The notes under the pieces: model-generated | Databases searched by the model: none | Told to the model about the DNA's origin: nothing | What the model saw: the letters and a program-made list of their open reading frames with translations, nothing else | Shown: piece after piece, positions 1-64,000 of the stretch | Position numbering within the stretch: position 1 is the stretch's first letter | Layout of the letters: each line of letters opens with the position of its first letter | Program-made: the position numbers and the translations under genes | Assembly: GCA_015521565.1 (NCBI GenBank) | Contig: WANX01000002.1 | Span: 7,308-71,307 of the forward strand | From: Candidatus Hydrothermarchaeota archaeon | GTDB taxonomy: Archaea; Hydrothermarchaeota; Hydrothermarchaeia; Hydrothermarchaeales; BMS3B | DNA length: 64,000 nt | Direction of reading: 5' to 3'

Positions 1-1
1 G

Positions 2-550
2 CTCACCCTGGGCGATGTGAACCGCTCCTGGCGCTTCTTCGCCGGCGAGACAGGAAGCAATCTTATAGACAAGTTCAGCAGAATCTTCATAGAATCTGCC
101 TACTCCGGCGGAGACACCGCCGAGATAGGCGAAACGCTGGGGAACAGCTTCGCCAGGATGATAGCCCTGCGCAAGTTCCGGCGCCAGCTGGCAAGCAGCC
201 TGAAGGGTATGCTGTACAGCGCCATGGTGGGGATTTCCATCTCCATATTTATCATAGTCGCGCTGGTGGATTACCTGAGCAGCGGGATATTCGGCGGGGG
301 GAGCATATCGCTTGATGGAATAGAGTTCATGCCGGTGAAGTTTACAGCCGTGCAGCTTGAGATGTCCAGTGTTGCTGTGCTCGTCTGGATACTCCTTCTT
401 ATGCATGCTGCAATTTCAGCGGTAATAATAAAAATTGTGGACGGCGGGCACATGTACAATTCACTGGTGCACTATGTTACAATGCTCTGGATAGGCACCG
501 GGATAACCGTGGTCGTGCCGAAGCTCTTTTCACAGGTTATCCCTGTATAG
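2..550 (+). CDS. 3' part of a membrane protein; the ORF is open to the window start, so it is 5'-truncated. The hydrophobic C-terminal half fits a polytopic membrane protein, possibly FlaJ/TadC-like.
   Basis: The ORF runs to the window edge with no stop codon. Two or three predicted TM helices (FIIVALVDYL, VAVLVWILLLMHAAISAVIIKIV, MLWIGTGITVVV). The family assignment is weak. Confidence 0.3.
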   Translation, partial: LTLGDVNRSWRFFAGETGSNLIDKFSRIFIESAYSGGDTAEIGETLGNSFARMIALRKFRRQLASSLKGMLYSAMVGISISIFIIVALVDYLSSGIFGGGSISLDGIEFMPVKFTAVQLEMSSVAVLVWILLLMHAAISAVIIKIVDGGHMYNSLVHYVTMLWIGTGITVVVPKLFSQVIPV

Positions 551-882
551 CCGTCTGGCACGAAGCCGTTCCACGGAGAAGTAGTAGGGGAGCCAGAAGG
601 TGAAGGGCAGGGAGAGAATCCAGGTCACGAAGGAAAGCACCACCGCTCTCTCGTAGGTGTGTCCCACGATGATGTAGGCCCTGCTTAGAGCCAGGTACCA
701 CAGGTAGTTGAATACAGCCAGAGCGATGGCTACAAAGATGGGAGACTTCACATCCAGCTTCATGGACACACCCCGGGTGCTTCCTTAAGATTAGTCATGT
801 AGAAAAACATATTTTCTTTCTTTCGATAGATGAAACTCAGGACGTATCAACAACTTTTCACTTTTACGGTGCGCTTCGCCAA

Positions 883-893
883 GTTTTTTAAAG
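883..893 (+). promoter_or_regulatory. TATA/BRE-like element (gttttttaaag) about 30 bp upstream of the rpa start codon
   Basis: AT-rich octamer in an otherwise GC-rich intergenic region at archaeal promoter spacing from the ATG at 920. Confidence 0.35.
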
Positions 894-919
894 GGTGCTG
901 GATATAGGTGTGATGGGGA

Positions 920-2218
920 ATGAGAATGAGCCTGGATGAACTGGTCAGCAGAATAGCATCCGAAAGCGGTGTGGGTGAAGAGGAGATTCGCAGCCGTATT
1001 GAGGAGAAGCAGAGGGAGCTGGGTGGACTGATAACACCTGAAGGCGCCGCCCACGTTGTGGCAAACGAGCTGGGAGTTAATCTACTTACTGGCATATCAC
1101 GAAGCAGGGATATAAAAATAGAGAATATAATTCCGGGTATGCAGAGCGTAGATGTTGTGGGAAGGGTGAGGCGCATTTTTACCCCCCGGGAGTTTACCCG
1201 CAATGACGGGAGTACCGGGAGGGTGTGCTCTCTAATCCTCGCCGATGACACGGGCAGCATAAGGGTTGTGTTCTGGGGCAGAGATGTGGACAGGCTTGAT
1301 AAAATCCAGGAGGGGGATATAATCAGAATACGGGATGGCTACACCCGGGAGGACCTCAACGGTGAGCCGGAACTTCATATTGGAAGCCGCACCAGGGTTA
1401 TACTCAATCCTCCCGACGTGGAGCCGGAGCAGTTCCCTGAAGCGGAGGTTCATGTAAGGAAAATAGCAGAGCTGGAAGATGGCATGTCCACTGTGGACGT
1501 TCTCTGCAAGGTGCTGCGGATTTATGAGGTACGTGAATTTACCAGGGATGACGGAAGCTCTGGAAGGGTGGTTAATCTTGTGGTGGCAGATGAAACTGGA
1601 CGTGCAAGACTTGTGCTCTGGAATGATGATGTTTCGCTGGTTGAAGATGGTAAAATAGAGGTTGGAGATGTTCTGAAGGTTGTGAAGGGGTACGTTAAGG
1701 TCAGGATGGAGGAGCCGGAGATACATGTAGGCAGATTTGGCAAGGTTGTGCTGAATCCGGAGGGTGCAGAGGCCCTTGCGGAGGTTTCTGAAGACAGAAT
1801 CATGAGGGCCGAAATGAGGGAGCTTAAGCCGGGAGACAGGGCAGAAATCCGGGGCGCAATCGTGGATGTTGCCGAGGGTGTGAAGATTTTCGAAAGGAAA
1901 GAGGGTAAGGGTGTGGTTTTCAACGTGGTGATAGACGACGGCTCTGCGAATATGCGGGCGGCTTTCTATGATAAGCTTGCTGAGGCACTTCTGAATGTAC
2001 CTCTGGAAAAAATCCTGGCCGGAGATGCGGAGGAGGAGATAGAGCGGAGAAGAGAGGAGCTCCTCGGAAGAGAGGTTGTTGTGGTCGCAAGGGTGAAGAC
2101 CAGCAATTTTACGGGAAAGGAGGAGCTGGTGGTTGAAGACCTGAATCTGAATCCGGACCCCAGGGATGAGGTCAGACTCCTGCTTGATAAGACACGATCA
2201 ATTCTTGGAGGAAGCTGA
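920..2218 (+). CDS. rpa: Replication protein A (archaeal single-stranded DNA-binding protein with multiple OB folds)
   Basis: 432 aa with repeated OB-fold-like modules ([14 protein letters not shown]...; [20 protein letters not shown]...[13 protein letters not shown]). Sits immediately upstream of radA. Typical euryarchaeal RPA architecture. Confidence 0.75.
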
Positions 2219-2219
2219 T

Positions 2220-3149
2220 ATGGAGCTTGAAGAACTTCCCGGCGTGGGCATAGCAACCGCCGAGAAGCTGCGTGAGGCGGGATTCAAGACAGTTGAGGCA
2301 ATAGCGGTGGCTCATCCAGCGGAGCTGAAGGAGGCCGCGGGTATAGGCGAGAGCGCAGCCATGAAGATAATAAATGCAGCCCGTGAGTCCCTCCAGATGG
2401 GATTCATGACAGGAGTGGAGGTGCTGGAAAAGCGCAGAACCATGCGCAAGATAACCACTGGAAGCAAGAATCTGGACGACCTCCTTGGCGGTGGTATAGA
2501 GACCCAGGCAATTACCGAATTCTTTGGAGAATTCGGGTCAGGAAAGACCCAGGTGTGCCATCAGCTGGCTGTGAATGTTCAGCTGCCTGAGGACGATGGA
2601 GGGCTCGGAAAAACTGCCTTCTATCTGGACACCGAGAATACCTTCCGTCCGGAGAGGATTATACAGATGGCCGAGGGGATTGGCAGGGAGCCCAGGGAGG
2701 TGCTCGAAAACATCATAGTCGCCAGGGCATACAACAGTGACCACCAGATGCTGCTTATCGAGAAGGCAGAGGATATAATCAGGGAGAAGAATATAGGCCT
2801 TATAGTTGTGGATTCCCTGACCTCCCACTTCAGAAGCGACTATACCGGGAGGGGAATGCTATCCGACAGGCAGCAGAAGCTCAACCGCCACATGCACACA
2901 CTTCAGAAGCTCAGTGATATCTACAATCTGGCTGTGGTGGTTACAAATCAGGTGATGATGCGTCCCGACTTCTTTTTCGGAGACCCCACCGCACCCATAG
3001 GAGGGCATGTGGTGGGACACAGTTCGACCTTCAGGATATACCTGCGCAAGTCGAAGGCTGGCAAGCGGGTGGCGCGACTGATAGACTCTCCCAACCTCCC
3101 TGAGGGGGAGGCCATATTTACAGTAACTGCCGATGGTATAAGGGATTGA
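2220..3149 (+). CDS. radA: DNA repair and recombination protein RadA (Rad51/RecA homolog)
   Basis: N-terminal HhH ([20 protein letters not shown]), Walker A (GEFGSGKTQ) and RecA-fold core ([13 protein letters not shown]). Likely true start is MELEEL at 2220, inside the longer ORF that begins at 2166. Confidence 0.9.
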
Positions 3150-3829
3150 GGATGATAAAGGCAGTGGCCATAGACATAGATGGCACCATCACCGATGAGA
3201 GGAGGAGGCTGAACCTGAAGGCTGTGGCAATCCTGCGCGAGCTTGAGAGGCGCGGTGTTATGGTGGTTCTTGCAACTGGCAACATTCTGTGTGTTGCCGA
3301 ATCTGCTCGCACCTTTATCGGCGTGTCGGGTGGCATAATTGCAGAGAATGGCGGTATCATAAAAGACCCGGAGATGGGGATAGAGCGATACCTGGGGGAC
3401 GTGGTTGAGGTGCGAAGGGCATTTAACCATCTTGCTGCAAGGTACTGTGTAACACCCGTGCCTATGTCGGAGCTCAGAAAGACGGAGGTAGCTGTTCTGC
3501 GGCGGGGTATAACTGCAGGGGAAGTGAGAGATTGCCTCAAGAATTTCAAAGTAGAGGTGGTGGACACAAAGTTTGCAATCCACATAAAATCCCCAGAGGT
3601 CAGCAAGGGCAGAGCGCTGGAGGAGTTGATGGAACTGAAAGGAGTGGATATGCACGAGGTTGCAGCAGTAGGCGACAGCGAAAATGACAGGGATATGCTT
3701 GCAAGGTCAGGGTACGGTATAGCAGTTGGGGATGACTCACTTAAAGATGTTGCAGATATTGTTACCCCTTCCAGGTATGGTGAGGGTGCGGTAGAGGCGC
3801 TGCAGCATCTTCTGGCACGGCTTCGATAA
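3146..3829 (+). CDS. HAD-superfamily hydrolase, archaeal phosphoglycolate phosphatase-like
   Basis: Motif I DIDGT ([10 protein letters not shown]) and C-terminal [10 protein letters not shown] motif. About 227 aa, the size of archaeal PGPase. Confidence 0.7.
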
Positions 3830-3896
3830 ATTTTTAAATGATAAATTATTAAGAATAGGAAAACGTGTTCAACACGTCCTCTCGGGATGGATCGCA

Positions 3897-4409
3897 ATGG
3901 AAAAGATAGAGCCCAATTACAGGGAGGTAAGCTCTGAGCTGGTGAAGGAGATAAAGCAGGAGCCCGGAGGTGAGTACATATCACGCTGTTACCAGTGCGG
4001 CACCTGTGCAGCCACCTGTGTGGTAAACCCCTTTAAAAACGACTTCAACCCCCGGAGAATAATCCGAATGGCTGTGCTGGGTGTGGAGAATGTGCTGGAG
4101 AGCATTGAACCCTGGTACTGTGCTGTTTGCTACCTCTGCACTGAACGATGCCCCAGAGATGTAAAGCCGGCTGCTGTACTCATGGCAATAAAGAATGTTG
4201 CAGCAAAGCACGGGAAAGTTCCAGCTGCCTTCAGGACGATAAATGAAAACATCGCCAGAATTGGCCGTCTTTTTGAGATAGATGACTTTACAAACTTTAT
4301 GCGGGAGGACATGGGACTTCCCCCAATAGAACCCCTTGAGGAGGAAGAGATAAGCAGACTCATCGCCGGAACAAGATTTGAAAAGCTCATGAAAGGTGAG
4401 GAGAGCTGA
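3897..4409 (+). CDS. hdrC: Heterodisulfide reductase subunit C-like (two 4Fe-4S ferredoxin motifs)
   Basis: CxxCxxCxxxCP motifs (CYQCGTCAATC and CAVCYLCTERCP). Located immediately upstream of hdrB. Confidence 0.75.
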   Translation: MEKIEPNYREVSSELVKEIKQEPGGEYISRCYQCGTCAATCVVNPFKNDFNPRRIIRMAVLGVENVLESIEPWYCAVCYLCTERCPRDVKPAAVLMAIKNVAAKHGKVPAAFRTINENIARIGRLFEIDDFTNFMREDMGLPPIEPLEEEEISRLIAGTRFEKLMKGEES

Positions 4410-4411
4410 AA

Positions 4412-5263
4412 ATGGGCGACGATTATCTCTACTTTCCGGGTTGTAACATACCCTACAGGGAGAACCAGTATGAACTTTCCGCCAGGGCAGTTGCCGAAAA
4501 GCTGGGCATAAAACTTCATGACAGACCTTTCAACTGCTGCGGGCTGAACACTGAGCCAGTAGATGAGTACGCCGCCCTGCTGTTCTCGGCCCGCAACATA
4601 GCGATAGCAGAAGAGGAGGGCATGAACCTGGTGGCCCTGTGCAATGGCTGCTACAAGACCCTCAGGGTGGCAAACAGAAAGCTGCACATGGATGAGAGAC
4701 TGCGCGCAAAAGTGAACGAGGGTCTGAGCAGAATAGGCAGAGAGGTAAAGGGTACGATTGAGGTTTACCACATGCTTGAGCTCATTTCTGACAGGATAAC
4801 AAAAGAGCACATGGTAAAAAAGGTCCAGGCCCGTATAGCGCCCTTCACCGGTTGCCATGCTGTACGTCCAAGCGAATATGTTGACTTCGGAGCTGCTGAG
4901 CGGCTGATGAAGATGATAAAGCTTGCAGGAGGCCGGGTGGTGAGGTACAGGGACATGGACAAGTGCTGCGGTGCTCCTCTTCTCGCACTGAGTGAGGAGA
5001 TGGGAATAAGTCTTGCGCGGCAGAGGATGCTGAGTATGAAGGAGCGGAAGGCCGAGCTTGCGGTCACCATGTGCCCCTTCTGTCAGGTCTCCCTGGACGG
5101 ACTGCAGGTGAAGGCCGAGCAGGAGTTCAAAGAAAGCTACGATATCCCCAGCCTCTATATTACCCAGCTTCTGGGACTTGCTATGGGTATAAAGCCTGAG
5201 AAGCTTGGAATAAACGAAAACAAGAAGGACCCCAGCGGAGTGCTCGCCCGGGTGCTCGTGTAG
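4412..5263 (+). CDS. hdrB: Heterodisulfide reductase subunit B-like (CCG-domain protein)
   Basis: Two Cys-rich CCG domains (FPGCNIP...NCCG...; FTGCHAV...KCCGAP...CPFC). Tightly linked to hdrC with a 2-bp gap. Confidence 0.8.
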   Translation: MGDDYLYFPGCNIPYRENQYELSARAVAEKLGIKLHDRPFNCCGLNTEPVDEYAALLFSARNIAIAEEEGMNLVALCNGCYKTLRVANRKLHMDERLRAKVNEGLSRIGREVKGTIEVYHMLELISDRITKEHMVKKVQARIAPFTGCHAVRPSEYVDFGAAERLMKMIKLAGGRVVRYRDMDKCCGAPLLALSEEMGISLARQRMLSMKERKAELAVTMCPFCQVSLDGLQVKAEQEFKESYDIPSLYITQLLGLAMGIKPEKLGINENKKDPSGVLARVLV

Positions 5264-5394
5264 AACCGCATGTCAGAACCCCTGTGCATGCAGAAAGCTG
5301 CCGGGTTCCATCGATAACTATAAAAGATGAGAGGGAACTAATAAGATATTATTGCTGTAAGCATCAAACCGGGGGTCGGGAAATTCCTGGAAGA

Positions 5395-6030
5395 GTGCTG
5401 ATAGTAGATGACGAGAAGGAAATTCAGAACATCCTGTGCAAGTTGCTAACAAAAGAAGGATACGAAGTGGATGTGGCAACTCTTCCGGAAGAGGCGCTGA
5501 GGAAGGTGGAAGAGGAGAACTACGATGTTGTGCTCCTTGACCTGATGCTCCCGGGGATAAAGGGTACGGACATCATACAGGAAATTCGGCGTTTCCGTCC
5601 AAACTGTGCGGTTATTATCATGACAGCCTTCGGTACGATTCCGAGCAGTGTGGAGGCCATGCGCAAGGGAGCCTTCGACTACATAGAAAAACCATTCAAG
5701 AAGGGTGAAATTCAGTATGCGGTAAAGAATGCGATGGAGCACAAGCGGCTTAGGAAAAAGTTTGGAAAGCGGGCCAACGAAATCCTCAAATCGGTATCAA
5801 ATCCCATCCGGAGGGATATTCTTGAGATACTTTTTGAAAAGGATGCCATGAAGCTGATGGAAATCGTCAAGTCGCTGGGGGTAAAGGACCACACGAAGGT
5901 GAGCTTTCACCTGAGGCGGCTCAAGGAGCATGAGCTTGTGGAGCAGAACGGAAAGAGATGGTACAGGATAACCCCCAAGGGTGTCAAGGTCCTCGAGGCG
6001 ATCTGGAACCTTGAGCAGGAATTCCTGTAG
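5395..6030 (+). CDS. Response regulator with CheY-like receiver domain and C-terminal ArsR-like winged helix
   Basis: Receiver motifs VLIVDDE, LLDLMLPG and the conserved Lys in EKPF. The C-terminus (PIRRDILEIL...SFHLRRLKEHELV) is a wHTH. The start is uncertain: a GTG at 5395 or the upstream ATG at 5284. Confidence 0.7.
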   Translation: MLIVDDEKEIQNILCKLLTKEGYEVDVATLPEEALRKVEEENYDVVLLDLMLPGIKGTDIIQEIRRFRPNCAVIIMTAFGTIPSSVEAMRKGAFDYIEKPFKKGEIQYAVKNAMEHKRLRKKFGKRANEILKSVSNPIRRDILEILFEKDAMKLMEIVKSLGVKDHTKVSFHLRRLKEHELVEQNGKRWYRITPKGVKVLEAIWNLEQEFL

Positions 6031-6086
6031 CCTCGGAAAGAGGACATATAGCCGGAGCCGTGAACTTCTTTCAGCAGGGTGGCCGG

Positions 6087-7361
6087 CTAATCATCGCCCA
6101 GATACTCCCGGGTAAGCCTCATTGCGCAGAAGCTGCCGCACATTGTGCAGGCATTGCTCTGCTTTGGCAGGCGCCGCCTCCGGTACTCCCTGGCACGCTC
6201 AGGGTCCAGGCAGAGTGCGAACTGCTTCTCCCAGTCCAGCTCCACCCTCGCACGGGACATCTCCTCATCCAGCTCTCTATCTCTCCCCCTCGCTATATCG
6301 GCGGCGTGGGCAGCGATTCTGCTCGCAACAACGCCCATGCGCACGTCCTCGACGCCTGGCAGCGCGAGATGCTCCGCAGGCGTGACATAGCACAGAAAGT
6401 CAGCGCCTGCATAGGCGGCTATTGCACCTCCTATGGCAGCGGCAATGTGGTCGTAACCCGGGGCAATGTCCGTAACCAGAGGCCCGAGCACATAGAAGGG
6501 GGCACCGTCGCAGAGGCGCTTCTCCAGCAGCACATTTGCTTCGATCTGATTTAAAGGCACATGCCCGGGACCTTCAACCATGCACTGCACGCCCGCTTCA
6601 CGGCAGCGCCTGACCAGCCTGCCCAGCACCATAAGCTCGCGGAGCTGGGCCTCGTCGCTCGCATCTGCGGTGCTACCCGGACGCAGAGCGTCGCCAAGAC
6701 TGAGGGTAACGTCATGCTCAAGGGCTATCTCCAGAAGGTAGTCAAAATTCTCGTACAGCGGATTCTCCCTCTGGTTGTGCTTCATCCATGCTGCCAGGAA
6801 GCTGCCTCCCCTGCTCACTATTCCGGTAATACGGGGACTCTTCTCAAGAGTTTCCAGGGTCTCAAGAGTAATCCCGGCGTGTACAGTCATGAAATCCACG
6901 CCCTCTTTCGCCTGAGCCTCTATAACCGAAAAGAGCACATCTTCGCTCATGTCCACAATGCTTCCACGCCTCGCTGCGAGCACTCCTGCCTCATAAATCG
7001 GCACAGTGCCCAGGGGTACCGGAATCTTCAGAATCTCCCTCCTTATCTTCTTCAGATCCCCGCCGGTGCTTAAATCCATTAGCGTATCAGCGCCATACTT
7101 CACCGCCACCCTTGCCTTCTCCAGCTCCTCCTCCACACTCACATGCTCCGGTGAGGTGCCTATATTGGCGTTTACCTTCACCCTGAGTCCCTCCCCAATG
7201 CCCACCGGCATAAGCTCCCTCCCTGCACTGTTCCTGGGTATCACAATCCTTCCCTTTGCCAGTCTGCGCAGAAGAATCTTCTCCTCTATTCCCTCAGCCC
7301 TGCTCACCTGGCGTACTTCCTCACTCAAAATGCCCCGCTGTGCCTCAAGCATTAAGGTCAT
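6087..7361 (-). CDS. thiC: Phosphomethylpyrimidine synthase ThiC
   Basis: 424 aa and collinear with ThiC throughout, including the C-terminal Cys cluster CTMCGSFCAM. Confidence 0.9.
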   Translation of the reverse strand: MTLMLEAQRGILSEEVRQVSRAEGIEEKILLRRLAKGRIVIPRNSAGRELMPVGIGEGLRVKVNANIGTSPEHVSVEEELEKARVAVKYGADTLMDLSTGGDLKKIRREILKIPVPLGTVPIYEAGVLAARRGSIVDMSEDVLFSVIEAQAKEGVDFMTVHAGITLETLETLEKSPRITGIVSRGGSFLAAWMKHNQRENPLYENFDYLLEIALEHDVTLSLGDALRPGSTADASDEAQLRELMVLGRLVRRCREAGVQCMVEGPGHVPLNQIEANVLLEKRLCDGAPFYVLGPLVTDIAPGYDHIAAAIGGAIAAYAGADFLCYVTPAEHLALPGVEDVRMGVVASRIAAHAADIARGRDRELDEEMSRARVELDWEKQFALCLDPERAREYRRRRLPKQSNACTMCGSFCAMRLTREYLGDD

Positions 7362-7403
7362 GTGTTCCTAATTCCAACCATAACTTTATAAATGGTTGTG
7401 GGA

Positions 7404-8258
7404 CTACAGCTCCTTCAGCACCCTGTAGACTACTGAGAAGTCAAGAGCATCCAGATTCTTAGGAAAAGTCAGGGCAAAGAGCTCCTTTGCAGTACTCCCC
7501 ATGAACAGCGGCCTTTTCAGGACCCTTGCCAGGTCCTGCAGATAGTGGAGGTCTTTGTAGATAAGTGCAGAGGAAAAATGTGTGGAGAAGTCTTCATTCT
7601 GCAGCTTCTCTCTTTTGGCGTTAAGGACCATTGAGTTGCCTGCACCGGAGGCGAGAATCTCCAGCACCTTCTCCCTGCTCAGCCCGGCGCACTCCCCCAG
7701 CACCACCGCCTCTGCAATGGCTGCCATAAAGGAGCCCAGAACCAGATTGTTTATCAGCTTCATCCTGGTGGCGAGGGTTGGCCTGCCCAGATAGAAGATA
7801 TGCTCTCCTATTTTATCAATATAGGGCAGCGCCATCTCATATGCCTGCCTGTCGCCACTCACAAGCACTGTTAGCCTGCCCCGGGATGCGGGCACAACGC
7901 TTCCGAGCACCGGAGCCTCAAGGTAGTGGGCTCCCTTCTCTCTGAACATACGGTGGAAGTCTGCCACCGCCTCAAAGTGGTTGGTTGTGGTGTCGATTAT
8001 AACCTTTCCTTCACACTCTCCGGAGAGGAGCCCGTCCCTGCCAGTAGCTACAGACCTGACAGCATTGCTGTCAAAGAGGCACAAGAAGACAAAGTCCACC
8101 TCAGATAAGAGCGAGGCCGGGCTGTCCGCCACCTCAACTCCAAGCTCTTCCGCCTTCTCTCTGGTCCTGTTCCATACCACAAGCTCCACGTCCTGAGAAA
8201 TTAAGCGCTTTGCCATCGCCCTGCCAAGGTTGCCCAGACCTATAAACCCTGCCTTCAT
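7404..8258 (-). CDS. NAD(P)-dependent oxidoreductase, 3-hydroxyisobutyrate/6-phosphogluconate dehydrogenase family
   Basis: N-terminal Rossmann motif GFIGLGNLG and the family's C-terminal helical domain. The start is set at MKAGFIG. Confidence 0.75.
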   Translation of the reverse strand: MKAGFIGLGNLGRAMAKRLISQDVELVVWNRTREKAEELGVEVADSPASLLSEVDFVFLCLFDSNAVRSVATGRDGLLSGECEGKVIIDTTTNHFEAVADFHRMFREKGAHYLEAPVLGSVVPASRGRLTVLVSGDRQAYEMALPYIDKIGEHIFYLGRPTLATRMKLINNLVLGSFMAAIAEAVVLGECAGLSREKVLEILASGAGNSMVLNAKREKLQNEDFSTHFSSALIYKDLHYLQDLARVLKRPLFMGSTAKELFALTFPKNLDALDFSVVYRVLKEL

Positions 8259-8346
8259 GTCTATGCCTCCCGTGTAATATATTCTATGCAATTAATAAAT
8301 AACCTCCTGGCATGGTGGCGCAGGCCGGACTGCAGGGAACCTGTCC

Positions 8347-8356
8347 AAATAACATT
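8347..8356. repeat. Left copy of a 10-bp perfect direct repeat (aaataacatt) flanking the AT-rich island
   Basis: An identical decamer recurs at 10445-10454. The two copies bracket the low-GC two-gene insertion. Confidence 0.5.
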
Positions 8357-8502
8357 TTCTCACATCAAGTGGCTGTGATATAGCCTGAAAGTATAGGCGA
8401 AGAAGCTGTTTTGTTTAAGAACCGCTTCCTACCAGAGCTTTTCGTTTTCCTTTTCAGGCTCTTTCTGAAGTTGATGTTAAAGTTATTCAGAGCAATACAG
8501 AA

Positions 8503-8513
8503 GGTTTAAATAA
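8503..8513 (+). promoter_or_regulatory. TATA-box-like element (gtttaaataa) about 30 bp upstream of the ATPase start codon
   Basis: Archaeal promoter geometry (TATA at about -27/-30) relative to the ATG at 8538. Confidence 0.4.
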
Positions 8514-8537
8514 CAATGCTTTAGAAATAAGATTTTG

Positions 8538-9932
8538 ATGATAAGAGCTGACCTTAAGAAAGTTGTTATCAAGAACTTCAAAAGTCTTCACGACTGCGAA
8601 ATCGATATTAGAAAGCTAAATGTGGTAGTCGGTGCAAACGCATCCGGAAAATCAAATTTAGTGGAAGTATTTAAACTCTTGAAAAAAATCTATGCCGAAA
8701 AGGAAATTAATCCATTTTTTGAATGGTGGGGATACAATAACGTCGTATGGCAAAGAAAAGAAGAACTGCCCATAACAATCGGACTACTTTTTGAAATAGA
8801 AGGATATGAGGTTTATTTTGAAACTACATTTACCGGTATTGGAGGAAAATTTCAAATTTTGAGAGAACTCCTAGATATTAAAGGTTATCTGAAAATATTA
8901 AAAGAAGGTGAATGGTTAACAGTCAAGCATAATCCTGATTTTATAGAAGATATCATCAAAAATTTAAAGAGATATAAAGCAGATTATGGTCTAAAGACAA
9001 AATTAAGAAAGAGAAAAATAAAATTAATGGAAGAAAGAAAGATAAAGGTAGATTTTGATATAAAACTTTTAGACATACTCAGATTACCGATTTGGGTGGG
9101 CGTTGGATATAACCTTATTGATAGGGAGACTAATAAAAAGTTTATATTCTCGTATATTTTTATCCCCACTACTACATCGATTAATTATAAAAAATTTAAA
9201 GAAGAATTTGAAAGAGTTGCAATATTATGTCCACGAATAACCATAAAAAAGCCACGTTTCCGACCAGAAAGTTCACTTTATAGAATTGCTTCGAATAAAA
9301 TATTTTCTATTTTAACAGGAATGTCAATTTTACTGCCGCTTAATGTTCGCTTAATGAAAGACCCTCAAACTCTTAGAAAAGAGGAAACACTTAAAGAAGA
9401 TGGGAGTAATATTGCCAGCGTATTCCACAGTATTTATATCAATAAAGGAAAGATTCCTGAAGAGATCTACCATCCTCTATCAATGCTCTTCCCTGATATA
9501 GAAGTACGTCCACATATCACGGACGATGGAAGAGTCATGATTAAAATATGGGAAAAAGGTTTAGAGCTTCTACCTCCAAATATTTCTGATGGATTCTATA
9601 AAGTTTTGACGATTCTTACTGCCATCTACCTTAAACCGTCTTTATTAATAATAGATGAGATAGAAAATTCTCTACATCCAGAAACATTAGAACTTATTTT
9701 AGACACTATAAGGAAAAGCGATGTCAATGCAATAATAACAACTCATTCTCCTGTTGTTGTTGATATGGTCGATCTTAGCGAGTTAATTCTTATAGAAAAA
9801 GATTCAGAAGGGTCTAAATTCAGACGTATAAAAGACCCTGATAAAATAAAGGAGTTTTTAAGAGAAAAAGGCATAACGTTTAGTGAAGGATGGTTATATG
9901 GGGATCTATTTGGGACTGAGGAAAAAGTATGA
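8538..9932 (+). CDS. AAA_21/OLD-family ABC-type ATPase, the ATPase component of a predicted defence module
   Basis: N-terminal Walker A (VVGANASGKSN) in a NFKSL...I.I..LNVVVG context typical of SMC/RecF-like ABC ATPases. C-terminal Walker B plus D-loop (LLIIDEIENSLHP) and the AAA_21 hallmark H-loop (IITTHSP). About 30% GC against ~60% in the flanks. The real ATG is at 8538; the ORF caller used the TTG at 8535. Confidence 0.8.
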   Translation: MIRADLKKVVIKNFKSLHDCEIDIRKLNVVVGANASGKSNLVEVFKLLKKIYAEKEINPFFEWWGYNNVVWQRKEELPITIGLLFEIEGYEVYFETTFTGIGGKFQILRELLDIKGYLKILKEGEWLTVKHNPDFIEDIIKNLKRYKADYGLKTKLRKRKIKLMEERKIKVDFDIKLLDILRLPIWVGVGYNLIDRETNKKFIFSYIFIPTTTSINYKKFKEEFERVAILCPRITIKKPRFRPESSLYRIASNKIFSILTGMSILLPLNVRLMKDPQTLRKEETLKEDGSNIASVFHSIYINKGKIPEEIYHPLSMLFPDIEVRPHITDDGRVMIKIWEKGLELLPPNISDGFYKVLTILTAIYLKPSLLIIDEIENSLHPETLELILDTIRKSDVNAIITTHSPVVVDMVDLSELILIEKDSEGSKFRRIKDPDKIKEFLREKGITFSEGWLYGDLFGTEEKV

Positions 9933-10417
9933 AGATAAAAATGATTGTAGAAGATCACTATGGTGGAGAATTTTTAAAGAGGGTAATTAATAGACTTAAA
10001 ATAGATGGAATGGTATCCAGAAATCTTAGTGTTCCAAAACCAAAACATTTACCTGCTTTATGTAATTCAAAACTCACCAGAATTTTGAAAAAATTTGATA
10101 ATACTTGTGATAAAATTTTAGTTTTCTTAGACTCTGATGGCCCACAAAATCTTAATGATAGATACGCAAAAACAGAATGTCATATCCCAAATAATATGTC
10201 AACTCCAGTAGAGATAGTTCTGACAGATTATGAAATTGAAGAGTGGATATGTATCAGTTTAGATTTAAGGTGGTATTTAAAACCTTCAGAAGAACTTAAA
10301 AAGAAATTTGGATATGAAAAAAGCCATCTAATTTCATATAGTGATAAATTAGACTTTGACAGGTTGCTAAAAGACTGTCGCTCCTTCAAGTCTTTCCTTT
10401 CCGCTTTAAAAACATAA
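9929..10417 (+). CDS. Small Toprim-like (DUF4276-like) protein, the predicted nuclease partner of the ATPase
   Basis: Overlaps the ATPase stop (ATGA). Has a conserved acidic strand (KMIVEDHYGGE) and a DxD motif after a hydrophobic strand (ILVFLDSDGP), the minimal Toprim signature found in OLD, GajA and AriB nucleases. Confidence 0.55.
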   Translation: MKIKMIVEDHYGGEFLKRVINRLKIDGMVSRNLSVPKPKHLPALCNSKLTRILKKFDNTCDKILVFLDSDGPQNLNDRYAKTECHIPNNMSTPVEIVLTDYEIEEWICISLDLRWYLKPSEELKKKFGYEKSHLISYSDKLDFDRLLKDCRSFKSFLSALKT

Positions 10418-10444
10418 ATGTACTGTAAATAAGTGGTTGTCGAA

Positions 10445-10454
10445 AAATAACATT
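10445..10454. repeat. Right copy of the 10-bp direct repeat (aaataacatt) flanking the AT-rich island
   Basis: Identical to 8347-8356. Confidence 0.5.
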
Positions 10455-10779
10455 CCGGCTCTAAGCTCTATTCTCAGCCTCACCTGGAAGTTACATTGAG
10501 TGACAACTCCGCATTATGCTTCATGGCAAGCAACAATCGAAGCAACAGGCGTACAAGACCACTTTATTACTGGCAGAGCTACCACTCGAACATCTCTTCC
10601 TTCTCGTGCAAAAGAAGCAGCGGTAAATATATATGAAAGCAGAGATAAGCTTAGACTGCCGACAGAGGCTGAAAAGCGGATTGTGCCTGCACCCGGCGGC
10701 ACTGCTGTTGTGGTCAGACCTGAAGCTCTGGTCAGAGGCTGGCATACGGCAGCAAATACAATTTAGAGGTGAACTTATC

Positions 10780-11487
10780 ATGGAAGCGGTGAGAACGGGC
10801 ATTCCGGGTATGGACAATCTGTTTTCAGCCGGAGGCTTTCCCAGAGGCAACAGCATCCTGCTCATAGGCGGTCCTGGAAGTGGAAAGTCCATCTTCGGTA
10901 TGCAGTACCTATACTCCGGTGCAAGGGAGTATGAAGAGCCGGGGATATACATAACCTTCGAGGAAACCCCCGAGAAGATAAAGAGGAACATGCTCGCCTT
11001 TGGCTGGGACCTGGATGAGCTTGAGAAAGAAGAAAAGCTCATAATAATGGACGCTGTGACCTACCGCATCTCCGGCGATGTGGATGAGGAAACGCTGCGC
11101 TCTGGTCTGGATGTGGACAACCTTATCGCAAATCTTGATGATGCCATCTCTGCAACAGGTGCAGAGCGCGTCGTGATAGACTCCCTCTCGGTAATGGGGC
11201 TCTATGCCCACGATGAGTTTGAGAAGCGCACAAAGCTGCTACGTCTTTCGAATCTGCTGAGCATGCGCAGAGTAACCAGCCTGGTGATAACCGAAGCAAG
11301 GAGTGCTGATATAGGGATAAAGGAGTTTCCCATCGAAACGTTCATGTTTGATGGCGTTATAACCCTTCGCCTGGATACTGAAACGCAGGAAAGGAGGATA
11401 TCAATACGCAAGATGCGTGGCACAAAACATGTCATAGGCTCCTTCAAGTTTGCAATAACCGACCGCGGAATAGAGCTTTCACCGTAG
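10780..11487 (+). CDS. KaiC/RadA-like RecA-superfamily ATPase
   Basis: Walker A LLIGGPGSGKS. Single KaiC-like domain architecture (GIPGMDNLF...YITFEE...). The start is set at MEAVRTG. Confidence 0.75.
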   Translation: MEAVRTGIPGMDNLFSAGGFPRGNSILLIGGPGSGKSIFGMQYLYSGAREYEEPGIYITFEETPEKIKRNMLAFGWDLDELEKEEKLIIMDAVTYRISGDVDEETLRSGLDVDNLIANLDDAISATGAERVVIDSLSVMGLYAHDEFEKRTKLLRLSNLLSMRRVTSLVITEARSADIGIKEFPIETFMFDGVITLRLDTETQERRISIRKMRGTKHVIGSFKFAITDRGIELSP

Positions 11488-12153
11488 GTGTCCGGAATGG
11501 ATGAGATTGTCGGGATAAGCGTGTTCGCAAGCGACCGGAAAGGTCTGCTTCGCGATGTGAGCACCGTAATAGCAGAACATGACGTAAATATAACCTACAT
11601 CCAGCAGTTCCTGCAGGATGAGGTGGTGCAGATATACTTTGAGCTTGAGGGCGTGCGTGACCTGGAGGGACTTAAAAAGGATCTGCTCGGTGTCAGCGAT
11701 GTAATTGAGGTGGAGGTGCACCGCCCCTTCCAGGATATATACGGAAAGCGGGTTATAGTCATAGGAGGTGGTGCCCAGGTGGCCCAGGTGGTGCTGGGCG
11801 CGGTGAGTGAGGCAGACAGGCACAACCTGCGTGGGGAGAGGATAAGCGTTGACACCATACCTCTGGTCGGGGAGGAGAAGATTGCCGAGGCTGTGAGGGC
11901 GGTGGGCAGACTGCACCGTGCTGCAATACTCGTGCTGGCGGGCTCCCTCATGGGCGGTAAAGTTAGCGAGGCGGTGCAGGAGCTGAAGGCAGACTACGGC
12001 ATACCCGTTATTTCACTGAACATGGCGGGCTCGGTGCCCGAGGTGGCAGACCTCGTGGTCACAGACCCTGTGCAGGCCGGTGTAATGGCGGTTATGGCCA
12101 TCGCGAGAACAGCGAGTTTCGACCTGGAGAAGGTGAAGGGGAAGAGGTTCTGA
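11488..12153 (+). CDS. ACT-domain protein, translationally coupled to the KaiC-like ATPase
   Basis: N-terminal ACT-like fold (ISVFASDRKGLLRDVSTVIAEHDVNITYIQQF) and a Gly-rich C-terminal domain. The previous gene's stop is immediately followed by this ATG. Confidence 0.5.
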   Translation: MSGMDEIVGISVFASDRKGLLRDVSTVIAEHDVNITYIQQFLQDEVVQIYFELEGVRDLEGLKKDLLGVSDVIEVEVHRPFQDIYGKRVIVIGGGAQVAQVVLGAVSEADRHNLRGERISVDTIPLVGEEKIAEAVRAVGRLHRAAILVLAGSLMGGKVSEAVQELKADYGIPVISLNMAGSVPEVADLVVTDPVQAGVMAVMAIARTASFDLEKVKGKRF

Positions 12154-12156
12154 GCG

Positions 12157-14784
12157 ATGCGGAAGATAGAGATTGCTGTTCTCTACCTGGCGCTCGCGGC
12201 GGCGCTCCTCTCCACCAGCCTGGTGGGTATTGCCACAGATTATCTGTGGTTTTCAGGCCTCGGATATGCGCAGGTGTTTGTGAAGGTGTGGAAGACCCGC
12301 CTGGGGCTTGGTATTCTGGCAGTATTCCTCTTTCTCGCCACAGCCTATGTGAACTACCATGCTGCCAGAAGGCTTGGTGCACATGTGAGGCGCTCAGTGT
12401 ATTTTGCCGCTGCTCTGCCTCTGGGTTTTCTGCTGGGAATATATGCATCCCGGGGATGGGAGCTCCTGCTGTGGTACACGAACGCTGCACCCTTTGGCGT
12501 TGCCGACCCTGTTTTTAACATGGATGTGGGATTCTACATCTTCCGTCTGCCCTTCTACGAGTTCCTCCTGGGCATGGGCTTTCTGGCACTTGTCTTCCTC
12601 GCCGTGCTCACAGCAGTGGTGTACCTGTACGGCGCAGGTGTGCTGCTCAGGGAGCGGCTCCTCGGGGAGGTTGCCTTCGAACTTCCGGCGCAGGCGAAGC
12701 TGCACGCCAGCGCAATAGCCGGTGCCTTTGCGCTCCTGTTTGCAGCCAGGTTCTACCTTTCCCGCTACCGGGTGCTCTTCACACAGAAGGACACTTTCTT
12801 CGGCGCAGGATATGCGGAGGTGAAGGTTTACCTTCCAATCCTGGAGCTTCTTGTTGTGCTCTGCACTGCCACTGCACTGCTCCTCTTCGTCTCCCGAAAG
12901 CTCGGAACAAAGCCCGCGGCTGCGGTGGCTGCGCTCACTGTGGTTGTCGCAATAGGTGGAAGCTTCATAACAGGAGCAGTGCAGCACTATCAGGTTGCAC
13001 CAGACGAGTTCAACTACGAGCGTCCTTACATACAGCACAGCATAAAGTTCACCCGTCTCGCGTACAACCTTGAAGACATAAAGGAGGTGGAGTTTCCAGC
13101 AACCCAGAATCTGAGCTTTGCAGATATACAGAACAACCCTGAAACAATAAAAAACATCCGTCTGTGGGACTACCGCCCCCTCAAACGCACACTGGAGCAG
13201 CTTCAGCTGATACGCACCTACTACGCTTTCAACGACGTGGATGTGGACCGGTATGTGCTCAACGGTGAGTACAGGCAGGTCATGCTCGCAGTGAGGGAGC
13301 TGAACACCGAGCAGCTTGCAGGCCCATCTCTGACCTGGGTGAATGAGCACCTGGTGTATACCCACGGGTACGGGATAGCCATGACCCTTGCGAGTGAGGT
13401 CTCACCAGAGGGTCTGCCGGTGTTCGTGGTTAAGGACATACCGCCGCGCTCAGAGTACATAAACATCACCCGCCCTGAGATATACTATGGGGAGCTCACC
13501 AACAGTTACGTTATAGTGAGGACGCGAATGGAGGAATTCGACTACCCACGCGGGGAGGAGAATGTCTACACCACCTACGAAGGGGACGGAGGGGTGGTCC
13601 TCGACTCGGGGATTAAACGCCTGGCCTATGCCCTGCGCTTCGGCAGCGCCAAGATATTCCTCAGCAACTCCATCACGGAGGAGAGCAGAATAATGTACTA
13701 CAGAAACATCCGCGAGCGCGTGAAGAAGCTCGCTCCCTTTCTGGCGTACGACAGCGACCCCTACCTGGTGGTTGCGGATGGCAGGCTCTACTGGATAATA
13801 GACGGCTACACAGTAAGCAGCAATTTTCCGTATTCTGAGCCCACCGGTAATATAAACTATGTGCGCAACTCCGTCAAGGCGGTGGTGGATGCCTACTCGG
13901 GAAGGGTCAGCTTTTACATCGCAGACGATGAGCCTGTGATAAGAACCTACGCCAGGGCCTTTCCGCAGCTTTTCAAACCTCTTGAGGAGATGCCCTCCGA
14001 GCTGAGAAGGCATATTAGATATCCCGCTGACTACTTCCTGATACAGGCCCGGAAGTATGCCACCTACCACATGCAGGATGCAAGAGTGTTCTACAACAGG
14101 GAGGATGTGTGGAACATACCCGAAGAGCTCTATGAGGGCAACAGGGTGAAGATGGAGCCCTACTATCTGATAACAAAACTGCCCGGGGAGGAAAAGGCGG
14201 AGTTCATTCTGATGCTGCCCTTCACACCCAGAAACAAGAACAACCTGGTGGCGTGGCTGGCGGCGCGCAGCGACGGCGACAACTACGGGGAGCGCATCGT
14301 CTACCTCTTTCCCAAGGAGAAGCTGATCTACGGCCCGATGCAGATTGAGGCCAGGATAGACCAGAATCCTGAGATCTCCCAGTATTTCACCCTCTGGGAC
14401 CAGGCAGGCACGCGCGTAATAAGGGGCAACCTGCTCATAATACCCATCCGAGATTCACTGCTCTACGTGGAGCCGGTGTTTCTCAGAGCAGAGCAGAAGG
14501 ATGCGATTCCGGAGCTGAAGCGCGTCATAGTGGCCTTTGGAGAACGCATAGCCATGGAGGAGACGCTGGACAAGGCTATTGGGAGGGTGTTCGGTGCCGC
14601 TCCGGAGATGCCGGTGGAGGCTCCGCCTGCACCAGAGAAACCCGGAAGCAGGGAGGAGGTTATAGAGCAGCTCATACAGCGCTACGCCTCTGCGAGGGAG
14701 GCGCTGCGCAACGAAGACCTGGTGGGCTTTGCCAGGGAGTTTGAGGCTATTGGAAGACTCCTGGAAGAGCTCAGGGGTGAGTGA
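12157..14784 (+). CDS. UPF0182-family large membrane protein
   Basis: 875 aa with about 7 N-terminal TM helices followed by a large soluble domain. The size and organisation are typical of UPF0182 (COG1615). Confidence 0.7.
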   Translation: MRKIEIAVLYLALAAALLSTSLVGIATDYLWFSGLGYAQVFVKVWKTRLGLGILAVFLFLATAYVNYHAARRLGAHVRRSVYFAAALPLGFLLGIYASRGWELLLWYTNAAPFGVADPVFNMDVGFYIFRLPFYEFLLGMGFLALVFLAVLTAVVYLYGAGVLLRERLLGEVAFELPAQAKLHASAIAGAFALLFAARFYLSRYRVLFTQKDTFFGAGYAEVKVYLPILELLVVLCTATALLLFVSRKLGTKPAAAVAALTVVVAIGGSFITGAVQHYQVAPDEFNYERPYIQHSIKFTRLAYNLEDIKEVEFPATQNLSFADIQNNPETIKNIRLWDYRPLKRTLEQLQLIRTYYAFNDVDVDRYVLNGEYRQVMLAVRELNTEQLAGPSLTWVNEHLVYTHGYGIAMTLASEVSPEGLPVFVVKDIPPRSEYINITRPEIYYGELTNSYVIVRTRMEEFDYPRGEENVYTTYEGDGGVVLDSGIKRLAYALRFGSAKIFLSNSITEESRIMYYRNIRERVKKLAPFLAYDSDPYLVVADGRLYWIIDGYTVSSNFPYSEPTGNINYVRNSVKAVVDAYSGRVSFYIADDEPVIRTYARAFPQLFKPLEEMPSELRRHIRYPADYFLIQARKYATYHMQDARVFYNREDVWNIPEELYEGNRVKMEPYYLITKLPGEEKAEFILMLPFTPRNKNNLVAWLAARSDGDNYGERIVYLFPKEKLIYGPMQIEARIDQNPEISQYFTLWDQAGTRVIRGNLLIIPIRDSLLYVEPVFLRAEQKDAIPELKRVIVAFGERIAMEETLDKAIGRVFGAAPEMPVEAPPAPEKPGSREEVIEQLIQRYASAREALRNEDLVGFAREFEAIGRLLEELRGE

Positions 14785-14790
14785 CCGGAA

Positions 14791-15147
14791 ATGTTAGTGC
14801 TGTTGCTTCGCATCCTGGCCTTTCTGCTCGCGGTATATCTGCTCTGGAGGCTGCTCACAGAACTTTACACCGCCATCAGAGAGAGGAGGCCCGCGAGGAT
14901 GCCAGCACGGCGGGTGGTTGAGCCCCGTGTTGAGAGTCTTACCGAGGGGGGCAAAAAGGTGCTGCGCGTGTATCTGCCCGGCGTAGCCTCCGAGAGGGAT
15001 ATATCCCTTAAGGTGCTCAGCGAGTCCATAGAAGTACGCGCCAGCTCACCCCGGGAGAGCTTCTTTAAAATAATCCCCAAGGGGGCAAAGCACAGAATCC
15101 GAACCAGGAGATTTAAACCCCCTGTGCTGGAGATAGAGATGGAATAA
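14791..15147 (+). CDS. Hypothetical membrane-anchored small protein
   Basis: N-terminal TM helix (LVLLLRILAFLLAVYLLWRLL) and a beta-rich tail of about 70 aa. Confidence 0.4.
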   Translation: MLVLLLRILAFLLAVYLLWRLLTELYTAIRERRPARMPARRVVEPRVESLTEGGKKVLRVYLPGVASERDISLKVLSESIEVRASSPRESFFKIIPKGAKHRIRTRRFKPPVLEIEME

Positions 15148-15180
15148 AAAAAGGTTGGCTGGTGCCTACCACCAGCTTAT
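15148..15180. terminator. Hairpin (gctggtg-ccta-caccagc) with a flanking A/T run, lying between convergent genes
   Basis: 7-bp perfect inverted repeat immediately after the plus-strand stop at 15147. It overlaps the stop of the minus-strand small ORF and is followed by A7 on the plus strand, which is T7 for the minus-strand transcript. Confidence 0.4.
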
Positions 15181-15336
15181 AACCCTGTCCGCCTCGAATA
15201 TCTTGTCCACAAGTGCGGAGTAGTCCTTGTTCTTGTAGAGCTCAAAAACCTCCACGTCCGCCTCCTGCTTGTGGACCTCGATTATCTCCTTAACCCTGTC
15301 ACTTGGCTCGGACCGCAGAATCTCCAGAACCTTCAT
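15166..15336 (-). CDS. Small hypothetical protein (56 aa), last gene of the DsrE-like operon and not in the six-frame track
   Basis: ATG at 15336 down to TAG at 15166. Translation: MKVLEILRSEPSDRVKEIIEVHKQEADVEVFELYKNKDYSALVDKIFEADRVISWW. Lies 12 nt downstream of the preceding gene. Confidence 0.3.
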   Translation of the reverse strand: MKVLEILRSEPSDRVKEIIEVHKQEADVEVFELYKNKDYSALVDKIFEADRVISWW

Positions 15337-15348
15337 CCAAACCACCTC

Positions 15349-15654
15349 TCAGTAGGGTATTATGATATCATACTCCAGCATCTTCTTTGCCATCTCTTCG
15401 ACACTCATCTCATCGATGTACTCGCTCTTCTCCACATTCTTCGGGTTGTTGCTCACAACCAGGCCACCGTTGTCCTTTATCCACTCCAGGTTCTCTGCCA
15501 CGTCGCCACGCTCAACGTCGTACTCCACATCGATAATCATTAAACTCGGGTCGTTGCCGCCGAGCATCGTGCCCAGGGCGGAACGGCTCGCCTCCTCCTG
15601 CACATACCCATCCTCGCTGTTGCTGATAAATACCACAGAGACCATCATCCTCAC
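15349..15654 (-). CDS. DsrE/DsrF/TusB-like small protein (sulfur-relay fold)
   Basis: 101 aa. VVFISNSEDGY start typical of the DsrE/DsrF family. Tandem with a second family member. Confidence 0.5.
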   Translation of the reverse strand: MRMMVSVVFISNSEDGYVQEEASRSALGTMLGGNDPSLMIIDVEYDVERGDVAENLEWIKDNGGLVVSNNPKNVEKSEYIDEMSVEEMAKKMLEYDIIIPY

Positions 15655-15657
15655 CTC

Positions 15658-15981
15658 CTAAAACACCACATACCTGTCAACTTCCTTCATCATGTTGGCA
15701 TTGAAGTCCTGCGTGGTTTTCTGTATTCCCTCCGGCACTTCGTACTTCTCCGCCAGGCCGAGCTCTTCAAAGCTGTGCCAGCACATGCCCACAGTTGCTC
15801 CTGCCCTGACTATCTCCTTTGCATGCTCTGTGGGTACAAGCCTAACACCCGGTCCGGTGAAGAACACCTTTACCTCGTGTCCCTTCTCTATGGCCGCCTT
15901 AACCAGGCCCTCCACATCCTCGCCGTGCTTGTCTGTGCAAACGAATACCCCAAGCTTTCCCATGGTAATCACCGATAACAA
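15658..15981 (-). CDS. DsrE/TusD-like protein
   Basis: 107 aa. MGKLGVFVCTDKHG... with a conserved Cys in the first strand, typical of DsrE/TusD. Confidence 0.55.
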   Translation of the reverse strand: MLSVITMGKLGVFVCTDKHGEDVEGLVKAAIEKGHEVKVFFTGPGVRLVPTEHAKEIVRAGATVGMCWHSFEELGLAEKYEVPEGIQKTTQDFNANMMKEVDRYVVF

Positions 15982-16168
15982 CTATGTCCCCCTTTATTTA
16001 AACTTTATTTTCATAAAAACCGAATTCAATTCCCCCGGTGCTTTCGCCTGCACAGCCATCTGAGATAATTATCGTCACCCTGGTGGATGGGCATTCAATT
16101 TCTCTGGGACAGAGCACAGAGTAAAGTATTTATATAAATTTTAATTACACATGGTGTGAGGTGGTAAC

Positions 16169-16906
16169 ATGGCTTGGCTGGCAAACTTTGTTGTAAATGT
16201 GCTACCGTATATAACCTTCATAGTTTTTGTAGTGGGGGTTATATACCGCATCGCAGTGTGGTGGAGCAGACCATCGCCTGCGCCGATACCGGTGTTCCCG
16301 GGTCAGCGAACAGTCGGCAGCGCTATATCGAGGGTGCTGGCGGACGTGATAATCTTCCGCTCCCTGTGGCAGTTCCCCGGCAACCGCATCCTCTGGCTCG
16401 GTGCGTGGGTGTTCCATGTGAGCTTCCTCCTGATACTCCTGCGCCATCTGCGCTACTTCCTGGGTGAAGAGGCTGTGCCTGGCTGGGTTGCTGCGGTGCA
16501 GAGCCTCGGTATAGCAGCGGCGCTGGTGATAAGCGTGCCCCTTCTCTACCTGCTGATACGCAGAATTGTGCACGCCGACCTGAAGTTTATTTCCACGCCG
16601 GCGGACTACTTTGTGCTTCTTCTGATTCTCAGCGTGGTGCTCTCTGGCCTGTACGCAAAATACTTCTCAACACCCTTCGTGGTTGACGTGAAGTACGTGA
16701 TGCGCAGCCTCATGGCGCTGAAACCGGTGGATTTAAGCACTGTGACGCTTAACACGGCCTTCCTGGTGCACTTCTTCCTGGTGCAGGTGCTGGTGATGTA
16801 CATACCCTTCAGCAAGGTGATGCACCTGGGCGGGATCTTCTTTTCTCCCACACGCACCCACCACTTTGGTGGTGAGGCGCACACAAAGAAGCTGGAGGAG
16901 GCCTGA
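16169..16906 (+). CDS. HdrE/DsrM/NarI-like membrane di-heme cytochrome b subunit
   Basis: Five TM helices with His pairs placed as in the NarI fold. Immediately followed by the HdrD-like gene (stop and ATG separated by 2 nt). Confidence 0.7.
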   Translation: MAWLANFVVNVLPYITFIVFVVGVIYRIAVWWSRPSPAPIPVFPGQRTVGSAISRVLADVIIFRSLWQFPGNRILWLGAWVFHVSFLLILLRHLRYFLGEEAVPGWVAAVQSLGIAAALVISVPLLYLLIRRIVHADLKFISTPADYFVLLLILSVVLSGLYAKYFSTPFVVDVKYVMRSLMALKPVDLSTVTLNTAFLVHFFLVQVLVMYIPFSKVMHLGGIFFSPTRTHHFGGEAHTKKLEEA

Positions 16907-16908
16907 AA

Positions 16909-18669
16909 ATGGGAGAGCAGCTTGAGAAAATATACGATGTGGAGCTCAGGCCCGGGGCGGGTGAGGCTTACGTCTGCAACCTCACCAAGCCGGAATTTGC
17001 AGAGGCCATGAAGACCAACATTCCAAAGGAGCCCCTCCCGGATGACCAGATGGTGGAGGTGGCTCTCAAGCGTCTGGATGAGCTCCGCAAAGAGAGAAAG
17101 AGCATCCAGCTGTATCTGGACATATGTGTGCGCTGTGGCGCCTGCATGAAGCAGTGCCATTACTTTATTGGCACCGGCGACCCGAAAAACACGCCCGTGG
17201 GCAGGGCAGAGCTTCTGCGTAAGGTTTACAGGGCGCACTTCACCATAAGCGGCAAGCTCTTCGGCAAGCTGGTGGGTGCCGAGAAGCTCACCCCGGAGAT
17301 TTTGAAGAACGAGTGGTACAAGTACTTCTACCAGTGCTCAGAGTGCAGGCGCTGCTCTGTGTTCTGCCCCTACGGCATAGACCAGGCAGAGATTACCATG
17401 GCTGGCAGGGAAGTGCTCAACAGCGTGGGCCTGGCCACGAAGTACATCACCCAGGTAATTTCGCAGGTCTACAAGCACGGCAACAACCTGGGCATACCAG
17501 AGCCGGCGTTCAAGTACAACTGCCAGTTCCTGGAGGAGGAGATAAAAGAGAGCACGGGTGTTGATGTTAAGATACCCGTGGACAAGGAGAAGGCAGAGAT
17601 ACTCTACCTGCCCCCGAGTGCAGACCTCTTCACCAACACCGACACCATGATAGGCGTCGCCAAGGTGTTCCATGCAGTAGGTGCGGACTGGACGATGAGC
17701 ACCTACGCCAGCGAGGCCGCGAACTTCGGGCTCTTCTTCAGCTACGACGACCTCAAGGCGATTAACCTGCGCGTCGTCGAGACAGCCAAGAAGCTGGGGG
17801 CCAAGCTCGTCGTGTTTGGCGAGTGCGGCCACGCGTGGCGTGCTGCCAGGCAGTTCATGGAGGCGATGAATGGACCCCTCCCGTTTAAGTTCATGAACAT
17901 CCTGGAGTACACCGCAGAACAGATACGCAAGGGCAAGCTCAAAATCGACAAATCGAGAAACGACGACGTCGTTGTAACGCTGCACGACCCCTGCAACTAC
18001 GCCAGGGCGGGGGACCTGGTGGAGGAGACTCGCTTTGTGATAAAGTCGGTGTGCAACAACTTCGTGGAGATGGACGAAAGTGTTACCAAAGTTAAAACCT
18101 TCTGCTGCGGTGGCGGCGGAGGCCTGCTCACAGAGGAGATAATGGAGCTCAGGATGAAGGGCGGCCTGCCTCGTGCAACGGCGGTTAAAGAGGTGGTTGA
18201 GGCACATGGCGTCAACTATCTTGCCGCACCCTGTGCTATAGACAAAGCCCAGCTGCCGCTGGTAATGCAGCACTACGAAATACCCGTGCAGGTTGGTGGA
18301 ATCCACGACCTGGTGAGCAAGGCACTTATTCTTGAGGGTCAGGAGGAGTTCGAGGCAAAGAAGAAGGCCGAGGAAGAGGCTGCCAGGGCCGCGGCTGCGG
18401 CTGTGCCGGCGGTCTGCGGACTCTGTGATGCGGAGTTTGCCACCATGGACGAGTGCTGTGAGCATGCGGAGAAGGACCACAAGATATCCAAAGAGCAGTG
18501 CGACATGGTATGCGAGGCCAAAGAGGGAGCAGCCGCCGAGGCTGTGCCGGCGGTCTGCGGACTCTGCGATGCGGAGTTTGCCACCATGGACGAGTGCTGC
18601 GAGCATGCGGAGAAGGACCACAAGATATCCAAAGAGCAGTGCGACATGGTGTGTGAGTCGAAAAAATGA
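16909..18669 (+). CDS. HdrD/DsrK-like iron-sulfur CCG-domain subunit carrying a tandem Cys-rich C-terminal extension
   Basis: Two ferredoxin-like clusters (CVRCGACMKQC and CSECRRCSVFCP) and two CCG domains (HDPCNYA and TFCCGGGGG). The last ~95 aa are two near-identical 47-aa Cys-rich repeats. Confidence 0.75.
   Translation: MGEQLEKIYDVELRPGAGEAYVCNLTKPEFAEAMKTNIPKEPLPDDQMVEVALKRLDELRKERKSIQLYLDICVRCGACMKQCHYFIGTGDPKNTPVGRAELLRKVYRAHFTISGKLFGKLVGAEKLTPEILKNEWYKYFYQCSECRRCSVFCPYGIDQAEITMAGREVLNSVGLATKYITQVISQVYKHGNNLGIPEPAFKYNCQFLEEEIKESTGVDVKIPVDKEKAEILYLPPSADLFTNTDTMIGVAKVFHAVGADWTMSTYASEAANFGLFFSYDDLKAINLRVVETAKKLGAKLVVFGECGHAWRAARQFMEAMNGPLPFKFMNILEYTAEQIRKGKLKIDKSRNDDVVVTLHDPCNYARAGDLVEETRFVIKSVCNNFVEMDESVTKVKTFCCGGGGGLLTEEIMELRMKGGLPRATAVKEVVEAHGVNYLAAPCAIDKAQLPLVMQHYEIPVQVGGIHDLVSKALILEGQEEFEAKKKAEEEAARAAAAAVPAVCGLCDAEFATMDECCEHAEKDHKISKEQCDMVCEAKEGAAAEAVPAVCGLCDAEFATMDECCEHAEKDHKISKEQCDMVCESKK
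18400..18666 (+). repeat. 141-bp perfect-period tandem duplication (two copies) inside the 3' end of the hdrD-like gene
   Basis: Copy 1 is 18400-18540 and copy 2 is 18541-18666. Almost all differences between them are synonymous third-position changes. Confidence 0.9.
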
Positions 18670-19022
18670 AGGAGATCTCCCAGGCAACCTGGTTCACAGA
18701 GGTAACCTGTTCGAGTACACCCGTGGCGGTCCACTTCTATGCGGAGTGGTCACCTGCGTGCAGGGAGATAGAGTGCCTCCTTGAGAAGTACGAGCAGCGC
18801 TTAGCAGGAAAGATGAAGTTCGTGAAGATAGACATCGACGCCAACGAGGCGGTGCGCATCGCCAACCGGGTGATTGTACCACCCACCCTTATAATTTACT
18901 ACAAGGGGATACCCGTAAATGGCGTACCGGGGCCGCAGCCAGAGTGGGTGTACGAGAACAGGATACTTCGTGCCATCCGGCTCTACGAAAGGAGGCTGAA
19001 AAACATCCTAAGGAGGAGGTAA
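18666..19022 (+). CDS. Thioredoxin-fold protein with a degenerate active site (WSPAC)
   Basis: 118 aa. VAVHFYAEWSPACREI mirrors the thioredoxin WCGPC region but with a single Cys. Start codon overlaps the hdrD-like stop (ATGA). Confidence 0.5.
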   Translation: MKEISQATWFTEVTCSSTPVAVHFYAEWSPACREIECLLEKYEQRLAGKMKFVKIDIDANEAVRIANRVIVPPTLIIYYKGIPVNGVPGPQPEWVYENRILRAIRLYERRLKNILRRR

Positions 19023-19025
19023 ACC

Positions 19026-19553
19026 ATGAAGAGGTTGTTGATATTCATTGCGGCGCTGAGCCTAATGGTGCTCAGCGGATGTGTGGCTCCGCCTGAGAAG
19101 CCGGTTAAGGATTCCACGCTCAAGGAGCACCCCTCGCCAAAGGTGGACATGACCTACTGGAAAGCAAACCACGGCAAAGAGATTGAGGCTGGTAAGGCGA
19201 GCGAGGAGTCGTGCATTAACTGCCACCAGCCTGAGAACTTCTGCAACAAGTGCCACGCCTATGTGGGCGTGAGGCAGATAGAGGTCGGCACACCGCCACC
19301 GCCGGCGGCTGCAGAGGCTCCGAAGGAGGAGAAACCCGCGGAGACACAGCCTGAGGCGGAGGCCAAACCGGTGCTGCACGGCGAGGGCAGATGCGACCAG
19401 TGTCATGACGCCCCCACCCTGGAGGACATGCGCACAGGCTTGCACAAGCAGGCCTTTGAGAAGTTTGAGGGGCACAAGAACTTCTGCAGCGAGTGCCACA
19501 ACGTCCAGGAGACCTGCACCAAGTGCCACGCCCTGCCGGCGATAATGCAGTAG
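19026..19553 (+). CDS. Lipoprotein pentaheme c-type cytochrome
   Basis: Signal peptide with lipobox (LMVLSGC). Five CxxCH motifs: CINCH, CNKCH, CDQCH, CSECH, CTKCH. Pro/Ala/Glu-rich linker. Confidence 0.8.
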   Translation: MKRLLIFIAALSLMVLSGCVAPPEKPVKDSTLKEHPSPKVDMTYWKANHGKEIEAGKASEESCINCHQPENFCNKCHAYVGVRQIEVGTPPPPAAAEAPKEEKPAETQPEAEAKPVLHGEGRCDQCHDAPTLEDMRTGLHKQAFEKFEGHKNFCSECHNVQETCTKCHALPAIMQ

Positions 19554-19578
19554 GTGGCACTCCCCTCTCTCCTTTTTT

Positions 19579-20676
19579 CTACACCCTCAGGTTCTCCCTG
19601 TATTCCAGCAGCTTCTCACCCATCAGCAGCGCTCCTCCTGCTGCAATGGCGAGCAGGATGAAGCCGGGGGCAATCTCACCCATATAAACCGCCTCACTGG
19701 AGGCAAGCCTCGCCATTAGTGTCACAGGCGAGAGCTCCTGGAGGGCACTTTTCATTGATACCGGGAGGAACAGGGCCAGGGAGGAGAAGATGAGCACAAC
19801 GGTGACACCCACATTGGCGTCCTTTATGCTGTCAGAGAGAGCAGAGAGAGCCACGCCAGCAGCTATGAAGAGCAGGTCCAGCAGCGCAAGGAGGAGCAGC
19901 AGAAGAGCTGTGTTGTTGATCTCTATGCCCCTGAATCTCAAAAGCGCTATCCACAGCGCAGCCTGGGCAAGGGCAACGCCGGCTATGGGAAGCGCCTTGC
20001 CCAGCACCAGCTCCCTGTAGCTCAGCGGTGCTGTGAGGAGCAGCTCATAGGTCCTCCGCTCCTTCTCACCCACTATTGCATCGGTGGTCATGTTCGCCGC
20101 AAGGAAGGTGGGCAGCAGCAGAATGAAGGGAAGCAGCAGACCGTAGAAGAGCTCAACAAACTCAGCCGGCTGTGTGGCGCTCCCGGTAACACGAAGCTTC
20201 ACCGGGCTCAGCACAGCCTCCGGTTCAATGCCGAGCTCGGAAATGCGCTTCCTCTGCAGGTATTCCTCCAGCCTCGCCACCGCCCTGGATACCATGGCAT
20301 CGGCATACCCTGAGAGCACATTGGTGTTGTCTATGTACAGGGTAAGCTCCATCTTCCCGCCGGTGCCGGGAGGCACGACCAGGAGGGCCACGAGGCGGCG
20401 CTCCCTCAGGGTTCTCCAGGGACGGGAGGCGTCTTCGACAGCAACGCTTCTGAGTCCCTGAAGCTCCAGCAGTGAAGAATCACCGGCAACCCCTATTCGA
20501 ACCTGCTGCGGGGGTATGTAGCCCTGCATAACCTCGGGGTTGGCCAGAGAGGCGTAAAGCATGGCCACAAAGCCTATGCTCACCACAATGAGCAGCTGCA
20601 CCAGAAAAGCCAGGAGATACAGCCTCTCGGCAAGCAGGTCAGCGAACTCTTTTCCTGCGAGGGTGAGGAACCTCAC
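19579..20676 (-). CDS. ABC-2 type transporter permease
   Basis: 365 aa. N-terminal TM helix, a large extracytoplasmic loop, then a 5-TM C-terminal bundle. Overlaps the upstream permease by 4 nt. Confidence 0.7.
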   Translation of the reverse strand: MRFLTLAGKEFADLLAERLYLLAFLVQLLIVVSIGFVAMLYASLANPEVMQGYIPPQQVRIGVAGDSSLLELQGLRSVAVEDASRPWRTLRERRLVALLVVPPGTGGKMELTLYIDNTNVLSGYADAMVSRAVARLEEYLQRKRISELGIEPEAVLSPVKLRVTGSATQPAEFVELFYGLLLPFILLLPTFLAANMTTDAIVGEKERRTYELLLTAPLSYRELVLGKALPIAGVALAQAALWIALLRFRGIEINNTALLLLLLALLDLLFIAAGVALSALSDSIKDANVGVTVVLIFSSLALFLPVSMKSALQELSPVTLMARLASSEAVYMGEIAPGFILLAIAAGGALLMGEKLLEYRENLRV

Positions 20677-22364
20677 AGCACCACCTCCACAACGGCCAGG
20701 TTAAACACCGCATGCAGGAGAATCGCCAGGACGATTAGCACAGTTCCGAGCTTTTTGCGGCGGTATAACCCCAGGGCAGCGATACTGCTCGCCAGTATGT
20801 GCATTACCAGCGTCGTGGTTGCCCTGGCATAGAGCAGCTTTGTGAGAGGTATGCCAAAGACCACCAGCACCGCCGCACCCACGGCGAGGGTCTCCATGAT
20901 GAAAAATCCGGTGGCAGAGGCGGCGCCAATGGCTGCGGAGGCTCTGGCTGTTAGCCAGCTGCGCTGCTTCCTGAGAGCCACCCGTAGCGGCAGCAGCTTC
21001 AGCAGCTCCTCAGTCACGGCGATGGAGAACACGGTGAGGTACACCGCTTTTGCGGAGTAGCCCAGGAGCCCGGTGTAGAGCAGTGCAAGAGCAACCTCCA
21101 CCAGCACGGCGGTCACAAAAACCAGCGGCGACATCAGGAGGGCAAGCGCCATACCTCCCGCAAAGCCTGCGCCGAGCAAAGCCTCACACGCATCAGATAA
21201 TAATCTTCCTATTCCCGGCCTCGAGCCAAAGACCACGTCATCCCTCTCCATTAGTAGGACTGCGGTGGCGATGCAGAGAAGGGTGCCGAAGCCGAGCAGG
21301 AGGAGCACCTGCAGCAGCACTTCGTGTGAGAATCCCTCTCCGGTCACGGCGCGAGAGATGAGGTTGAAGGGGATGTAGGAAAAGAAGTCCCTGGGTGAGA
21401 AGAACTCCACGCTCAGGGCGTAGATGAGCCCCACAAAGAGGGGAACATAGAGCAGCATTAGGGCGATGTTGGCCTCCTTCAGGCTCCGGGAGTACAGGGT
21501 CAGAGCCATTGCGAGGGCAATCACCAGGGCGTTTACCCCAGCGAGAAGCACCATCGCCTCCACGGGCTTCGCCACGGGTATGCCCATCACACCAATTCCG
21601 AGAAGCCAGACCGCAACCTCCGCACTGACAAATCCCCACAGCGCAAGGAACTTTCCAGATACAATACTCTTCCTCGAAAGAGGAGCACCCAGCAGGGATT
21701 CGATTGTCCTGCGCTCCCTTTCCCCGGCGATGGCGTCCAGCACAACTCCGCCAGACATGAAAACCGGGAAGAAGAGCACCAGGGGAACGAGGTAGGAGAG
21801 GAAGAAGCTGGAGAAGCGCTCACCTCCTGCGCCTTCCACCACCACCTGCCTGAGAAACTCCCTCCTCACTGAGACGGCGCTCTCTAAGTTGAGCCCCAGC
21901 TCTCTCCGCCTCTGTGCAGCAATCCTGGAGCTCGCTTCAGCAACGCTCTCCTCAACAGCATCCTGCGCAACAGAGCTCTTCACACCGCCGCCCAGGACGA
22001 GCACCACCTCAAGTTGTGTGAGAGAGCCCTCTCGATAGCTTTCAGGAATGAGCAGATATCCCGCGATTACTCCGCGCTCCAGCTCCTCCACCGGTGGCGA
22101 GGAAAAGCGGTACAGCCTCAGCCTCCGGTTTGCCTCAAGCACCTGAAGCAGCACATCACAGTCGTCGCTCTCCACCACCACACCCAGGGGGACGAAACCC
22201 TGAAGTGTGGGTGATGGCAGTGCCAGGTTGCCGCTCTCGAAGACGTTGCCGAAGGCGGGAAGCAGAAGCAAAAGCAGCAGGGTCTGCACCCCAAAGGCGA
22301 GCATGAATTTCCTGTTACCTGCGATTTCCAGAAGCTCACGTCTCGCTATTGCCAGAGAACTCAA
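20673..22364 (-). CDS. ABC-2 permease fused to a C-terminal CPBP (CAAX/Abi) intramembrane metalloprotease domain
   Basis: The permease half resembles the downstream paralog. The C-terminal ~180 aa carry the CPBP motifs EExxxR (VTEELLKLLPLR) and HxxxN (LHAVFN). Predicted start is a TTG at 22364 that overlaps the ATPase TGA stop (TTGA). Confidence 0.65.
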   Translation of the reverse strand: MSSLAIARRELLEIAGNRKFMLAFGVQTLLLLLLLPAFGNVFESGNLALPSPTLQGFVPLGVVVESDDCDVLLQVLEANRRLRLYRFSSPPVEELERGVIAGYLLIPESYREGSLTQLEVVLVLGGGVKSSVAQDAVEESVAEASSRIAAQRRRELGLNLESAVSVRREFLRQVVVEGAGGERFSSFFLSYLVPLVLFFPVFMSGGVVLDAIAGERERRTIESLLGAPLSRKSIVSGKFLALWGFVSAEVAVWLLGIGVMGIPVAKPVEAMVLLAGVNALVIALAMALTLYSRSLKEANIALMLLYVPLFVGLIYALSVEFFSPRDFFSYIPFNLISRAVTGEGFSHEVLLQVLLLLGFGTLLCIATAVLLMERDDVVFGSRPGIGRLLSDACEALLGAGFAGGMALALLMSPLVFVTAVLVEVALALLYTGLLGYSAKAVYLTVFSIAVTEELLKLLPLRVALRKQRSWLTARASAAIGAASATGFFIMETLAVGAAVLVVFGIPLTKLLYARATTTLVMHILASSIAALGLYRRKKLGTVLIVLAILLHAVFNLAVVEVVL

Positions 22365-23089
22365 CCTCGGCTCCCCCTCGTATAGTGGGCGAACACCTCT
22401 TCCAGCGTGGGCGAGTCGCGACCTGCACCCCCGAGCTCCGCCTTTAGCTCCTCCGGTCTCCCCAGGGCCACGAGTCTGCCCCGGTGCAGTATTCCCAGCC
22501 GGGTGCACAGCTGCTCCGCCTCGTCCAGGTAGTGGGTGCACAGCAGAACTGTCTTCTTTCCCCTGAGTCCTGAGACGAAGTCCCGGAGCTCCTTCGCCGT
22601 AAGCGGGTCAAGTCCCATGGTTGGCTCGTCCAGCACGAGAATCTCGGGGTCGTGCAGGAGGGCGCGGGCTATTGAGATGCGCTGCCTCATCCCCTTGGAG
22701 AAGGTGGAAATCCTCACGTCGGCCTTGTCCAGCATTCCCACCAGAGCAAGAAGCTCCTCTATCCTGCCTTCAGCATCCCGCACACCGTAAAGGGAGGCGA
22801 AGAAGCGCAGCAGCTGCCTCGGAGTCATGCGCTCATACAGGCTGGGCTCTTCGGGCAGGTAGCCTATCATTCGCTTCACGCGCACACCGTCTCTGGCGAC
22901 ATCCATGCCAGCCACGGTGACCCTGCCGGAGGTGGGCTTCAGCACTCCACAGAGCAGGCGAATCGCAGTGGTTTTGCCTGCGCCGTTGGGTCCCACCAGG
23001 GCGAAGAGTTCTCCCCTCTCTATGGTAAGCGTCAGCTCGCGCAGCGCCGTCACATTGTAAAACCTCTTTGTTACGCGCTCAAAGCGAAT
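22361..23089 (-). CDS. ABC transporter ATP-binding protein
   Basis: Walker A GPNGAGKTT, signature FSKGMRQR and Walker B ILVLDEPT. The start is set at MIRFERV. Confidence 0.85.
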   Translation of the reverse strand: MRFERVTKRFYNVTALRELTLTIERGELFALVGPNGAGKTTAIRLLCGVLKPTSGRVTVAGMDVARDGVRVKRMIGYLPEEPSLYERMTPRQLLRFFASLYGVRDAEGRIEELLALVGMLDKADVRISTFSKGMRQRISIARALLHDPEILVLDEPTMGLDPLTAKELRDFVSGLRGKKTVLLCTHYLDEAEQLCTRLGILHRGRLVALGRPEELKAELGGAGRDSPTLEEVFAHYTRGSRG

Positions 23090-23116
23090 CATTACCTCCA
23101 ATTTAAACCCTAACAA

Positions 23117-24685
23117 CTATAACCTGCCCTTTCTTCTGAGCTGCGCTTCGTATATCCTCCTGAGCGTCTGCAGGGTGTCGGCATCTTCCACACTCTTGTC
23201 CCGCCTCAGCCGCTTGACTCGCGCAAAGCGAAGTGCAAAGCCCGAGGGATACCGGGGGGAGCGCTGAACCTCGTCGAAAGCAACCTCCACCACCAGCGAT
23301 GGGGCAACTTTCACCACCTTCCCGCTCTCCGCAACCCTGTGCCTCAGAAGCTCCCGGGTTATCTCCTCCAGCATCGCGTCGCTCAAGCCCTTGAAGGTCT
23401 TTCCCACCATGAGCAGCTCCCCCTCATGGTACACTGCAAGATGAAGGTTGCTCAGCCAGCCACGCCGTCTTCCGTGTCCCCACTCCGCACCCACAACCGC
23501 CAGGTCCAAGGTGAGGGAGGGTTTGAGCTTCAGCCAGGCGCGACTCCTTTTTCCGGGCTCATATTGCGACTCCAGCCTCTTGGCAACGATGCCCTCGTGG
23601 CCCTCGCGCAGCGCCTTCTCGTAAAATCTGCGCGCCTCCTCCTGGCTTGAGGTCAATTTTCTCTCCGCCAGCATGTCCTCAGGGGCGACGCTCCGCAGCA
23701 ATTCCCACCGTTTCGCGTAGCTGGCCGTGAGCAGGTCCCTCCCCTCCAGGTGCAGCAGGTCGAAAAGACACAGCCTCAGCTCCGCTCCACCCCCCAGAGA
23801 GCGCATCACATCCTGAAAGGGCAGCGGTCTGCCACGACTGTCAAGCGCTATCAGCTCGCCCTCCACAACCAGCTGCTCCGCTTTCAGTAATGCCGCAAGC
23901 TCCACAACCTCCGGGATATTCAGCTCCCTGAGGCGGCGCGAGAACACGCGTACCTCTCCGTGAGACCTGTGGATCTGCACCCTGGCACCATCGTATTTAT
24001 ACTCCAGTGCCACCTTACCGCGCACCGCCTCTTCCAGGCCACCCGCCGGGCGGGCAAGCATGGGCTTAACCGGGGTGAAGAGCCTTATCCTGAGCTCCGG
24101 CAGGCGTCGCTGCGTGGCCAGAATGTGTGCCACCTCGCCTAATTCGCCGAGAAGCGCAGCGGCGAGTGCCACCTTTCCGGAGGCTGTGCCAAATGCTCTG
24201 GCCACTGCCTCAATCATCAAACCCTCGCTTACCCCGGTGCGCATCTCACCCAGAATGCACCTGCTCAGCCACCTCGCCTCCACTTCTGTCGCCCTTGAGA
24301 AGAGCTTCCTGAGCAGCACCTCGCGCCTCCTCCTGGAGCCGGCACCCCTGACTGCGGCCACCCTGCTGAGGGTATTCCACACCTCCGCTATGCTGAGGGG
24401 TTCATCACTCAGGGCACGCTGTAGCATGCGGGTAACCCTGCCAAGAGTGGCCCAGCCCACCTCGAGGGGTGCTGTTTCCGGATGCCGCCCCAGCAGCAGC
24501 CTAACGGCTGGCTTTACCTCCTCTGGCTCAAGGCCCATCAGGAAGGTGCTCAGAGTGCGGAGCTTCTTCTGACGGGAGCTCTGCCCCGACAGCTCCTCCG
24601 CCACCTCAGCCAGCTTTAAGAAGGGTGTTCCCATATCTGCATCACCTTTGCATATGATATCAAGTAATTTTTCCCTCGTTATCAA
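23117..24685 (-). CDS. lig: ATP-dependent DNA ligase
   Basis: Adenylation motif I KYDGARVQ, an OB domain and overall collinearity with archaeal DNA ligases. The N-terminal start is uncertain (ATG at 24685 or 24634). Confidence 0.9.
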   Translation of the reverse strand: MITREKLLDIICKGDADMGTPFLKLAEVAEELSGQSSRQKKLRTLSTFLMGLEPEEVKPAVRLLLGRHPETAPLEVGWATLGRVTRMLQRALSDEPLSIAEVWNTLSRVAAVRGAGSRRRREVLLRKLFSRATEVEARWLSRCILGEMRTGVSEGLMIEAVARAFGTASGKVALAAALLGELGEVAHILATQRRLPELRIRLFTPVKPMLARPAGGLEEAVRGKVALEYKYDGARVQIHRSHGEVRVFSRRLRELNIPEVVELAALLKAEQLVVEGELIALDSRGRPLPFQDVMRSLGGGAELRLCLFDLLHLEGRDLLTASYAKRWELLRSVAPEDMLAERKLTSSQEEARRFYEKALREGHEGIVAKRLESQYEPGKRSRAWLKLKPSLTLDLAVVGAEWGHGRRRGWLSNLHLAVYHEGELLMVGKTFKGLSDAMLEEITRELLRHRVAESGKVVKVAPSLVVEVAFDEVQRSPRYPSGFALRFARVKRLRRDKSVEDADTLQTLRRIYEAQLRRKGRL

Positions 24686-24702
24686 CGTGGCTACAGAAAA
24701 AG

Positions 24703-25503
24703 TTGAAGAGGATTTATATGAACAGAAGAATTATTTTAACAGTAGCTCTTGTCATTCTTCTTCTGCTTTCAGGATGCACCTCAGAGAAGAAGTCCTACGT
24801 CAGCACACCCGAGGGGCAGGTGCCCGAGTATATACCTGAGCCCCAGGTTTTTGAGCTGAGCATAGGGGAGCTTCTCACAAATGCGGATAAGCTCACCAAT
24901 CAGTATGTGACCACAAGGGGGAGGGTGCTGGAGACACTCTCCACCCAGAGCTACACCTACGCCAAGATAAGCGACGATACCGGTGAGGTGTGGGTTGCCG
25001 GGCCGAAAACAGAGCTTAAAGTGGGAGATGAAGTGGAGGTGCGCTCCGCACTTCTGCTGCAGGGCTTCCGGGCAACTGCACTGAACCGCACCCTGGATGT
25101 GATTCTCATGGTGCAGAGCTTCTCCTCCGGGGAACCCTACTCCTTCCACGGCGCAACACGCTCTCCTGACACTGGCAACATCTCAGTTGAGAAGCTTCCT
25201 GACGGCTATACCATAGCCGAGATTATGGAGAGAAGCGACGAGCTCGCCGGCAAAGAGGTAAGGCTCCGGGGAGTGGTGGTGAAGGTGCTACCCGATATTC
25301 TAAACAAAACCTGGATACACCTCCAGGACGGCACCGTAACAGGCTCGGGGGAGAAGGAGCTGGTGGTTACCTACTCCGGAGACGAGCTCTTTGAGCCCGG
25401 CGAGCTGGTGGTGGTGAGCGGCGTTCTCAGCACTGAAGTTGACATAGGCTCCGGCTACTTCTTTAAGGTGCTGATAGACGATGCCAGGATAGAGAGGGAG
25501 TAG
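24703..25503 (+). CDS. Hypothetical lipoprotein with two internal beta-rich repeats
   Basis: Signal peptide plus lipobox (LLLSGCTS). Two similar modules (GEVWVAGPKTELKVGDEVEV and KELVVTYSGDELFEPGELVVV). Confidence 0.45.
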   Translation: MKRIYMNRRIILTVALVILLLLSGCTSEKKSYVSTPEGQVPEYIPEPQVFELSIGELLTNADKLTNQYVTTRGRVLETLSTQSYTYAKISDDTGEVWVAGPKTELKVGDEVEVRSALLLQGFRATALNRTLDVILMVQSFSSGEPYSFHGATRSPDTGNISVEKLPDGYTIAEIMERSDELAGKEVRLRGVVVKVLPDILNKTWIHLQDGTVTGSGEKELVVTYSGDELFEPGELVVVSGVLSTEVDIGSGYFFKVLIDDARIERE

Positions 25504-25607
25504 TCCTCTTTTTACTTTTCCCGCACCACCACAAGCTGTATATGCTCCACAGGAAAAGGGAGTGGCAGGATGAGCAAGCTTTAAAGGAGTGAGGGAGAGG
25601 TAAGGCT

Positions 25608-26777
25608 ATGCTCTTTGCCCATATCGCCGACACCCACCTGGGCTACAGGCAGTACAATCTGGACGAGAGGGAGGAGGACTTCTATGCGGTCTTTGACGAG
25701 GCGGTGGACAGGATAATCCATGCGGGGTGCGACTTCGTAGTGCACAGCGGAGACCTCTTTGACGACCCGAGACCTCACGTTAAGGCGCTTGTAAGAGTGC
25801 GTGAGGCCCTGGAGAGGCTGAGCGACGCCGGGATAAAGTTCTACTGCATTGCAGGCAACCATGACCTGCTGATGCGCCGGGGGGCGGTGCCTCCACAGAA
25901 GCTGTACCGTGAAGTGGAGTTTCTGACTCCGGCCAGGCCTGTGCGCAGACATGGGGATGTGCTTATCGCGGGGCTGCCCTACTTCTCGAAAATCCACCGC
26001 AGGGTGCTGGTGGAGAAGCTGGCTGAGCTTGGCAGGATGGCAGAGAAGCGCAGCACCTGCGTGCTCCTGCTTCACCAGGGCATACGCAAGTACTTTCCGC
26101 TGGAGTATGAGGTGGACCTTGCAGACCTGCCGAGGAGCTTCCACTACTATGCCATGGGGCATATCCACAGCAGAATCCTGGATGAGTTCGGCAAGGGTGT
26201 GCTCGCCTATCCCGGTTCGACGGAGGTGTGGAGGGTTGATGAGATAGCCGAATACGAGAGGAGCGGGAAGGGCTTCTTCATGGTGGATACGGAAGAGATT
26301 TCACCGGAGAGGCTGGAGTGGATAAGACTTGAGAGGGTGCGGCCATTCAGGAGGGTGAGCTTTGAGAGTGCAGATGAGGTGCAGATTGTTGCCAGAACTC
26401 TGGACGGGCGCAGACCGGTGCTGAAGGTGGAGGTGCGTTCCACCCAGGAGGAGTTCCGGAGGATTTACAGGGAGGTTGTCGAGCAGCTCGCAGCGAAGGC
26501 GCTGTACATAGACGTAAAGAGGCTTGAGGTGGGAGAGGATGCGGGGAGGAAGGGCAGCGGGGAGAGGATAAGTGTTGAGCAGCTCATCAGGGAGAGCATG
26601 AAGGACCACTCCAGCGGAGAGCAGGAGCTGGCGGTGGAGCTGTTCCGGCGGCTCGCCGCTGGCGATGTGGAGGCAGCACTTGCAGCAGCCAGGGAGTTTC
26701 TGGAGCGGGAGGGAGACGCAGAGTGGACCAGAGACTCCCCCGGGGGTGAACAGCTCCGTCTGGAGGGCTTCAGATGA
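25608..26777 (+). CDS. mre11: DNA double-strand break repair nuclease Mre11
   Basis: Calcineurin-like phosphoesterase motifs: DTHLG, GDLFD, GNHD, GHIH. Confidence 0.9.
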   Translation: MLFAHIADTHLGYRQYNLDEREEDFYAVFDEAVDRIIHAGCDFVVHSGDLFDDPRPHVKALVRVREALERLSDAGIKFYCIAGNHDLLMRRGAVPPQKLYREVEFLTPARPVRRHGDVLIAGLPYFSKIHRRVLVEKLAELGRMAEKRSTCVLLLHQGIRKYFPLEYEVDLADLPRSFHYYAMGHIHSRILDEFGKGVLAYPGSTEVWRVDEIAEYERSGKGFFMVDTEEISPERLEWIRLERVRPFRRVSFESADEVQIVARTLDGRRPVLKVEVRSTQEEFRRIYREVVEQLAAKALYIDVKRLEVGEDAGRKGSGERISVEQLIRESMKDHSSGEQELAVELFRRLAAGDVEAALAAAREFLEREGDAEWTRDSPGGEQLRLEGFR

Positions 26778-29140
26778 TTGTGGAGGAGCTTTCCCTGTGG
26801 GACTTCAGGTCGCATGCCAAAACCAGGATAAAGCTTACCCAGGGAGTTACGGTTATAGTGGGGGAGAACGGCTCCGGCAAGAGCACCCTGCTGGAGGCGG
26901 TGAATTTCGCCCTGTTCAAGAACTCCCGCAGGGGGTACCCCCTGGATGCCTTGATACGCAGAGGCGCGGCGCTGGCGAAGGTCAGTCTGGTTTTTCATGT
27001 GGGTGGGCGCAGGTACAGGGTTGAGAGGAAGCGAACCCCTGGAAGAGCCGCCGGAAGCGCCCTATATGAGCTCAGGGACGGCCGGGAGGTGCCCATCGCA
27101 AGGGGTGAAGCACGGGTAACCCGCGAGGTTGAGCGCATCCTTGGAATAAATTCAGAGGTGTTCACCAGCGCCATATACATCCGCCAGGGGGAGATAGACG
27201 CGCTGCTCTCCTTTGAGCCGGCAGAGAAGAAGAGGTTGATAGGCAAGCTTCTGGGCACAGAGGACCTGGAGAGGGCGCACACGGGAATGCGTGAGGTGGT
27301 CAGGGAGTTCAGAATTCGCCTGGAGGCGCTTTCGGGGGTGGAGGAGGAGCTGAAGAACGTCGCAGAGGATGTTGCCAGAAGGCGGGATGAGGTGAAGAAT
27401 CTTAGGCGCTCTCTGGAGCATGCAAGAGATGCGAGAGATAAGGTGACGGCTTCCCTGAAGGAGCTGGAGGAGAGGATTGAGCTGGTGGAGAGGGGTCTCA
27501 AACTTGAGCAGCACAGGCGGATGCTGCAGACGGAGCGAAGCCATCTGCAGGATAAGCTGGACAGGATAAACCGCTACTCGGCAAGGCTGCAGACACTGAA
27601 GGAGGGGGGTGAAAGGTACCAGCAGCTGGAAAGCAGACTTCAGGAGCTCAGGGAGAAGGAGAACAGGCTCTCCGCCGTGCAGGCACTTATCAGGACCAGG
27701 AAAGGGGAGCAGAAAGAACTCAGGACGAAGCTGGAGGAGGCGAAGAGGCATGTAGAGGAGCTCCTGGGGGCGGCGGCCAGGGCCATGGGACATGCGGACA
27801 GGGGGACACAGGATAATAATCTTCAGATGATGCTGCGGCTCAGAATTGGGGAACTCGAGGAGACGAGGGACTGCATAAGGCAGAAGATTGAGGAAACAAC
27901 CAGAGAGGCGGCGAAGCTCAGAGGCACCGCCCGGGAGATGGAGCGCGCCCTGCACGAGCTGCTTTCAGCGCGCGGCTCGTGCCCTGTGTGCATGAGCCCG
28001 CTGAGCCAGGAGAGGAAGCAGGAGCTGAGCACAGAGTACAGGCGGAGGATGCAGGAACTGCTGCACAGAGCGGAGCTTCTGGAGAGGGAGGCAGAGGAGG
28101 GTAAAGCCGAGCTGGGCTATCTGGAGAGGAGGCTGGCGGAGGTGAACAGAATCGCCGGGGAGCTATCCATGCTTGGTACCAGGCAGGAGGAGTGCAGGAG
28201 CCTGGAGAGGAAGCTAAAGAAGCTGGAGGAGGAGCTTGCGAAGCTGGAGGAGGAACACCGCCATCTGGTACCCGCGGCAGAGGAAATGGCAAGGGTCGAG
28301 GAGGAGCGCCGCCTTCTTGCCGGGGTGTACAGGGAGTACATAGAGGCAATGGGCTATCTGAGGAGACACGGTGGCGAGGCGGAGGCGCTGAAGCTCAGGC
28401 TAAGTGAGATAGAGGGGGAGCTGGAGGAGATTGCCGCCTCGCTGAAGGAACTGAAAGGTAAGCTGGGGTGCGATGTTTCGGAGGAGCTCCGCAGGGAGCT
28501 GCACAGCAGAAGGGAGGAGCTTACGGCAAGGCTGACGCAGCTTGAGAAGAGCATAAGCGCCGGTGAGGAGGCGGTAAGGCGTGTTGAGGCGGAGATCGCG
28601 GAGCTTGGGAAAAGGCAGGCCTCCCTGCAGAAAAAGCTGGAGGAGAGGGAGAGGCTTCAGGGGTTCGTCTCTCTGCTGGAGAAAATCCGCAAACTCTTTC
28701 ACCGGGACAGCCTGCAGAGGGAGCTGCGGATGCGCGCTCTGCCCCTGATAGAGCTCTACACCAGGGAGATATTCGAGGAGTTCAACCTGCCCTACAGCGA
28801 GCTTTCTATAAGCGAGGACTTCAGCATAACCCTATACGGACCCCTGGGAGAGGAGAGCGCCGAGATGCTGAGCGGCGGGGAGCGAATCGCCCTTGCGCTG
28901 GCACTCAGGCTGGGCATTGCCAGAGCGCTCTCGGGCTCCGCGCTGGAGATGATAATGCTCGACGAGCCCACGATTCACCTCGATGCCCAGCGCAGGCAGG
29001 ACCTGGTGGAGATTATAAAGCGGCTCACCTCAATACCCCAAACAATAGTGGTGACCCACGACAAGGAGTTCGAGCAGGCTGCGGACAGACTCCTGCTTGT
29101 GGAGAAGAGGGCAGGTGTCTCGAGAGTGGTTGAAAGTTAA
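26774..29140 (+). CDS. rad50: DNA double-strand break repair ATPase Rad50
   Basis: Walker A GENGSGKST, long coiled coil, CPVC zinc hook, signature LSGGE, Walker B MIMLDEPTIHLD. The start overlaps the mre11 stop. Confidence 0.9.
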   Translation: MIVEELSLWDFRSHAKTRIKLTQGVTVIVGENGSGKSTLLEAVNFALFKNSRRGYPLDALIRRGAALAKVSLVFHVGGRRYRVERKRTPGRAAGSALYELRDGREVPIARGEARVTREVERILGINSEVFTSAIYIRQGEIDALLSFEPAEKKRLIGKLLGTEDLERAHTGMREVVREFRIRLEALSGVEEELKNVAEDVARRRDEVKNLRRSLEHARDARDKVTASLKELEERIELVERGLKLEQHRRMLQTERSHLQDKLDRINRYSARLQTLKEGGERYQQLESRLQELREKENRLSAVQALIRTRKGEQKELRTKLEEAKRHVEELLGAAARAMGHADRGTQDNNLQMMLRLRIGELEETRDCIRQKIEETTREAAKLRGTAREMERALHELLSARGSCPVCMSPLSQERKQELSTEYRRRMQELLHRAELLEREAEEGKAELGYLERRLAEVNRIAGELSMLGTRQEECRSLERKLKKLEEELAKLEEEHRHLVPAAEEMARVEEERRLLAGVYREYIEAMGYLRRHGGEAEALKLRLSEIEGELEEIAASLKELKGKLGCDVSEELRRELHSRREELTARLTQLEKSISAGEEAVRRVEAEIAELGKRQASLQKKLEERERLQGFVSLLEKIRKLFHRDSLQRELRMRALPLIELYTREIFEEFNLPYSELSISEDFSITLYGPLGEESAEMLSGGERIALALALRLGIARALSGSALEMIMLDEPTIHLDAQRRQDLVEIIKRLTSIPQTIVVTHDKEFEQAADRLLLVEKRAGVSRVVES

Positions 29141-29175
29141 AAAATCCGGCGGGTCTCCTGAGGTTTCAGGCTGGC

Positions 29176-30246
29176 TCAAACCCTGTGCAGCACCATATCC
29201 ACAAGCCCCACCGCACCCGTCATCATCACATCCCCAGCGGGGGAGGCAAACTCCACCCTGAGCGAGGAGTCGCGGAGCATCTCTCTGTTCGGGCCGGTGA
29301 CCATTATCCTCCTCACCCGCTCCATACCAAAGCCCTCGCGTATTGCGCACCCGTGCCCAGAGTCGCTGTAAACCTCCTCGTTGGTAAGCTTACCTTCTGC
29401 GAAGCGCACCACGAGGCGCTCCAGCTTCTGCCTGTTGAGCAGCGCCGTGTGGTGCTCCATGAAGCCCGCGATGCGGTTGTCCTCGTCCACCAGGGCAACG
29501 AGGGTGTGGCCGTTGCCCACGTCTATGGATATGGCGGGGCGCTCCTCGACGCCGTGGAGAGCGCCCACCACGGCGGCGATTTTGGAGTCGGCAATGAAGG
29601 GCTTTGCGCGGGTTTCCCTCTCTATCTGCCGCCTGACGGCGCACATCCGGGTGTAGTAGGCGGGTGGCGACTCGTAGCCCAGGTCGAGCATGTGCCTGCG
29701 CTGTCTCACAAATTCTGCGATCTTCTCAAACCTGAAGATGCGGTCAGACTTGCCCTCAGGCGCCCTGCCGTGGTCCTGCACCGCCACAGCAAAGTAGTGG
29801 AAGCTGAAGGGCTCCCCAACCTGCTCGAGTACTCTTCGAAAGAGCTCAAAGTCTATGTCTCCGGTGCGAAGCCTGACGACGCCGTTGAGCCCATCCGCCT
29901 CTTTCTCGTCGATGACTTCGACCCCCATCTCCCTGACCTGCTCCAGGTCGTCGCGCACACTCATGGCAGCGCGCGGCGTCATGAACACGCGGTAGCCCCT
30001 GCGCAGATGCTCGCCTATTGCGAAGGCGAGGGGTCCGCCGCCCATGGTTTCCCCCGTCAGGAGAAGGTCGCCTTCGGCGCCTGCAACCCGCGCTGCGAGT
30101 ATCCGCGTTGGAGATGGCAGCACCAGCTTGGGGTTGTTCTCCAGGTTGCGGGAGGAGTCGAACACCAGCACGTCCTGCGTGCCCATACCCACGTCCATGG
30201 CGAAGATGCGGAGCCCCCGCTTTTGTGCACCTCCGGAGGAAAGCAT
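29176..30246 (-). CDS. ASKHA-fold (actin/Hsp70/sugar-kinase-like) ATPase, DUF1786/COG2441-like
   Basis: N-terminal phosphate-1 motif (FAMDVGMGTQDVLVFD) and a second Gly-rich motif (SIDVGNGHTLVALV). Confidence 0.45.
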   Translation of the reverse strand: MLSSGGAQKRGLRIFAMDVGMGTQDVLVFDSSRNLENNPKLVLPSPTRILAARVAGAEGDLLLTGETMGGGPLAFAIGEHLRRGYRVFMTPRAAMSVRDDLEQVREMGVEVIDEKEADGLNGVVRLRTGDIDFELFRRVLEQVGEPFSFHYFAVAVQDHGRAPEGKSDRIFRFEKIAEFVRQRRHMLDLGYESPPAYYTRMCAVRRQIERETRAKPFIADSKIAAVVGALHGVEERPAISIDVGNGHTLVALVDEDNRIAGFMEHHTALLNRQKLERLVVRFAEGKLTNEEVYSDSGHGCAIREGFGMERVRRIMVTGPNREMLRDSSLRVEFASPAGDVMMTGAVGLVDMVLHRV

Positions 30247-30288
30247 AGATTAATATTGCACCTTCCCGTAGTAAACATTACTGAGACC

Positions 30289-32208
30289 ATGCTGGCGAGA
30301 GTGCTATTGGCCCCGGTGGCAAAGGCTCTGGTGTTCCTGCTGGAGAGGAACGGCGCGGAGAGAAGTTTGGCCGTGCTCGCCTTTTCCACAGCCACAACGC
30401 TGCTCGCATGCGTGCTGCTCTACTTCACCCTTGTCCTGAATCCCTACTCATCATGGCTGAAGCTTGCCCTTATTGCGCTGCTGCTGCTGAGCGCCCTCTC
30501 AGGGGAGGTGCTGCACCGCATGAGCCAGGCTTCTGAGGTGAAGCGCACCCTCGACTCACTCCTGGACTTTGCGGTTTACTTCACAGCGCTGTACTTTCTG
30601 CCTGCGGCGATGTACCTTCCACAGTTTGTGCCCTGGATTACCAGGCGGGAGTACCTCCTCCTCTTTCTGCTCCTCGCTGCTGGTGCAGTGATGCACAGAA
30701 TGCTCGGAGGTTTTGCACAATGGCTCAGTGCAAGGTCTGAGAGGCTGTTGCTGTATTCTCTTATCCTGGTCGCAGGATTTTATACCAATTTTGAGACCGC
30801 CGTGCTGACTGGTGTGGTCGCCATCTCGCTGCTGATGTACCTCAGCCTTCTCGGGGGGAGATTGAGAAAGCCAGGGATTTCAGCTCATCTGCTCCGACCT
30901 GTGCGAGGGCTGCCCCTTCTTCTGCTGAGGGTTGCGGCGGGCTTCGCTTTACTGCTGCGCAGGGGTGCCGGAGTTGCGGCGGGTGCTGCCGGGCTTCTGA
31001 AAAGACGACGGCATCAGGAGCCAGAGCTTTCTCCGGAGGAGCCGGAGGAGCCATACCGCGGCCACAGGTTTACTGTGATGGTAACCGATGAGATGGAGAA
31101 CCCGGTGGAGGGTGCAAGGGTGGTTCTCCACAACATGGATACAGGCTTGGAGGAGGTACGCATCAGCGACAGCGGCGGCAGGTGCAGATTTGAAGGACTC
31201 ATCCCGGGTGAGTATATGATTGTGATAGACGGTGAAGGGATCGCCCCGGAGAAGCACAGACGCTACATCAGCATGGACCAGGGGGAGGTCTTTGCTGTGA
31301 GGCTCAGGAGCAGCGATCTGAGTGTGGTGGTGAGCCGGCGGGAGCTTGGAACACCCGTCAGAGATGCCCTCGTAAAGCTCAGTGGTAAGAATTTTCACAG
31401 AGAAGCCAGGACCAACAACCTTGGTGTGGCGTACTTCGACTCTCTGGAGATGGGGGAGTACCTGCTCGAGGTTGAGGCTGAAGGATACAGAAGCTACTCC
31501 AGACCTGTGAGCCTCTTCTCGGAGAATGTGGTTGCGGTGCCTCTTGAGCCGTTGGAGGAGCGGGCTGTGGATGAAAGGGCTGAGAAACCGCGGAGGGAGA
31601 AGGAAACGCAGGAGGAGGCGCCGGAAAGACGCGGACTGGAGGAGCGAGAGCCTGTAATGGAGAAGCTTGGACCTGAAGAAGAAGAGGTGATTTTTGGCGA
31701 GTCTGCACTTATTGAGTACTCCTCTGATACAAAGCTGGAGGATGTGGTGGCAGGCATAGTGAGTGAACACGTGGCCAACGGCAGGGATGTGTTTCTGGTG
31801 AGCATGCAGCCGCGTACCTCCAAGTACAGGAGAATGTTCTCGGAGCTGATGCAGGAGGGCAGGGTGAGGGTAATAAACCTGGCTACCAGGGGGAAGCCTC
31901 CGGAAAGCGACTCCGGCATAGAGGAGGTTCCCATCTCCAACCTGGAGTACTTCAGCGCAGTGTTTGAGGAAATGCCGGCGGGTGCGCTGCTGGTCTTTGA
32001 GCCGCTTTCGAGCGTGATACTAACCATAGGCGCAGAGCATGCATACCGCTTCGTTTCCCGCACAGTGGAGCACCTGAGCAACGAGGGGCTGTTCCTCATC
32101 TGCTTTATCAACAGGGAAATGCACAGTGCGAGAGAGCTCTCCAGCTTCAGGGAGCTCTTTATGAACGTGGCTGAAATCAGAGATGGAAAGATAAGGAGGA
32201 CCAGATAG
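30289..32208 (+). CDS. Multi-domain membrane protein: about 6 TM helices, two Ig-like (CarboxypepD_reg-like) domains and a C-terminal KaiC-like DUF835-type domain
   Basis: Lies inside a spurious 1007-aa ORF. The real start is ATG 30289 (MLARVLLAPV). Repeats ARVVLHNMDTG...GEYMIVID and ALVKLSGKN...GEYLLEVEAEGY. The tail (VFLVSMQPRTSKYRRMF...LICFINRE) has no Walker A. Confidence 0.55.
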   Translation: MLARVLLAPVAKALVFLLERNGAERSLAVLAFSTATTLLACVLLYFTLVLNPYSSWLKLALIALLLLSALSGEVLHRMSQASEVKRTLDSLLDFAVYFTALYFLPAAMYLPQFVPWITRREYLLLFLLLAAGAVMHRMLGGFAQWLSARSERLLLYSLILVAGFYTNFETAVLTGVVAISLLMYLSLLGGRLRKPGISAHLLRPVRGLPLLLLRVAAGFALLLRRGAGVAAGAAGLLKRRRHQEPELSPEEPEEPYRGHRFTVMVTDEMENPVEGARVVLHNMDTGLEEVRISDSGGRCRFEGLIPGEYMIVIDGEGIAPEKHRRYISMDQGEVFAVRLRSSDLSVVVSRRELGTPVRDALVKLSGKNFHREARTNNLGVAYFDSLEMGEYLLEVEAEGYRSYSRPVSLFSENVVAVPLEPLEERAVDERAEKPRREKETQEEAPERRGLEEREPVMEKLGPEEEEVIFGESALIEYSSDTKLEDVVAGIVSEHVANGRDVFLVSMQPRTSKYRRMFSELMQEGRVRVINLATRGKPPESDSGIEEVPISNLEYFSAVFEEMPAGALLVFEPLSSVILTIGAEHAYRFVSRTVEHLSNEGLFLICFINREMHSARELSSFRELFMNVAEIRDGKIRRTR

Positions 32209-32552
32209 ATATGCAGAATGGACGCGCTTAATGTTTCTTGAAGATAAGCCATCCTTCTACGCTTACTGCCAAACTCTGCATCACCCGCCAGCAGCTTTAG
32301 TAAAGCTCATGACCGCAAAGCAGGCAATATCCCAAGAACAGTAAAGCCTATCCGCATCGTCAGATTTTGCAGAGTGGACATGGAGAGTAGAAGCAGAGCT
32401 GAAAGTTATAAAGGATTATCTGATGGAGCTGTACAGGCTGTAAGACTCCAATAAAACGAAGCTGAAACCAGGGACTATCAAAACCCGGCCTCAATACCCC
32501 AAAACAGCACGCCCACAACCTGTAAGGCAATTTTTATATTCTGCTAAAGCAT

Positions 32553-32996
32553 ATGACATCAGTACATAAAGGAGGTCCATGGATGCGGGAGAGGAGAGAG
32601 ACAGCAGCGCTTACGGCTGTTATGGTGGCGGTTTACGTTGGGCTGGCCTACGCAATATCCCATACCTCCGGGAGCAGCATTGCCCAGGCTGTTGCGGTTC
32701 TGCTTCTCCTCCTCCCGGTACCGGGGGTGGTGGCCTTCATCCACGGCTTGAGGAGCGGGAGCAGCTCCATCTCATTTCTGGTTGGCTTTATCCCGGTCTT
32801 TGTATTCTTTATGACGGGGGCGCTCTTCGGCGCCTTTGAGGGCGTTCCGGTGGTGTCCGGTCTGTTTCTGGGTGCGTGCTCGGGGATTGTGGGCTACAGC
32901 GGAGCCATAAAAAAGAGGGGGGAGAGGGACTGGGTGGTCTTTATGCTAATCGGCATTCTGCTCTGGATATTTGTGATGCTGGGCAGCATGCTGTGA
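32553..32996 (+). CDS. Small integral membrane protein (4 TM)
   Basis: Strongly hydrophobic 147-aa ORF. Confidence 0.4.
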   Translation: MTSVHKGGPWMRERRETAALTAVMVAVYVGLAYAISHTSGSSIAQAVAVLLLLLPVPGVVAFIHGLRSGSSSISFLVGFIPVFVFFMTGALFGAFEGVPVVSGLFLGACSGIVGYSGAIKKRGERDWVVFMLIGILLWIFVMLGSML

Positions 32997-33037
32997 TAAA
33001 ATTCCCGACTCCAGCGCAAGATTTTAATCCGAAGACG

Positions 33038-34279
33038 CTATATGCACAGCACCAGAGGCTTGGCGAGGTGGCGCATGGCTATGGGAGGCACAGAGTAGAG
33101 CTTCTCCTGAATGTTCCGCTCCAGCTCCTCCACAACCTTTTCTTTAGCCACTGTCCTGCACCGTTTGCAGCGGTAGCCCCTGCCTTTGCCGGCGCTCTCC
33201 ATGCGCCTTCCGCAGCGCGTGCAGCGCGGATTTGCGAGCCTCTCTCTCTTGAGCCTGAGCACCTCAAGCTTTTCCAGGTTAATCGTCCTGCTCTCGTCCA
33301 CGCCCCCGTATACCCTCACCCTGTCTCCCGGAATTAATGCGCGCACCACATTGCGAAAGCCCTTAGTCGGCTCGTAGGCGGCGCAGGTAATCTGCTCCCC
33401 GTGCTCATCGCAGAGCTCGAAGAACACGTGCCCCCCCTGAATAACCCTTGGCGCAGAGGCCACCTCTCCCGCGAGGATGACGGAGGAGAAGGGTCTCACC
33501 TCGGCGATGCGGGAGACCTCCTGGAGGTGCGCATCGGTGCCCTGGTTGGTTTTGTACACCATGCTCAGGGCAATATCCTCCCCCGGGAGCACCAGCTCCG
33601 CCGCCTCCTGCACCACCTGCGCGCTTGTGCCCCGGATGCCGAAGAGCACCGGGCAGGGGGTGTGCGGAGCGATAAGCACGCGGCGCTCGGCGTAGTCGTA
33701 GTTGTTGAAGGTCAGCGGAAAGGTAAGCGCGTCCATGGCGAGCACAGAAGCGGTGTCGAGGTTACGAGGTGTGCCCCAGCGCTCCCTTGCGCGGTAGGCG
33801 ATGTACTCGTAGGTGGCTCTGCTCAGCTCTGCTCCGATGGCTGCAAGCGCGCCCACGATGCCCCTGCCCAGCTTGTACTTCACGTACTCGGCTCCTCTCT
33901 CCCTGAGGAGGCTCTCGGCTTGGTCAATCCCAACAACCTCATGAAGCGCTCGCCGGTAGAAGCGGGAGAAGTCCTCAGGGGGCTCGCCCTCGTAGAAGAC
34001 GACGCCGGGGTTTGTGTTATTATCGTCGAAGCAGGCGAGCTCCTCCACCACCCGCCTTGTGATGCGCTTCGCCTCCGCAACCTTCTTTGTTCTGAGCGCG
34101 AGCGCAACCGCGGCGTTTCCCCTGGTTTTGTATTTAATGTTGGGGTTGAGGCGCACCAGCTTTGCCTCTTCCACCTCGCCTACCTTCGCAAGCTTTCTGC
34201 TGAGCACCGCACCCACGTAGGTGGTGCACATTCCATGCTTAGCCGAATCCGTGTCGTCAATGCCGATGTGGAGGAGCAT
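33038..34279 (-). CDS. tiaS: tRNA(Ile2) 2-agmatinylcytidine synthetase TiaS
   Basis: N-terminal GIDDTDS kinase-like motif, an internal OB domain, and C-terminal Zn ribbon CTRCGRRM...CKRC. About 410 aa, matching TiaS. Confidence 0.8.
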   Translation of the reverse strand: MLLHIGIDDTDSAKHGMCTTYVGAVLSRKLAKVGEVEEAKLVRLNPNIKYKTRGNAAVALALRTKKVAEAKRITRRVVEELACFDDNNTNPGVVFYEGEPPEDFSRFYRRALHEVVGIDQAESLLRERGAEYVKYKLGRGIVGALAAIGAELSRATYEYIAYRARERWGTPRNLDTASVLAMDALTFPLTFNNYDYAERRVLIAPHTPCPVLFGIRGTSAQVVQEAAELVLPGEDIALSMVYKTNQGTDAHLQEVSRIAEVRPFSSVILAGEVASAPRVIQGGHVFFELCDEHGEQITCAAYEPTKGFRNVVRALIPGDRVRVYGGVDESRTINLEKLEVLRLKRERLANPRCTRCGRRMESAGKGRGYRCKRCRTVAKEKVVEELERNIQEKLYSVPPIAMRHLAKPLVLCI

Positions 34280-34341
34280 GTCCTATTCCCGCGAGGATAA
34301 CGGGGTAAGCGATTTATAGGAGGAGGGGCAAAGGAGATGCG

Positions 34342-35286
34342 GTGGAAATGCGAGAAAGGCTCAATCTGTTCCTCAGGGTTACCGAAGTTTTTGAGAATCA
34401 CGGCTACAGGCTTTCCGAGGCGTGTGTGCTTAGCAACTCCTGCTTCGACTTCTTCGCCCGCAGGGGAGAGCGTCTGCTTCTTGTGAAGGTGCTGGGAAAC
34501 ATAGACAGCCTGACCGAGACGCAGGCGGGCGAGATATCGCGGGTCGCCGCCACTCTGGAAGCTGCGCCCGTGGTGGTGGGCAGACGCAGGGGCGTGGAGG
34601 AGCTCCAGCATGGTGTGGTCTACCTCAGGCACGGCATAGCCTGCGTAAGCGAGCTCACGCTTGAGCAGGCGCTTGCCGGCGAGCACCCAGCGCTGCTGTG
34701 CTACCGTGGTGGCTACTACGCAAGCGTAGATGGCGAGCAGCTTCGCAGGCTGAGGCAGGCCCACGGGCTGAGCAGACCCGCGCTTGCAAAGCTGGTGGGA
34801 GTCTCCGCCAAGGCGATTTACAAGTACGAGGAAGGCGAGGCCGGCGCAACCTTTGAAACTGCGCTCAAGCTGGAGCGCGTTCTCGGCGAACCCCTGGTAA
34901 AGCCGGTGGATATCTTCCGCGTGCCGGGCGCAGGGCAAAGCCCCGCTCCGCCTGCGAGGCTGAAGAGGCTGTGCAGGCTGGGGTTTGAGGTGCTTCCCGT
35001 GAGGAAGGCGCCCTTCTCGGCGCTTACCAGGGGAGAGGGCAGGGTGCTCCTCACAAAGCTTGCAAAATGCCGCACCCGCGATGTGGAGGAGCGTGCGAGG
35101 CTGCTGAGGAGCATCTCCGCTACTGTGGAGAAGCGCGCCTTTATCCTGCTCGGCTCCGGCAGGGCGAGGAACATCTCCGGCATAGCGGCGGTTAGCCTGC
35201 GCGAGGTGGAGGAGATAGCCCGCGCGAGGGAGCTGCTGGAGCTTATAGAGGCAAGGGCTACGCCAGGCCAAGATGCCGGCGGATGA
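34342..35286 (+). CDS. Archaeal putative transcriptional regulator with a central XRE-type HTH (COG1395-like)
   Basis: HTH segment LRQAHGLSRPALAKLVGVSAKAIYKYEEGE flanked by archaea-specific N- and C-terminal domains. Confidence 0.65.
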   Translation: MEMRERLNLFLRVTEVFENHGYRLSEACVLSNSCFDFFARRGERLLLVKVLGNIDSLTETQAGEISRVAATLEAAPVVVGRRRGVEELQHGVVYLRHGIACVSELTLEQALAGEHPALLCYRGGYYASVDGEQLRRLRQAHGLSRPALAKLVGVSAKAIYKYEEGEAGATFETALKLERVLGEPLVKPVDIFRVPGAGQSPAPPARLKRLCRLGFEVLPVRKAPFSALTRGEGRVLLTKLAKCRTRDVEERARLLRSISATVEKRAFILLGSGRARNISGIAAVSLREVEEIARARELLELIEARATPGQDAGG

Positions 35287-36283
35287 GCCTCTTGTCCTCT
35301 TCGCTCGGGAGGAAGGGGAAGTTCCTGAGCACCTCACCCGGGCGCTCGTTGCCGTAGGGGCGGTTGCACGCCACCTCGCCGTCTCTGCCCCTGCAGCCGG
35401 AGGTCATGAAGGCCTTCCCCTCTTCTATCACCTCCTCCAGCACCTGCCTGCTCACCCCGAAGTCCACAACCTCGCCGCGCGTGGAGAAGCGCATGTCCTC
35501 GTAGCGCGCCAGGTTGCGGTGGATCAGGTACCGCGCGAGCTGAACCCTGCGGTACTGCTCTATGCCCGGCCTTTCATGCTCCTGCATCACAGAACCCGGC
35601 TCGGGGTAGAAGGCGAATAGGTGAGCCTCCGCGCCCGCGTCGTAGGCGCGCTGCACAGCGGCGAGCATCTCCCGCTCGCTCTCGCCCAGGCCGACGATAA
35701 GGTGGACGCTGACGTTGTACCTTCCAAAGCTCTCCACCGCCCAGTCGATTACGCGCCAGTAGTGCTCCCAGCGGTGGGGGCCCTGCATGCCGCGCCCTCG
35801 GAGGGCATCGAAGAGCTCAGGGGTAGCGCAGTCCACGGCGATGCCGCACATCTCAGCGCCCGCGCGTTTGAGCTCAGCAAGCATCTCCTTGTTCTTCATG
35901 AGCGTGGGTGAGATTAACGTTGAGATAGCCAGAGGCGTCTCCTCGCGGAAGCGCCTAACCAGGGTGAGCGTATCCTGATAGGCGCGGGGGTGCGTGACCA
36001 TTGAGATGCACACCCTCTCCAGGTGCTTGCCGTAGGTGTTCGCCCTGGCGATAACCTCGTCCGTCGCGAAGGTGGGCCAGTCCACGCGTATGAAGGTCCT
36101 GCCGCTCAGGGGCACGCGCTTCCTGCTCAGCCCGCAGTAGGCGCAGCTCGCCCTGCAGCCCTCGCTGTAGGTGAGCAGCAGGTTTAGAGCCTTGAGCCTT
36201 GCCCCGCGGTAGAACCTGCCCGGGAATAGCTTCAGCGTAATAGCAGCCGCCGTGGAGGTCTGCACATACTCCGGGCTCTCCAC
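35258..36283 (-). CDS. Radical SAM protein, candidate lipoyl synthase component (LipS1/LipS2- or RadSAM-type)
   Basis: CxxxCxxC cluster CRASCAYC. Last gene of the radical-SAM / LplA / GcvH-like operon. Confidence 0.7.
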   Translation of the reverse strand: MESPEYVQTSTAAAITLKLFPGRFYRGARLKALNLLLTYSEGCRASCAYCGLSRKRVPLSGRTFIRVDWPTFATDEVIARANTYGKHLERVCISMVTHPRAYQDTLTLVRRFREETPLAISTLISPTLMKNKEMLAELKRAGAEMCGIAVDCATPELFDALRGRGMQGPHRWEHYWRVIDWAVESFGRYNVSVHLIVGLGESEREMLAAVQRAYDAGAEAHLFAFYPEPGSVMQEHERPGIEQYRRVQLARYLIHRNLARYEDMRFSTRGEVVDFGVSRQVLEEVIEEGKAFMTSGCRGRDGEVACNRPYGNERPGEVLRNFPFLPSEEDKRLIRRHLGLA

Positions 36284-36735
36284 TACTCTTCCTCCAGCCT
36301 TGCTATCTCCTGCTCAATCCACGCCTTAATCTCCTCGCTCTCGCTCAGAAGCTCCTCGTGGCTGAGCTCCGCCTCGCTGCTTGGCTTCACCCTCACTATC
36401 CAGGCCTCGTAGGGTGACTGGTTCACCAGCCTGGGGTTCTCCATCACCTCGCGGTTAACCTCAACCACCCTCCCCGCCACGGGTGAGTAGAGCTTGCTCA
36501 CAAACTTCGCGGACTCAATGTTTGCGAAGGCCTCGCCCCTCTCGAGCCTCTCGGCGGTGACGGAGAGGTAGTTCAGGTATCCTGCGCTCTCGGCGAGGAA
36601 GGCGTCTATGCCGAGAAGCAGGGTGTCGCCCTCGCGCTTTACCCAGATGTGGGCATTCCTCCCTCTATAGTAAAGCCTGTCCAGGGGAAACTCGTACTCG
36701 CCAACCTTCAAAACCTGCTCTGCCTTGAGCTCCAT
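36283..36735 (-). CDS. Glycine-cleavage H-protein-like lipoyl-carrier protein (GcvH/LbpA-like)
   Basis: 150 aa with H-protein topology and a candidate lipoyl-lysine in IESAKFVSKLYSPVAGRV. Confidence 0.7.
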   Translation of the reverse strand: MELKAEQVLKVGEYEFPLDRLYYRGRNAHIWVKREGDTLLLGIDAFLAESAGYLNYLSVTAERLERGEAFANIESAKFVSKLYSPVAGRVVEVNREVMENPRLVNQSPYEAWIVRVKPSSEAELSHEELLSESEEIKAWIEQEIARLEEE

Positions 36736-37734
36736 TCAGCTACCTCCTGCAATGCTGCGGGCCGCCTCCTCAATGCGGGGGCTATACTCTAAGCTCTCGG
36801 CAAGGATATTTAAGATTTTCTCGTAGCTCGCCTCCCTGCCGAGAAGGCGCTCCTCGAGCTTCCTCACCCTCCTTTTACCTCTCCAGGCTCTTACCCATCT
36901 CAGCCTGCCCTCACTGCGCTCAGCGATTATCTCCACCTCACCAGCCCTTGCGAAGGCCAGGTAGCACCCCTCGGCGATTTTCAGCTCCCGCGCTCGCCTG
37001 CCGGGCATGAAGAGCCACTCTCTGGAGAGGTACTTCCCCTCCAGGCGGTGCATCTCCCGTGCTATCTCTGGGGTCAGCCTCGCCTCCTCGAGTTCCCCGA
37101 AGAGCTCCTCGAAGTTCCCTATCAGTGCGCGCTTAACCTCCTGCGGGGAGAAGTCGCCCAGCTGCTCCCTCAGCGTGGTCAGCCTCTCCCTCATCAGCCT
37201 CTCCGCCCTCGCCCGCATCACCTCACTTGGCAGGCGGAGCACCCTGCTCATGAGCGCGCGGTCAAAATCGAAGAGGATGCTGCCGCTCAGCACCTTGCAC
37301 TCGCCTATTAAGCCTGCACCGTTGCCCGAGATCTTCCTCCCGTCCACCACAAGGTCGTTCGCGGGTTTGTAGCGCGCCTCCAGGCCAAGCTCGCGGTAGG
37401 TTGCGATAACCGGCGAGAGAAACTTCCTGTAGAAGGTTTCATTTCTTACAGGCGTGTGCTCAGCATCGCGGCGGACAATCACGTGGTAGAAGAGCTGCTC
37501 CCTGTCCAGCAGAACTATGCCCCCGCCTATCTCCCGCCTGAAGTAGGGTATGCCCCGCCTCCTCATGAACCCCAGGTCGAGCTCCCCGGGGGAGTTGAAT
37601 AATCCCAGGCAGGCGTAGCACTCGCGGGTGCGCTGCACCACCACCGCCTCAACCCCGAGCCTCGCAAGCGCGTGGTAGATGAGCTGCGTTTCCTTCCAGG
37701 ACATAAAGCCCAAGTCGAAGAGTTTCACCGACAT
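36736..37734 (-). CDS. Lipoate--protein ligase family protein (LplA-like)
   Basis: BPL/LplA catalytic-domain architecture. Conserved Lys-containing GRKISGNGAG region, analogous to the LplA GRKISGSA motif. Confidence 0.7.
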   Translation of the reverse strand: MSVKLFDLGFMSWKETQLIYHALARLGVEAVVVQRTRECYACLGLFNSPGELDLGFMRRRGIPYFRREIGGGIVLLDREQLFYHVIVRRDAEHTPVRNETFYRKFLSPVIATYRELGLEARYKPANDLVVDGRKISGNGAGLIGECKVLSGSILFDFDRALMSRVLRLPSEVMRARAERLMRERLTTLREQLGDFSPQEVKRALIGNFEELFGELEEARLTPEIAREMHRLEGKYLSREWLFMPGRRARELKIAEGCYLAFARAGEVEIIAERSEGRLRWVRAWRGKRRVRKLEERLLGREASYEKILNILAESLEYSPRIEEAARSIAGGS

Positions 37735-37737
37735 GGC

Positions 37738-38697
37738 TCACACCAGTGTGCAGCAGAGCTCAGAGAACCTCAGCTCAAGTCCGCGCTTCTCCGCATATTC
37801 AAGCGCCTCCTCGGTGGGATAGGCGATGGTGTTTACCCCGGCGTCTATGGCGAGGGCCTCAATCTCCGCCTTGCTCCCCGCCGGCTTGGCGCAGCCCAGG
37901 TTCAGCTTTGCAGAGGGGTTCAAAATCCTGGCAACCGCCACAAGCCTTGCAACCTCCTCCGCAGGCGGTGGCTCAACGCCTTCGAAGGGCGTGCCGTAGA
38001 GCGGGGAGAGCACCACCACCACAATCACCTCGGGCTCAGCTCTTGTAATTATGCGTAGCGCCTCGTACTCGCCGCGAAACTCGCCGCGGTATAAGCCGGC
38101 GACGATGTGCGGGGCTATGCTCAAGCCTGCACGCCTTAAATTCTCAAGCGCCCTCGCGTAGTCAGCTGGCGCCCTGTCCAGGTGGTACACCTCCCTTATA
38201 GTCGCCTCGTCGCCTATCACGTCCAGGAGCACCTGCTCCACGCCAGCCCGCCTGAGCGCGAGCGCATCCTCTTCGCTCACAAGGCCTGAGTGCACTATAA
38301 CCCTGAGCCCCATCTCCCTGAGCTTCCGCATCGCTGGCAAAAAGTCGCGCAGGGGCACGCGTCCATCTCTGGTTGCGCCCCCGCTTATGAGCACTCCCCT
38401 TGCACCCCGCTCCGCAAGCCTTCTGCCCAGAGCTACCAGCTCCTCCCCGCTCGCCACGTGGTGCATGCTCTCCAGAAGCTTTCCCCTGCAGTGCTCGCAG
38501 CGAAGCTCGCAGGCTTTGCCTGTGACGCTGACGTTCACAAAGCTTCCGGGAGAGTTTCTGAAGTTCGCCACCTCATAGCGCTTGGCGCTGGGTGCGCTCA
38601 CATAGAGCACGTCCTCAAAGTTCTTCTTCCTGAGCTCCCACGCTGTGCGCAGAAGCTCCTCCAGCGGCTTATCCCTGAGCTTCTCAATCGCACGCAT
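37738..38697 (-). CDS. Radical SAM protein, second candidate lipoyl synthase component
   Basis: CxxxCxxC cluster CELRCEHC. First gene of the operon. Confidence 0.7.
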   Translation of the reverse strand: MRAIEKLRDKPLEELLRTAWELRKKNFEDVLYVSAPSAKRYEVANFRNSPGSFVNVSVTGKACELRCEHCRGKLLESMHHVASGEELVALGRRLAERGARGVLISGGATRDGRVPLRDFLPAMRKLREMGLRVIVHSGLVSEEDALALRRAGVEQVLLDVIGDEATIREVYHLDRAPADYARALENLRRAGLSIAPHIVAGLYRGEFRGEYEALRIITRAEPEVIVVVVLSPLYGTPFEGVEPPPAEEVARLVAVARILNPSAKLNLGCAKPAGSKAEIEALAIDAGVNTIAYPTEEALEYAEKRGLELRFSELCCTLV

Positions 38698-38729
38698 CGC
38701 CAGAAGCTACGCTGCGGGGGGATAAATAA

Positions 38730-39446
38730 TTAACGCAGCAGAAAGAGCGCCGCACCCGCGCCCGAGAGTCCGCCCGCAAAGCTTGAGAGGAGATTCACGC
38801 CGGCGTTGCTCAGCATTCCGCGCCGCTCCAGAGTGGCGCCCAGCAGACTGTCGAAGTTGAATCCTATTATGCCGCCCACCAGCGCCGAAATAAGGCATGC
38901 CTCAAGCGGGGCAATACCCAGGACGAAGGCGAGCAGGCCTATCAGCAACGCCCCTCCGAATCCGGCGAGTTCGCCAAGCGGGGTGATGCCGCCGTTGGTG
39001 CCGTGGGGAACCTTTTCCAGGGTTGTAATAAGCACAGGCCTGCGCCTGCTGAGAACGCCAAGCTCAGAAGAAAGCGTGTCCGCGGTAACAGTGGCAACAC
39101 TTGCTATGTAGCCCGCTGCAAAAAAAGGTGAGCTGTCCCCAGCGTAGTACAGTCCGGCGAACACCGCCGGGAGTGCTCCATTGGCAAGTACATTTATAAC
39201 CCTTCTCCGGCCACCATCGGGCTCAGATACATTGAGCTTCCTCTTGTACGCATACCTGTAGCGAGTTGCCGCAAAGCCGAGAAGGAGAAAGCTGAGCAGA
39301 AGCAAAAGCCAGGCAAAGCCTGCTGAAAAATATACAAACGCCCCCATGAGCACCGCCAGTGCTGTTCCTCTGGCATCCAGAACCCCCTTCCAGTATATGA
39401 TAGCTCCTGCAACAAGGCACACCAGCAGGGGGAGATACATATCCAT
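38730..39446 (-). CDS. DUF92/TIGR00297-family integral membrane protein
   Basis: Polytopic membrane protein with a Gly-rich C-terminal half typical of DUF92. Confidence 0.6.
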   Translation of the reverse strand: MDMYLPLLVCLVAGAIIYWKGVLDARGTALAVLMGAFVYFSAGFAWLLLLLSFLLLGFAATRYRYAYKRKLNVSEPDGGRRRVINVLANGALPAVFAGLYYAGDSSPFFAAGYIASVATVTADTLSSELGVLSRRRPVLITTLEKVPHGTNGGITPLGELAGFGGALLIGLLAFVLGIAPLEACLISALVGGIIGFNFDSLLGATLERRGMLSNAGVNLLSSFAGGLSGAGAALFLLR

Positions 39447-39470
39447 AAACCTCCGCGGAGGAGGTTTCCT

Positions 39471-40100
39471 CTACGCCTCTCCTTCTGCAGCAGCGACGAC
39501 TGCCTGGGGCGCTTCCTCCGGGTACCTGAGCACCTTTATCTTCCTTACCTCCACCCGCTTCAGGGGATATATCCTGCTCGCTTCTCTGTACATGCTGGCA
39601 GAGATTTTGCCCGCCACAACTTCCTGCACAAAGGCATCGAGGTCCCTGCTCTCAGCAGCCTCCCGAATCATGTCCACGAGAATCCTGCGTATCGCCCGCT
39701 CCTGCGAAGTCTGGGCCCTCCCGAAGGCCAGGGCTATGACGCGTATCCTGAGCCTGTGCCCGTCCTTCGTTGTAACGTCCACTATCCCCTCAACACGGGT
39801 GCTCTTCCTCCTTATCTGGCTGCGCATGTACTCACGGGAAAGGCTCTGCCCCTTGAAGCGGGTGTAGGCGTTGCTCCCGCGCACATCCACTATCTGAAAC
39901 CTGAGCTTTATATGCTGCTTTGTGAAGTCCCCGCTTATTTCCTTCATGGTGGTCTCAATAACGCGCCCGATAAGCTGCTCAGGGCTGCTCGCTATGGTTT
40001 CGCCCACCTTCACCTCACCGAACATCTTCGGAGCAAGGATGTCGTACCACCTCTTGGTCTTCCAGGTGTCTATCCTGCGCCTCTTAATAGCCCTTGCCAA
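39471..40100 (-). CDS. rps3ae: 30S ribosomal protein S3Ae (S1e)
   Basis: Collinear with archaeal S3Ae (MARAIKRRRIDTWKTKRWYDILAP...). Confidence 0.9.
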   Translation of the reverse strand: MARAIKRRRIDTWKTKRWYDILAPKMFGEVKVGETIASSPEQLIGRVIETTMKEISGDFTKQHIKLRFQIVDVRGSNAYTRFKGQSLSREYMRSQIRRKSTRVEGIVDVTTKDGHRLRIRVIALAFGRAQTSQERAIRRILVDMIREAAESRDLDAFVQEVVAGKISASMYREASRIYPLKRVEVRKIKVLRYPEEAPQAVVAAAEGEA

Positions 40101-40285
40101 TAATATTCCTCCGTCAGGGTGATCCTGTAAAAATCTCCTATGCTCCTTACTGCGCTACCATTAAAAAAGTTTTTGGAGAGGTGGAAGGGCTGTGCCGGGA
40201 GCTTGAAGAAAATTTCAACAAAAAGTATTTAAAGTATTTGATGGCAATAAAATAAATAAAGGGAAAGGAAAAGAGGATTCCTTGT

Positions 40286-40861
40286 GTGCATGTGGGGATT
40301 GGGATGGTAAGTTCCTCTGATTTTGAAACTGGCAAAGCTCAGGCATGTGAGGCTGATAGAAGTAAGAACTGGCGCCTCTTCTGGATAGCGGTGGCCGTGG
40401 TGGTTGGACTTATACTTCTGCTCCCTGTGAAGCTCATAACCACCGGGCACGGACTGCTGGAACCCTGGTTTATCGGATATCTCGCCTTTGCGGTGGCCGC
40501 CTTCTCCTTCATAGCGGTTCAGCTCATCAAAAAGCGGTGCGGCCCTGTGCCCACCATGAAGGAGGTGCTCTCAGGTAGAAGGGAGGTGTACACCCGCCGC
40601 AGAGAGGATGAGGTGGAGCTTCCCGAGGAGGATGTAGAGCTTCTCAACAGCATAAGGGAGCTCATGGAGTGGTTTGAAGAGGGGAAAATGACAGGTGGAA
40701 GGTACAGAAACTACCGGGAGAGGCTTGCGGAGATGGAGCGCTGGCTGAGAACCGGGATAAAAAAAGATATTGAAATTAGAAACCTAAGAAAAGAGCTCAA
40801 AAAACTCAGAGAAGAGGTAGAACTGCTGAAAGCGTCTCAGGATGGCAGAGAAAGAGAATAG
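40286..40861 (+). CDS. Membrane-anchored coiled-coil protein, first gene of the signalling operon
   Basis: Two TM helices followed by a charged coiled-coil tail. Overlaps the next gene by 20 nt. Confidence 0.4.
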   Translation: MHVGIGMVSSSDFETGKAQACEADRSKNWRLFWIAVAVVVGLILLLPVKLITTGHGLLEPWFIGYLAFAVAAFSFIAVQLIKKRCGPVPTMKEVLSGRREVYTRRREDEVELPEEDVELLNSIRELMEWFEEGKMTGGRYRNYRERLAEMERWLRTGIKKDIEIRNLRKELKKLREEVELLKASQDGRERE

Positions 40862-41756
40862 CACAGTCGAGCGGGGGGAGTTTGCAGGAATTGAGATAAC
40901 CGATAAAGATATGGAGAATGTGAGGAAATTGAGAGAAATCGTCCTGGCAGAGCTGAGGAATTCCGGGGATGTATCAGAGCATCCGGATTTCGGAAATCTT
41001 GCGGAGAAGATGGAAGAGCTGCTGAGGGTGAGAAGCAGGGCTGTTACGACTGAAACGACCTTTCTGCTCCCCGCAGACTTCGCAAGGCTTGTGGAACTTA
41101 TTTTTTATGCTGTGAGGCGCAGAAGTGGACAGGAGATTCTGATGTATCTCATGAGTTTTATTAAGCTGGTAATCTTCAGCCAGGCACAGTCTCTCGAAAG
41201 CCGCAGGGGCCGGGAAGAGGAGAGCGGGACGCTCTTCAGAAGAATCTTCGAAGCGGCAGCGGACACCATATTCCTTCTTGCACCCGATGGCTCCATACTC
41301 CATGCCAACCCTGCGGCACAGAGAGCTCTGGGCGTGAGCTCAGGTGAGCTGGCGGGGAGAAAGTGCTACAGCGCAATCCACGGACGCAGCGGGTGGTGTG
41401 ACCCTGGCGAGTGTACCATTGAGAAGGTGCTGCGGGGCGAGGTGGTTACCGGAGCGATTCACAGACACAGAAGCGGTGATGACGGCTGGATGGAGGTGGA
41501 GGTCTCCGCCTCCGGCATTGCCGATGAAGAGGGTAGAATAATTGCGGTGGTTGAGGTCGCCAGGGATGTGAGTATCTGGCAGAGCAGGGTACGGGAGCTT
41601 GAAAAGAGGCTGGAAGAGCTGGAGAGGTGGAGAAAGGTTACTGTTGATAGAGAGCTGCGAATGGCGGAGCTTAAAGAGGAGAACCGGAGACTGAGGAAGG
41701 AGATTGAAAGACTGAGGAGGATGTGCACACAGGATGAAGAAAGCCCCGAAGGATGA
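40842..41756 (+). CDS. PAS-domain sensor protein with C-terminal coiled coil
   Basis: PAS core FRRIFEAAADTIFLLAPDGSILHANPAAQRALG. Has a CxxxxxC pair (CYSAIHGRSGWC). Confidence 0.65.
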   Translation: MAEKENSTVERGEFAGIEITDKDMENVRKLREIVLAELRNSGDVSEHPDFGNLAEKMEELLRVRSRAVTTETTFLLPADFARLVELIFYAVRRRSGQEILMYLMSFIKLVIFSQAQSLESRRGREEESGTLFRRIFEAAADTIFLLAPDGSILHANPAAQRALGVSSGELAGRKCYSAIHGRSGWCDPGECTIEKVLRGEVVTGAIHRHRSGDDGWMEVEVSASGIADEEGRIIAVVEVARDVSIWQSRVRELEKRLEELERWRKVTVDRELRMAELKEENRRLRKEIERLRRMCTQDEESPEG

Positions 41757-43845
41757 GGTGGAAAGGCTTAGAAGGATGTACGGGACCCTCGTAGAGGTAA
41801 ACCGGGCGGCTGTACGTGCCGGGAGTGTGGATGAGCTGCTGGAGAGGGTGTGCAGAATTGCGGTGCAGAGGGCAGGACTTGAGTTTGCGTGGGCCGGCAG
41901 GGTAATGGGAAGGCGCGTGAAGCCCCTGTTCTTCCACGGGGGGTCCCCGGCCCATATCCGTGCGGGCATCCCTGCGGCTATTGCAGCTGTGCAGAAGGGA
42001 AAGGCGGTTGTGGAGCCTCAGGAGGAGGACTCCAGGCTCCGCTGCGCTGCAGTTCCGGTGTACATAACTGAAGATACCGCCGTGGCATTTGCATTCTGCT
42101 CTTCAGAACCCGAATTCTTCTCCGGTTCAGGACGGGAGTTCTTTGAGCAGCTGGCCGGAGATGTATCCTCCGGAGTGGAGCATCTGCGGATGCGGAATGA
42201 AATTGAATACAGATTGCAGAGGCTCAAAAGGTTTGGAGATGCGCTGAGAGAGTTTAATGAAGAGGCCGGCGCGACCGGAGAGAGGCTTCAGAGGATTGTC
42301 AGGCGAACTGCTGCCTGCCTGGGAGTGGACAGGGCAGGGGTGTGGGTCTTCAGTGAAGATGGGTCAAAGCTCGTGTGCCGGGTTATGTATCTGAGGGAAG
42401 ACGACAGGTTTGCTGAGAGCCATGTGCTTGAGTGTGACAGCTTTCCTGAGTACTTCAAGGCGCTTGGGGAGGGAAAAACAGTAGCCTCTGAGGACGCAGC
42501 CGGTGACCCTGAGGTGAAGAAGCTGGCCGGAAGATATCCAGCCGAAGCCGGTGCCAAGGCCCTGATTAACGTGCCTGTAAGAGCAGGCGGCAGAGTTCTC
42601 GGCGTGCTGTGCTGCGAGCATGGAAAGGCGCGTAAGTGGCTGCCGGAGGAGCGGGAGTTCATCGCATCCGTGGCAGGAGTTGTGTCGCACGTCCTGCGGG
42701 GCCACGAGACACGTAAAAGACTGCGGGAGCTCTCTCTATTTCCGGAAAAGAATCCAAATCCTGTTTTTATGGTCGGCAGAAACGGAGAGATTCTCTACAG
42801 AAATCCAGCGGTGCTGAAATACGTGCCCGCACCCGGGGAGGTCTCAAAGCTCCTGCCAGAAAACATCACCCGGCTGGCAATGAGAGCCTGCGATACAGGA
42901 AGGGTTCTGAAGGCGGAGCACAGCTTCCGCGGCAGGTATTTTGAATACACCATCTCTCCGGTCTCTGAGGATGCTGCCAATGTGTACGGCAGGGAGATAA
43001 CCGACGTTAAGAGGGCGCAGGAGGAGCTCGGCAGATACGCCGGAGAGCTGGAGAAGAGTCAGCGTGCCCTGCTCAACATTCTCGAGGATGAGCAGGAGGC
43101 TGTTAAAAAGCTGGAGGAGGCGTACAGAGAACTAAAGACCCTTGACCAGCTTAAAAGCGACATAATCGCAAACGTCAGTCACGAGCTCCGCACACCCATG
43201 ACGATAGCAAAGGGATTTGCGGAGCTGGCGCTGGACGAAAGAGATGAGGAAGAGCGCAGAAGGAACATACTCAGGGTTATCAGGGCGCTGGAGAATCAGA
43301 ACGTAATAATTGGCAACCTCATCACAGTGGCAGAGGCCTCAAGGGAGAAGCTGAAGCTCCAGGTGTCCTCCTTCCCCGTAAGAGAGCTCATCAAAGCAGC
43401 CCTCGACAGGAAAAGGGATGAGATAAAAAGCAGAGGACTCATGCTTGAGGTGGAGATTGAGGATTGTGAAGTGGCGGGCGACCTCAGGAGGCTCACCAGC
43501 GTGCTTTCCAACATCCTGGACAACGCAATAAAGTTCAACCGTCCGGGAGGAGAGATAAGGGTAGAGGTGCGCAGGGGCAGGGGAAATGTGCTTATAACGG
43601 TGAGTGATACAGGTATAGGAATCCCGGGTGATGTCATGCCAAAAATCTTCGACCCCCTGTATCAGGCGGACGCCACGGCGCGGCGGAGATATGGAGGAAC
43701 CGGAATGGGACTGGCGGTTGCCAGAATAGTGGTGGAGGCACACGGAGGAGAAATATACGCAAGCAGCAGCCCGGGTAAGGGGTCCCGGTTTACTGTGGTG
43801 CTTCCTTCGGGAGGATTTAAGGATGAAAAAGGTGCTGGTGGTTGA
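41734..43845 (+). CDS. Sensor histidine kinase (GAF, PAS, HisKA, HATPase_c)
   Basis: H-box SHELRTPMT. N, G1 and G2 boxes (LDNAIKFN, DTGIGIP, GGTGMGLAV). Confidence 0.85.
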   Translation: MKKAPKDEVERLRRMYGTLVEVNRAAVRAGSVDELLERVCRIAVQRAGLEFAWAGRVMGRRVKPLFFHGGSPAHIRAGIPAAIAAVQKGKAVVEPQEEDSRLRCAAVPVYITEDTAVAFAFCSSEPEFFSGSGREFFEQLAGDVSSGVEHLRMRNEIEYRLQRLKRFGDALREFNEEAGATGERLQRIVRRTAACLGVDRAGVWVFSEDGSKLVCRVMYLREDDRFAESHVLECDSFPEYFKALGEGKTVASEDAAGDPEVKKLAGRYPAEAGAKALINVPVRAGGRVLGVLCCEHGKARKWLPEEREFIASVAGVVSHVLRGHETRKRLRELSLFPEKNPNPVFMVGRNGEILYRNPAVLKYVPAPGEVSKLLPENITRLAMRACDTGRVLKAEHSFRGRYFEYTISPVSEDAANVYGREITDVKRAQEELGRYAGELEKSQRALLNILEDEQEAVKKLEEAYRELKTLDQLKSDIIANVSHELRTPMTIAKGFAELALDERDEEERRRNILRVIRALENQNVIIGNLITVAEASREKLKLQVSSFPVRELIKAALDRKRDEIKSRGLMLEVEIEDCEVAGDLRRLTSVLSNILDNAIKFNRPGGEIRVEVRRGRGNVLITVSDTGIGIPGDVMPKIFDPLYQADATARRRYGGTGMGLAVARIVVEAHGGEIYASSSPGKGSRFTVVLPSGGFKDEKGAGG

Positions 43846-44197
43846 CGACGAGAGGGACATGCTGCGGCTGGTAAAGCGGCTGCTGGAAGATGAGTTTGTG
43901 GTTCTCACTGCCGAGAGCGCAGGTGACGCGCTGGAGCTGGTGAAGAAAGAGATGCCCGATGTGGTGCTCCTTGATATAATGATGCCTGATATGGACGGCT
44001 GGGACTTTCTGGAGAAGTTCCAGAAGCTCAGAGGCGCACAGAAGGTGCCCGTGATTATCTTCAGCATACGCAGCGAGGCGAGTGAGGTGCTCTCGGGGCT
44101 GGCGGTTGAAGGTGTGGCGGACTATATTACAAAGCCTTTTGACCCGAATGAACTCAGGGAGCGGGTGAGGCGGGTGGTGCTGCATGGGAGAGAATAG
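43823..44197 (+). CDS. Single-domain CheY-like response regulator
   Basis: VLVVDDE, LLDIMMPDMDG and conserved Lys (TKPF). Confidence 0.85.
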   Translation: MKKVLVVDDERDMLRLVKRLLEDEFVVLTAESAGDALELVKKEMPDVVLLDIMMPDMDGWDFLEKFQKLRGAQKVPVIIFSIRSEASEVLSGLAVEGVADYITKPFDPNELRERVRRVVLHGRE

Positions 44198-45665
44198 CGC
44201 ACGGGTTGTAAACCTGGGCGACAGGTACTTCTACAGAATAGAGCTGCCGACTCTCACGCCCAGAGAGATGAAGTTTCTTAAGAAGGTGAAGGATGCGGCT
44301 ATCAGGGAGGCGAAGGTTGAGCTGCGCGGGCTTACGAAAGAGCAGATGAAGCAGCACATGCTCTTTGCCGTGCTGGAGATAATGGAACGCCTGAGGGAGG
44401 ACCTGGAGATACCGCCGGAGAAGAAGCAGAAGCTGGCGGAGCTTATTGTGAATGACATGGTGGGCTACGGACTGCTTGAGCCTCTTCTGGAGGATGACGA
44501 TATAGAGGAGATAATGGTTATAGGACCCAAACGACCCGTCTATGTTTTTCACAGGAAGTATGGTATGCTTGAGACCAATGTGGTGTTTCAGAACCCGGAG
44601 GAGATAGTGAACATAATTCAGCGCATCGCCAGCAGTGTGGGAAGGCGAATAGATGCCTCCTCACCGCTGCTGGACGCCCGCCTTCCCGACGGCTCCCGTG
44701 TTAACGCCACGCTGAGTCCACCCGCCCTGGACGGCCCGACACTGACAATAAGGAAGTTCAAAAAGGACCCCCTCACAGTAGTGGACCTCATAAAGTTCAA
44801 CACCCTCAGCAGTGAGGTGGCTGCCTTTCTGTGGCTTATGGTCGATGGCTTCGGTGTGGCACCCAGGAACATACTGATTGCAGGAGGAACCGGAAGTGGA
44901 AAGACCACGACGCTAAACGCCCTTGCAATATTCATCCGGGAGAGGGAGCGCGTTATCACCATCGAGGACACCGCAGAACTGCAGCTGCCCATAAAACACC
45001 TGGTCAGGTTTGAAGTACGTCCACCCAGCATAGAGGGCAGGGGGGAGATAGACATGAATACACTGCTCAAGAACACACTGCGTATGCGCCCCGACAGGAT
45101 AATTATAGGCGAGGTGCGCGGCGAGGAGGCGAAGACCCTGTTTACCGCAATGAACACGGGGCACAGCGGTACCATGGCCACGCTGCACGCCAACTCCGCC
45201 AGGGAATGCATCACACGACTTACCAACGAGCCCATGAACGTTCCGCTTATAATGATCCCCGCTCTTGACCTGATTGTGATGCAGGCCAGGTTTACGCGGG
45301 ATTCCAGGGGCTCCGTTAGACGGATTACGGAGGTAACTGAGGTGGACGGTCTTCGTGAGGGTACAATCGCCCTGAGCAGGCTTTACGAGTACGACCCCGT
45401 GGAGGATGCAATTAAAAGCACTGGCACTCCCAGTGAGCTGAAACAGGTGCTGGCAAAGCAGATGGGTATTACTGTTGACGAGGTGAACGATGAGCTTGAG
45501 CGGAGGAAGCTGGTGCTGGACTATCTGGTGGCGAACAACATCAGGGAGAACTATGAGGTGCGCAGGTGGGTTGAGAGCTTCTACACCCGGCCGGAGCTGA
45601 CCCTTCAAAAGATTGAGAACTCCCTGAGGGCCGCTGTTCAGGAGCCCCCACCGGGAGAGCAATAA
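44184..45665 (+). CDS. Type II/IV secretion-system family ATPase (FlaI/VirB11/TadA-like)
   Basis: Walker A GGTGSGKTT, Asp box, Walker B RIIIGEVRG, His box TMATLHAN. N-terminal domain is FlaI/GspE-like. Confidence 0.8.
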   Translation: MGENSARVVNLGDRYFYRIELPTLTPREMKFLKKVKDAAIREAKVELRGLTKEQMKQHMLFAVLEIMERLREDLEIPPEKKQKLAELIVNDMVGYGLLEPLLEDDDIEEIMVIGPKRPVYVFHRKYGMLETNVVFQNPEEIVNIIQRIASSVGRRIDASSPLLDARLPDGSRVNATLSPPALDGPTLTIRKFKKDPLTVVDLIKFNTLSSEVAAFLWLMVDGFGVAPRNILIAGGTGSGKTTTLNALAIFIRERERVITIEDTAELQLPIKHLVRFEVRPPSIEGRGEIDMNTLLKNTLRMRPDRIIIGEVRGEEAKTLFTAMNTGHSGTMATLHANSARECITRLTNEPMNVPLIMIPALDLIVMQARFTRDSRGSVRRITEVTEVDGLREGTIALSRLYEYDPVEDAIKSTGTPSELKQVLAKQMGITVDEVNDELERRKLVLDYLVANNIRENYEVRRWVESFYTRPELTLQKIENSLRAAVQEPPPGEQ

Positions 45666-45713
45666 GAAGTTTTATATTGTGAGAGTGCAAGAAGTAAATT
45701 TTGAGGACTTGAG

Positions 45714-46277
45714 ATGAGGCTGGTAAAAGCGGTTGGGGTTCTCAATCTGATTCTCGGCGTCTTAGCGCTTCTGGCTCCGATCAAGTTCTACTCCTTTGCC
45801 ATGCGATTGTTTACTCCCGATGTTTCCCCGCCCTTCAGCGTCGAGGCGATACGCAGCACCTCACTGATGCTGCTCATACCCAGCGTTGTGCTCATCGCCA
45901 ACGGCGTTGCTCTGCTCTATCTGGGCCGCATCCTGGAGACTGGTGGTCAGCCGCCGGAGGCGAAGGAGTACCTGAGGCGCCTGAGGAGGGAGGAAGGGCT
46001 GGAGAGAGAGGAGTTTGAACTCGAGGCGGTGGAGGAGCTGGAAGAGACGCCCGGCTATGCGCTCTCACAAGAGGAGTTCACAAGGGTGAGGCATGAGATG
46101 ATAGGCAAGGAGGTGTACGACAGGAAGGGCAACTACTACGGCAGGGTGGAGAGCGTCACCCTTGGCGAGGAGGGCGAGGTTAGAGAATTCCTGGTGAGGC
46201 GGGGGAACAGGCGCAGGGTCTTCAGCGCCCGGGATATAGAGAGCAACGACGGCGTGGTTCTGGTGAGAGGCGCATAG
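45714..46277 (+). CDS. Membrane-anchored PRC-barrel domain protein
   Basis: Two TM helices and a C-terminal PRC-barrel-like segment (GKEVYDRKGNYYGRVESV...VFSARDIESNDGVVLV). Confidence 0.45.
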   Translation: MRLVKAVGVLNLILGVLALLAPIKFYSFAMRLFTPDVSPPFSVEAIRSTSLMLLIPSVVLIANGVALLYLGRILETGGQPPEAKEYLRRLRREEGLEREEFELEAVEELEETPGYALSQEEFTRVRHEMIGKEVYDRKGNYYGRVESVTLGEEGEVREFLVRRGNRRRVFSARDIESNDGVVLVRGA

Positions 46278-46319
46278 TTTTTATACTTCTTTTGCATTAC
46301 ACTGTGCAGAGGTTCCAGC

Positions 46320-46550
46320 ATGGAGGAGAAGCTTAAACGCCAGGCGGAACGCGTACTTAGGGAGCTCTCAGAGGCGCTGGGAGAGATAGACCTGGAGGAG
46401 ACCTACTACGTGGTGGATGAGATAAACATAACCCGCGACGACAGCAAACCCGAGGTAAAAAGGGGCTTCAGGAAGGCTGTGCTCGGGATAGCGCCAAAGA
46501 GGGATGAGGAGGGCTACTACATCGCAGAGACAGGAGGCTGGGTAGCGTAG
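46320..46550 (+). CDS. gatC: Small protein, possible GatC subunit of the Glu/Asp-tRNA amidotransferase
   Basis: 76 aa. Stop immediately followed by the gatA ATG. The assignment rests on position alone. Confidence 0.4.
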   Translation: MEEKLKRQAERVLRELSEALGEIDLEETYYVVDEINITRDDSKPEVKRGFRKAVLGIAPKRDEEGYYIAETGGWVA

Positions 46551-47900
46551 ATGAGCATGGAAGAGCTGCGCACCGGTGCTGTGAGCACTCAGGAGAATGT
46601 GGCGCGCTACCTGGAGGCGATAGAGGAGCGCGACAGCGAGGTAAACGCCTTCATAGAGCTCAATCCCCGCGCAGAGGAGGAAGCCCGCCGGGTGGATGAA
46701 AAGCTCAGACGGGGAGAAGCGGGGAAGCTCGCAGGTTTGGTGATAGCGGTAAAGTCCAACATAAATGTGCGCGGACTCAGGGCCACCTGCGCCTCAAAGA
46801 CGCTTGAGAACTACGTCTCGCCCTACGATGCCACTGTAATAGAGCGCATCCGCCGCGAGGATGGCGTGATTATAGGTATGACCAACATGGACGAGTTCGC
46901 CTGCGGAAGCAGCGGCGAGACCAGCTACTTCGGGGCAACGCAGAACCCCTCTGCCAGAGGCAGGATACCCGGGGGCTCCTCTTCCGGGAGCGCCGCCGCG
47001 GTTGCCGCGAAGTTTGCTGACCTCGCCCTGGGCAGCGACACCGGCGGGAGCATACGCAACCCGGCCTCGCACTGCGGTGTGGTGGGCGTGAAGCCCACCT
47101 ACGGGCTTGTGCCGAGGCATGGCTTAATAGACCTTGCCATGAGCCTGGACCAGATAGGACCTCTTGCGAGGGATGTGCGCTCCGCCGCACTGCTGCTTGA
47201 GGTCATCGCCGGGCACAGCGATAGAGAGGCGACTACGATAAGAGCAAGGGGTGAAAGCTACTCTTCGCAGCTCAGCGCAGACCTCTCGGGTATGAAAATA
47301 GGCTTTGCCAGGGAGTTTGAGGAGTACACCGCGGGCGAGATTATCCGGGAAGTGAAGCATGCCCTGTCAAAGCTTGAGGCCCAGGGTGCGAGTGTGGTTG
47401 AGGTGGAGCTCCCCAGCCTGGAAAAGGCGCTGCCCACCTACTACCTCACCGTCTTTGTTGAGTTCTTCTCTGCCACGAGGCGCTACGACGGTCGCCGCTA
47501 CGGATACCGCATCGAGGAGGTGTGCGGCGAGGAGGTGCTGCGCAGGATAATGCTGGGGCGCTACATAAGCAGAAAGGAGTACTCGGGCAGGTACTACCGC
47601 CGCGCGCTGCAGTTCCGCTCCTTAATCAAGAGGGAGATGCTTGAAGTTTTGCGCAGCGTTGACCTCATCGCGGGCCCGACGACGCCCAAGCTGCCCCACC
47701 GCCTTGGCGAGAGTTTAACACCTCTGGAGATGTACGCCTACGACCTGCTCACTGTGCCCGCGAACCTGGCGGGCATACCCGCTGGTGTGATTAAGGCAGG
47801 CGAGGTCAGGGGCATACCCGTTGGACTGCAGCTCCAGGCAGGGCCCCTGGAGGAGCAGAAGATACTCAACGCCATGTATGCGCTCGAGGGAGGAGAATGA
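46551..47900 (+). CDS. gatA: Glutamyl-tRNA(Gln)/Aspartyl-tRNA(Asn) amidotransferase subunit A
   Basis: Amidase signature GGSSSGSAAAVAA. Ser-cisSer-Lys triad context. Confidence 0.9.
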   Translation: MSMEELRTGAVSTQENVARYLEAIEERDSEVNAFIELNPRAEEEARRVDEKLRRGEAGKLAGLVIAVKSNINVRGLRATCASKTLENYVSPYDATVIERIRREDGVIIGMTNMDEFACGSSGETSYFGATQNPSARGRIPGGSSSGSAAAVAAKFADLALGSDTGGSIRNPASHCGVVGVKPTYGLVPRHGLIDLAMSLDQIGPLARDVRSAALLLEVIAGHSDREATTIRARGESYSSQLSADLSGMKIGFAREFEEYTAGEIIREVKHALSKLEAQGASVVEVELPSLEKALPTYYLTVFVEFFSATRRYDGRRYGYRIEEVCGEEVLRRIMLGRYISRKEYSGRYYRRALQFRSLIKREMLEVLRSVDLIAGPTTPKLPHRLGESLTPLEMYAYDLLTVPANLAGIPAGVIKAGEVRGIPVGLQLQAGPLEEQKILNAMYALEGGE

Positions 47901-49267
47901 GGGTAACCATAGGCTTCGAGATCCACGAGCAGCTGGCAACGCGCACAAAGCTCTTCTGCAAAACTCCCACCGACTACCGGGAGGCAGAGCCGAATGCCAA
48001 CGTGTGCGAGGTCTGCCTGGGATTGCCCGGAGCAAAGCCCATGCCTGTGAACAGGGAAGCCCTCGAGGGCGCCCTCGCCATAGCGCTGATGCTCAACTGC
48101 AGGATTGTGAGGGAGCCCATATACATCCTGAGGAAGCACTACGACTATCCCGACCTGCCCTCGGGCTACCAGCGCACCTCCATGCCCATAGGCAAGGACG
48201 GCGAGCTGGCAGGCGTGCGGATATGGGAGGTTCACCTGGAGGAGGACCCGGGAAAGTACGACCCCTCCACAGGAAGGGTGGACTTCAACCGCTCCGGCGT
48301 GCCTCTTGTGGAGATAGTCACCGCACCAGATATGCACTCGCCGGAGGAGGCAAGGGAGTTTCTGAAGGAGCTGGTAAAGGTGCTGCGCTACACCCGGCGG
48401 GTGCGCGAAGAGGGCGGAACCATGCGCGTGGACACAAATGTGAGCATCGAGGGCGGGGCGAGGGTTGAGATTAAGAACATAAACAGCATCCGGGGCGCCT
48501 ACCGCGCGCTTAAGTTTGAAATAACCAGGCAGAAGAATTTGATGAGAAGGGGGAGGGTGGTGAAGCGGGAGACCCGCGCCTATCTTGAGGCACAGATGAT
48601 TACCCGCGCCATGCGCACAAAGGAGGAGGCCGAAGACTACCGCTATATTCCCGACCCCGACATACCGCCCCTGCTCATAACCCAGGAGATGATAGACAGG
48701 GTCAGGGAAACACTTCCAGAGGCGCCCCACATCAAGGAGAGGCGCTTCATCCAGCAGTACGGTATTAAAGCTGACGATGCGAAGATCATAGCGAGTGAGC
48801 TTGAGCTGGCTGACGCCTTTGAGGAGGTGGCAAAGGTAATCCCGGCGCAGTTTGCGGCAAGCTGGATCCGTGACGAGGTGAAGCGCGTCCTGGAGTACAA
48901 TGGCATAACCTTCAGACAGAGCGGAATCACGCCCGCCCAGCTCATAGAGCTACTCCAGATGGTGCTCAGCGACGAGATTACGCTCAAGACAGCGAAGAAG
49001 GTGATGGAGCTACTGCCTGAGAGGCGCACCTCGCCCAGGAAGATAATAGAGGAGCTTGGATTGAAGAAGCTGCGCGACGAGGAGGCTGTGGCAAAGGCCT
49101 GTGAGGAGGCTATTGAGGAGAATCCCAAGGCGGTTGAGGACTACCTCTCTGGCAAGAAGGAGGCCCTGAACTTTCTGGTGGGGCAGGTTATGCGCAAGAC
49201 ACGCGGCAGGGCAGACCCCGCAAAAGTTCTGGAGATGCTGCGCGGGAGAATAGGGGACGGTGAGTAG
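47897..49267 (+). CDS. gatB: Glutamyl-tRNA(Gln)/Aspartyl-tRNA(Asn) amidotransferase subunit B
   Basis: N-terminus MRVTIGFEIHEQL typical of GatB. C-terminal GatB/YqeY domain. Confidence 0.9.
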   Translation: MRVTIGFEIHEQLATRTKLFCKTPTDYREAEPNANVCEVCLGLPGAKPMPVNREALEGALAIALMLNCRIVREPIYILRKHYDYPDLPSGYQRTSMPIGKDGELAGVRIWEVHLEEDPGKYDPSTGRVDFNRSGVPLVEIVTAPDMHSPEEAREFLKELVKVLRYTRRVREEGGTMRVDTNVSIEGGARVEIKNINSIRGAYRALKFEITRQKNLMRRGRVVKRETRAYLEAQMITRAMRTKEEAEDYRYIPDPDIPPLLITQEMIDRVRETLPEAPHIKERRFIQQYGIKADDAKIIASELELADAFEEVAKVIPAQFAASWIRDEVKRVLEYNGITFRQSGITPAQLIELLQMVLSDEITLKTAKKVMELLPERRTSPRKIIEELGLKKLRDEEAVAKACEEAIEENPKAVEDYLSGKKEALNFLVGQVMRKTRGRADPAKVLEMLRGRIGDGE

Positions 49268-49311
49268 CAGCCTTTTTTAGTTGCGGCAGAAATAAAAGAA
49301 GGGGAAGGAGG

Positions 49312-52300
49312 CTATTGCTCCGGCCTCCTTCCCAGTAGCAGCAGCGGCAGCACCGCTATGAGTGCCACAAAGGTTGGACCGCAGATACCCTTTTTCTCAG
49401 CGGGCTCAGAGGGCTGTGGTTCTTCCGGAGCTGGCTCCGGCTTCTTTTCGGGCTCTGGCACCTTCTTTACAGGTGGAGAGGTCTCCGGCTGTTCCTGCGG
49501 GGAAACCGGTGCGGGAGGTTTCTCCTCAGGCGCCGGGGCAGCTGATGGCGGAGGGCTCGCCACCTCCTCCACCTGGGCGAATATATCCCTGAAACCCGAG
49601 TTCTCCCTGCCGGTGATGGCAAACCAGCTGAAGCCCGGTGTTTCCGCGGTGTAGTAGAAGGTTCCGTTCTCCACCTTTTCAGGTCTGGTGGTCAGCTTCT
49701 CCCATTTCTTGTTTTCATTCAGGCGGTACATTGCCACCGTTGACGGGTCGATGTCGTTGTCCCTGAGCCAGGCCTCCTTCACCAGGAAGGTTATACTGGC
49801 TTTCTTTACATAGGTGCCGGGCTTGCTGTACTTTATCAGTAAGTAACTGTAGAGTCTGCCTGGTGCGGGATCGAAAATCACCCAGTCCGGCTTCTTTGAG
49901 TAGGTGCTGACTCTGACCTTTGCATAGTGCTGGTCCCGGGCGGCGAAGACTTCTATACTGGAGATGTGGGGCACATACTTCCGGTTGAAAACTGCCACAT
50001 AGCTTTCGCCTGCCTTTATTCTGGGAATCTCCACGGTATTCTTCGGCGCACCGCCGCCACCGCCGCCTGCTGAAGGTGGCGGGCTGGCTGTGGTAAAGCT
50101 GAATTCAGCGCTCTGGTTGGAGTGGCCAGCTCTGTCGGTGCTGTTTACCACAAAGTAGTACCTGGTTCCAGAGCTGAGCCCCGTCAGTTTGAGGGTGTGG
50201 GCTGTTTTTGGAGTGGTGTTGCCGACGCTCCAGGAGTACTTCCCGGAGGAGGTGCCGTAGAGCACAAGGCTGCCAGCAGGTTCGTCTGTCTGCCAGCTGA
50301 CTACGGCACTGCTCTGAGTAACAGAGGACACCTTGACGCCGGTTATCACCGGCGGGGATATGTCAACACCCATGGGGGCAAAAACGCTGAAGCGGGTGAG
50401 GTTGGAGTGCACATACCTGCCGGCAGTGTTAACCGCGTTTGTACCCGGGACTGGCTCCCAGCCGGTGCCGTTGTACCGCCATATGCGCAGGGTGCTCTCA
50501 TTTACACCGGCACTGCTGATGTCCGAGGGGGTGTAGCTGAAGTTGATGTACACCCAGGCGCTGCTGGTGTTGGTGATGTTCAGATACTTGCCCAGGCTCC
50601 TGTAGCCCGCAGGCTCCAGGGCCGGCGATGAGGTGGCGTTTATAATTATATCCCCGGTGAAGCTGAGGTTGAGCTTCACCCCTCCAATTGATGTCTCTGC
50701 CACGCGTGTATTCGGGGCGAAGGATGCCCTGAAGTCAATGCTGTTCTGAATCAGTGCAACCCGGTTCAGCACATTGCTGTCGGAGCTGTCTATCAGGACC
50801 CCGCTGCCGGAGTGTTTTACTGTGACGTTCTGCAGCGTATTGCTCTTGCTACTGGAACTGATTCTGATACCACCGCCCGGGTTTGCCTCGATGGTGGACC
50901 TGACAAGCCTGTTGTTGCTGGAGGAGAGGAAGTATGCTCCGATGTAGCTCGAGCTTATTCTGCTGTCTGAGATGTTGTTGCCGCCGGAGTAGTTGAGGTA
51001 GATGCCCATCTTGGAGTTGCTGCTGGCGGTGACGTTGATTATGATGTTGTTCTCTGACCTGTGCAGCAGGACTCCGTAGTCCCCGTTGGAGCCGGCGTGG
51101 TTGTCCTCAATTGTGGAAAAGTTGGAATTTTCCAGATGTATTCCGCTCCTGTTGTTGGCGGTGGCGTTGTTACCCTTTACGGAGTTCAGCAGGGAGCTGT
51201 AGATGTAGACCCCGCTGTAGTTGTTCCCTGCGATGCGGTTGGTGTAAATCTGGTTCTGATTGGAGGCGTCCAGCACAATACCATGCCTGTAGCTCCCCGA
51301 AACTGTGTTCCCGGAAAGGGTGACGTTGGTGGAGCGCACAATCTCCACACCGTACTTTCTGCTGGAGCTTATTGTGTTTCCGCTGATAAGATTGTCTCTG
51401 GACCTGTCCATGAGGATACCCCACAAATTGCCGCTCAGGGTGTTGTGGCTGATGTTGGTGAGGTTGGACGACTGCAGGTATATGCCCTGGTTTAAGCTGG
51501 TGCTTATAACATTCCCGGAAAGCAGGTTGCTGTTCGATGACTCCAGAATTACGCCATAGGTGTTGGAGGTAAGGTTGTTGCCGCTGAGGGTGTTGCTCAC
51601 ACTGCTCATGTTCAGATGAACACCCGCCAGGGTGTTGTTTACCAGAGTGTTGTAGCGTATCTGGTTGCCTCTGGAGGTCTCAAGCAGAATGCCGGAGACG
51701 TTTATAGTGTCCTTTATGATGTTGTCATCCACTGTTGTGTCGTTCACATTCTGGAGATAGACGCCTGTTGAGTTGCTCCCGGTTATGGTATTGTTCAGAA
51801 CTGAGCTCAGGTTGGAGTTGACAGACCATATACCGAATTCGTTCTCTGAAAGGGTGTTGTTGAAAATCCTGGCGTAGCTGCTGGCGTCGATGACAATGCC
51901 GTCGTAGCTTCTGTTGACCGTGTTGTTCTCTATGCTGGTGCTGTTGGACCTGAGTGAAATTATGGCGTATCGGGAGGCGAGGGTTATCTGATTCCCGGCA
52001 ACCTCCACGCTGTTCGACCTCTCGACAAATATGCCATCTGTGCCTGAGCTTATCCGGTTCATAAGCGCCTGCGTCGAGCTGGAGCGCAGGAGGTAGATGC
52101 CGATGTTTGCGGAGTTTATTATTGTGTTGCCCTTTACAACACTGCCTATGGCATCGGTGAGGTCAATGCCATCGTCCAGATTATCCCTGAGGGTGTTGTA
52201 CCTAACCACATTGTTGAGACCGCCTATGGCTATGCCGTCCTGTGAATTGCCAGATGCAAAGTTGTTCTCCACGGTGTTGGCATCAGAGCTCACCAGGAAG

Positions 52301-53655
52301 ATTCCTGTGCCGGTGTTCTGGCTGGCATTATTGCCTCTGATTGAGTTGACCTTTGAGTTCTGAATGTATATCCCTGTTGTACTGGAAACGATGGTGGTGT
52401 TCTCTACCAGACTGCTGTTTACCTGGTTGAAACGAATTCCGGAGTTCCCCCAGTCAGTAAGTCTGAGATTTATCACCTTCACATTCACCAGCGTCGTGGT
52501 GGCGTTGTTCACATAGACTCCGGAGGTCCCCAGGGTGTCCACACCGTCTATTACCATGCCCGCGCCGTCAAAGACCACATTGCTCGAGGTTATGTTTATG
52601 CACGCCGTGGTGGTGCTGTTTATTATGCTGGTGTTCAGCACATAATAGCCGGGAGAGCTCAGTGCAGCGCAGGTGCTTATGTTGTTTACAGGTGGAGGTG
52701 TGGACAGGGGCAGGTAGTCGATGTTGGTGGAGTTGATTGTGTAGGTGGAGTCACAGATTCCGTCGTGGTCTGCATCGGTGCAGCTGTCACTGTGGCCGGT
52801 GCCGCTGGGAGAGCCCCAGTAGTTGCCACCGATGAAAGGCCCCCCAACTATGTTACCGCCTGCCCTCAGGCTTGTGTTCCACTTATTTGTGGACACAGTC
52901 TGATAGAAGTGGATGTTGGCGGTGTTGTTGAATTTGTTGTTGTAAATCAGGTTGTCAGCGGGAGCTAAAACGAAGTATATCCCATAACTGCCGCTGTTTT
53001 CTATGACATTACCTGAGATTATGTTACCGCTGGCCGTGGAACGGTATATATAAATTCCGTTTATTTTTGAATTGAGAATCCGGTTGTTTATTATCGTATT
53101 ATTTCTACCGGAAATATAAATTCCATGGTTGTTGCCCTCTATGAGGTTGTCGCTCAGATTGTTTCTGCTTCCGGTGATAATACCGTAACTGTTGAAAGAG
53201 GCGTTGCTGCCGGTAATTGTGTTGTCCTGACCATCAACCTGAATCCCCGAATAGATGTTGGAGCTTGCCGTTACCCCGGCAACCGCTCCTTTTCCGGCTG
53301 TGAAGTAAATTCCTCCGTACCAGTCGGTGAGGGTGACGTTCTTAACTGTAATGTTGGTGAAGGCGACTCCTGAAATCACGGGCACATAGATGCCGTAGGT
53401 GTAGGAGCTGTTGTCCACACCGTCTATTACCCTGCCCGCGCCGTCGAAGACCACATTGCTCGAGCTTATGTTTATGCACACCTTGGCGGTGCTGTTTATT
53501 ATGCTGGTGTTCAGCACATAATAGCCGGGAGAGCTTATAACTGTGCATGAGTTCACAGCAGTTGCGGCATGCACCGCCGGCAGCAGAGTTAACACAAGCA
53601 TAAGCCCCAGAACCCGCAATAAAGACCCACTCCTTGTGATGGATGCCATCGCCAT
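49312..53655 (-). CDS. Giant secreted parallel-beta-helix surface glycoprotein (1447 aa) with Fn3 domain, Pro/Thr-rich stalk and PGF-CTERM-like anchor
   Basis: Signal peptide. Dozens of about 22-aa right-handed beta-helix (NosD/pectate-lyase-like) repeats with N-x-S/T sequons. Fn3 domain (VVSWQTDEPAGS...YYFVVNSTD). PEPAPEEP stalk. C-terminus GPTFVALIAVLPLLLLGRRPEQ. Confidence 0.8.
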   Translation of the reverse strand: MAMASITRSGSLLRVLGLMLVLTLLPAVHAATAVNSCTVISSPGYYVLNTSIINSTAKVCINISSSNVVFDGAGRVIDGVDNSSYTYGIYVPVISGVAFTNITVKNVTLTDWYGGIYFTAGKGAVAGVTASSNIYSGIQVDGQDNTITGSNASFNSYGIITGSRNNLSDNLIEGNNHGIYISGRNNTIINNRILNSKINGIYIYRSTASGNIISGNVIENSGSYGIYFVLAPADNLIYNNKFNNTANIHFYQTVSTNKWNTSLRAGGNIVGGPFIGGNYWGSPSGTGHSDSCTDADHDGICDSTYTINSTNIDYLPLSTPPPVNNISTCAALSSPGYYVLNTSIINSTTTACINITSSNVVFDGAGMVIDGVDTLGTSGVYVNNATTTLVNVKVINLRLTDWGNSGIRFNQVNSSLVENTTIVSSTTGIYIQNSKVNSIRGNNASQNTGTGIFLVSSDANTVENNFASGNSQDGIAIGGLNNVVRYNTLRDNLDDGIDLTDAIGSVVKGNTIINSANIGIYLLRSSSTQALMNRISSGTDGIFVERSNSVEVAGNQITLASRYAIISLRSNSTSIENNTVNRSYDGIVIDASSYARIFNNTLSENEFGIWSVNSNLSSVLNNTITGSNSTGVYLQNVNDTTVDDNIIKDTINVSGILLETSRGNQIRYNTLVNNTLAGVHLNMSSVSNTLSGNNLTSNTYGVILESSNSNLLSGNVISTSLNQGIYLQSSNLTNISHNTLSGNLWGILMDRSRDNLISGNTISSSRKYGVEIVRSTNVTLSGNTVSGSYRHGIVLDASNQNQIYTNRIAGNNYSGVYIYSSLLNSVKGNNATANNRSGIHLENSNFSTIEDNHAGSNGDYGVLLHRSENNIIINVTASSNSKMGIYLNYSGGNNISDSRISSSYIGAYFLSSSNNRLVRSTIEANPGGGIRISSSSKSNTLQNVTVKHSGSGVLIDSSDSNVLNRVALIQNSIDFRASFAPNTRVAETSIGGVKLNLSFTGDIIINATSSPALEPAGYRSLGKYLNITNTSSAWVYINFSYTPSDISSAGVNESTLRIWRYNGTGWEPVPGTNAVNTAGRYVHSNLTRFSVFAPMGVDISPPVITGVKVSSVTQSSAVVSWQTDEPAGSLVLYGTSSGKYSWSVGNTTPKTAHTLKLTGLSSGTRYYFVVNSTDRAGHSNQSAEFSFTTASPPPSAGGGGGGAPKNTVEIPRIKAGESYVAVFNRKYVPHISSIEVFAARDQHYAKVRVSTYSKKPDWVIFDPAPGRLYSYLLIKYSKPGTYVKKASITFLVKEAWLRDNDIDPSTVAMYRLNENKKWEKLTTRPEKVENGTFYYTAETPGFSWFAITGRENSGFRDIFAQVEEVASPPPSAAPAPEEKPPAPVSPQEQPETSPPVKKVPEPEKKPEPAPEEPQPSEPAEKKGICGPTFVALIAVLPLLLLGRRPEQ

Positions 53656-53851
53656 TTCAAATACACCTCATGAGCTGATGCGGAATAAATTGATAAAATA
53701 AGCACAGATTTTTTATATTTTACGTTTAATATGTTTTAAAATGCGTTACTTTGTAATACAACCAAAAATAAGATGATATGTATCATAAGAATGTTCCATG
53801 ACTCGAAACTTTGTTTCACATTCCGAAAGCCGCCTCAGTGTCCCGGACACC

Positions 53852-54676
53852 TCAGAATTCAAGGAATGTGCCCCTGTCCCAGAAGTAGTTTATTATCTCC
53901 CCAACCCACTCCACAAACTCCGGCTCGCCGGACATGAAACCGCTGTCCAGGTTGGAGCCGCCACCTCTGTAGGGGAAGTTTATTCCGGCTATCCTGCTGT
54001 CCACAACGATTGCATGCATAAGAACTTCGGGATGCTCTTTCATCCGGAAGTTTTCCCTGAAGCTCCTGAGCCGGGCACCGCTCAGCCCATGGCTGCTCAC
54101 AAACTGCGCGGCGTACTTCTGCCTCACCTCCGCATATCCCGTGCTGCATATGCCGCGATATTGCACCCCCTGAAGCACCTTGTTGCCAACCAGCTCGAAA
54201 AACTGATACGACGGTCTGTCGGCAAGCATGTCAATGCTTTCCTCCGCCTGCTGGATGCGCATCAGAAGCTCTGTTATCAGTGAGAAGGGGTCTTTAATAA
54301 ACCTGGCACTGTTCAGCAGTTTCAGACCGTGGATGAATCTTTTCGGAAGGTAGGAGATGCTCACCCTGTTCAGCGGCTCAACCCTGGTGTTTATTGCGCT
54401 GATGTTCTGAGCTATGTCCTGAAAGCTTCTGGATATGTAGAAGCCCAGATTTGTGAGCCGGTATCTGCCCGCCTTTTCGTCCACCAGCCCTATCTTTTTA
54501 AGAGAATCCAGATAGCGCTTCACAGTGGCAAAGGACTTCTCGGCTCCCGCCTTTATGAGAGCCCGGCGCACATCTGCAACGCTGACGGGAACCTCGTTCA
54601 TAAGGCCAAGCACAGCCAGCCTGTTGTCCAGTGCACACTCGGAAAGAATTTGCTGTAGAGAAATACCATTTTTCAT
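53852..54676 (-). CDS. Archaeal winged-helix transcriptional regulator (FilR1/DUF1724-like)
   Basis: N-terminal wHTH (LAVLGLMNEVPVSVADVRRALIKAG...VKRYLDSLKKIGLV) and a C-terminal alpha/beta domain. Divergent from the surface-protein gene. Confidence 0.55.
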   Translation of the reverse strand: MKNGISLQQILSECALDNRLAVLGLMNEVPVSVADVRRALIKAGAEKSFATVKRYLDSLKKIGLVDEKAGRYRLTNLGFYISRSFQDIAQNISAINTRVEPLNRVSISYLPKRFIHGLKLLNSARFIKDPFSLITELLMRIQQAEESIDMLADRPSYQFFELVGNKVLQGVQYRGICSTGYAEVRQKYAAQFVSSHGLSGARLRSFRENFRMKEHPEVLMHAIVVDSRIAGINFPYRGGGSNLDSGFMSGEPEFVEWVGEIINYFWDRGTFLEF

Positions 54677-54993
54677 GTCATTCTCTCCGCTCTGCAACGG
54701 CATCCACCTTTTAAAGGAAATTCCGGACAGACTTACTCACAGTTTTATGCAATGCTTTCTTGTTGCGGTGCGGATTCGTCCATCACGACATGCTGCTGCT
54801 AATTCAGAATTAAGAAAAAAGATAACCTGAATAAAGATATTAAATTATAAAATTTTGTGATATTTGTCCCCTGTTTTGTAAAAAAAATTTATATGATTGT
54901 GCGCAGTTCGCGGGCGCGCAGGTACTGTGCAGGCCCAAAATTTTTTAAGATATATCCGTGTAATAATAGTTAAAAGGGGGAAGAGAGATAAAA

Positions 54994-55452
54994 GTGCTGA
55001 TGTGCACAGACGGTTCCAGATTTGCAGAAGAAGCAATAGAGCAGGCGGGGTACCTGCTCCGCCATACCTCCCCCGAGGTCACAATCCTCAGGGTAATTCC
55101 CAACTTTGAGGAGGAGTACGCAGAGTACAATGAGTACTTCGAAGTGTTCAGGGACGACATCCACAGGCTGAGAAAGCTTGGCATGCCCAAGGCTGTGAAG
55201 AGGTCCCTGGAGGAGGGTGTGAAGATTCTCAGGAAGTATGGAATAGAAGCGAAAACCAAAGTGCGTCGTGGGCGTGCCGCAGATGAGATACTGAAGGAGA
55301 TAGAGGAGGGAGGTTACAACCTCGTGGTCCTGGCCTCCTACGGCAGGGGTATAAGCAAGTTTATGCTGGGCAGCGTTTCCAGGGAGGTTGTGCACCGCTC
55401 CGAGATACCTGTGCTTGTGATGAAGACAGGAGAGGACAGGGGGATGTTCTGA
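54994..55452 (+). CDS. Universal stress protein (UspA family)
   Basis: C-terminal ATP-binding motif GSVSREVVHRSEIPVLVM. Confidence 0.8.
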   Translation: MLMCTDGSRFAEEAIEQAGYLLRHTSPEVTILRVIPNFEEEYAEYNEYFEVFRDDIHRLRKLGMPKAVKRSLEEGVKILRKYGIEAKTKVRRGRAADEILKEIEEGGYNLVVLASYGRGISKFMLGSVSREVVHRSEIPVLVMKTGEDRGMF

Positions 55453-55453
55453 G

Positions 55454-55852
55454 TTGGCAGCGGGGGAACTTTCAGAGCTGAAGGCAGGAGACATAATGCT
55501 TCCTGCGGATAAGGTGATAACAATTTCACCGGACGAAAAAGTGGCGCTGGCCGACTTAATAATGACGCGCTCCAGTGTGGGGAGCCTGCCCGTGGTGGAG
55601 GGTGACAGAATCCTGGGTATAGTAACCCAGCGCGACATAATGCTGGCAAAGACCTTCCAGGTTGGCTCCCTCCCTGTGCGCGACCTGATGACAAAGCGGC
55701 TGATTGTGGTGGACAGGGATACTCCACTAAAGGAGGTGCTCGGGCTTATGATAAAAAACAGGATAGAGCGCCTCCCAGTGGTGGAAAACGGAAAATTTCT
55801 CGGGCTTATTGTGCACGGGAGGATACTGAAGGAACTCTACCGGCGCCTCTAA
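55454..55852 (+). CDS. CBS-domain pair protein
   Basis: Two CBS motifs in 132 aa. Confidence 0.75.
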   Translation: MAAGELSELKAGDIMLPADKVITISPDEKVALADLIMTRSSVGSLPVVEGDRILGIVTQRDIMLAKTFQVGSLPVRDLMTKRLIVVDRDTPLKEVLGLMIKNRIERLPVVENGKFLGLIVHGRILKELYRRL

Positions 55853-56124
55853 GGCGACGCAGCCCTGGCTGAGTACACGATGTTCCTGAGAATAACTATG
55901 TCCCCCACCGACTTCACAGCCCTGTAGGGCACATTCACGCCCCTGGACTTCTCCGTTCCCAGCCGCTTCCAGAAGCTTTCCTCCACATTCCCCACGAGTA
56001 TTCCGGTCACCTTTCCTGTCTCCGGGTCAATCACCACATCATCCACACTGCCAACGTGAGCACCATCCTCTGTGAAAACCTCCTTGCCGGTAATTTCGCT
56101 CAGCCTTGAGACCAATGAGACCAC
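55849..56124 (-). CDS. Small PRC-barrel domain protein
   Basis: 91 aa. ITGKEVFTEDGAHVGSVDDVVIDPETGKV is a typical archaeal PRC-barrel. Confidence 0.6.
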   Translation of the reverse strand: MVSLVSRLSEITGKEVFTEDGAHVGSVDDVVIDPETGKVTGILVGNVEESFWKRLGTEKSRGVNVPYRAVKSVGDIVILRNIVYSARAASP

Positions 56125-56183
56125 CTCGAGTTTAATTTCTGGCGATGCATATATAAAGCTAATGATTGTTTAATTAATAAAAA

Positions 56184-57281
56184 GTGGCTGGTGAAATCCC
56201 CATGAAGGACAATTACAGGATAAGCAGCATTTTCGGCATCCCCCTGGAGCTCCATGTATCCTTTCTACTGCTCCTGCTCTTTTTTCTTGTATACAGTCTT
56301 ATTACACTTAATCCCGGGCCTTTTATATACATAGTCATGCTCTTTGCCACTGTTACGCTGCATGAGCTGAGCCACTCCCTGGTGGCAATGCGTTATGGAG
56401 TAAAGATATCAAAGATAACCCTGCTGCCCTTCGGCGGTATTGCTGCAATGGAGGAGATTCCCAGAAATCCGCGGAAGGAGCTGGCAATAGCAATTGCAGG
56501 CCCCGGATTCAATTTCGCTGTGGCAGCTGTTACGCTGCTGTTGCTTGCAGCCATCGGAGAGGCCGGGAGAATATTCCCCTTCTTTGATATGAGAATCGCA
56601 GAACCGGTGGACCTGCTTTCTCTGTTCTTTAAAATCAACCTGCTTCTGGGAGCATTCAACCTCTTCATTCCGGCTCTCCCCATGGACGGAGGCCGTGTGC
56701 TGCGCTCTCTTCTGGCCTTCAGACTGGGCTTTTCGGCTGCCACAGAAATAGCCACCGGCATAGCCAGAATGATAGCCATATTCATGGCCCTGCTTGGGGC
56801 CTTTATGCCAAATCTATGGCTGATTTTTATTGCCTTCTTCGTCTACATCGGCGCAACTCAGGAGGGTGAGGTCTCAAAAGTCCACCTCATGCTTTCAGGA
56901 CTCAAGGTGAGGGACCTCATGAGCGCCGATGTTGTGGCGGTTGATGAAGACATAACTCTGGAAGAGTTTGCAGAGATTATGTTCTCTAAGAAGCACATGG
57001 GATATCCCGTGGTGAGGGATGGCAGACTCGTGGGAATAATAACCTTCAGCGACCTGTCAAGGGTTCCCAGGGAGAAGTGGCCCTCAACACGTGTGGGTGA
57101 GGTTATGACAAAGAGGTTGCTTACCATAAGCCCCGAAGAGGAGGCCTCGGAGGCATTTATGAGAATGGCGCGTGCTGGAGTTGGCAGGCTCCTGGTTGTG
57201 GATGAGGGGAGGCTTATTGGGATTATATCCAAGACCGACCTGCTCCGCACCCTCGAGCTGATGAGGCTTATGAGGGATTGA
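56184..57281 (+). CDS. Site-2 protease family (M50) zinc metalloprotease with tandem CBS domains
   Basis: HExxH motif (LHELSHSLV) in a TM helix, a second-half LDG motif (ALPMDGGRV) and two C-terminal CBS domains. Confidence 0.8.
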   Translation: MAGEIPMKDNYRISSIFGIPLELHVSFLLLLLFFLVYSLITLNPGPFIYIVMLFATVTLHELSHSLVAMRYGVKISKITLLPFGGIAAMEEIPRNPRKELAIAIAGPGFNFAVAAVTLLLLAAIGEAGRIFPFFDMRIAEPVDLLSLFFKINLLLGAFNLFIPALPMDGGRVLRSLLAFRLGFSAATEIATGIARMIAIFMALLGAFMPNLWLIFIAFFVYIGATQEGEVSKVHLMLSGLKVRDLMSADVVAVDEDITLEEFAEIMFSKKHMGYPVVRDGRLVGIITFSDLSRVPREKWPSTRVGEVMTKRLLTISPEEEASEAFMRMARAGVGRLLVVDEGRLIGIISKTDLLRTLELMRLMRD

Positions 57282-58723
57282 AGATGCTCACCGCAGAGGA
57301 GTTAAGAGTACTGGACATCAACAGCACCTGGCACGGCGTGGGTGTGGAGGAGCTGATGGAGAACGCCGGCAAAGCGGTGGCGGATGTGCTGTGTGAGAGG
57401 ATACCCGTGGACGGCAAACGTGTGCTGGTGCTCTGCGGCCCTGGCAACAACGGAGGTGATGGTCTTGTGGCGGCGCGCTATCTGGCAGAGAGTGGGGCTG
57501 AGGTGAGCGTGCTCCTGGTGGACGAACCGAAGAGCAGCGCTGCAAAGCTGAACTTGAAGAGACTGCGAAGGAAGGGTGTTAAGGTAAGGCGCAGAACCGG
57601 TAGCCTGAATGCAGAGATAATTGTGGATGCACTTCTCGGCACCGGGATCAGGGGCGAGGTGAGAGAGCCATACAGGAGCCTTATAGAGAAGGTGAACAGG
57701 AGCAGCGCCTTCAAGGTGAGCGTGGATGTACCCTCAGGGCTGAGCGACGCTGGCACTGGCTACTGCGTCGATGCAGACCTGGTGGTGAGCCTTCATGCAC
57801 CCAAGCCGGGACTTGAGCGGTTCTCCACGATTGTTGTTGATATAGGCATTCCGGAGAAGGCCTCACTGTACGTTGGTCCGGGAGATGTGGTGGTGCGCCT
57901 GCCACACAGGCACAGAGAGGCGCATAAAGGAGATTTCGGAAGGGTGCTTGTGGTAGGAGGTAGCGAGAGCTATCACGGTGCCCCTGTGCTCAGCGCTCTG
58001 GCGGCACTGCGCTCCGGTGCAGACCTGGTATATCTTCTGGTTCCTGAGGCGAACTTTGATGTTACCCGCGCCTTCTCACCGGAGCTCATAGTGAGGAAGT
58101 ATCCCGGAGGGCACCTTTCCCCGGAGGCGCTGCCAGAAGCCCGGGAACTCCTGGAGAAGACCGACTGCATGCTCATCGGTCCGGGGCTCGGGCTTGAGGA
58201 AGATACTGTGCTCGCCGTGGCGGAACTTCTCCGGTGTTCCCCTGTACCCTGCGTAGTGGATGCCGATGCGCTCAAGGCACTCTGCGGAAAGCTCCCGGTG
58301 GGCGGGGTGGAGCTGGTGCTTACCCCGCATGCAGGCGAATTTCAGCTGCTTACCGGCGAGAGCCCGGGCAGGACGCTGGAGGACAGGGCGGAGGCTGCGA
58401 AGCGGTGGAGCCATCATCTGAAGGGTGTGCTGCTGCTCAAGGGAAGCGTGGACATCATAGCATCGCCGGAGGGTGAGGCAAGGTTCAACGAGACTGGCAA
58501 TCCGGGCATGACAGCAGGAGGCACCGGTGATGTGCTCGCCGGTGTGGTAGCAGGATTTGTAGCCCAGGGGGTCGCACCCTTCCACGCGGCCTGCTGCGCC
58601 GCCTTTGTTAATGGATATGCGGGAGATATGCTTCTGGAAGAAAAGGGCTACTTCTTCACTGCTCTCGAACTGGCGGAAACAATTCCTCTCGCAATTAAGG
58701 ATATTTTTGAGAGATTCGGATAA
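57278..58723 (+). CDS. nnr: Bifunctional NAD(P)H-hydrate repair enzyme Nnr (epimerase plus ADP-dependent dehydratase)
   Basis: YjeF-N domain (LVLCGPGNNGGDG) fused to a carbohydrate-kinase-like YjeF-C domain (GTGDVLAG). Confidence 0.85.
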   Translation: MKMLTAEELRVLDINSTWHGVGVEELMENAGKAVADVLCERIPVDGKRVLVLCGPGNNGGDGLVAARYLAESGAEVSVLLVDEPKSSAAKLNLKRLRRKGVKVRRRTGSLNAEIIVDALLGTGIRGEVREPYRSLIEKVNRSSAFKVSVDVPSGLSDAGTGYCVDADLVVSLHAPKPGLERFSTIVVDIGIPEKASLYVGPGDVVVRLPHRHREAHKGDFGRVLVVGGSESYHGAPVLSALAALRSGADLVYLLVPEANFDVTRAFSPELIVRKYPGGHLSPEALPEARELLEKTDCMLIGPGLGLEEDTVLAVAELLRCSPVPCVVDADALKALCGKLPVGGVELVLTPHAGEFQLLTGESPGRTLEDRAEAAKRWSHHLKGVLLLKGSVDIIASPEGEARFNETGNPGMTAGGTGDVLAGVVAGFVAQGVAPFHAACCAAFVNGYAGDMLLEEKGYFFTALELAETIPLAIKDIFERFG

Positions 58724-58876
58724 GCCAGGAGATTACCACGTTTGGTTTGCGCTCCCTATCACCGTCCAGTGGCGAAGCTCAAGGAACCTTGCGTTGCAGC
58801 TCAAGCAAATTTTAGGAAATGCTTAAATATCGCATTATTATTAAATCTGAGCAAAAAACATGTGAGGTTTAAGCTT

Positions 58877-59935
58877 ATGGGCAGGCTTGAAGAGGTAATA
58901 AAGAAGATAGAGCCCCTCGACGTTGAAGCGATGAAGCTTGCAGGGGAGAGGCAGGACAGCCTCACAAAGCCACAGGGGAGCCTTGGAATGCTTGAGGAGC
59001 TGAGCATAAAGTTGGCGGGCATACAGCGCACCCCCAGACCAAAGATTGAGAAGAAGGTGATATTTACCCTGGCTGGAGACCACGGCGTGGTTGAAGAGGG
59101 CGTAAGCGCCTATCCGCAGGAGGTTACGCCTCAGATGGTGTACAACTTCCTGCACGGAGGCGCTGCGATAAATGTGCTCGCCCGCCATGCAGGGGCACGC
59201 GTGGTGGTGGTTGACATGGGCGTCGCCGCCGACATAGAGGCGGAGGGGTGTGTTAACAAAAAGGTCGGCTACGGTACGCGCAACATCGCACGCGAGCCTG
59301 CGATGACGCGGGAGCAGGCTGTCGAAGCTATAGAGGCAGGGATAGAGGTGTTTGAGGAGGAGTTCAGGCGGCGTGGGGTGGACCTCGCAGGTGTTGGAGA
59401 CATGGGTATAGGAAACACAACACCCAGCGCTGCGATATGCGCTGCGATTACCGGGAAGGCGCCCGAGGAGGTCACCGGAAGGGGCACGGGAATAGGCGAA
59501 GAGGCGTGGCGCAGGAAGGTGGCCGTGGTGAAGCGTGCCCTGAGGGTGAACCGCCCCAACGCGAGCGATGCGATAGACGTGCTTGCGAAGGTGGGTGGCT
59601 TTGAAATCGCCGGTATAGCGGGCGTTATCCTGGCCTCTGCGGCGCACCGCGTGGCGGTGCTGATAGACGGCTTCATCGCCACCGCTGGCGCGCTTATAGC
59701 GGGAGAGCTGGCGCCTCTCGCAAGAGATTACATGCTCGCAAGCCACCTCTCGCAGGAGGCAGGGCACAGAGCCATGCTGGAGCACCTCTCGCTCAGACCG
59801 CTGCTGAACCTCAACCTCCGCCTGGGCGAGGGCACGGGCGCAGCGCTCGCAATGCACATTGTCGAGGCAAGTGTCAGGATTATCAACGAGATGGCAACCT
59901 TTGCGGAAGCGGGGGTGAGCGAGAGGGTGGAGTAG
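58877..59935 (+). CDS. cobT: Nicotinate-nucleotide--dimethylbenzimidazole phosphoribosyltransferase CobT
   Basis: Collinear with CobT (LTKPQGSLGMLEEL..., GIGNTT). The start is set at MGRLEEV inside the longer ORF. Confidence 0.85.
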   Translation: MGRLEEVIKKIEPLDVEAMKLAGERQDSLTKPQGSLGMLEELSIKLAGIQRTPRPKIEKKVIFTLAGDHGVVEEGVSAYPQEVTPQMVYNFLHGGAAINVLARHAGARVVVVDMGVAADIEAEGCVNKKVGYGTRNIAREPAMTREQAVEAIEAGIEVFEEEFRRRGVDLAGVGDMGIGNTTPSAAICAAITGKAPEEVTGRGTGIGEEAWRRKVAVVKRALRVNRPNASDAIDVLAKVGGFEIAGIAGVILASAAHRVAVLIDGFIATAGALIAGELAPLARDYMLASHLSQEAGHRAMLEHLSLRPLLNLNLRLGEGTGAALAMHIVEASVRIINEMATFAEAGVSERVE

Positions 59936-60180
59936 CTTTATATACCCGTCTGATTTAACTTAATCAGGATGAAGGACAGGCTACGCACAGCGATGCACGC
60001 GCTTGCGCTGCTTGCCGTTATCGGCGGCATATACCGCGCTGCTGGAGAGGTGGACGACGCCTTTGCGGCTCTCTACATGATTCAGTACCTGCTGTGGGCT
60101 ATTCTGTTCGAGGTTGTGGCACTGAACCTCAAGGATGACCGCAAGTTTTGATGCTCCTGTTAAGATTTTCCAAGCACTGG

Positions 60181-61299
60181 ATGCGACTGCTCAGCAAGCT
60201 CGCCGATAGCGGAGTTTCCACCATTGCGGAGAGGGTGCTCGCGGGAGAGGAGCTCTCAAAGCGCGAGGCGTGTGCGCTTATGGAGGAGGGAGACCTCTAC
60301 CTGCTCGGCTTCCTCGCCGACGAGCTGCGCCGCCGTCAGGTGGGCGACCTCGTGAGCTTCGTGGTCAACCGCCAGATAAACTACACCAATGCCTGCGTTG
60401 CGGGGTGCAAATTCTGTGCCTTCTACCGCCCGCCGAGAAGCGGAGAGGCCTACACCTTAAGCGTGGAGGAGGTGGTGGAGAAGGCTTCGCAGGCGGCGCG
60501 TGAGGGTGCTACCGAACTGCACATCGTGGGCGCCCACAACCCCGAGCTGCCCTTCGAGTACTACGAGAGCATGCTGCGCGAGCTCAGAAGGCGCTTTCCA
60601 GAACTCCACCTCAAGGCGTTCACCGCCACGGAGATAGCCTTCTTCTCCAGGAATTTCGGGATGAGCATACGCGAGGTGCTGCTTCGCCTTAAGGAGGCGG
60701 GCTTGAGGAGCATGCCAGGCGGCGGGGCGGAGATACTGGACGAGGAGCTCAGAAGGCAGCTGTGCCCGGGCAAAGCTTCTGCGAGGGAGTGGCTGCGTGT
60801 GATGCGCACCGCCCACGAGCTCGGGATAAAAAGCAACGCAACCATGCTCTTCGGTCACGTGGAAAGCCTGCGCCACCGCGTGGAGCACATGCTAAAGCTG
60901 AGGGAGCTCCAGAAGGAGACGCGCGGCTTTATGTCATTCATCCCTCTGGTCTATCATCCCGAGCACACACCGCTTAAGCGCTCTATGCCGGAGCTGATGC
61001 GCACTTCCGCAGTGGATGTGCTGCGCACTATCGCTGTTGCCAGAATTCTGCTGGGCGAGAGCTTCCGCAACATCCGCGCCTACTGGGTGATGCTGGGCAA
61101 GAAGCTCGCCCAGGTGGCGCTGCACTACGGCGCCAACGACCTGGATGGCACCGTGGTTGAAGAGCGCGTGGCCCATGCGGCCGGGGCAGAGACGGAGCAG
61201 TTTGCAACAAGGGAGGAGCTTGTAGCGCTGATACGCGAAGCCGGGCGAGTGCCTGTGCAGCGCTCCACTGACTACAGGATAATCCAGAGGTGGGATTAG
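60181..61299 (+). CDS. Radical SAM enzyme of the MqnC/MqnE (CofH-like) family, futalosine menaquinone pathway
   Basis: NYTNACVAGCKFCAF radical-SAM cluster in the family-typical context. The start is uncertain (60148 or 60181). Confidence 0.75.
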   Translation: MRLLSKLADSGVSTIAERVLAGEELSKREACALMEEGDLYLLGFLADELRRRQVGDLVSFVVNRQINYTNACVAGCKFCAFYRPPRSGEAYTLSVEEVVEKASQAAREGATELHIVGAHNPELPFEYYESMLRELRRRFPELHLKAFTATEIAFFSRNFGMSIREVLLRLKEAGLRSMPGGGAEILDEELRRQLCPGKASAREWLRVMRTAHELGIKSNATMLFGHVESLRHRVEHMLKLRELQKETRGFMSFIPLVYHPEHTPLKRSMPELMRTSAVDVLRTIAVARILLGESFRNIRAYWVMLGKKLAQVALHYGANDLDGTVVEERVAHAAGAETEQFATREELVALIREAGRVPVQRSTDYRIIQRWD

Positions 61300-62129
61300 T
61301 GCGCCTCGGAGAGACGCATTTTAAAAACACCGACTTCATATATCACGCAATTCGCAGCGGTGCAGTCGAATGTTCCGGGATAGAACTTGTGAAGGCCCAT
61401 CCTCCAGAGCTTGCCAGACTTCTGCTCAGCGGCAAAATAGACGCCGCACCTACGTCGTCAATAATGTATGCGCTCCATCCGGAAGAGCTTGCCATTCTGG
61501 AAGGGCTCTCAATAAGCGCCCCCGCCGGTACGGGTAGCATACTGGTGTTTTCACGGTGTGCCTCCTGCCTGAAGGAGCTGCGGGGAAAAAGAATCGCCAC
61601 CACAAGTACCAGCGCAAGCTCGGTGGCACTTCTCAGGATACTCCTCAGGGAAAAGGGGATAGACGCAAAGCTGGTTGTTAACCATCCCCCCAGGCTTGGA
61701 GAGATGCTCCGTATCGCCGATGCTGCCCTTCTCATTGGGGACCACGCCCTTGTGGCGGGATACCTTCATCCAGAGCTTGTGGTAGCCGACCTGGGAGAGG
61801 AGTGGCGCTCACTGACCGGGCTGCCCATGGTTTATGCACTCTGGCTTGTTACTGATGAGTTCGCCCGGCGCACGGAGATGGTGGAGGAGCTTAAGAGTGT
61901 GCTGGTGCAGGCGAGGCGCTATGCGTATGAGCACCACCACGAGCTCGCCCGGGTGTTTGCGGAGCAGCTGGGCATTCCCGCGCGGGTGATGCGGGAGCAT
62001 CTGCGCTGCCTTGATTACAACCTGAGCAGCAGGAATCTGCGGGGGCTTAAAAGATTCTTTGAACTCGCATCCAGGCACGGGATAATTCCCTCCGTACCCG
62101 AGCTCAGATTCGCCGGAGGAGAGGGATGA
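61290..62129 (+). CDS. mqnA: MqnA-like chorismate dehydratase (futalosine pathway)
   Basis: Periplasmic-binding-protein-like fold with a family-like N-terminus (VRLGETHFKNTDFIYHAI). Lies between two mqnC/E paralogs. Confidence 0.65.
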   Translation: MGLVRLGETHFKNTDFIYHAIRSGAVECSGIELVKAHPPELARLLLSGKIDAAPTSSIMYALHPEELAILEGLSISAPAGTGSILVFSRCASCLKELRGKRIATTSTSASSVALLRILLREKGIDAKLVVNHPPRLGEMLRIADAALLIGDHALVAGYLHPELVVADLGEEWRSLTGLPMVYALWLVTDEFARRTEMVEELKSVLVQARRYAYEHHHELARVFAEQLGIPARVMREHLRCLDYNLSSRNLRGLKRFFELASRHGIIPSVPELRFAGGEG

Positions 62130-63226
62130 TGTTTCAGGTCGACGGTGAGGTTGTCGCAGCACTTGAGAAGGCGCTCGCGGGGGAGGAGCTCAGCCTCAGG
62201 GAGGTCGTCCTTCTCCTGAAATCGAGAGATGTGAAGCTCCTTGCTGTAGCGGCGAACGAGCTGCGCCGCCGCCAGGTGGGCGACCTGGTAACCTTTGTAA
62301 TCGACACCAGCATAAACTACACCAATGCCTGCGTTGCGGGGTGCAAATTCTGCGCCTTCTACCGCCCGCCGGGAAGCGGAGAGGCCTACACCCTGAGCGT
62401 GGAGGAGATTCTGGAAAGGGTTGCCCGGGCGGTCAGGCTGGGGGCAACGCAGGTGCTGCTCCAGGGAGGCCTCAATCCAGAGCTGGACATCGAGTACTAC
62501 GAGGAGGTTCTAAGAAGTGTAAGGGAGCGCTTCCCGCAGGTGCAGAGACACTTTTTCTCCCCAAGCGAGGTGGTGCACATATCCAGACTGGAGAAGATGA
62601 GCATACGCGAGGTGCTGCTCCGGCTTAAGGAGGCGGGCCTGCAGAGCATGCCCGGCGGCGGGGCGGAGATACTGAGCGACCACCTGAGGAGAGAGCTCAG
62701 CCCCGGAAAGGTCTCCGCAGAGGAGTGGCTGCGCGTGATGCGCACCGCCCACGAGCTCGGTATACCGACGACGGCGACGATGGTTTTCGGTATGGGAGAG
62801 GGCAGCAGGGAGAGGGCAGAGCACCTGCTCCGGCTGAGGGAGCTGCAGAAAGCCACACGGGGTTTTACAGCCTTCATACCCTGGAGCTTCAAGCCGGGTA
62901 AGACGGTGCTCGGGAGGAGAAAGCAGGTCCACGAGGCGGGGGGCGTGGATTACCTCACTGTGGTGGCTGTATCCAGGCTGGTGCTGGGCGATAGCTTTAG
63001 AAACATTCAGGCATCGTGGCTGACCCAGGGTGTTCAAATGGCCCAGCTTGCGCTGTGCTGCGGAGCCAACGACTTCGGAGGGACGATGATAGAGGAGCAT
63101 GTGGTTAAAGCGACGGGCTACGAGACGCGCTACCTCCCGCCGGAGAGAATAGTTGCGCTGGTTAAACAGCTCTCCCGTCCGGTGGCGCAGAGGGATACGC
63201 TCTACAAAATTATCAGGAGATTCTGA
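62126..63226 (+). CDS. Second radical SAM enzyme of the MqnC/MqnE family
   Basis: The same NYTNACVAGCKFCAF motif. Paralogous to 60181-61299. Confidence 0.75.
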   Translation: MMFQVDGEVVAALEKALAGEELSLREVVLLLKSRDVKLLAVAANELRRRQVGDLVTFVIDTSINYTNACVAGCKFCAFYRPPGSGEAYTLSVEEILERVARAVRLGATQVLLQGGLNPELDIEYYEEVLRSVRERFPQVQRHFFSPSEVVHISRLEKMSIREVLLRLKEAGLQSMPGGGAEILSDHLRRELSPGKVSAEEWLRVMRTAHELGIPTTATMVFGMGEGSRERAEHLLRLRELQKATRGFTAFIPWSFKPGKTVLGRRKQVHEAGGVDYLTVVAVSRLVLGDSFRNIQASWLTQGVQMAQLALCCGANDFGGTMIEEHVVKATGYETRYLPPERIVALVKQLSRPVAQRDTLYKIIRRF

Positions 63227-63249
63227 GGCTATCTTTAAGGAGGGAAGAG

Positions 63250-63324
63250 GGCCACGGCCGAGATTTGAACTCGGGCTAAGGGATCCACAGTCCCTTGTGC
63301 TGACCAGGCTACACTACCGTGGCC
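63250..63324 (-). tRNA. tRNA-His (anticodon GUG) with genomically encoded G-1; no encoded CCA
   Basis: Hand-folded cloverleaf. An 8-bp acceptor stem (GGCCACGG/CCGTGGCC) that includes the G-1:C73 pair. D-stem GTGT/GCAC. Anticodon stem AGGGA/TCCCT with loop CTGTGGA. T-arm CCGAG-TTCAAAT-CTCGG. Confidence 0.8.
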
Positions 63325-63397
63325 ACGGGATTTTCAGGATAGACACTGCGGATAACAATGGGAAGCATATTTAAATGAAAGGGGAAAACTTAATACG

Positions 63398-64000
63398 ATG
63401 CTCCTTATAGCATTTGAAGGGATAGACGGGTCAGGCAAGGGCACCCAGTCCAGGCTGCTTGCCAGATGGCTCAGAGACAGAGGCCATGAGGTGTTCCTCA
63501 CCCGTGAGCCCACCGATGGACCAATAGGAAAGCTGCTGCGGGAGGCGCTGCGCACCTCGTGTTTCCACCCCCGCACAGAGGCGCTGCTCTTTGCCGCAGA
63601 CAGGAGTGAACACCTGCGGGAGATTATGAGACACCTGCATAAAGGGAGGGTGGTGATAACCGAGAGGTACCTGTACTCCTCACTGGCGTATCAAAGCGCC
63701 TCGGGGCTTGAGCTGGAGTGGTTGAGGGCCATAAACTCCTTTGCTCCGGAGGCCGACCTTGTGCTCTATCTGGACGTGGAGCCAGAGGTTGCGCTGCGAA
63801 GGATACTATCCCCGGGCACCCTCCGCGCTGTAAGCGGTAAAAAGGAGCATTTCGAACGGAGGGAGTTTCTGGAGAAGGTAAGGAGGATATATCTGGAGCT
63901 GGCTGAAGATTCAGAAAATTTTGTCGTGATTCCAGCAGACGCCAGCATAGGCGAGGTTCAGGCAGCTGTCAGGCGCCGGGTTGGCAGACATCTGGCAGCT
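63398..64000 (+). CDS. tmk: Thymidylate kinase, 3'-truncated by the window end
   Basis: P-loop FEGIDGSGKGTQ, DRY-like motif and lid region. The ORF runs off the window. Confidence 0.85.
   Translation, partial: MLLIAFEGIDGSGKGTQSRLLARWLRDRGHEVFLTREPTDGPIGKLLREALRTSCFHPRTEALLFAADRSEHLREIMRHLHKGRVVITERYLYSSLAYQSASGLELEWLRAINSFAPEADLVLYLDVEPEVALRRILSPGTLRAVSGKKEHFERREFLEKVRRIYLELAEDSENFVVIPADASIGEVQAAVRRRVGRHLAA

Follow-up and report, generated by a model that had tools for sequence, protein, structure and literature searches.

To our knowledge, the family formed by a HEC-01-like ABC ATPase and a DUF4276-type Toprim protein, which is widespread in archaea, has neither a demonstrated function nor a solved structure; the gain and loss of defence genes via illegitimate or homologous recombination is itself well known. 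HEC-01 (Hma-embedded candidate 01) is an ABC ATPase plus TOPRIM pair listed in PADLOC-DB v2, and in E. coli it protected against none of the phages assayed (Payne et al., bioRxiv 10.1101/2024.01.29.577857). A plausible working analogy for such pairs is PARIS, in which the ATPase forms a scaffold that responds to a trigger by setting a nuclease free (PMC11464382). Furthermore, both DUF4276 and RloB have been assigned to the Toprim superfamily (PMC12065111).

The locus described here lies in the window, i.e. the whole 64-kb stretch of DNA that was analysed, whose host is a close relative of Ca. Pyrohabitans within the Hydrothermarchaeota. Very probably, a foreign fragment of 2283 bp, carrying an ATPase/Toprim operon along with donor flanks, was inserted there by illegitimate recombination, and the pair of decamers that it contains is coincidental.

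Limits and polarity of the insertion

The insertion, its limits, its polarity and its presence or absence in the population are established. Exact junctions were obtained from four near-identical empty alleles of the same hydrothermal population (L004–L007; 12–21 kb each), whose flanks are 99.8–99.9% identical to the window. Relative to these alleles, which share identical junction sequences, positions 8337–10619 (plus strand) are inserted DNA with a GC content of 32.9%, which replaced two bases (CG) of the empty site ctgcagg/CG/gcggtaaat. The two flanking host genes adjoin without the insert in all four, as the first-pass annotation had anticipated for relatives. They encode a 3-hydroxyisobutyrate-type NAD(P) dehydrogenase (7404–8258, minus strand; Pfam NAD_binding_2 and NAD_binding_11), which is 99.6–100% identical in the empty alleles, and a KaiC-like ATPase (10780–11487, plus strand; Pfam KaiC, 1.4e-69). 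The KaiC-like protein, starting at 10780, is also well conserved in the outgroups. The insertion is recent, since the flanks differ by 0.1–0.2% and the SNPs are evenly spread, with none clustered at the junctions.

The filled junctions were recovered at 100% identity in three further assemblies (L001–L003), which come from an NCBI MAG, an ENA assembly and Logan and thus represent different assemblies and pipelines. Outside the window, the filled allele was found only on contigs of 2.3–2.5 kb, flanked on both sides by 30–127 bp of host DNA. Contigs of this kind are typical of graph bubbles and would fit a metagenome assembly chimera, in which a low-GC segment of another organism was mis-joined. 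However, the short contigs of all three assemblies carry both host junctions without a mismatch, which is the pattern expected of a real strain polymorphism, and a chimera is exceedingly unlikely.

The insert sits within a 57-codon remnant of an EF-Tu-domain-2 gene, which is called as a 57-aa ORF in the empty alleles; this remnant, which lies between the genes of the dehydrogenase and the KaiC-like protein, would be dispensable. The left part of the target (8312–8336, plus strand) comprises the first eight codons of the remnant (MVAQAGLQ), and the right part (10620–10766, plus strand) the other 48 up to the stop codon. The remnant is what is left of the C-terminal end of a gene of 312 aa (GTP_EFTU_D2) that is intact in related species. 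The right part matches a profile HMM of four outgroup proteins (E 2.6e-8) from profile position 260–265 to 306, with tblastn concordant.

Taken alone, the junction is symmetrical (2283 bp versus 2 bp) and shows short GCAG microhomology, as it would if the cassette were ancestral at the locus and the empty alleles had been made by deletion. In addition, tblastn weakly extends the similarity to the 312-aa gene into the adjacent, right-hand end of the insert. That extension was not supported by the profile HMM, which scored the filled and empty alleles at 22.4 and 22.5 bits, respectively, i.e. with no extra score for the filled one. Furthermore, the target DNA is colinear with outgroups L009 and L010, and the empty junction, gcatggtggcgcaggcc..ctgcaggcggcggta, follows the same order as gcatgctgggcgcaggcctgagctacagggcggcggta in L010, where the 312-aa gene is intact; outgroup and empty allele stay colinear over ~27 nt to the left and over 13 nt or more across the junction. 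Since this colinearity runs through the junction, the cassette was gained by insertion and the empty state did not arise by deletion. With related species also lacking the cassette at this site, and with the composition foreign, deletion from an ancestral filled state is extremely improbable.

Composition and joining of the inserted DNA

The GC content drops to 26–35% between ~8400 and 10450; outside the insert, the window has 56.4% GC, and the cassette itself has 31–33% GC in a host of 56%. GC3 is 0.26 for the ATPase gene and 0.23 for the small gene, versus 0.59–0.69 for the neighbouring genes and a mean of 0.69 over the 29 long ORFs of the window. Judging from this gap between 0.23–0.26 and the window mean, the segment is foreign, low-GC DNA that was horizontally acquired. 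The first-pass annotation had described a sharp compositional island of ~30% GC and a horizontally acquired cassette; both descriptions held, the latter through the empty sites with their near-identical flanks, whereas its figure of ~60% GC for the flanking genes was too high, the measured values being 51–58%.

The sole ORFs of the insert are the two cargo genes, and neither an integrase nor a transposase is among them, as had been noted at the outset. No significant terminal inverted repeats were found at the insert ends, and comparison with the empty site of L004–L007 revealed neither a target-site duplication nor an att core. No tRNA gene is near the insert, the only one of the window being at 63249–63323, and Rfam searches with gathering and E-value thresholds returned nothing in or near it. 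We infer the mode of joining only from these missing hallmarks and from a junction microhomology of 1–4 bp that is ambiguous (GCAG). Illegitimate, end-joining-type recombination would have removed two bases of the target, with no target duplication and no element-encoded recombinase.

On either side of the cassette, the insert comprises orphan flanks, which span 8337–8497 on the left (161 bp, 38.5% GC, non-coding) and 10418–10619 on the right (202 bp, ~43% GC). They had no match in plasmids or phages (blastn), in viral contigs or in the protein database (concatenated six-frame peptide query). Viral contigs were further searched for the flanks and the cassette by protein and by exact 23–26-mers, and no source was found; JGI metagenomes yielded just two relatives, at 62% and 32%. 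Descent of the orphan flanks from the 312-aa gene that was lost, or from its intergenic region, was also considered and rejected, as blastn with a word size of 7 against the outgroups was empty and the profile HMM gave no extension.

Each orphan flank contains one copy of the decamer AAATAACATT, at 8347–8356 and 10445–10454, exactly where the first-pass annotation had placed them. These are the sole exact copies in the window and lie on both sides of the two genes, and they had been taken to bracket the inserted DNA as a target-site duplication or as attL/attR cores of a mobile element, whose mobilising enzyme either disappeared afterwards or worked in trans. Both copies proved to be internal to the insert, 10 bp from its left end and 165 bp from its right end (8337 and 10619), and the four empty alleles are devoid of AAATAACATT, although a single copy had been predicted for the empty site. 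In dinucleotide shuffles, the two non-coding flanks shared an exact direct repeat of 10 nt or more in 8.2% of cases, and so did 19% of segment pairs of equal size and spacing taken from other parts of the window, so that a repeat of this kind is expected by chance in 8–19% of comparable segment pairs. Moreover, nine different 10-mers recur inside the insert.

Since the decamer is absent from the empty alleles, internal and at chance level, and since the cassette unit starts only at ~8496, its reading as a target-site duplication or att remnant is unsupported and, with integrase, transposase, tRNA and inverted ends all missing, almost certainly wrong. The near-copy AAATAACAAT, noted as a third copy in the promoter, spans 8508–8517 instead of starting at 8507 and belongs to the putative, conserved TATA/BRE promoter of the ATPase gene. 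The decamer pair is best read, from sequence comparison, as coincidental AT-rich sequence within the donor flanks, and a short AT-rich repeat beside an AT-rich island is no evidence of transposition.

The ATPase/Toprim cassette as a recurring unit

The putative cassette promoter (8498–8537, plus strand), assigned from the archaeal TATA consensus, would consist of a BRE-like purine-rich cagaagg followed by a TATA box, tttaaata (8504–8511), ~27 bp upstream of the ATPase ATG. The first gene (8538–9932, plus strand) encodes an ABC-type ATPase of 464 aa (Pfam AAA_21, 1e-24; AAA_15, 4.5e-16; SMC_N), with Walker A at residues 32–39, an SDG signature at 350–352, Walker B at 369–374 and an H-loop at 401–404. 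Its start was called at the ATG at 8538; an exact-protein look-up with a TTG start at 8535 found no match. Among 135 PADLOC families, its top match was HEC-01A (4.1e-36, 123 bits), ahead of PDC-M07A, AbiLi, AriA and mad3.

The second gene (9929–10417, plus strand), whose ATG overlaps the ATPase stop codon (ATGA), encodes a DUF4276-like protein of 162 aa with a Toprim fold and an invariant E...DxD signature, in which the metal-binding E/DxD residues are conserved. Pfam DUF4276 (PF14103) matched only its C-terminal part, at 17.8 bits (E 0.0043) and thus below the gathering threshold of 30.2 bits; 18 of 30 homologues matched this family weakly, the best at 3.4e-5. The best PADLOC match was HEC-01B, which was weak (3.3e-5). 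While the fold and the conserved catalytic residues of the cargo are established, the pair is a candidate antiviral system whose defence role and division of labour are suggested by analogy with PARIS, Gabija and OLD, i.e. the HEC-01/OLD-like class. In this view, the ATPase would detect an invader and hold the Toprim nuclease under its control; cleavage of nucleic acid by the nuclease would then abort or block infection.

The unit that recurs elsewhere extends from promoter to stop codon only (~8497–10417). In L089, the cassette occupies another locus of a Ca. Pyrohabitans genome (33% GC, against a background of 53%), with amino-acid identities of 84% and 81% for the two proteins, and DNA homology to the window is limited to 8498–10410. 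An empty site for this copy was sought in the window and the compared loci, and none was found. A further copy, L097, shows 97.4% identity starting at 8496, and the sequence before this point is unrelated. Alignment of all three showed conservation from ~8494 on and unrelated sequence before it, with the left orphan flank (8337–8497) common to neither L089 nor L097. The inserted fragment would be a self-contained operon accompanied by hitch-hiking donor DNA, 161 bp on the left and 202 bp on the right.

These copies also bear on a nested history, in which an inner element (8347–10454) entered a AAATAACATT site in the donor and a slightly larger donor fragment moved here later. Such a history is compatible with the empty sites of the present genome, because the repeats lie in donor-derived orphan flanks and the duplication would have been made in the donor. 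It is nonetheless very improbable: L097 shares nothing upstream of 8496, which places 8357–8495 outside the recurring unit, L089 likewise lacks this stretch, recombinase genes are missing and the repeat is within chance.

The gene pair is adjacent and conserved in Methanoperedens and Thermococcus, where the homologues lie between housekeeping genes and not in defence islands, a setting that counts against a defence role. Conceivably, the promoter-to-stop pair is itself a selfish, self-mobilising unit, with breaks made by the Toprim nuclease letting the cassette copy into new sites. This would explain why, in Pyrohabitans, Methanoperedens and Thermococcus, the pair is found on its own between housekeeping genes, why the left end recurs sharply at the cassette's own promoter, and why neither a recombinase nor a target duplication is seen; we consider it very improbable.

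Under the preferred reading, illegitimate insertion of a donor fragment, the locus documents in nature, and to the base pair, the states before and after a candidate defence cassette was acquired in an archaeal phylum that is hydrothermal and uncultured. It indicates that neither dedicated integration machinery nor a target duplication is required for the entry of such cassettes. As the population is polymorphic, it could serve to test for virus-driven selection on the pair; current understanding is unchanged by the finding.

Comparison with known systems

With islands borne by integrases or transposases, the insert shares the sharp compositional step and the presence/absence polymorphism among strains, but it lacks a target duplication, an att core, a recombinase, a tRNA target and inverted ends. 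In OLD-family nucleases and Gabija GajA, the ATPase and Toprim moieties are fused, whereas here they are separate, translationally coupled ORFs (8538–9932 and 9929–10417), and sequence similarity to the cassette is marginal.

The pairing of an ATPase with a DUF4276/RloB protein is also found in MADS (Mad3/Mad4) and AbiL (AbiLi/AbiLii-RloB), with matches to mad3 at 9e-25 and to AbiLi at 9e-26. However, the ATPase scored 96.4 bits against NCBIfam MAD3 (NF047739), for which the equivalog cut-off is 420, and no methylase or other MADS gene is near the cassette. As to AbiL, RloB was matched by only two of the 30 members of the small-protein family.

PARIS (AriA ABC ATPase plus AriB DUF4435 Toprim nuclease) is similar in combining an AAA_15/21 ATPase, here matching the AriA profile at 1e-25, with a separate Toprim effector. 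In contrast to AriB, which is a DUF4435 protein of ~300 aa, the small protein is DUF4276-like with 162 aa and matched neither AriB nor DUF4435; the AriA-like similarity is confined to the ATPase, which itself scored better against HEC-01A than against AriA. HEC-01 differs in that the present pair is solitary, i.e. not embedded in an Hma system, as well as archaeal and with a weak match of the B protein. Like HEC-01, however, it consists of two genes, the first for an ABC ATPase and the second for a small TOPRIM protein, and HEC-01 provided the best PADLOC match for both proteins.

Filled and empty alleles at the insertion site

An exact-protein look-up with the neighbouring ThiC as query found five contigs, drawn from metagenomes and MAGs of hydrothermal deposits. 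In four of them (L004–L007, hereafter the empty alleles), the dehydrogenase gene (7404–8258, minus strand) and the kaiC-like gene (10780–11487, plus strand) are spaced by only ~240 bp, the insert-free adjacency that the first-pass annotation had proposed to seek in relatives. These contigs are 99.8–99.9% identical to the window over 8–9 kb on each side. Homology to them stops on the left at window position 8336 (...ggactgcagg) and restarts on the right at 10620 (gcggtaaatat...), with CG alone between the two ends in the empty alleles, and the insert therefore comprises positions 8337–10619 (2283 bp). A further contig, L008, ends at window position 8287, 49 bp before the insertion point.

The filled allele was found in three more assemblies (L001, an NCBI MAG; L002, an ENA assembly; L003, a Logan assembly) with 100% identity over both junctions, on short contigs (2.3–2.5 kb); this pattern is typical of a strain-level bubble and not of a chimera. 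Filled and empty alleles differ by 16–30 SNPs per empty allele over 12.5–17 kb of aligned flank; these are evenly distributed, the 300 bp nearest the left junction and the 135 bp nearest the right one are free of them, and nothing indicates a divergent recombination tract. The insertion is real, with its limits placed to the base pair, and the cassette is strain-variable within one hydrothermal archaeal population.

Elsewhere, L004 carries an extra 100 bp relative to the window (L004 880–1255; breakpoint 18454/18455). Imperfect repeats of ~135 bp, 92–93% identical, occupy window positions ~18388–18663, inside or beside a Fer4-type gene that is called split in L004 and differently in L007. The extra segment and the differing gene calls point to a second strain-variable indel.

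The window comes from a Hydrothermarchaeota archaeon whose dehydrogenase shares 81–83% identity with its counterparts in Ca. Pyrohabitans jungbluthii JdFR-16, JdFR-17 and two other MAGs. These four related Hydrothermarchaeota genomes (loci L009, L010, L011 and L078; e.g. L011 4827–5765) hold an intact 312-aa gene with EF-Tu domain 2 (PF03144) between kaiC and the dehydrogenase gene. The window's species has lost ~250 N-terminal codons of this gene and retains the C-terminal ~57 (8312–8336 plus 10620–10766), annotated in the empty alleles as an ORF of 57 aa and matched by a profile built on the four outgroup proteins (E 2.6e-8). At the junction, the empty allele reads gcatggtggcgcaggcc..ctgcaggcggcggta and outgroup L010 reads gcatgctgggcgcaggcctgagctacagggcggcggta, so that colinearity between the empty junction and the ancestral gene extends to either side of the insertion point; the ancestral state is therefore the empty one, and the filled allele arose by insertion. 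The 57-codon remnant is its target, split after codon eight with the removal of two bases.

Direct repeats and base composition

The first-pass annotation had read a perfect decamer repeat as the footprint of a target-site duplication or att remnant. Exact copies of AAATAACATT do stand at 8347–8356 and 10445–10454, with no further exact copy in the 64 kb. However, both lie inside the insert instead of bracketing it, and the decamer is missing from both strands of all empty alleles, none of which holds the single copy anticipated at an empty site. Likeness between the two sites stops at the ten bases. An exact direct repeat of 10 nt or more was shared in 8.2% of 5000 dinucleotide shuffles of the non-coding flanks (276 + 363 nt) and by 19% of 592 segment pairs of equal size and spacing elsewhere in the window; inside the insert, nine distinct 10-mers occur more than once. 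As the decamers are internal, absent from the empty alleles and at chance level, the duplication/att reading was rejected, and the supposed footprint of direct repeats is coincidental.

The near-copy noted in the promoter exists, at 8508–8517 and not at 8507. It overlaps cagaaggTTTAAATAaca, which is conserved across three cassette copies and, in part, in Methanoperedens, and which lies ~27 bp before the ATG, where archaeal BRE/TATA promoters sit. Host sequence immediately to the left of the insert (8297–8311; AAATAACCTCCTGGC) also has AAATAAC and matches the right decamer region (10445–10459; AAATAACATTCCGGC) at 12 of 15 positions, which was judged a chance similarity of AT-rich, promoter-like sequence. 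The insert has no terminal inverted repeats and no Rfam match, no tRNA lies within 50 kb of it, and the gene search found no recombinase among its ORFs, in agreement with the earlier statement that integrase and transposase are lacking.

From ~8400 to 10450, GC content drops from 51–58% to 26–35% (200-nt windows), and no 1-kb bin outside this island is below 46%. Overall, the insert has 32.9% GC versus 56.4% in the remaining window. GC3 is 0.26 for the ATPase gene and 0.23 for the small gene, compared with 0.59–0.69 in adjacent host genes and a mean of 0.69 (sd 0.10) over the 29 window ORFs of at least 300 aa, among which the ATPase is the extreme outlier. The sharp compositional step was thus borne out, with flanking genes at the measured 51–58% GC and not at the ~60% first given. 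Elsewhere, GC content falls under 38% only in two short intergenic stretches (53600–53900 and 54700–55000); they flank a 283-aa gene (53852–54703, minus strand) and adjoin that of a 1447-aa secreted beta-helix repeat protein (49312–53655).

The recurring unit and its joining

The pair is most closely matched by that of L089 (a Ca. Pyrohabitans sp. MAG), whose two proteins are 84% and 81% identical in amino acids; it occupies another locus, with a PF06677 gene on one side and a class-II aminoacyl-tRNA synthetase gene on the other. There, the cassette has 33% GC against a background of 53%, and DNA homology with the window is limited to 8498–10410. A variant 97.4% identical in DNA, L097 (ERZ23495177, 1–1566), aligns from window position 8496 on, its 31 upstream bases being unrelated; downstream, similarity ends at the stop codon. 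Judged from these alignments, the recurring unit runs from promoter to stop. As L097 has an unrelated flank and comes from the same metagenome sample as empty allele L005 (SAMN12239308), that community holds the cassette in two or more contexts.

The outer parts of the insert, 161 bp on the left (38.5% GC) and about 205 bp on the right (~43% GC), had no match among plasmids, phages or viral contigs, nor in JGI metagenomes or the protein database, and are most simply read as donor flank transferred along with the cassette. Since site-specific or transpositional hallmarks are lacking and the junctions display only 1–4 bp of ambiguous microhomology (GCAG), we infer that a linear donor fragment was joined by illegitimate end-joining.

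The ATPase/Toprim pair

The ATPase (8538–9932, plus strand; 464 aa) contains Walker A (residues 32–39), SDG signature (350–352), Walker B (369–374) and H-loop (401–404) motifs, and matches the families AAA_21, AAA_15, SMC_N and AAA_23. Its top PADLOC match is HEC-01A (4e-36), followed by PDC-M07A, AbiLi, AriA, mad3, NsnB, Old and GajA; it scores far under the NCBIfam MAD3 cut-off and gives only marginal matches to solved structures. The small gene (9929–10417, plus strand), whose start codon overlaps the ATPase stop (ATGA), encodes a 162-aa protein that matches HEC-01B weakly (3.3e-5) and DUF4276 below threshold, the latter being weakly matched by 18 of 30 homologues. Its AlphaFold model is confident (pLDDT 93). 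Thirty homologues retain E8/D9, D68-x-D70 and E102/E104/E105, which follow strands 1, 3 and 4, respectively; these acidic residues make up the Toprim signature that PMC12065111 gives for DUF4276.

The adjacent pair is conserved in Methanoperedens (60–66% identity) and Thermococcales (~50%), and an ATPase homologue ~48% identical is also found in Methanocaldococcus. At the two loci inspected, the pair stands alone amid housekeeping genes: between PTH2 and TruD in Thermococcus sp. AM4 (L093 8001–9808; 48% GC, host 52%) and between UvrB and PALP in Ca. Methanoperedens (L095 8001–9873; 34% GC, host 39%). Its GC content is near the host's in both, unlike the strong contrast in Pyrohabitans-like genomes. 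The element is a solitary HEC-01-like ATPase/Toprim cassette. In the E. coli assays published for a HEC-01 representative, no protection was seen (10.1101/2024.01.29.577857). Fold, motifs and family resemblance suggest a sensing ATPase and a gated nuclease: by analogy with the mechanism of PARIS, Gabija and OLD (PMC11464382), detection of an invader would fall to the ABC ATPase, which would thereby control the cutting of nucleic acid by a metal-dependent Toprim nuclease.

Follow-up and report, generated by a model that had tools for sequence, protein, structure and literature searches.

Immunity in archaea is far less charted than in bacteria, and, to our knowledge, the pairing of an ABC ATPase with a DUF4276-type Toprim protein, as in HEC-01 and Mad3-Mad4, has neither a demonstrated stand-alone function nor a solved structure. 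HEC-01 was catalogued in PADLOC as a candidate system consisting of an ABC ATPase and a separate small Toprim/DUF4276 protein, and the sole representative tested, in E. coli, gave no protection against any phage used (Payne et al., bioRxiv 10.1101/2024.01.29.577857). Mad3-Mad4 of the MADS system are counted by the PARIS paper among the ABC ATPase plus TOPRIM systems, and in PARIS itself AriA and AriB form an ATPase-Toprim complex (PMC11464382). MADS defence requires both mad3 and mad4, and its methyltransferase gene, mad5, can be deleted only together with mad2 or mad3 (10.1101/2023.03.30.534895). DUF4276 proteins have been placed in the Toprim superfamily, and the Mad4, DUF4276 and RloB families keep the Toprim catalytic residues (PMC12065111).

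The locus considered here lies in a 64,000-nt window of contig WANX01000002.1 from a Candidatus Hydrothermarchaeota archaeon and holds two genes, which, like the motifs and promoter described below, are on the + strand: an ABC ATPase gene of the AAA_21/AAA_15 family that resembles HEC-01A (8538..9932; 464 aa, ATG start), followed by a gene for a small Toprim-fold protein of a divergent DUF4276/Mad4/HEC-01B-like family (9929..10417; 162 aa). The two reading frames share an ATGA stop/start overlap indicative of translational coupling (9929..9932; the ATG occupies 9929-9931 and the TGA 9930-9932), and this overlap, or a gap of at most 13 nt, is kept in relatives. An alternative in-frame TTG at 8535, upstream of the ATPase ATG, is unused among homologues. 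Because each ORF has many homologues and long ORFs are improbable in DNA of 31% GC, both genes are real, far above chance. An archaeal host is supported by its RadA, which shares 75-78% identity with proteins from Hydrothermarchaeaceae MAGs. An earlier, sequence-only reading of this DNA had located the ORFs, the ATGA overlap, the Walker A, Walker B/D-loop and H-loop motifs correctly, but its proposal of an undescribed architecture does not hold, since a stand-alone ABC ATPase with a small Toprim is already catalogued as HEC-01 and Mad3-Mad4. The pair is a divergent, archaea-specific member of the HEC-01 candidate, related to Mad3/Mad4, and it is very probably a HEC-01-type ATPase-Toprim cassette that was acquired horizontally. 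Because the published HEC-01 representative showed no defence, the function of HEC-01 is as unproven as that of the pair in the window.

In the ATPase, a Walker A motif, GANASGKSN (aa 32-40; 8631..8657), an ABC signature-like SDG (aa 350-352; 9585..9593), a Walker B plus D-loop, LLIIDEIENSLHP (aa 369-381; 9642..9680), and an H-loop, TTHSP (aa 401-405; 9738..9752), can be read from the sequence. Invariant across 24 homologues are G32, N34, A35, S36, G37, K38 and N40 of the first, S350, D351 and G352 of the second, D373, E374, E376, N377, S378, L379 and P381 of the third, and T401, T402, H403, S404 and P405 of the last. The assignment of this gene to the OLD/AriA-type ABC ATPases was borne out by HMM searches: Pfam AAA_21 and AAA_15 both match it, and the top PADLOC matches are to six HEC-01A models (5e-36 to 2e-30), the HEC-01A model PDLC04176 spanning aa 6-454. 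The grouping with SMC, RecF or RecN that the sequence-only reading had named as evidence against its view did not appear in these searches; no family-level score was reached with SMC, RecF, RecN or Rad50 HMMs (35 bits for the RecF model, with a cutoff of 172), and prediction gave no long coiled-coil. In structure comparison, the ATPase model has Rad50 and SMC heads as its neighbours.

With HEC-01 the pair shares a two-gene layout in which an ABC ATPase (HEC-01A in that system) precedes a separate small TOPRIM protein (there HEC-01B); unlike HEC-01, the window copy stands alone, outside any Hma system. Like Mad3-Mad4, it combines an AAA_15/21 ABC ATPase with a DUF4276-type Toprim, and the ATPase matches mad3 (PADLOC 9e-25; NCBIfam MADS3 2e-27). 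However, with NCBIfam MADS3 it reaches 96 bits where the cutoff is 420, and the eight genes of the MADS operon include a methyltransferase and the mandatory Mad6-8, none of which is among the two genes of the window insert. PARIS is also split into an ABC ATPase and a separate Toprim effector, and AriA models match the window ATPase (1e-25), though HEC-01A models score higher; AriB belongs to DUF4435 and has a mass of about 35 kDa, and the small protein of the window has no DUF4435 or AriB match at E <= 1 in Pfam or PADLOC. In class 1 OLD and GajA, the ATPase and Toprim form one polypeptide rather than two ORFs, no GajB-like helicase adjoins the window pair as in Gabija, and the Old and GajA HMM matches to the ATPase (1e-16) are much weaker than those of HEC-01A. 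AbiL (AbiLi plus AbiLii) and RloB-type systems likewise join an ABC ATPase to a small Toprim-like partner, and AbiLi matches the ATPase at 1e-25, but the small protein itself matches neither AbiLii nor RloB. As for Septu and retron PtuA-PtuB, the PtuA equivalog gives the ATPase 45 bits against a cutoff of 500, and the partner in the window is Toprim-like, not HNH.

The modelled fold, conserved acids and family matches of the small protein identify it as a Toprim-type protein, in agreement with the sequence-only reading, which had made the lack of such a fold a point against itself. Its structure model (pLDDT 94.5) has the three-layer alpha/beta fold of the Toprim superfamily, with a conserved acid after beta1 and a DxD after beta3. 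The candidate Toprim catalytic acid, E8-D9 (9950..9955), lies just past strand beta1 (model strand 2-7) and is invariant in alignment A1, and D9 is at least 90% conserved across the 58-member family. The DxD motif D68-S-D70 (10130..10138) ends the third core strand (model strand 62-68), D68 being invariant in alignments A1 and A2 and D70 in A1. An acidic block past the fourth strand, Y101-E-I-E-E-W106 (10229..10246), is invariant in A1; in A2, E104 is invariant and W106 at least 90% conserved, and the block aligns with ELEAW of an Anabaena DUF4276 protein. One could suppose that the small protein is no nuclease, having become a degenerate flavodoxin-like or Toprim-like adaptor that tethers or regulates the active ATPase, for example as a DNA-binding clamp. 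This is very improbable: the acids sit precisely at the Toprim catalytic positions and are kept down to about 25% identity; in the fold comparison the alignments with OLD and AriB-like matches cover 123-144 residues and take in the helical C-terminal part, versus about 100 residues for generic folds; and the homology is specific to Mad4, DUF4276 and RloB, families that keep the Toprim catalytic residues (PMC12065111). The best structural neighbour is 2p62, a structure also matched by a DUF4435 AriB (PMC11381338). Foldseek against the PDB gave no significant match, and a PDB sequence search with the family profile returned chance-level matches only.

At 162 aa the protein is half the size of AriB, as the sequence-only reading had emphasized, but it is only about 20% shorter than ordinary DUF4276 proteins (192-218 aa), a range that is also that of the HEC-01B model lengths, from which it differs in the same way. 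Judged by sequence, it is a remote DUF4276 homologue and not a model-level member: Pfam DUF4276 (PF14103) gives 17.8 bits (E 0.0043) over aa 119-160 only, below the gathering threshold of 30.2 bits, and the sole PADLOC family match, to HEC-01B, is weak (3.3e-5, 22 bits, aa 1-108). Among 58 family representatives, mad4 is matched by 25, HEC-01B by 18, DUF4276 by 18 (the best DUF4276 match among relatives reaching 1.4e-7) and RloB by 6; a few members also match the related models AbiLii, HEC-04 and retron ATPase-Toprim, and the remaining matches are scattered over one or two members each. When the family was compared with a bona fide DUF4276 protein by hhalign, the probability was 87.5% (E 3.6e-6). 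As a control, the bona fide DUF4276 protein itself matches HEC-01B models only, with comparable E-values (1e-8), and a bona fide AAA_21 plus DUF4276 pair reproduces the match pattern of the window pair. The clade of the small protein (237 cluster representatives) is archaea-only.

The cassette is carried on a strain-polymorphic insert (8337..10616; 2,280 bp, GC 0.33). In three sister-strain loci whose flanks are 99.8% identical to the window, position 8336 is joined straight to 10617, and since these strains lack exactly 8337-10616, the acquisition was recent. From presence and absence alone, gain and loss are indistinguishable; composition favours gain, GC being 0.31-0.33 over 8501-10500, versus 0.50-0.58 in the adjoining flanks and 0.56 in the remaining window. 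The placement of the pair on an AT-rich islet of an archaeon (31% GC versus 56%) was thus correctly described from the outset, and in all 36 of 36 loci the GC of the module is below that of its flanks. The insert junction has only GCAG(G) microhomology, with no target-site duplication longer than 1 nt and no terminal inverted repeat, and there is neither an integrase nor a tRNA. A 10-nt direct repeat occurs at the insertion and could be due to chance. The neighbours of the pair, a dehydrogenase and a KaiC-like ATPase, are housekeeping genes that form no defence island; other lower-GC patches within the window held no defence genes, and the sole Rfam match in the window is a tRNA-His far from the locus.

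The core transferable cassette, consisting of the promoter and both genes (8498..10410), is 83% nucleotide-identical to a copy on a Ca. Pyrohabitans contig with unrelated flanks; the homology begins 40 nt before the ATPase ATG and stops 7 nt short of the end of gene 2. The additional 161-bp and 206-bp ends of the insert have no homologue in the compared loci or in other parts of the window. Conservation among loci with unrelated flanks extends over about 42 nt ahead of the start and takes in an archaeal TATA-like box, TTTAAATA (8505..8512), 26-33 nt upstream of the ATG, which we infer from its position and conservation to act as the promoter of the cassette; its spacing from the ATG implies a leaderless or near-leaderless mRNA. 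A scan for sigma-70 promoters and terminators showed no enrichment, its models being bacterial and the host archaeal.

Across archaeal genomes, the ATPase gene lies directly upstream of the small-protein gene in 45 of 48 loci, the three exceptions being contig-edge or partial matches; a reciprocal check of the pairing passed in all three cases, and the identities of the two proteins co-vary (r = 0.95), so that the co-conservation anticipated by the sequence-only reading is real. Three loci that come from the same strain and are 100% identical, flanks included, were rejected as independent occurrences. In Thermococci (7 loci) and Palaeococcus the order AspRS, PTH2, pair, TruD, L7Ae is fixed, and in Thermococcus and Palaeococcus the pair has been kept by vertical descent at a single site between PTH2 and TruD; in 13 Methanoperedens genomes UvrB immediately precedes it on the same strand, an arrangement that holds even when the genes beyond the pair vary. 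The surroundings are unrelated in Nitrosopumilus (each copy in a different one), Pyrococcus, Methanocaldococcus, Hydrothermarchaeota and several Methanoperedens. PIN-family toxin genes occur near several copies of the pair.

Long retention in Thermococcus and Palaeococcus and the UvrB site in Methanoperedens are unusual for defence genes. Together with the Rad50 and SMC heads that neighbour the ATPase model, the lack of a defence phenotype in the published HEC-01 test and the failure of viral-contig and plasmid searches to yield copies, they would fit an archaeal DNA-repair or RNA-processing complex in which an ATP-driven Toprim nuclease acts on host nucleic acids rather than in immunity, the window copy then being a horizontally spread accessory repair gene pair. 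(The search of viral contigs with alignment A1 found no relative; in plasmid tblastn the small protein had no match and the ATPase two distant bacterial matches, one of which supplied the DUF4276 control.) We nevertheless regard this explanation as unlikely. A housekeeping role is difficult to reconcile with presence or absence of the pair between sister strains with 99.8% identical flanks, with GC under the host level in 36 of 36 loci and with the unrelated contexts listed above; moreover, the module evolves faster than its syntenic neighbours (57-80% identity versus 65-97%), the HMM affinities point to models of defence systems rather than to RecF, SMC or Rad50, and no long coiled-coil is predicted.

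Because loss of an addiction cassette is harmful, a selfish, toxin-antitoxin-like pair, in which the Toprim nuclease would be the toxin, held in check by the ATPase, could persist and spread with no net benefit to the host. The compact, self-contained unit of two overlapping, tightly co-evolving genes under their own promoter, its AT-rich composition and scattering across genomes, the nearby PIN-family genes and the Pfam entry for AAA_21, which names a putative AbiEii type IV TA toxin domain, all agree with such a role. Near-identical strains with an empty site live without the cassette, however, and long vertical retention in Thermococcales with conserved catalytic motifs suggests a selected function, which makes pure addiction quite improbable. 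Many defence systems behave like TA modules, so this explanation overlaps with abortive-infection defence. In MADS, cells survive loss of the methyltransferase only when mad2 or mad3 is lost as well (10.1101/2023.03.30.534895), implying that this type of module can be toxic.

Taken as a whole, the reading of the locus as a HEC-01-type cassette with its own archaeal promoter, whose ATPase and Toprim protein act as a nuclease system, is probable; an ATP-gated nuclease directed against mobile elements is, by analogy, its likeliest function, though as a proposition this is more evenly balanced and leans only slightly towards yes. By the same analogy, the ATPase would dimerise via its ABC heads and hold or gate the Toprim subunit, and its large beta-rich insert (aa ~79-246) could sense a foreign trigger, be it a protein of viral origin or an unusual DNA or RNA. 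Binding and hydrolysis of ATP would then license the small protein, a putative compact metal-dependent nuclease of the DUF4276/Mad4/HEC-01B group, to cut nucleic acid via E8/D9, D68xD70 and E104, and this cleavage would stop the invader or the infected cell. Since there is no methyltransferase partner, self/non-self discrimination would not be methylation-based, unlike in MADS, and PARIS-like trigger sensing or an OLD/Gabija-like scheme is therefore more likely.

The locus reveals no new kind of system. It is of value as a natural before-and-after insertion, from which the minimal transferable unit can be defined: a promoter plus two genes. The compact, confidently modelled Toprim protein and its orthologues from the thermophiles Thermococcus, Pyrococcus and Methanocaldococcus are well suited to biochemical and structural studies, and the fixed position in Thermococcus and Palaeococcus, along with the UvrB linkage in Methanoperedens, could separate an immune from a repair role. 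We give little credence to the further idea that the archaea-only clade, with its 160-aa Toprim, is a distinct system with a specialised function, domesticated in some lineages. That idea draws on the fixed sites among genes for tRNA and the ribosome (PTH2, TruD and L7Ae) in Thermococcus and Palaeococcus and on the coupling to UvrB in Methanoperedens, and examples would be a Toprim RNase, gated by ATP, with tRNA or rRNA as its target (compare PARIS and RNase M5) or a UvrB-linked nuclease for DNA damage or foreign DNA. If it were true, the pair would offer a minimal archaeal model for the control of a detached Toprim subunit by an OLD-type ATPase.

The two genes lie exactly where the sequence-only reading had placed them on the forward strand: an ABC ATPase of 464 aa (gene 1, 8538-9932) is followed by a small Toprim-fold protein of 162 aa (gene 2, 9929-10417), the ATG of gene 2 overlapping the TGA of gene 1 as ATGA at 9929-9932. 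An in-frame TTG at 8535 precedes gene 1, and ATG is the start in its homologues. The AT-rich islet described in that reading is also present, with a GC content of 0.31-0.33 over 8501-10500 versus 0.50-0.58 in the adjoining DNA and 0.56 in the remaining window. On sequence grounds the host is an archaeon, its RadA being 75-78% identical to proteins named from Hydrothermarchaeaceae/Hydrothermarchaeales MAGs and 86% identical to a protein of an unclassified "Euryarchaeota" MAG.

Computational evidence of several kinds establishes gene 1 as an ATP-competent ABC ATPase. The motifs attributed to it, GANASGKSN, LLIIDEIENSLHP and TTHSP, are all found and, together with an SDG signature, do not vary across 24 aligned homologues; its Pfam matches (AAA_21 at 1e-24, AAA_15 at 6e-16) bear out the proposed AAA_21/OLD type. 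Its top PADLOC matches are six models of HEC-01A, the ATPase of the candidate system HEC-01 (5e-36 to 2e-30, one spanning aa 6-454), which outrank PDC-M07A, AriA (1e-25), AbiLi, mad3, Old and GajA. The top NCBIfam match is MADS3, at 96 bits versus a cutoff of 420 bits. If gene 1 were a housekeeping ATPase, we might expect it to group with SMC or RecF; this assignment failed, since the RecF, SMC and Rad50 models of NCBIfam align just its P-loop end and score far under their cutoffs. Its AF2 model, of moderate quality (pLDDT 70.6), shows no long coiled-coil; the ABC head carries a beta-rich insert at roughly aa 79-246.

Computation identifies gene 2 as a partner with a Toprim fold and a preserved acidic site, as had been proposed. 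In its very confident AF2 model (pLDDT 94.5, pTM 0.90), beta strands and alpha helices alternate through the core and the chain ends in a helical tail. The motifs occupy classic Toprim positions: E8-D9 directly follows strand 1, D68-x-D70 sits where the third core strand ends, and YEIEEW (101-106) comes after the fourth strand. All three are invariant within the close family; over the 58-member family there is no variation at D68 or E104, and conservation at D9 and W106 is at least 90%. Nearly all members of the family are 155-180 aa long; it has 44 close relatives, and 237 cluster representatives out of 1.84 billion reach E <= 1e-3. The sole Pfam match of gene 2, DUF4276, is sub-threshold (17.8 versus 30.2 bits), and its sole PADLOC matches are models of HEC-01B, the small TOPRIM protein of HEC-01 (3.3e-5, aa 1-108). 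Among 58 diverse relatives, 25 match mad4, 18 HEC-01B, 18 DUF4276 and 6 RloB; a few each match the same-group models AbiLii, HEC-04 and retron ATPase-Toprim, and the remaining matches are scattered, with one or two members each.

As a control we used a bona fide DUF4276 protein from Anabaena plasmid pANACY.05 (PF14103 at 3e-13). This protein matches HEC-01B models alone, at just 1e-8 to 7e-6, so weak scores are normal for a small subunit of the HEC-01 type; and because its ATPase partner matches HEC-01A at 5e-50, HEC-01 corresponds to an AAA_21 ATPase plus DUF4276. The gene 2 family profile aligns with the control from the DxD strand to the C-terminus (hhalign probability 87.5%, E 3.6e-6), and DUF4276 has been assigned to the Toprim superfamily (PMC12065111). 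The control's locus (L059; Anabaena cylindrica, NC_020056.1 8962-15549), a bacterial counterpart of the pair, holds a large DNA methyltransferase, the AAA_21 ATPase and the annotated DUF4276 protein, with a site-specific integrase nearby; this context resembles MADS or a restriction-modification system, whereas the archaeal pair is solitary.

The suggestion that this architecture was undescribed does not survive comparison with known systems. HEC-01, an ABC ATPase with a separate TOPRIM protein, shares the layout of the pair; it was found embedded in Hma systems and gave no protection when tested in E. coli (10.1101/2024.01.29.577857). The pair also corresponds to Mad3-Mad4, counted by the PARIS paper among systems that join an ABC ATPase to a TOPRIM protein (PMC11464382), but it differs from MADS in lacking a methyltransferase and Mad6-8 and in its low MADS3 score. 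Unlike PARIS, it has no DUF4435; unlike OLD and Gabija, its ATPase and Toprim are unfused, and GajB is absent. Septu membership also failed. The pair fits best within the HEC-01/DUF4276 kind, as a member that is divergent and archaea-specific.

The two genes are translationally coupled and co-inherited, as computational comparison of loci demonstrates. In 45 of 48 genome loci found via the small protein, the ATPase is immediately upstream (the exceptions are one contig edge and two partial matches), and all 48 are archaeal, from Methanoperedens, Thermococci, Nitrosopumilus, Bathyarchaeota, Thermoplasmata, Asgard, Desulfurococcales and Hydrothermarchaeota. In the reverse direction, the gene after the ATPase homologue was a small-protein family member in Methanocaldococcus, Pyrococcus and Palaeococcus alike (3/3, E <= 1e-53). 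Across 41 phylogenetically non-independent loci, the identity of the ATPase to its window copy rises and falls with that of the small protein (r = 0.95). The stop/start overlap is conserved, as are about 42 nt 5' of the gene 1 start among loci with unrelated flanks, including TTTAAATA at 26-33 nt before the ATG; we infer that this block could be an archaeal promoter belonging to the pair itself, from which a leaderless bicistronic mRNA would be made.

In the window lineage the pair is mobile and represents a recent horizontal gain. Contigs from other samples or assemblies, with flanks 99.8% identical, join 8336 directly to 10617, and the window therefore holds a 2,280-bp insert (8337-10616). 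A contig of Ca. Pyrohabitans, from the same phylum, has 83% nucleotide identity limited to 8498-10410 in an unrelated context, and every Nitrosopumilus copy occupies a different context. In 36/36 loci, AT content is higher in the module than in the flanks, by 0.02-0.20; the difference in the window is 0.25. At the insertion, terminal repeats, an integrase and a tRNA were looked for and none was found, the junction showing only GCAG(G) microhomology. Scanned viral contigs held no copies, and a plasmid search with the small protein gave no match. The insert exceeds the conserved cassette by 8337-8497 (161 bp, GC 0.39) and 10411-10616 (206 bp, GC 0.42), ends without homologues in any fetched locus that may be donor-genome flanks carried along. 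A dehydrogenase gene and a KaiC-like gene flank the divergent intergenic region that received the insert. The KaiC-like ORF at 10633-11487 was over-extended in the mechanical ORF list; gene calls in empty-site strains start it at the equivalent of 10780 (235 aa; Pfam KaiC 1e-69), which places the cassette within the divergent intergenic/promoter region, where it may have altered what lies upstream of both neighbours.

Each end of the insert has a nearby copy of a 10-nt direct repeat, AAATAACATT (8347-8356 and 10445-10454), whose octamer AAATAACA is seen again in the TATA region of the promoter (8508-8515); AT-rich DNA may produce this by chance, or the insertion mechanism may have left it behind. 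In sample ERZ23495399 (L002, L062) the assembly breaks exactly at the right-hand insertion boundary, one contig beginning at window 10620 and the cassette lying on a separate 2.4-kb contig, which suggests that insert-bearing and insert-free strains coexist there. Elsewhere in the window, a tandem segment of about 135 bp (18388-18522 and 18529-18663, about 93% identity) appears, from BLAST of related contigs, to vary in copy number between strains. On the minus strand, 49312-53655 encodes a probable surface protein of 1,446 aa, of the NosD/right-handed beta-helix type and bearing fn3 and purple-acid-phosphatase-N domains; its gene extends into a lower-GC stretch (53-55 kb) and adjoins that of a 282-aa protein that matches HVO_A0261_N below threshold.

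Fixed positions in other archaea keep a repair or housekeeping role alive as a rival explanation. Seven Thermococci loci and Palaeococcus (L004, L033, L035, L037-L040, L066) share one site, ordered AspRS, PTH2, pair, TruD and L7Ae: the pair is always between PTH2 (peptidyl-tRNA hydrolase) and TruD, near L7Ae, S28e and L24e. It diverges faster there (57-80% identity) than its neighbours (65-97%), and by gene order it looks vertically retained at this translation-gene locus. In 13 species-level Methanoperedens genomes (L011, L012, L014, L015, L017, L018, L020, L021, L024, L025, L026, L032, L044), UvrB lies directly before the pair, about 80 nt away and on the same strand, even where downstream genes differ; this linkage could be a functional tie to nucleotide-excision repair, or merely a conserved insertion site. 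Thermococcus sp. AM4, a Methanoperedens-like contig and Methanocaldococcus all have PIN-domain toxin-like genes no more than a few kb from the pair, and in Pyrococcus kukulkanii a Cas6 gene is close to it (L004 1847-2648, L007 1344-2038, L064 3085-3588, L065 7912-8631); these may mark defence or TA neighbourhoods.

For an ATP-gated nuclease, the precedents are several. Related nucleases of the ATPase plus Toprim type are OLD and Gabija. In PARIS, AriA and AriB form an ATPase-Toprim complex (PMC11464382). MADS defence needs mad3 and mad4, and its methyltransferase gene mad5 can be deleted only if mad2 or mad3 is also removed (10.1101/2023.03.30.534895). By analogy with these systems, the ATPase would sense a trigger and use ATP to license the Toprim nuclease, whose substrate could be DNA or tRNA/RNA. 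Because no methyltransferase accompanies the pair, it is unlikely to recognise self by methylation; our best guess would be a mode that senses a trigger or is abortive. The components were correctly recognised and their architecture is a known one; within a family whose defence function is, as a whole, putative, the archaeal pair is probably, by analogy, an ATP-gated nuclease module.

Follow-up and report, generated by a model that had tools for sequence, protein, structure and literature searches.

The window, by which we mean the whole stretch of 64,000 nucleotides that was analysed, contains on its forward strand an open reading frame (9929-10417) with an ATG start, 162 codons and a TAA stop, located directly downstream of the gene for an ABC-type ATPase. 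A first-pass annotation had read its product as a Toprim protein reduced to its catalytic signature. The locus thus raises the questions of whether the small gene is real, whether its product belongs to the Toprim superfamily, and which function it might have together with the ATPase. Our results identify the 162-aa protein as a conserved protein that is related to, but shorter than, the Toprim-fold nucleases of the DUF4276 family. The positions of all features are summarized in Table 1.

Table 1. Features of the two-gene cassette and their positions in the window.
Feature	Position	Strand	Basis
AT-rich insertion, 2,282 bp, GC 0.33 (flanks ~0.55), containing the whole two-gene cassette	8335-10616	.	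Empty site in relative; composition
Candidate archaeal TATA box TTTAAATAACA, ~25 nt upstream of ATG 8538	8505-8515	+	Read in sequence; same 11-mer at the equivalent place in the L008 cassette
ABC-type ATPase gene (OLD/AbiL/HEC-01A-like); product of 465 aa (start TTG 8535) or 464 aa (start ATG 8538)	8535-9932	+	Pfam, PADLOC
Walker A, GANASGKS (residues 33-40)	8631-8654	+	Conserved among 48 homologues
Poorly conserved Lys-rich central insert (~residues 105-270); candidate sensor/oligomerisation region	8850-9347	+	Conservation profile, 48 homologues
ABC signature-like motif, ISDGF	9582-9596	+	ATPase conservation profile, 48 homologues
Walker B and D-loop, LLIIDEIENSLHP	9642-9680	+	ATPase conservation profile, 48 homologues
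H-loop, TTHSP	9738-9752	+	ATPase conservation profile, 48 homologues
Gene for 162-aa short-form DUF4276-type Toprim protein	9929-10417	+	ORF, profile and fold evidence
ATGA overlap of ATPase stop and Toprim start, 4 nt	9929-9932	+	ORF coordinates
E8-D9 directly after strand beta1; proposed Toprim glutamate (metal A) and neighbouring acid	9950-9955	+	Conservation; E8 aligns with invariant Glu of DUF4276; model beta1 = residues 2-7
D68-S-D70, DxD motif ending strand beta3	10130-10138	+	Conservation; model beta3 = residues 62-68
E102-I-E104-E105, third acidic motif just past beta4; proposed metal-B site	10232-10243	+	Conservation; aligns with invariant E.E of DUF4276
C-terminal helical part	10238-10414	+	Model helices 104-110, 119-127, 131-140, 143-149, 151-161; aligns with DUF4276 C-terminal part
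K118 of conserved KPS motif	10280-10282	+	133/163; aligns with 'APSKR' stretch of canonical DUF4276
Y129-E-K131; K131 = candidate catalytic lysine	10313-10321	+	Y129 160/163, K131 159/163

The small gene is real and belongs to an archaeal family

The open reading frame is a real, constrained gene. Comparison with a cassette copy of 83 % identity (locus L008, from Pyrohabitans) revealed purifying selection on both genes, with dN/dS values of 0.118 for the Toprim gene and 0.116 for the ATPase gene. The two motifs on which the Toprim reading had been based were both confirmed, i.e. a hydrophobic strand that ends in acidic residues (KIKMIVEDHYGGE, residues 2-14 of the 162-aa protein) and a second strand, KILVFLDSDGP (residues 62-72). 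Their spacing had been given as about 55 residues, and this value needs to be corrected, as the distance from E8 to D68 is 60 residues. A Toprim-like regular expression (hydrophobic strand-E, a gap of 45-70 aa, hydrophobic strand-DxD) matched this ORF alone among the 224 open stretches of at least 100 aa in the window, and it also matched 19 of 20,000 shuffles of the 162-aa protein; because the pattern was drawn up post hoc, these figures are indicative only. Conservation is a stronger argument for the motifs than this chance test.

The protein belongs to a family of about 240 cluster representatives (at 50 % identity), which has so far been recovered from Archaea only and was found in Hydrothermarchaeota, Methanoperedens, Thermococcus, Nitrosopumilus, Bathyarchaeota, and Asgard relatives. 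When homologues were searched for a second time, with the family profile, almost no new members were added and canonical DUF4276 proteins were not reached. Furthermore, tblastn with the 162-aa protein found no match in plasmids, and no relatives were found in the viral contigs that were scanned. The median length of the family is 164 aa, so that the protein represents the norm of its family. It had been proposed to be among the smallest known Toprim proteins, but smaller stand-alone ones exist, e.g. PDB 2FCJ, which is named in the literature on the OLD mechanism. The size of 2FCJ is about 120 aa.

Residue conservation was counted in 163 aligned family members and, for E8 and D9, in the 157 sequences without a gap at these positions. 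D68 and E104 are invariant (163/163 each), and E8 (146/157), D9 (154/157), D/E70, E102 (138/163), Y129, and K131 are near-invariant. Position 70 is occupied by D in 132 members, by E in 21, and by H in 10. Conservation is highest in the third acidic motif, Y-E102-I-E104-E105-W. The first-pass annotation had missed both this motif and the C-terminal helical part with Y129 (160/163) and K131 (159/163). With the ExEE motif at 102-105 and a conserved helical C-terminal part present, the description of the protein as a "bare" Toprim does not hold.

The protein is a shortened relative of DUF4276

Weak matches to the Pfam DUF4276 profile (PF14103) were obtained for 20 of 23 family members, and no member of the family reached the gathering threshold of 30.2 bits. 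The best score was 28.5 bits, and the window protein scored 17.8 bits in a match covering its C-terminal 42 aa only. Because they fall below the Pfam threshold, the proteins of this family are currently labelled "hypothetical". The profile of the archaeal family was also aligned, using hhalign, with six plasmid-encoded DUF4276 proteins that are above the threshold (31-210 bits on PF14103). This comparison yielded a probability of 95.7 % and an E-value of 1.1e-8, and the alignment was full-length (family columns 3-166 versus DUF4276 columns 2-214). E8, D68, and E102/E104 were in register, and the motifs that are common to the family and DUF4276 comprise E, D, ExE, (K)PS, YxK, and a C-terminal SF..FL. 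Judged by these sequence comparisons, the 162-aa protein is homologous to DUF4276.

Compared with the six aligned plasmid proteins (198-228 aa), those of the family lack 36-66 aa because loops have been deleted around beta2 and after beta4. They retain a clear DxD/E, whereas a "DYYG" subgroup of canonical DUF4276 lacks it. The compact family reveals which positions of a DUF4276-type Toprim are most conserved, namely E-D, DxD/E, ExEE, and YxK. Published work places both DUF4276 and RloB in the Toprim superfamily and describes E and DxD as conserved.

The predicted fold and a putative active site

The AlphaFold2 model of the 162-aa protein (pLDDT 92) contains beta-alpha units in the Toprim order, and its three-layer alpha/beta core with four such units resembles solved Toprim domains. 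The best fold matches were PH0156 and the Toprim and helical regions of OLD nucleases and of GajA. The top structural match, PH0156 of Pyrococcus horikoshii (PDB 2P62), which we take to be the structural representative of Pfam DUF3226, is longer (241 aa), and the PDB searches gave no significant sequence match between it and the family. In BFVD, the top fold match was an RloB-like protein (TMq 0.59). Sequence and profile searches of the PDB with the single protein and with two family profiles gave no meaningful match. Nothing significant was found when the model was compared with the PDB using Foldseek; lumazine synthases and similar folds were at the top, and a chain of retron Eco2 was at rank 34. 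Eco2 has been described as a retron with a Toprim effector domain in its protein. As modelled, the fold of the 162-aa protein is compatible with Toprim.

In the model, E8 directly follows beta1, which is the position of the conserved Toprim glutamate (end of beta1/start of alpha1), and D68-S-D70 is found at the end of beta3, the position of the Toprim DxD. The two-metal mechanism of OLD uses E, DxD, TxE, and a Lys. By order and spacing, ExEE and Y129/K131 appear to match the metal-B ligands and the catalytic Lys of the OLD helical domain; E102/E104 would correspond to T506/E508 of BpOLD, and K131 may be the analogue of K562. The acidic residues of the protein would cluster and map onto the OLD metal ligands.

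The Toprim gene is strictly linked to an ATPase gene

The product of the upstream gene matches AAA_21 (1e-24) and AAA_15 (4.5e-16) as well as SMC_N and AAA_23 in Pfam. Its best PADLOC match is HEC-01A (PDLC04178, 4.1e-36), and several other HEC-01A models are matched too. The catalytic motifs of the ATPase are conserved among the 48 homologues. By analogy with the descriptions of HEC and PARIS ATPases, its central insert may serve in sensing or oligomerisation. The putative TATA box may act as the promoter, and its distance of about 25 nt from ATG 8538 would give a leaderless mRNA.

The scan recovered 48 archaeal loci, of which 45 included upstream DNA and were thus informative. In all 45, a homologous ATPase gene was located directly upstream, and the two genes were separate ORFs that abut or overlap (45/45). 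The four nucleotide ATGA overlap in the window suggests translational coupling. The pairwise identities of the Toprim proteins and of the ATPases were correlated with r = 0.90, a value that was reached by 0 of 2000 permutations. The Toprim gene is thus strictly linked to the ATPase gene and is co-inherited with it. From this strict linkage, it is plausible that the Toprim protein depends on the ATPase for DNA recognition. The same arrangement is found for DUF4276, as an AAA_21/AAA_15 ATPase gene lies directly upstream in the window, in the archaeal loci, and in bacterial plasmid examples alike, and in the plasmid pairs the stop and start codons overlap as they do here. The nearest plasmid relatives of the ATPase are partnered by DUF4276 proteins, and these pairs lie in type I R-M, BREX, and methyltransferase loci.

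The cassette was recently inserted

The cassette was recently inserted in this genome. A relative (loci L069 and L070) shares the gene order of the window but has a single nucleotide at the place of the 2,282-bp insertion. The flanks are 99.2 % and 98.4 % identical to those in the window, and the ThiC of the relative falls into the same cluster (at least 90 %) as the window ThiC. Filled and empty sites in genomes of 98-99 % identity provide a clean natural example of the gain or loss of such a cassette. The ends of the insertion were searched for target-site duplications and terminal inverted repeats and none were found, the best exact inverted repeat being 4 nt long. A transposon or IS origin is therefore not supported, and neither is a tRNA-targeted integrative element, as no tRNA gene is near the cassette. 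Around the cassette, short repeats, both direct and inverted, were at chance level, and the non-coding ends of the insertion had no match in the other sequences compared. Rfam gave no match at E<=1 in the region 8200-10750, so that there is no support for an ncRNA of the retron type or of another known kind.

The cassette is of an accessory nature at other loci as well. The 83 % identical copy in L008 is present in a different context, and its similarity to the window starts at position 8498. Pyrohabitans carries divergent cassette alleles at one site, seven Thermococcus genomes have the cassette at one chromosomal position, and decayed copies are present among the archaeal loci. In nearly all loci, the cassette is AT-richer than its own flanks. 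Neighbouring genes were listed for the window and for three other archaeal loci (L004 from Thermococcus, L006 from Methanoperedens, and L008); all four have housekeeping neighbours and no recognisable defence island. In the window, the neighbours encode ThiC, an NAD-dependent dehydrogenase, a KaiC-like ATPase, an ACT/DUF5612 protein, and UPF0182.

Proposed function and alternative explanations

We consider it fairly likely that the protein is a compact nuclease of the DUF4276 lineage with a Toprim fold and metal-dependent activity, and that it acts as the effector in a conflict cassette of two genes, which may be antiviral or resemble a toxin-antitoxin system and whose other half is the translationally coupled ABC-type ATPase. 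The cassette is probably antiviral. We infer the nuclease activity, the roles of individual residues, the regulation by the ATPase, and the role in defence, and the proposed mode of action is based on the analogy with the ATPase-Toprim pairs of PARIS, OLD/Gabija, AbiL, and NetFlax. The small nuclease would be bound by an oligomer of the ATPase, which would hold it in check or direct it. An infection signal would be read via the variable central insert and the ATP cycle of the ATPase, and the nuclease would be released or activated. It would then cut nucleic acid at a two-metal site, with E8, D68, and D70 as presumed ligands of metal A, and D9, E102, and E104 of metal B, while K131, perhaps also K118, from the C-terminal helices might stabilise the transition state. 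The substrate may be DNA, as for OLD and Gabija, or tRNA or other RNA, as for AriB and RNase M5; it could equally be RNA because AriB of PARIS cuts tRNA.

A more specific version of the nuclease reading is a miniature PARIS, that is, a minimal, self-contained ATPase-Toprim immune module, so far restricted to Archaea and forming a family of its own, in which the ATPase assembly cages the 19-kDa Toprim nuclease and, upon sensing a viral protein, releases it to cut tRNA or another RNA rather than DNA. We regard this version as rather unlikely. If true, this mechanism would have an archaeal example in Thermococcus and Hydrothermarchaeota, both of which are thermophiles.

The preferred reading of a nuclease effector with its ATPase partner has to be weighed against other explanations of the same data. 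The pair could be a housekeeping module of DNA repair or recombination, comparable to RecF-RecR or Rad50, with the Toprim protein as a non-catalytic DNA-binding or clamp element that is loaded by the ABC ATPase. In favour of this, RecR is itself a Toprim protein and has an ABC-type ATPase as its partner, the cassette is flanked by housekeeping genes, and weak matches to RecF, SMC, and Rad50 models were obtained for the N-terminus of the ATPase (NCBIfam recF 7e-9). However, the best matches of the ATPase are to defence ATPases (1e-25 to 4e-36), far better than to RecF, and the full set of catalytic-type acids and the Lys are conserved in the Toprim protein. Moreover, genomes of 98-99 % identity differ in whether they have the cassette, which also deviates from its host in composition and occurred in only 48 archaeal loci in the scan, in varied contexts and with decayed copies included. 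A repair function is thus very unlikely. With regard to the fold, the protein could instead represent a generic alpha/beta domain of the Rossmann or flavodoxin type with an unrelated function, e.g. ligand binding, in which E and DxD are coincidental. The DUF4276 profile matches and the Toprim-compatible predicted fold uphold the Toprim reading of the first-pass annotation, which withstood the two checks that the annotation itself had named, on the predicted fold and on profile matches. We consider such a coincidence to be extremely unlikely.

Alternatively, the two genes could constitute a selfish toxin-antitoxin (addiction) cassette, which is kept by post-segregational killing without protection from viruses, the Toprim protein being the toxin and the ATPase the antitoxin. 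AAA-type ATPases have been validated in NetFlax as neutralisers of separate Toprim_OLD toxins, the HEC-01 representative that was tested gave no phage protection, and the cassette is small, self-contained, AT-rich, and set among housekeeping genes. Nevertheless, we consider pure addiction unlikely, because MADS requires relatives of the pair for its defence against phages, bacterial relatives occur within R-M and BREX loci, and one chromosomal position has been kept in the seven Thermococcus genomes. The addiction reading and the defence reading are compatible and not mutually exclusive.

Comparison with known systems

Several known systems combine an ATPase with a Toprim domain. In OLD (P2 Old, Class 1 and 2) and in GajA of Gabija, both are fused in a protein of 500-600 aa, whereas two genes are found here. 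Two ORFs instead of a fusion, and an insertion that holds two genes only, without a UvrD/GajB-type helicase, led to the rejection of OLD/Gabija as an identity. A search with the Toprim region of P2 Old yielded fragments only, and tblastn against plasmids yielded nothing. The hhalign comparisons of three family profiles with a two-sequence P2 Old profile were not significant (probability <1 %); in one of these non-significant alignments (probability <1 %), the E and DxD registers were as expected. A retron of type I-B was rejected because the cassette contains no RT ORF and the region 8200-10750 has no Rfam match; the retron effector model matched the ATPase partially, with 45 bits compared to a cut-off of 250. 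The PADLOC model ATPase-Toprim_I-B was matched by 5 of 27 family members. Menshen was rejected as an identity on a defining feature.

AbiL (AbiLi ATPase and RloB-type Toprim AbiLii) and RloA/RloB share with the cassette the two-gene abortive-infection design of an ATPase and a small Toprim protein. AbiLi models match the ATPase at 9e-26. Five of 23 family members matched RloB weakly (best 0.0014) and less well than DUF4276; the PADLOC matches listed for 27 family members included no AbiLii model. AbiLii has been described as a Toprim effector, and Toprim toxins that are neutralised by AAA partners are known from NetFlax.

PARIS, with the ABC ATPase AriA and the DUF4435 Toprim nuclease AriB, follows the same logic of a separate ATPase and Toprim effector in one operon, and among solved structures, PH0156 has been reported as the one closest to a PARIS AriB. 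However, the ATPase matches AriA models (1e-25 and 3e-17) less well than HEC-01A (4e-36), and the effector is of the DUF4276 type, whereas AriB is of the DUF4435 type and, with 35 kDa, about twice the size. The window protein had no match to DUF4435/AriB models at E<=10, and none was among the families listed for its relatives. PARIS was therefore rejected as an identity, as the effector has no DUF4435/AriB match and AriA is not the best match of the ATPase.

In MADS, mad3 and mad4 are required for phage defence. The PADLOC model of mad4 was matched by 14 of 27 family members (best 2.3e-7), and the ATPase reached 96 bits compared to the NCBIfam MAD3 cut-off of 420. MADS as such was rejected, as the ATPase is below this cut-off and other mad genes and a methyltransferase are absent from the insertion and its flanks.

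HEC-01, the "Hma-embedded candidate 01" of PADLOC, likewise consists of two genes in the same order (ABC ATPase HEC-01A and Toprim HEC-01B). HEC-01B, which has been described as Toprim-like and as sharing the metal site of BpOLD, was matched by 14 of 27 family members (best 5.3e-7); the match of the window protein (PDLC04196) was weak, with 3.3e-5 and 22 bits over residues 1-108. In contrast to HEC-01, the archaeal family is shorter, has so far been found in Archaea only, and is not located inside an Hma, R-M, or BREX system in the window and the three other loci for which neighbours were listed. One HEC-01 representative has been tested, which did not protect E. coli from phages, and no activity has been demonstrated. 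With the bacterial prototype lacking a phenotype so far, carriers of the archaeal cassette, e.g. Thermococcus sp. AM4, offer a possible route for testing the module.

Both the design and the fold assignment are already present in the literature, and the cassette does not represent a new principle. The protein is an archaeal short form of a known ATPase and DUF4276 module (HEC-01, Mad3/Mad4, with a PARIS-like logic), and is thus not unprecedented. The conserved, short DUF4276 relative and its linkage to the ATPase point to a new archaeal branch of a module described in bacteria, which extends the combination of an ATPase and a stand-alone Toprim protein (DUF4276, HEC-01, Mad3/4) into the Archaea.

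The Toprim gene and its conservation

The first-pass annotation had described a 162-aa protein with two Toprim-like motifs, and the ORF and both quoted motifs were found exactly as described (see table). The opposite strand of the gene contained stop codons throughout. E8 and D68 are separated by 60 residues. When a regular expression for the E...DxD arrangement on two strands was run over the 224 open stretches of the window with a length of 100 aa or more, this ORF alone matched; of 20,000 shuffled versions of the protein, 19 matched. These counts are indicative only, because the expression was composed post hoc. Conservation is the stronger evidence that the motifs are real. An initial homology search with the protein yielded 44 proteins. 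When an HMM was run exhaustively against 1.84 billion representatives, 238 had E values of at most 1e-3, nearly all of them 155-180 aa long. D68 and E104 were invariant among 163 aligned family members, and E102 (138/163), Y129 (160/163), and K131 (159/163) were also retained. E8 was present in 146 and D9 in 154 of the 157 ungapped sequences, and position 70 was D in most of the 163 members (132), with E in 21 and H in 10. Relative to an 83% identical cassette copy in another Pyrohabitans genome (L008), dN/dS was 0.118 for the Toprim gene and 0.116 for the upstream ATPase gene. Both genes of the cassette are functional coding sequences.

The exhaustive search also returned a chimeric ORF of 236 aa (P0183). 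It begins with an N-terminal portion of a D-aminoacyl-tRNA deacylase (PF04414, 1e-14, covering model positions 4-62 of 205), which is followed by the C-terminal half of a Toprim protein of the family. This is either a real fusion/truncation at an insertion site or a gene-calling artefact.

Features of the cassette, its flanks, and decayed copies (window positions unless a residue range or another locus is named)
Feature	Position	Strand	Remarks
ABC-type ATPase gene	8535-9932	+	465 aa; ATGA overlap with Toprim gene
162-aa Toprim gene	9929-10417	+	ATG at 9929, TAA at 10415-10417, 162 codons
Motif KIKMIVEDHYGGE	residues 2-14		162-aa protein
Motif KILVFLDSDGP	residues 62-72		162-aa protein
Predicted b1, a1	residues 2-7, 10-25		
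Predicted very short bridges	residues 34 and 39-40		
Predicted a2	residues 46-55		
Predicted b3, a3	residues 62-68, 72-83		
Predicted b4, a4	residues 94-99, 104-110		
Four more predicted helices	up to residue 161		
Insertion	8335-10616		2,282 bp, GC 0.33; one nucleotide in its place in L069/L070
Artefact ORF	10521-11042	-	
Artefact ORF	10500-10766	+	spans insertion junction
Decayed Toprim	L017, L043 ~3956-4497		split into two ORFs
Decayed ATPase	L022 2608-4001		split
Decayed Toprim	L048 4001-4183		61-aa fragment left

Relation to DUF4276

Direct family scans of the 162-aa protein gave weak matches, yet these pointed in one common direction. Pfam DUF4276 matched the C-terminal 42 residues only (E value 0.004, 17.8 bits with a cut-off of 30.2), PADLOC HEC-01B matched residues 1-108 (3.3e-5), and the NCBIfam scan gave no match. 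Across 23 relatives, Pfam returned DUF4276 (20/23), RloB (5), and DUF3226 (2), with none of the DUF4276 matches reaching the Pfam threshold. Across 27 relatives, PADLOC returned mad4 (14/27, best 2.3e-7), HEC-01B (14/27), and 'ATPase-Toprim_I-B' (5).

The window ATPase as the query led to distant relatives on bacterial plasmids, and the gene directly 3' of each was annotated or scored as DUF4276 (31-210 bits). Six such downstream proteins served as a set of genuine DUF4276 proteins, and profile-profile comparison of the archaeal family with this set gave a full-length match with a probability of 95.7% and an E value of 1.1e-8. In the joint alignment, E8 and D68 aligned with the invariant Glu and Asp of DUF4276, the archaeal YEIEEW was in register with HEFEAL, KPS and YxK were matched to APSKR and YKK, respectively, and a C-terminal SF..FL motif was in register as well. 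The archaeal proteins are shorter, with loops deleted around beta2 and after beta4. By these results, the archaeal family is a short-form branch of DUF4276 lying below the Pfam threshold.

The plasmid ATPase relatives L058 and L060-L065, each paired with a small protein that is of DUF4276 type or unannotated, sit inside other defense loci. The Meiothermus pair lies between a macro-domain protein and a type I R subunit, the Oceanisphaera pair between BrxC and PglX, and the Azotobacter pair between PglX and PglZ, while the Anabaena, Aeromonas, and Piscinibacter pairs adjoin DNA methyltransferases. Pfam gave no matches for four of the small plasmid partners (L062, L064, L065, and L066).

Predicted fold and active site

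The family alignment gave a confident AlphaFold2 model, with a pLDDT of 92.1 and a pTM of 0.87, and its predicted element order is that of Toprim domains. Each of the three acidic motifs was located at the C-terminal end of a strand (b1, b3, or b4), and these ends would share one edge, as in a parallel sheet. Searches of structure libraries had a mixed outcome: Foldseek gave no significant match in the PDB, and the top match among viral models was an RloB-like protein. PH0156 has been reported as the nearest solved structure to a PARIS AriB. In published work, DUF4276 and RloB have been assigned to the Toprim superfamily with conserved Glu and DxD, and HEC-01B has been stated to possess the BpOLD metal site. 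The initial Toprim assignment is well supported by homology to DUF4276 and a compatible predicted fold.

In BpOLD, an OLD-family nuclease with a published two-metal site, metal A is bound by E400, D455, and D457, metal B is bound by E404, T506, and E508, placed directly after the last Toprim strand, and the helical domain contributes K562 as the last residue of the site. Judged by order and spacing, E8 with D68/D70 would be the metal A ligands and D9 with E102/E104 the metal B ligands, and K131 (or K118) of the C-terminal helices is a candidate counterpart of the BpOLD lysine. These putative counterparts at E102/E104 and K131/K118 argue against the earlier description of a bare Toprim: the protein carries a third acidic motif, missed earlier, and appears to keep the helical catalytic appendage in reduced form. 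Its supposedly exceptional smallness did not hold either. The family median is 164 aa, and smaller stand-alone Toprim proteins, such as 2FCJ, have already been solved.

The partner ATPase and the distribution of the cassette

In Pfam, the ATPase matched AAA_21 (1e-24) and also AAA_15, SMC_N, and AAA_23; in PADLOC, it matched HEC-01A (4e-36) better than PDC-M07A, AbiLi, AriA, mad3, NsnB, Old, and GajA. Walker A, the signature motif, Walker B/D-loop, and H-loop were conserved in 48 homologues. The Lys-rich central third (residues ~105-270, window 8850-9347, e.g., KTKLRKRKIKLMEERKIK) was essentially unconserved among them and is a candidate trigger-sensing or oligomerization insert.

Scanning one genome per species with a pattern-based method revealed 48 loci, all 48 archaeal, with carriers in Methanoperedens, Thermococcus, Nitrosopumilus, Bathyarchaeota, Thermoplasmata, Asgard relatives, Desulfurococcales, and Pyrohabitans. 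A scan of viral contigs gave zero copies. Leaving out two copies at or near a contig end and one 61-aa fragment, a homologous ATPase gene abutted the Toprim gene on the same strand wherever upstream DNA was present (45 of 45 loci). In pairwise comparisons, the identities of the two proteins were correlated with r = 0.90, a value not reached in any of 2000 permutations. The gene pair is inherited, and diverges, as one unit.

The L008 copy lies in a different context, and its similarity covers window 8498-10410, beginning at a common TTTAAATAACA box ~25 nt 5' of the ATG. Three Pyrohabitans-like genomes (L008 3031-3519; L056 and L057 4001-4500) have both flanking gene sets in common, and Toprim identity to the window protein is 81% for L008 and 27-30% for L056/L057; very divergent alleles occupy the same site, as if alleles were being replaced at a fixed hotspot. 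In Methanoperedens the cassette was found in at least two contexts, and this and related genomes contain several decayed copies. In nearly all loci, the cassette is AT-richer than its flanks. Seven Thermococcus genomes (L004 6308-9768 and six others) carry it at one position, between PTH2 (peptidyl-tRNA hydrolase) and TruD (tRNA pseudouridine synthase), and the L008 cassette adjoins a class II aminoacyl-tRNA synthetase. These tRNA-related neighbors are probably coincidental, but worth recording as AriB of PARIS cuts tRNA.

An empty site in a near-identical relative

In the window, the cassette forms a sharp AT-rich trough, with a GC content of 0.27-0.36 versus 0.50-0.63 in the flanks. Its neighbors are housekeeping genes, which encode a CCG-domain protein with a response regulator, ThiC with an NAD-dependent dehydrogenase, and a KaiC-like ATPase with an ACT/DUF5612 protein and UPF0182. 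The ThiC falls into one ≥90% identity cluster with the ThiC of a Candidatus Pyrohabitans sp. of the phylum Hydrothermarchaeota. A near-identical relative (L069, L070) has the same gene order without the cassette, its flanks being 99.2% and 98.4% identical to the window. Neither a target duplication nor terminal inverted repeats were found at the insertion ends. The sole tRNA gene of the window, tRNA-His (GTG) at 63249-63323 on the minus strand, lies over 50 kb away from the cassette and is therefore not its integration target, and no known RNA family was found to accompany the cassette.

Three independent assemblies (NCBI, ENA, and Logan) carried the cassette only on short, 100% identical contigs of 2.3-2.5 kb (window 8210-10746, 8282-10674, and 8307-10649), which end 30-130 bp past the insertion junctions. 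This suggests assembly-graph breaks from co-existing filled and empty sites, and such contigs are what would be expected from a filled/empty polymorphism in the population that was sampled.

In the GC-rich flanks, numerous long ORFs run antisense to the genes or in alternative frames; these are mechanical artefacts of composition. The KaiC-like gene is 235 aa as called in the relative versus a maximal ORF of 284 aa in the window. At 5284-6030, a response-regulator receiver domain is fused to a winged-helix/ArsR-type HTH (DUF7347); this gene, which adjoins the one for the CCG-domain (HdrD-like) protein, has no relation to the cassette.

Proposed function

The functional basis for a mechanism is drawn entirely from relatives. 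MADS defense needs both mad3 and mad4, and mad5, a methyltransferase gene, can be deleted only along with mad2 or mad3. AAA-type partners neutralize separate Toprim_OLD toxins, and AbiLii has been described as a Toprim effector. In PARIS, AriA holds AriB, which cuts tRNA upon release, and OLD nucleases nick and degrade DNA through two-metal catalysis. A HEC-01 representative tested in E. coli gave no protection. From these functions we chose, as the probable reading, a mobile conflict cassette in which the ATPase would control a Toprim nuclease effector, with DNA or RNA as the substrate.

A purely addictive toxin-antitoxin role of the cassette seems unlikely, and a RecFR-like housekeeping role is more improbable still. 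A fold other than Toprim for the 162-aa protein is scarcely to be expected.

Comparison with known systems

The module is homologous to the ATPase and DUF4276 pairs of HEC-01 and Mad3/Mad4, and its proposed working is like that of PARIS, AbiL, and HEC-01. It lacks defining features of several named systems, among them PARIS, OLD/Gabija, MADS, Retron I-B, and HEC-01. Unlike PARIS, the archaeal module lacks DUF4435; unlike in OLD and Gabija, ATPase and Toprim are not fused and a helicase neighbor is absent. In contrast to MADS, there is no mad operon and the Mad3 score is below the cut-off; in contrast to Retron I-B, reverse transcriptase and ncRNA are missing; and, unlike HEC-01, the cassette is not embedded in another defense system. 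Earlier publications cover both the fold assignment and the ATPase-Toprim design, and the main gain is the definition of the archaeal family, a minimal motif set, and a clean insertion polymorphism. The cassette is best filed as an archaeal short-form addition to the established ATPase and Toprim kind.
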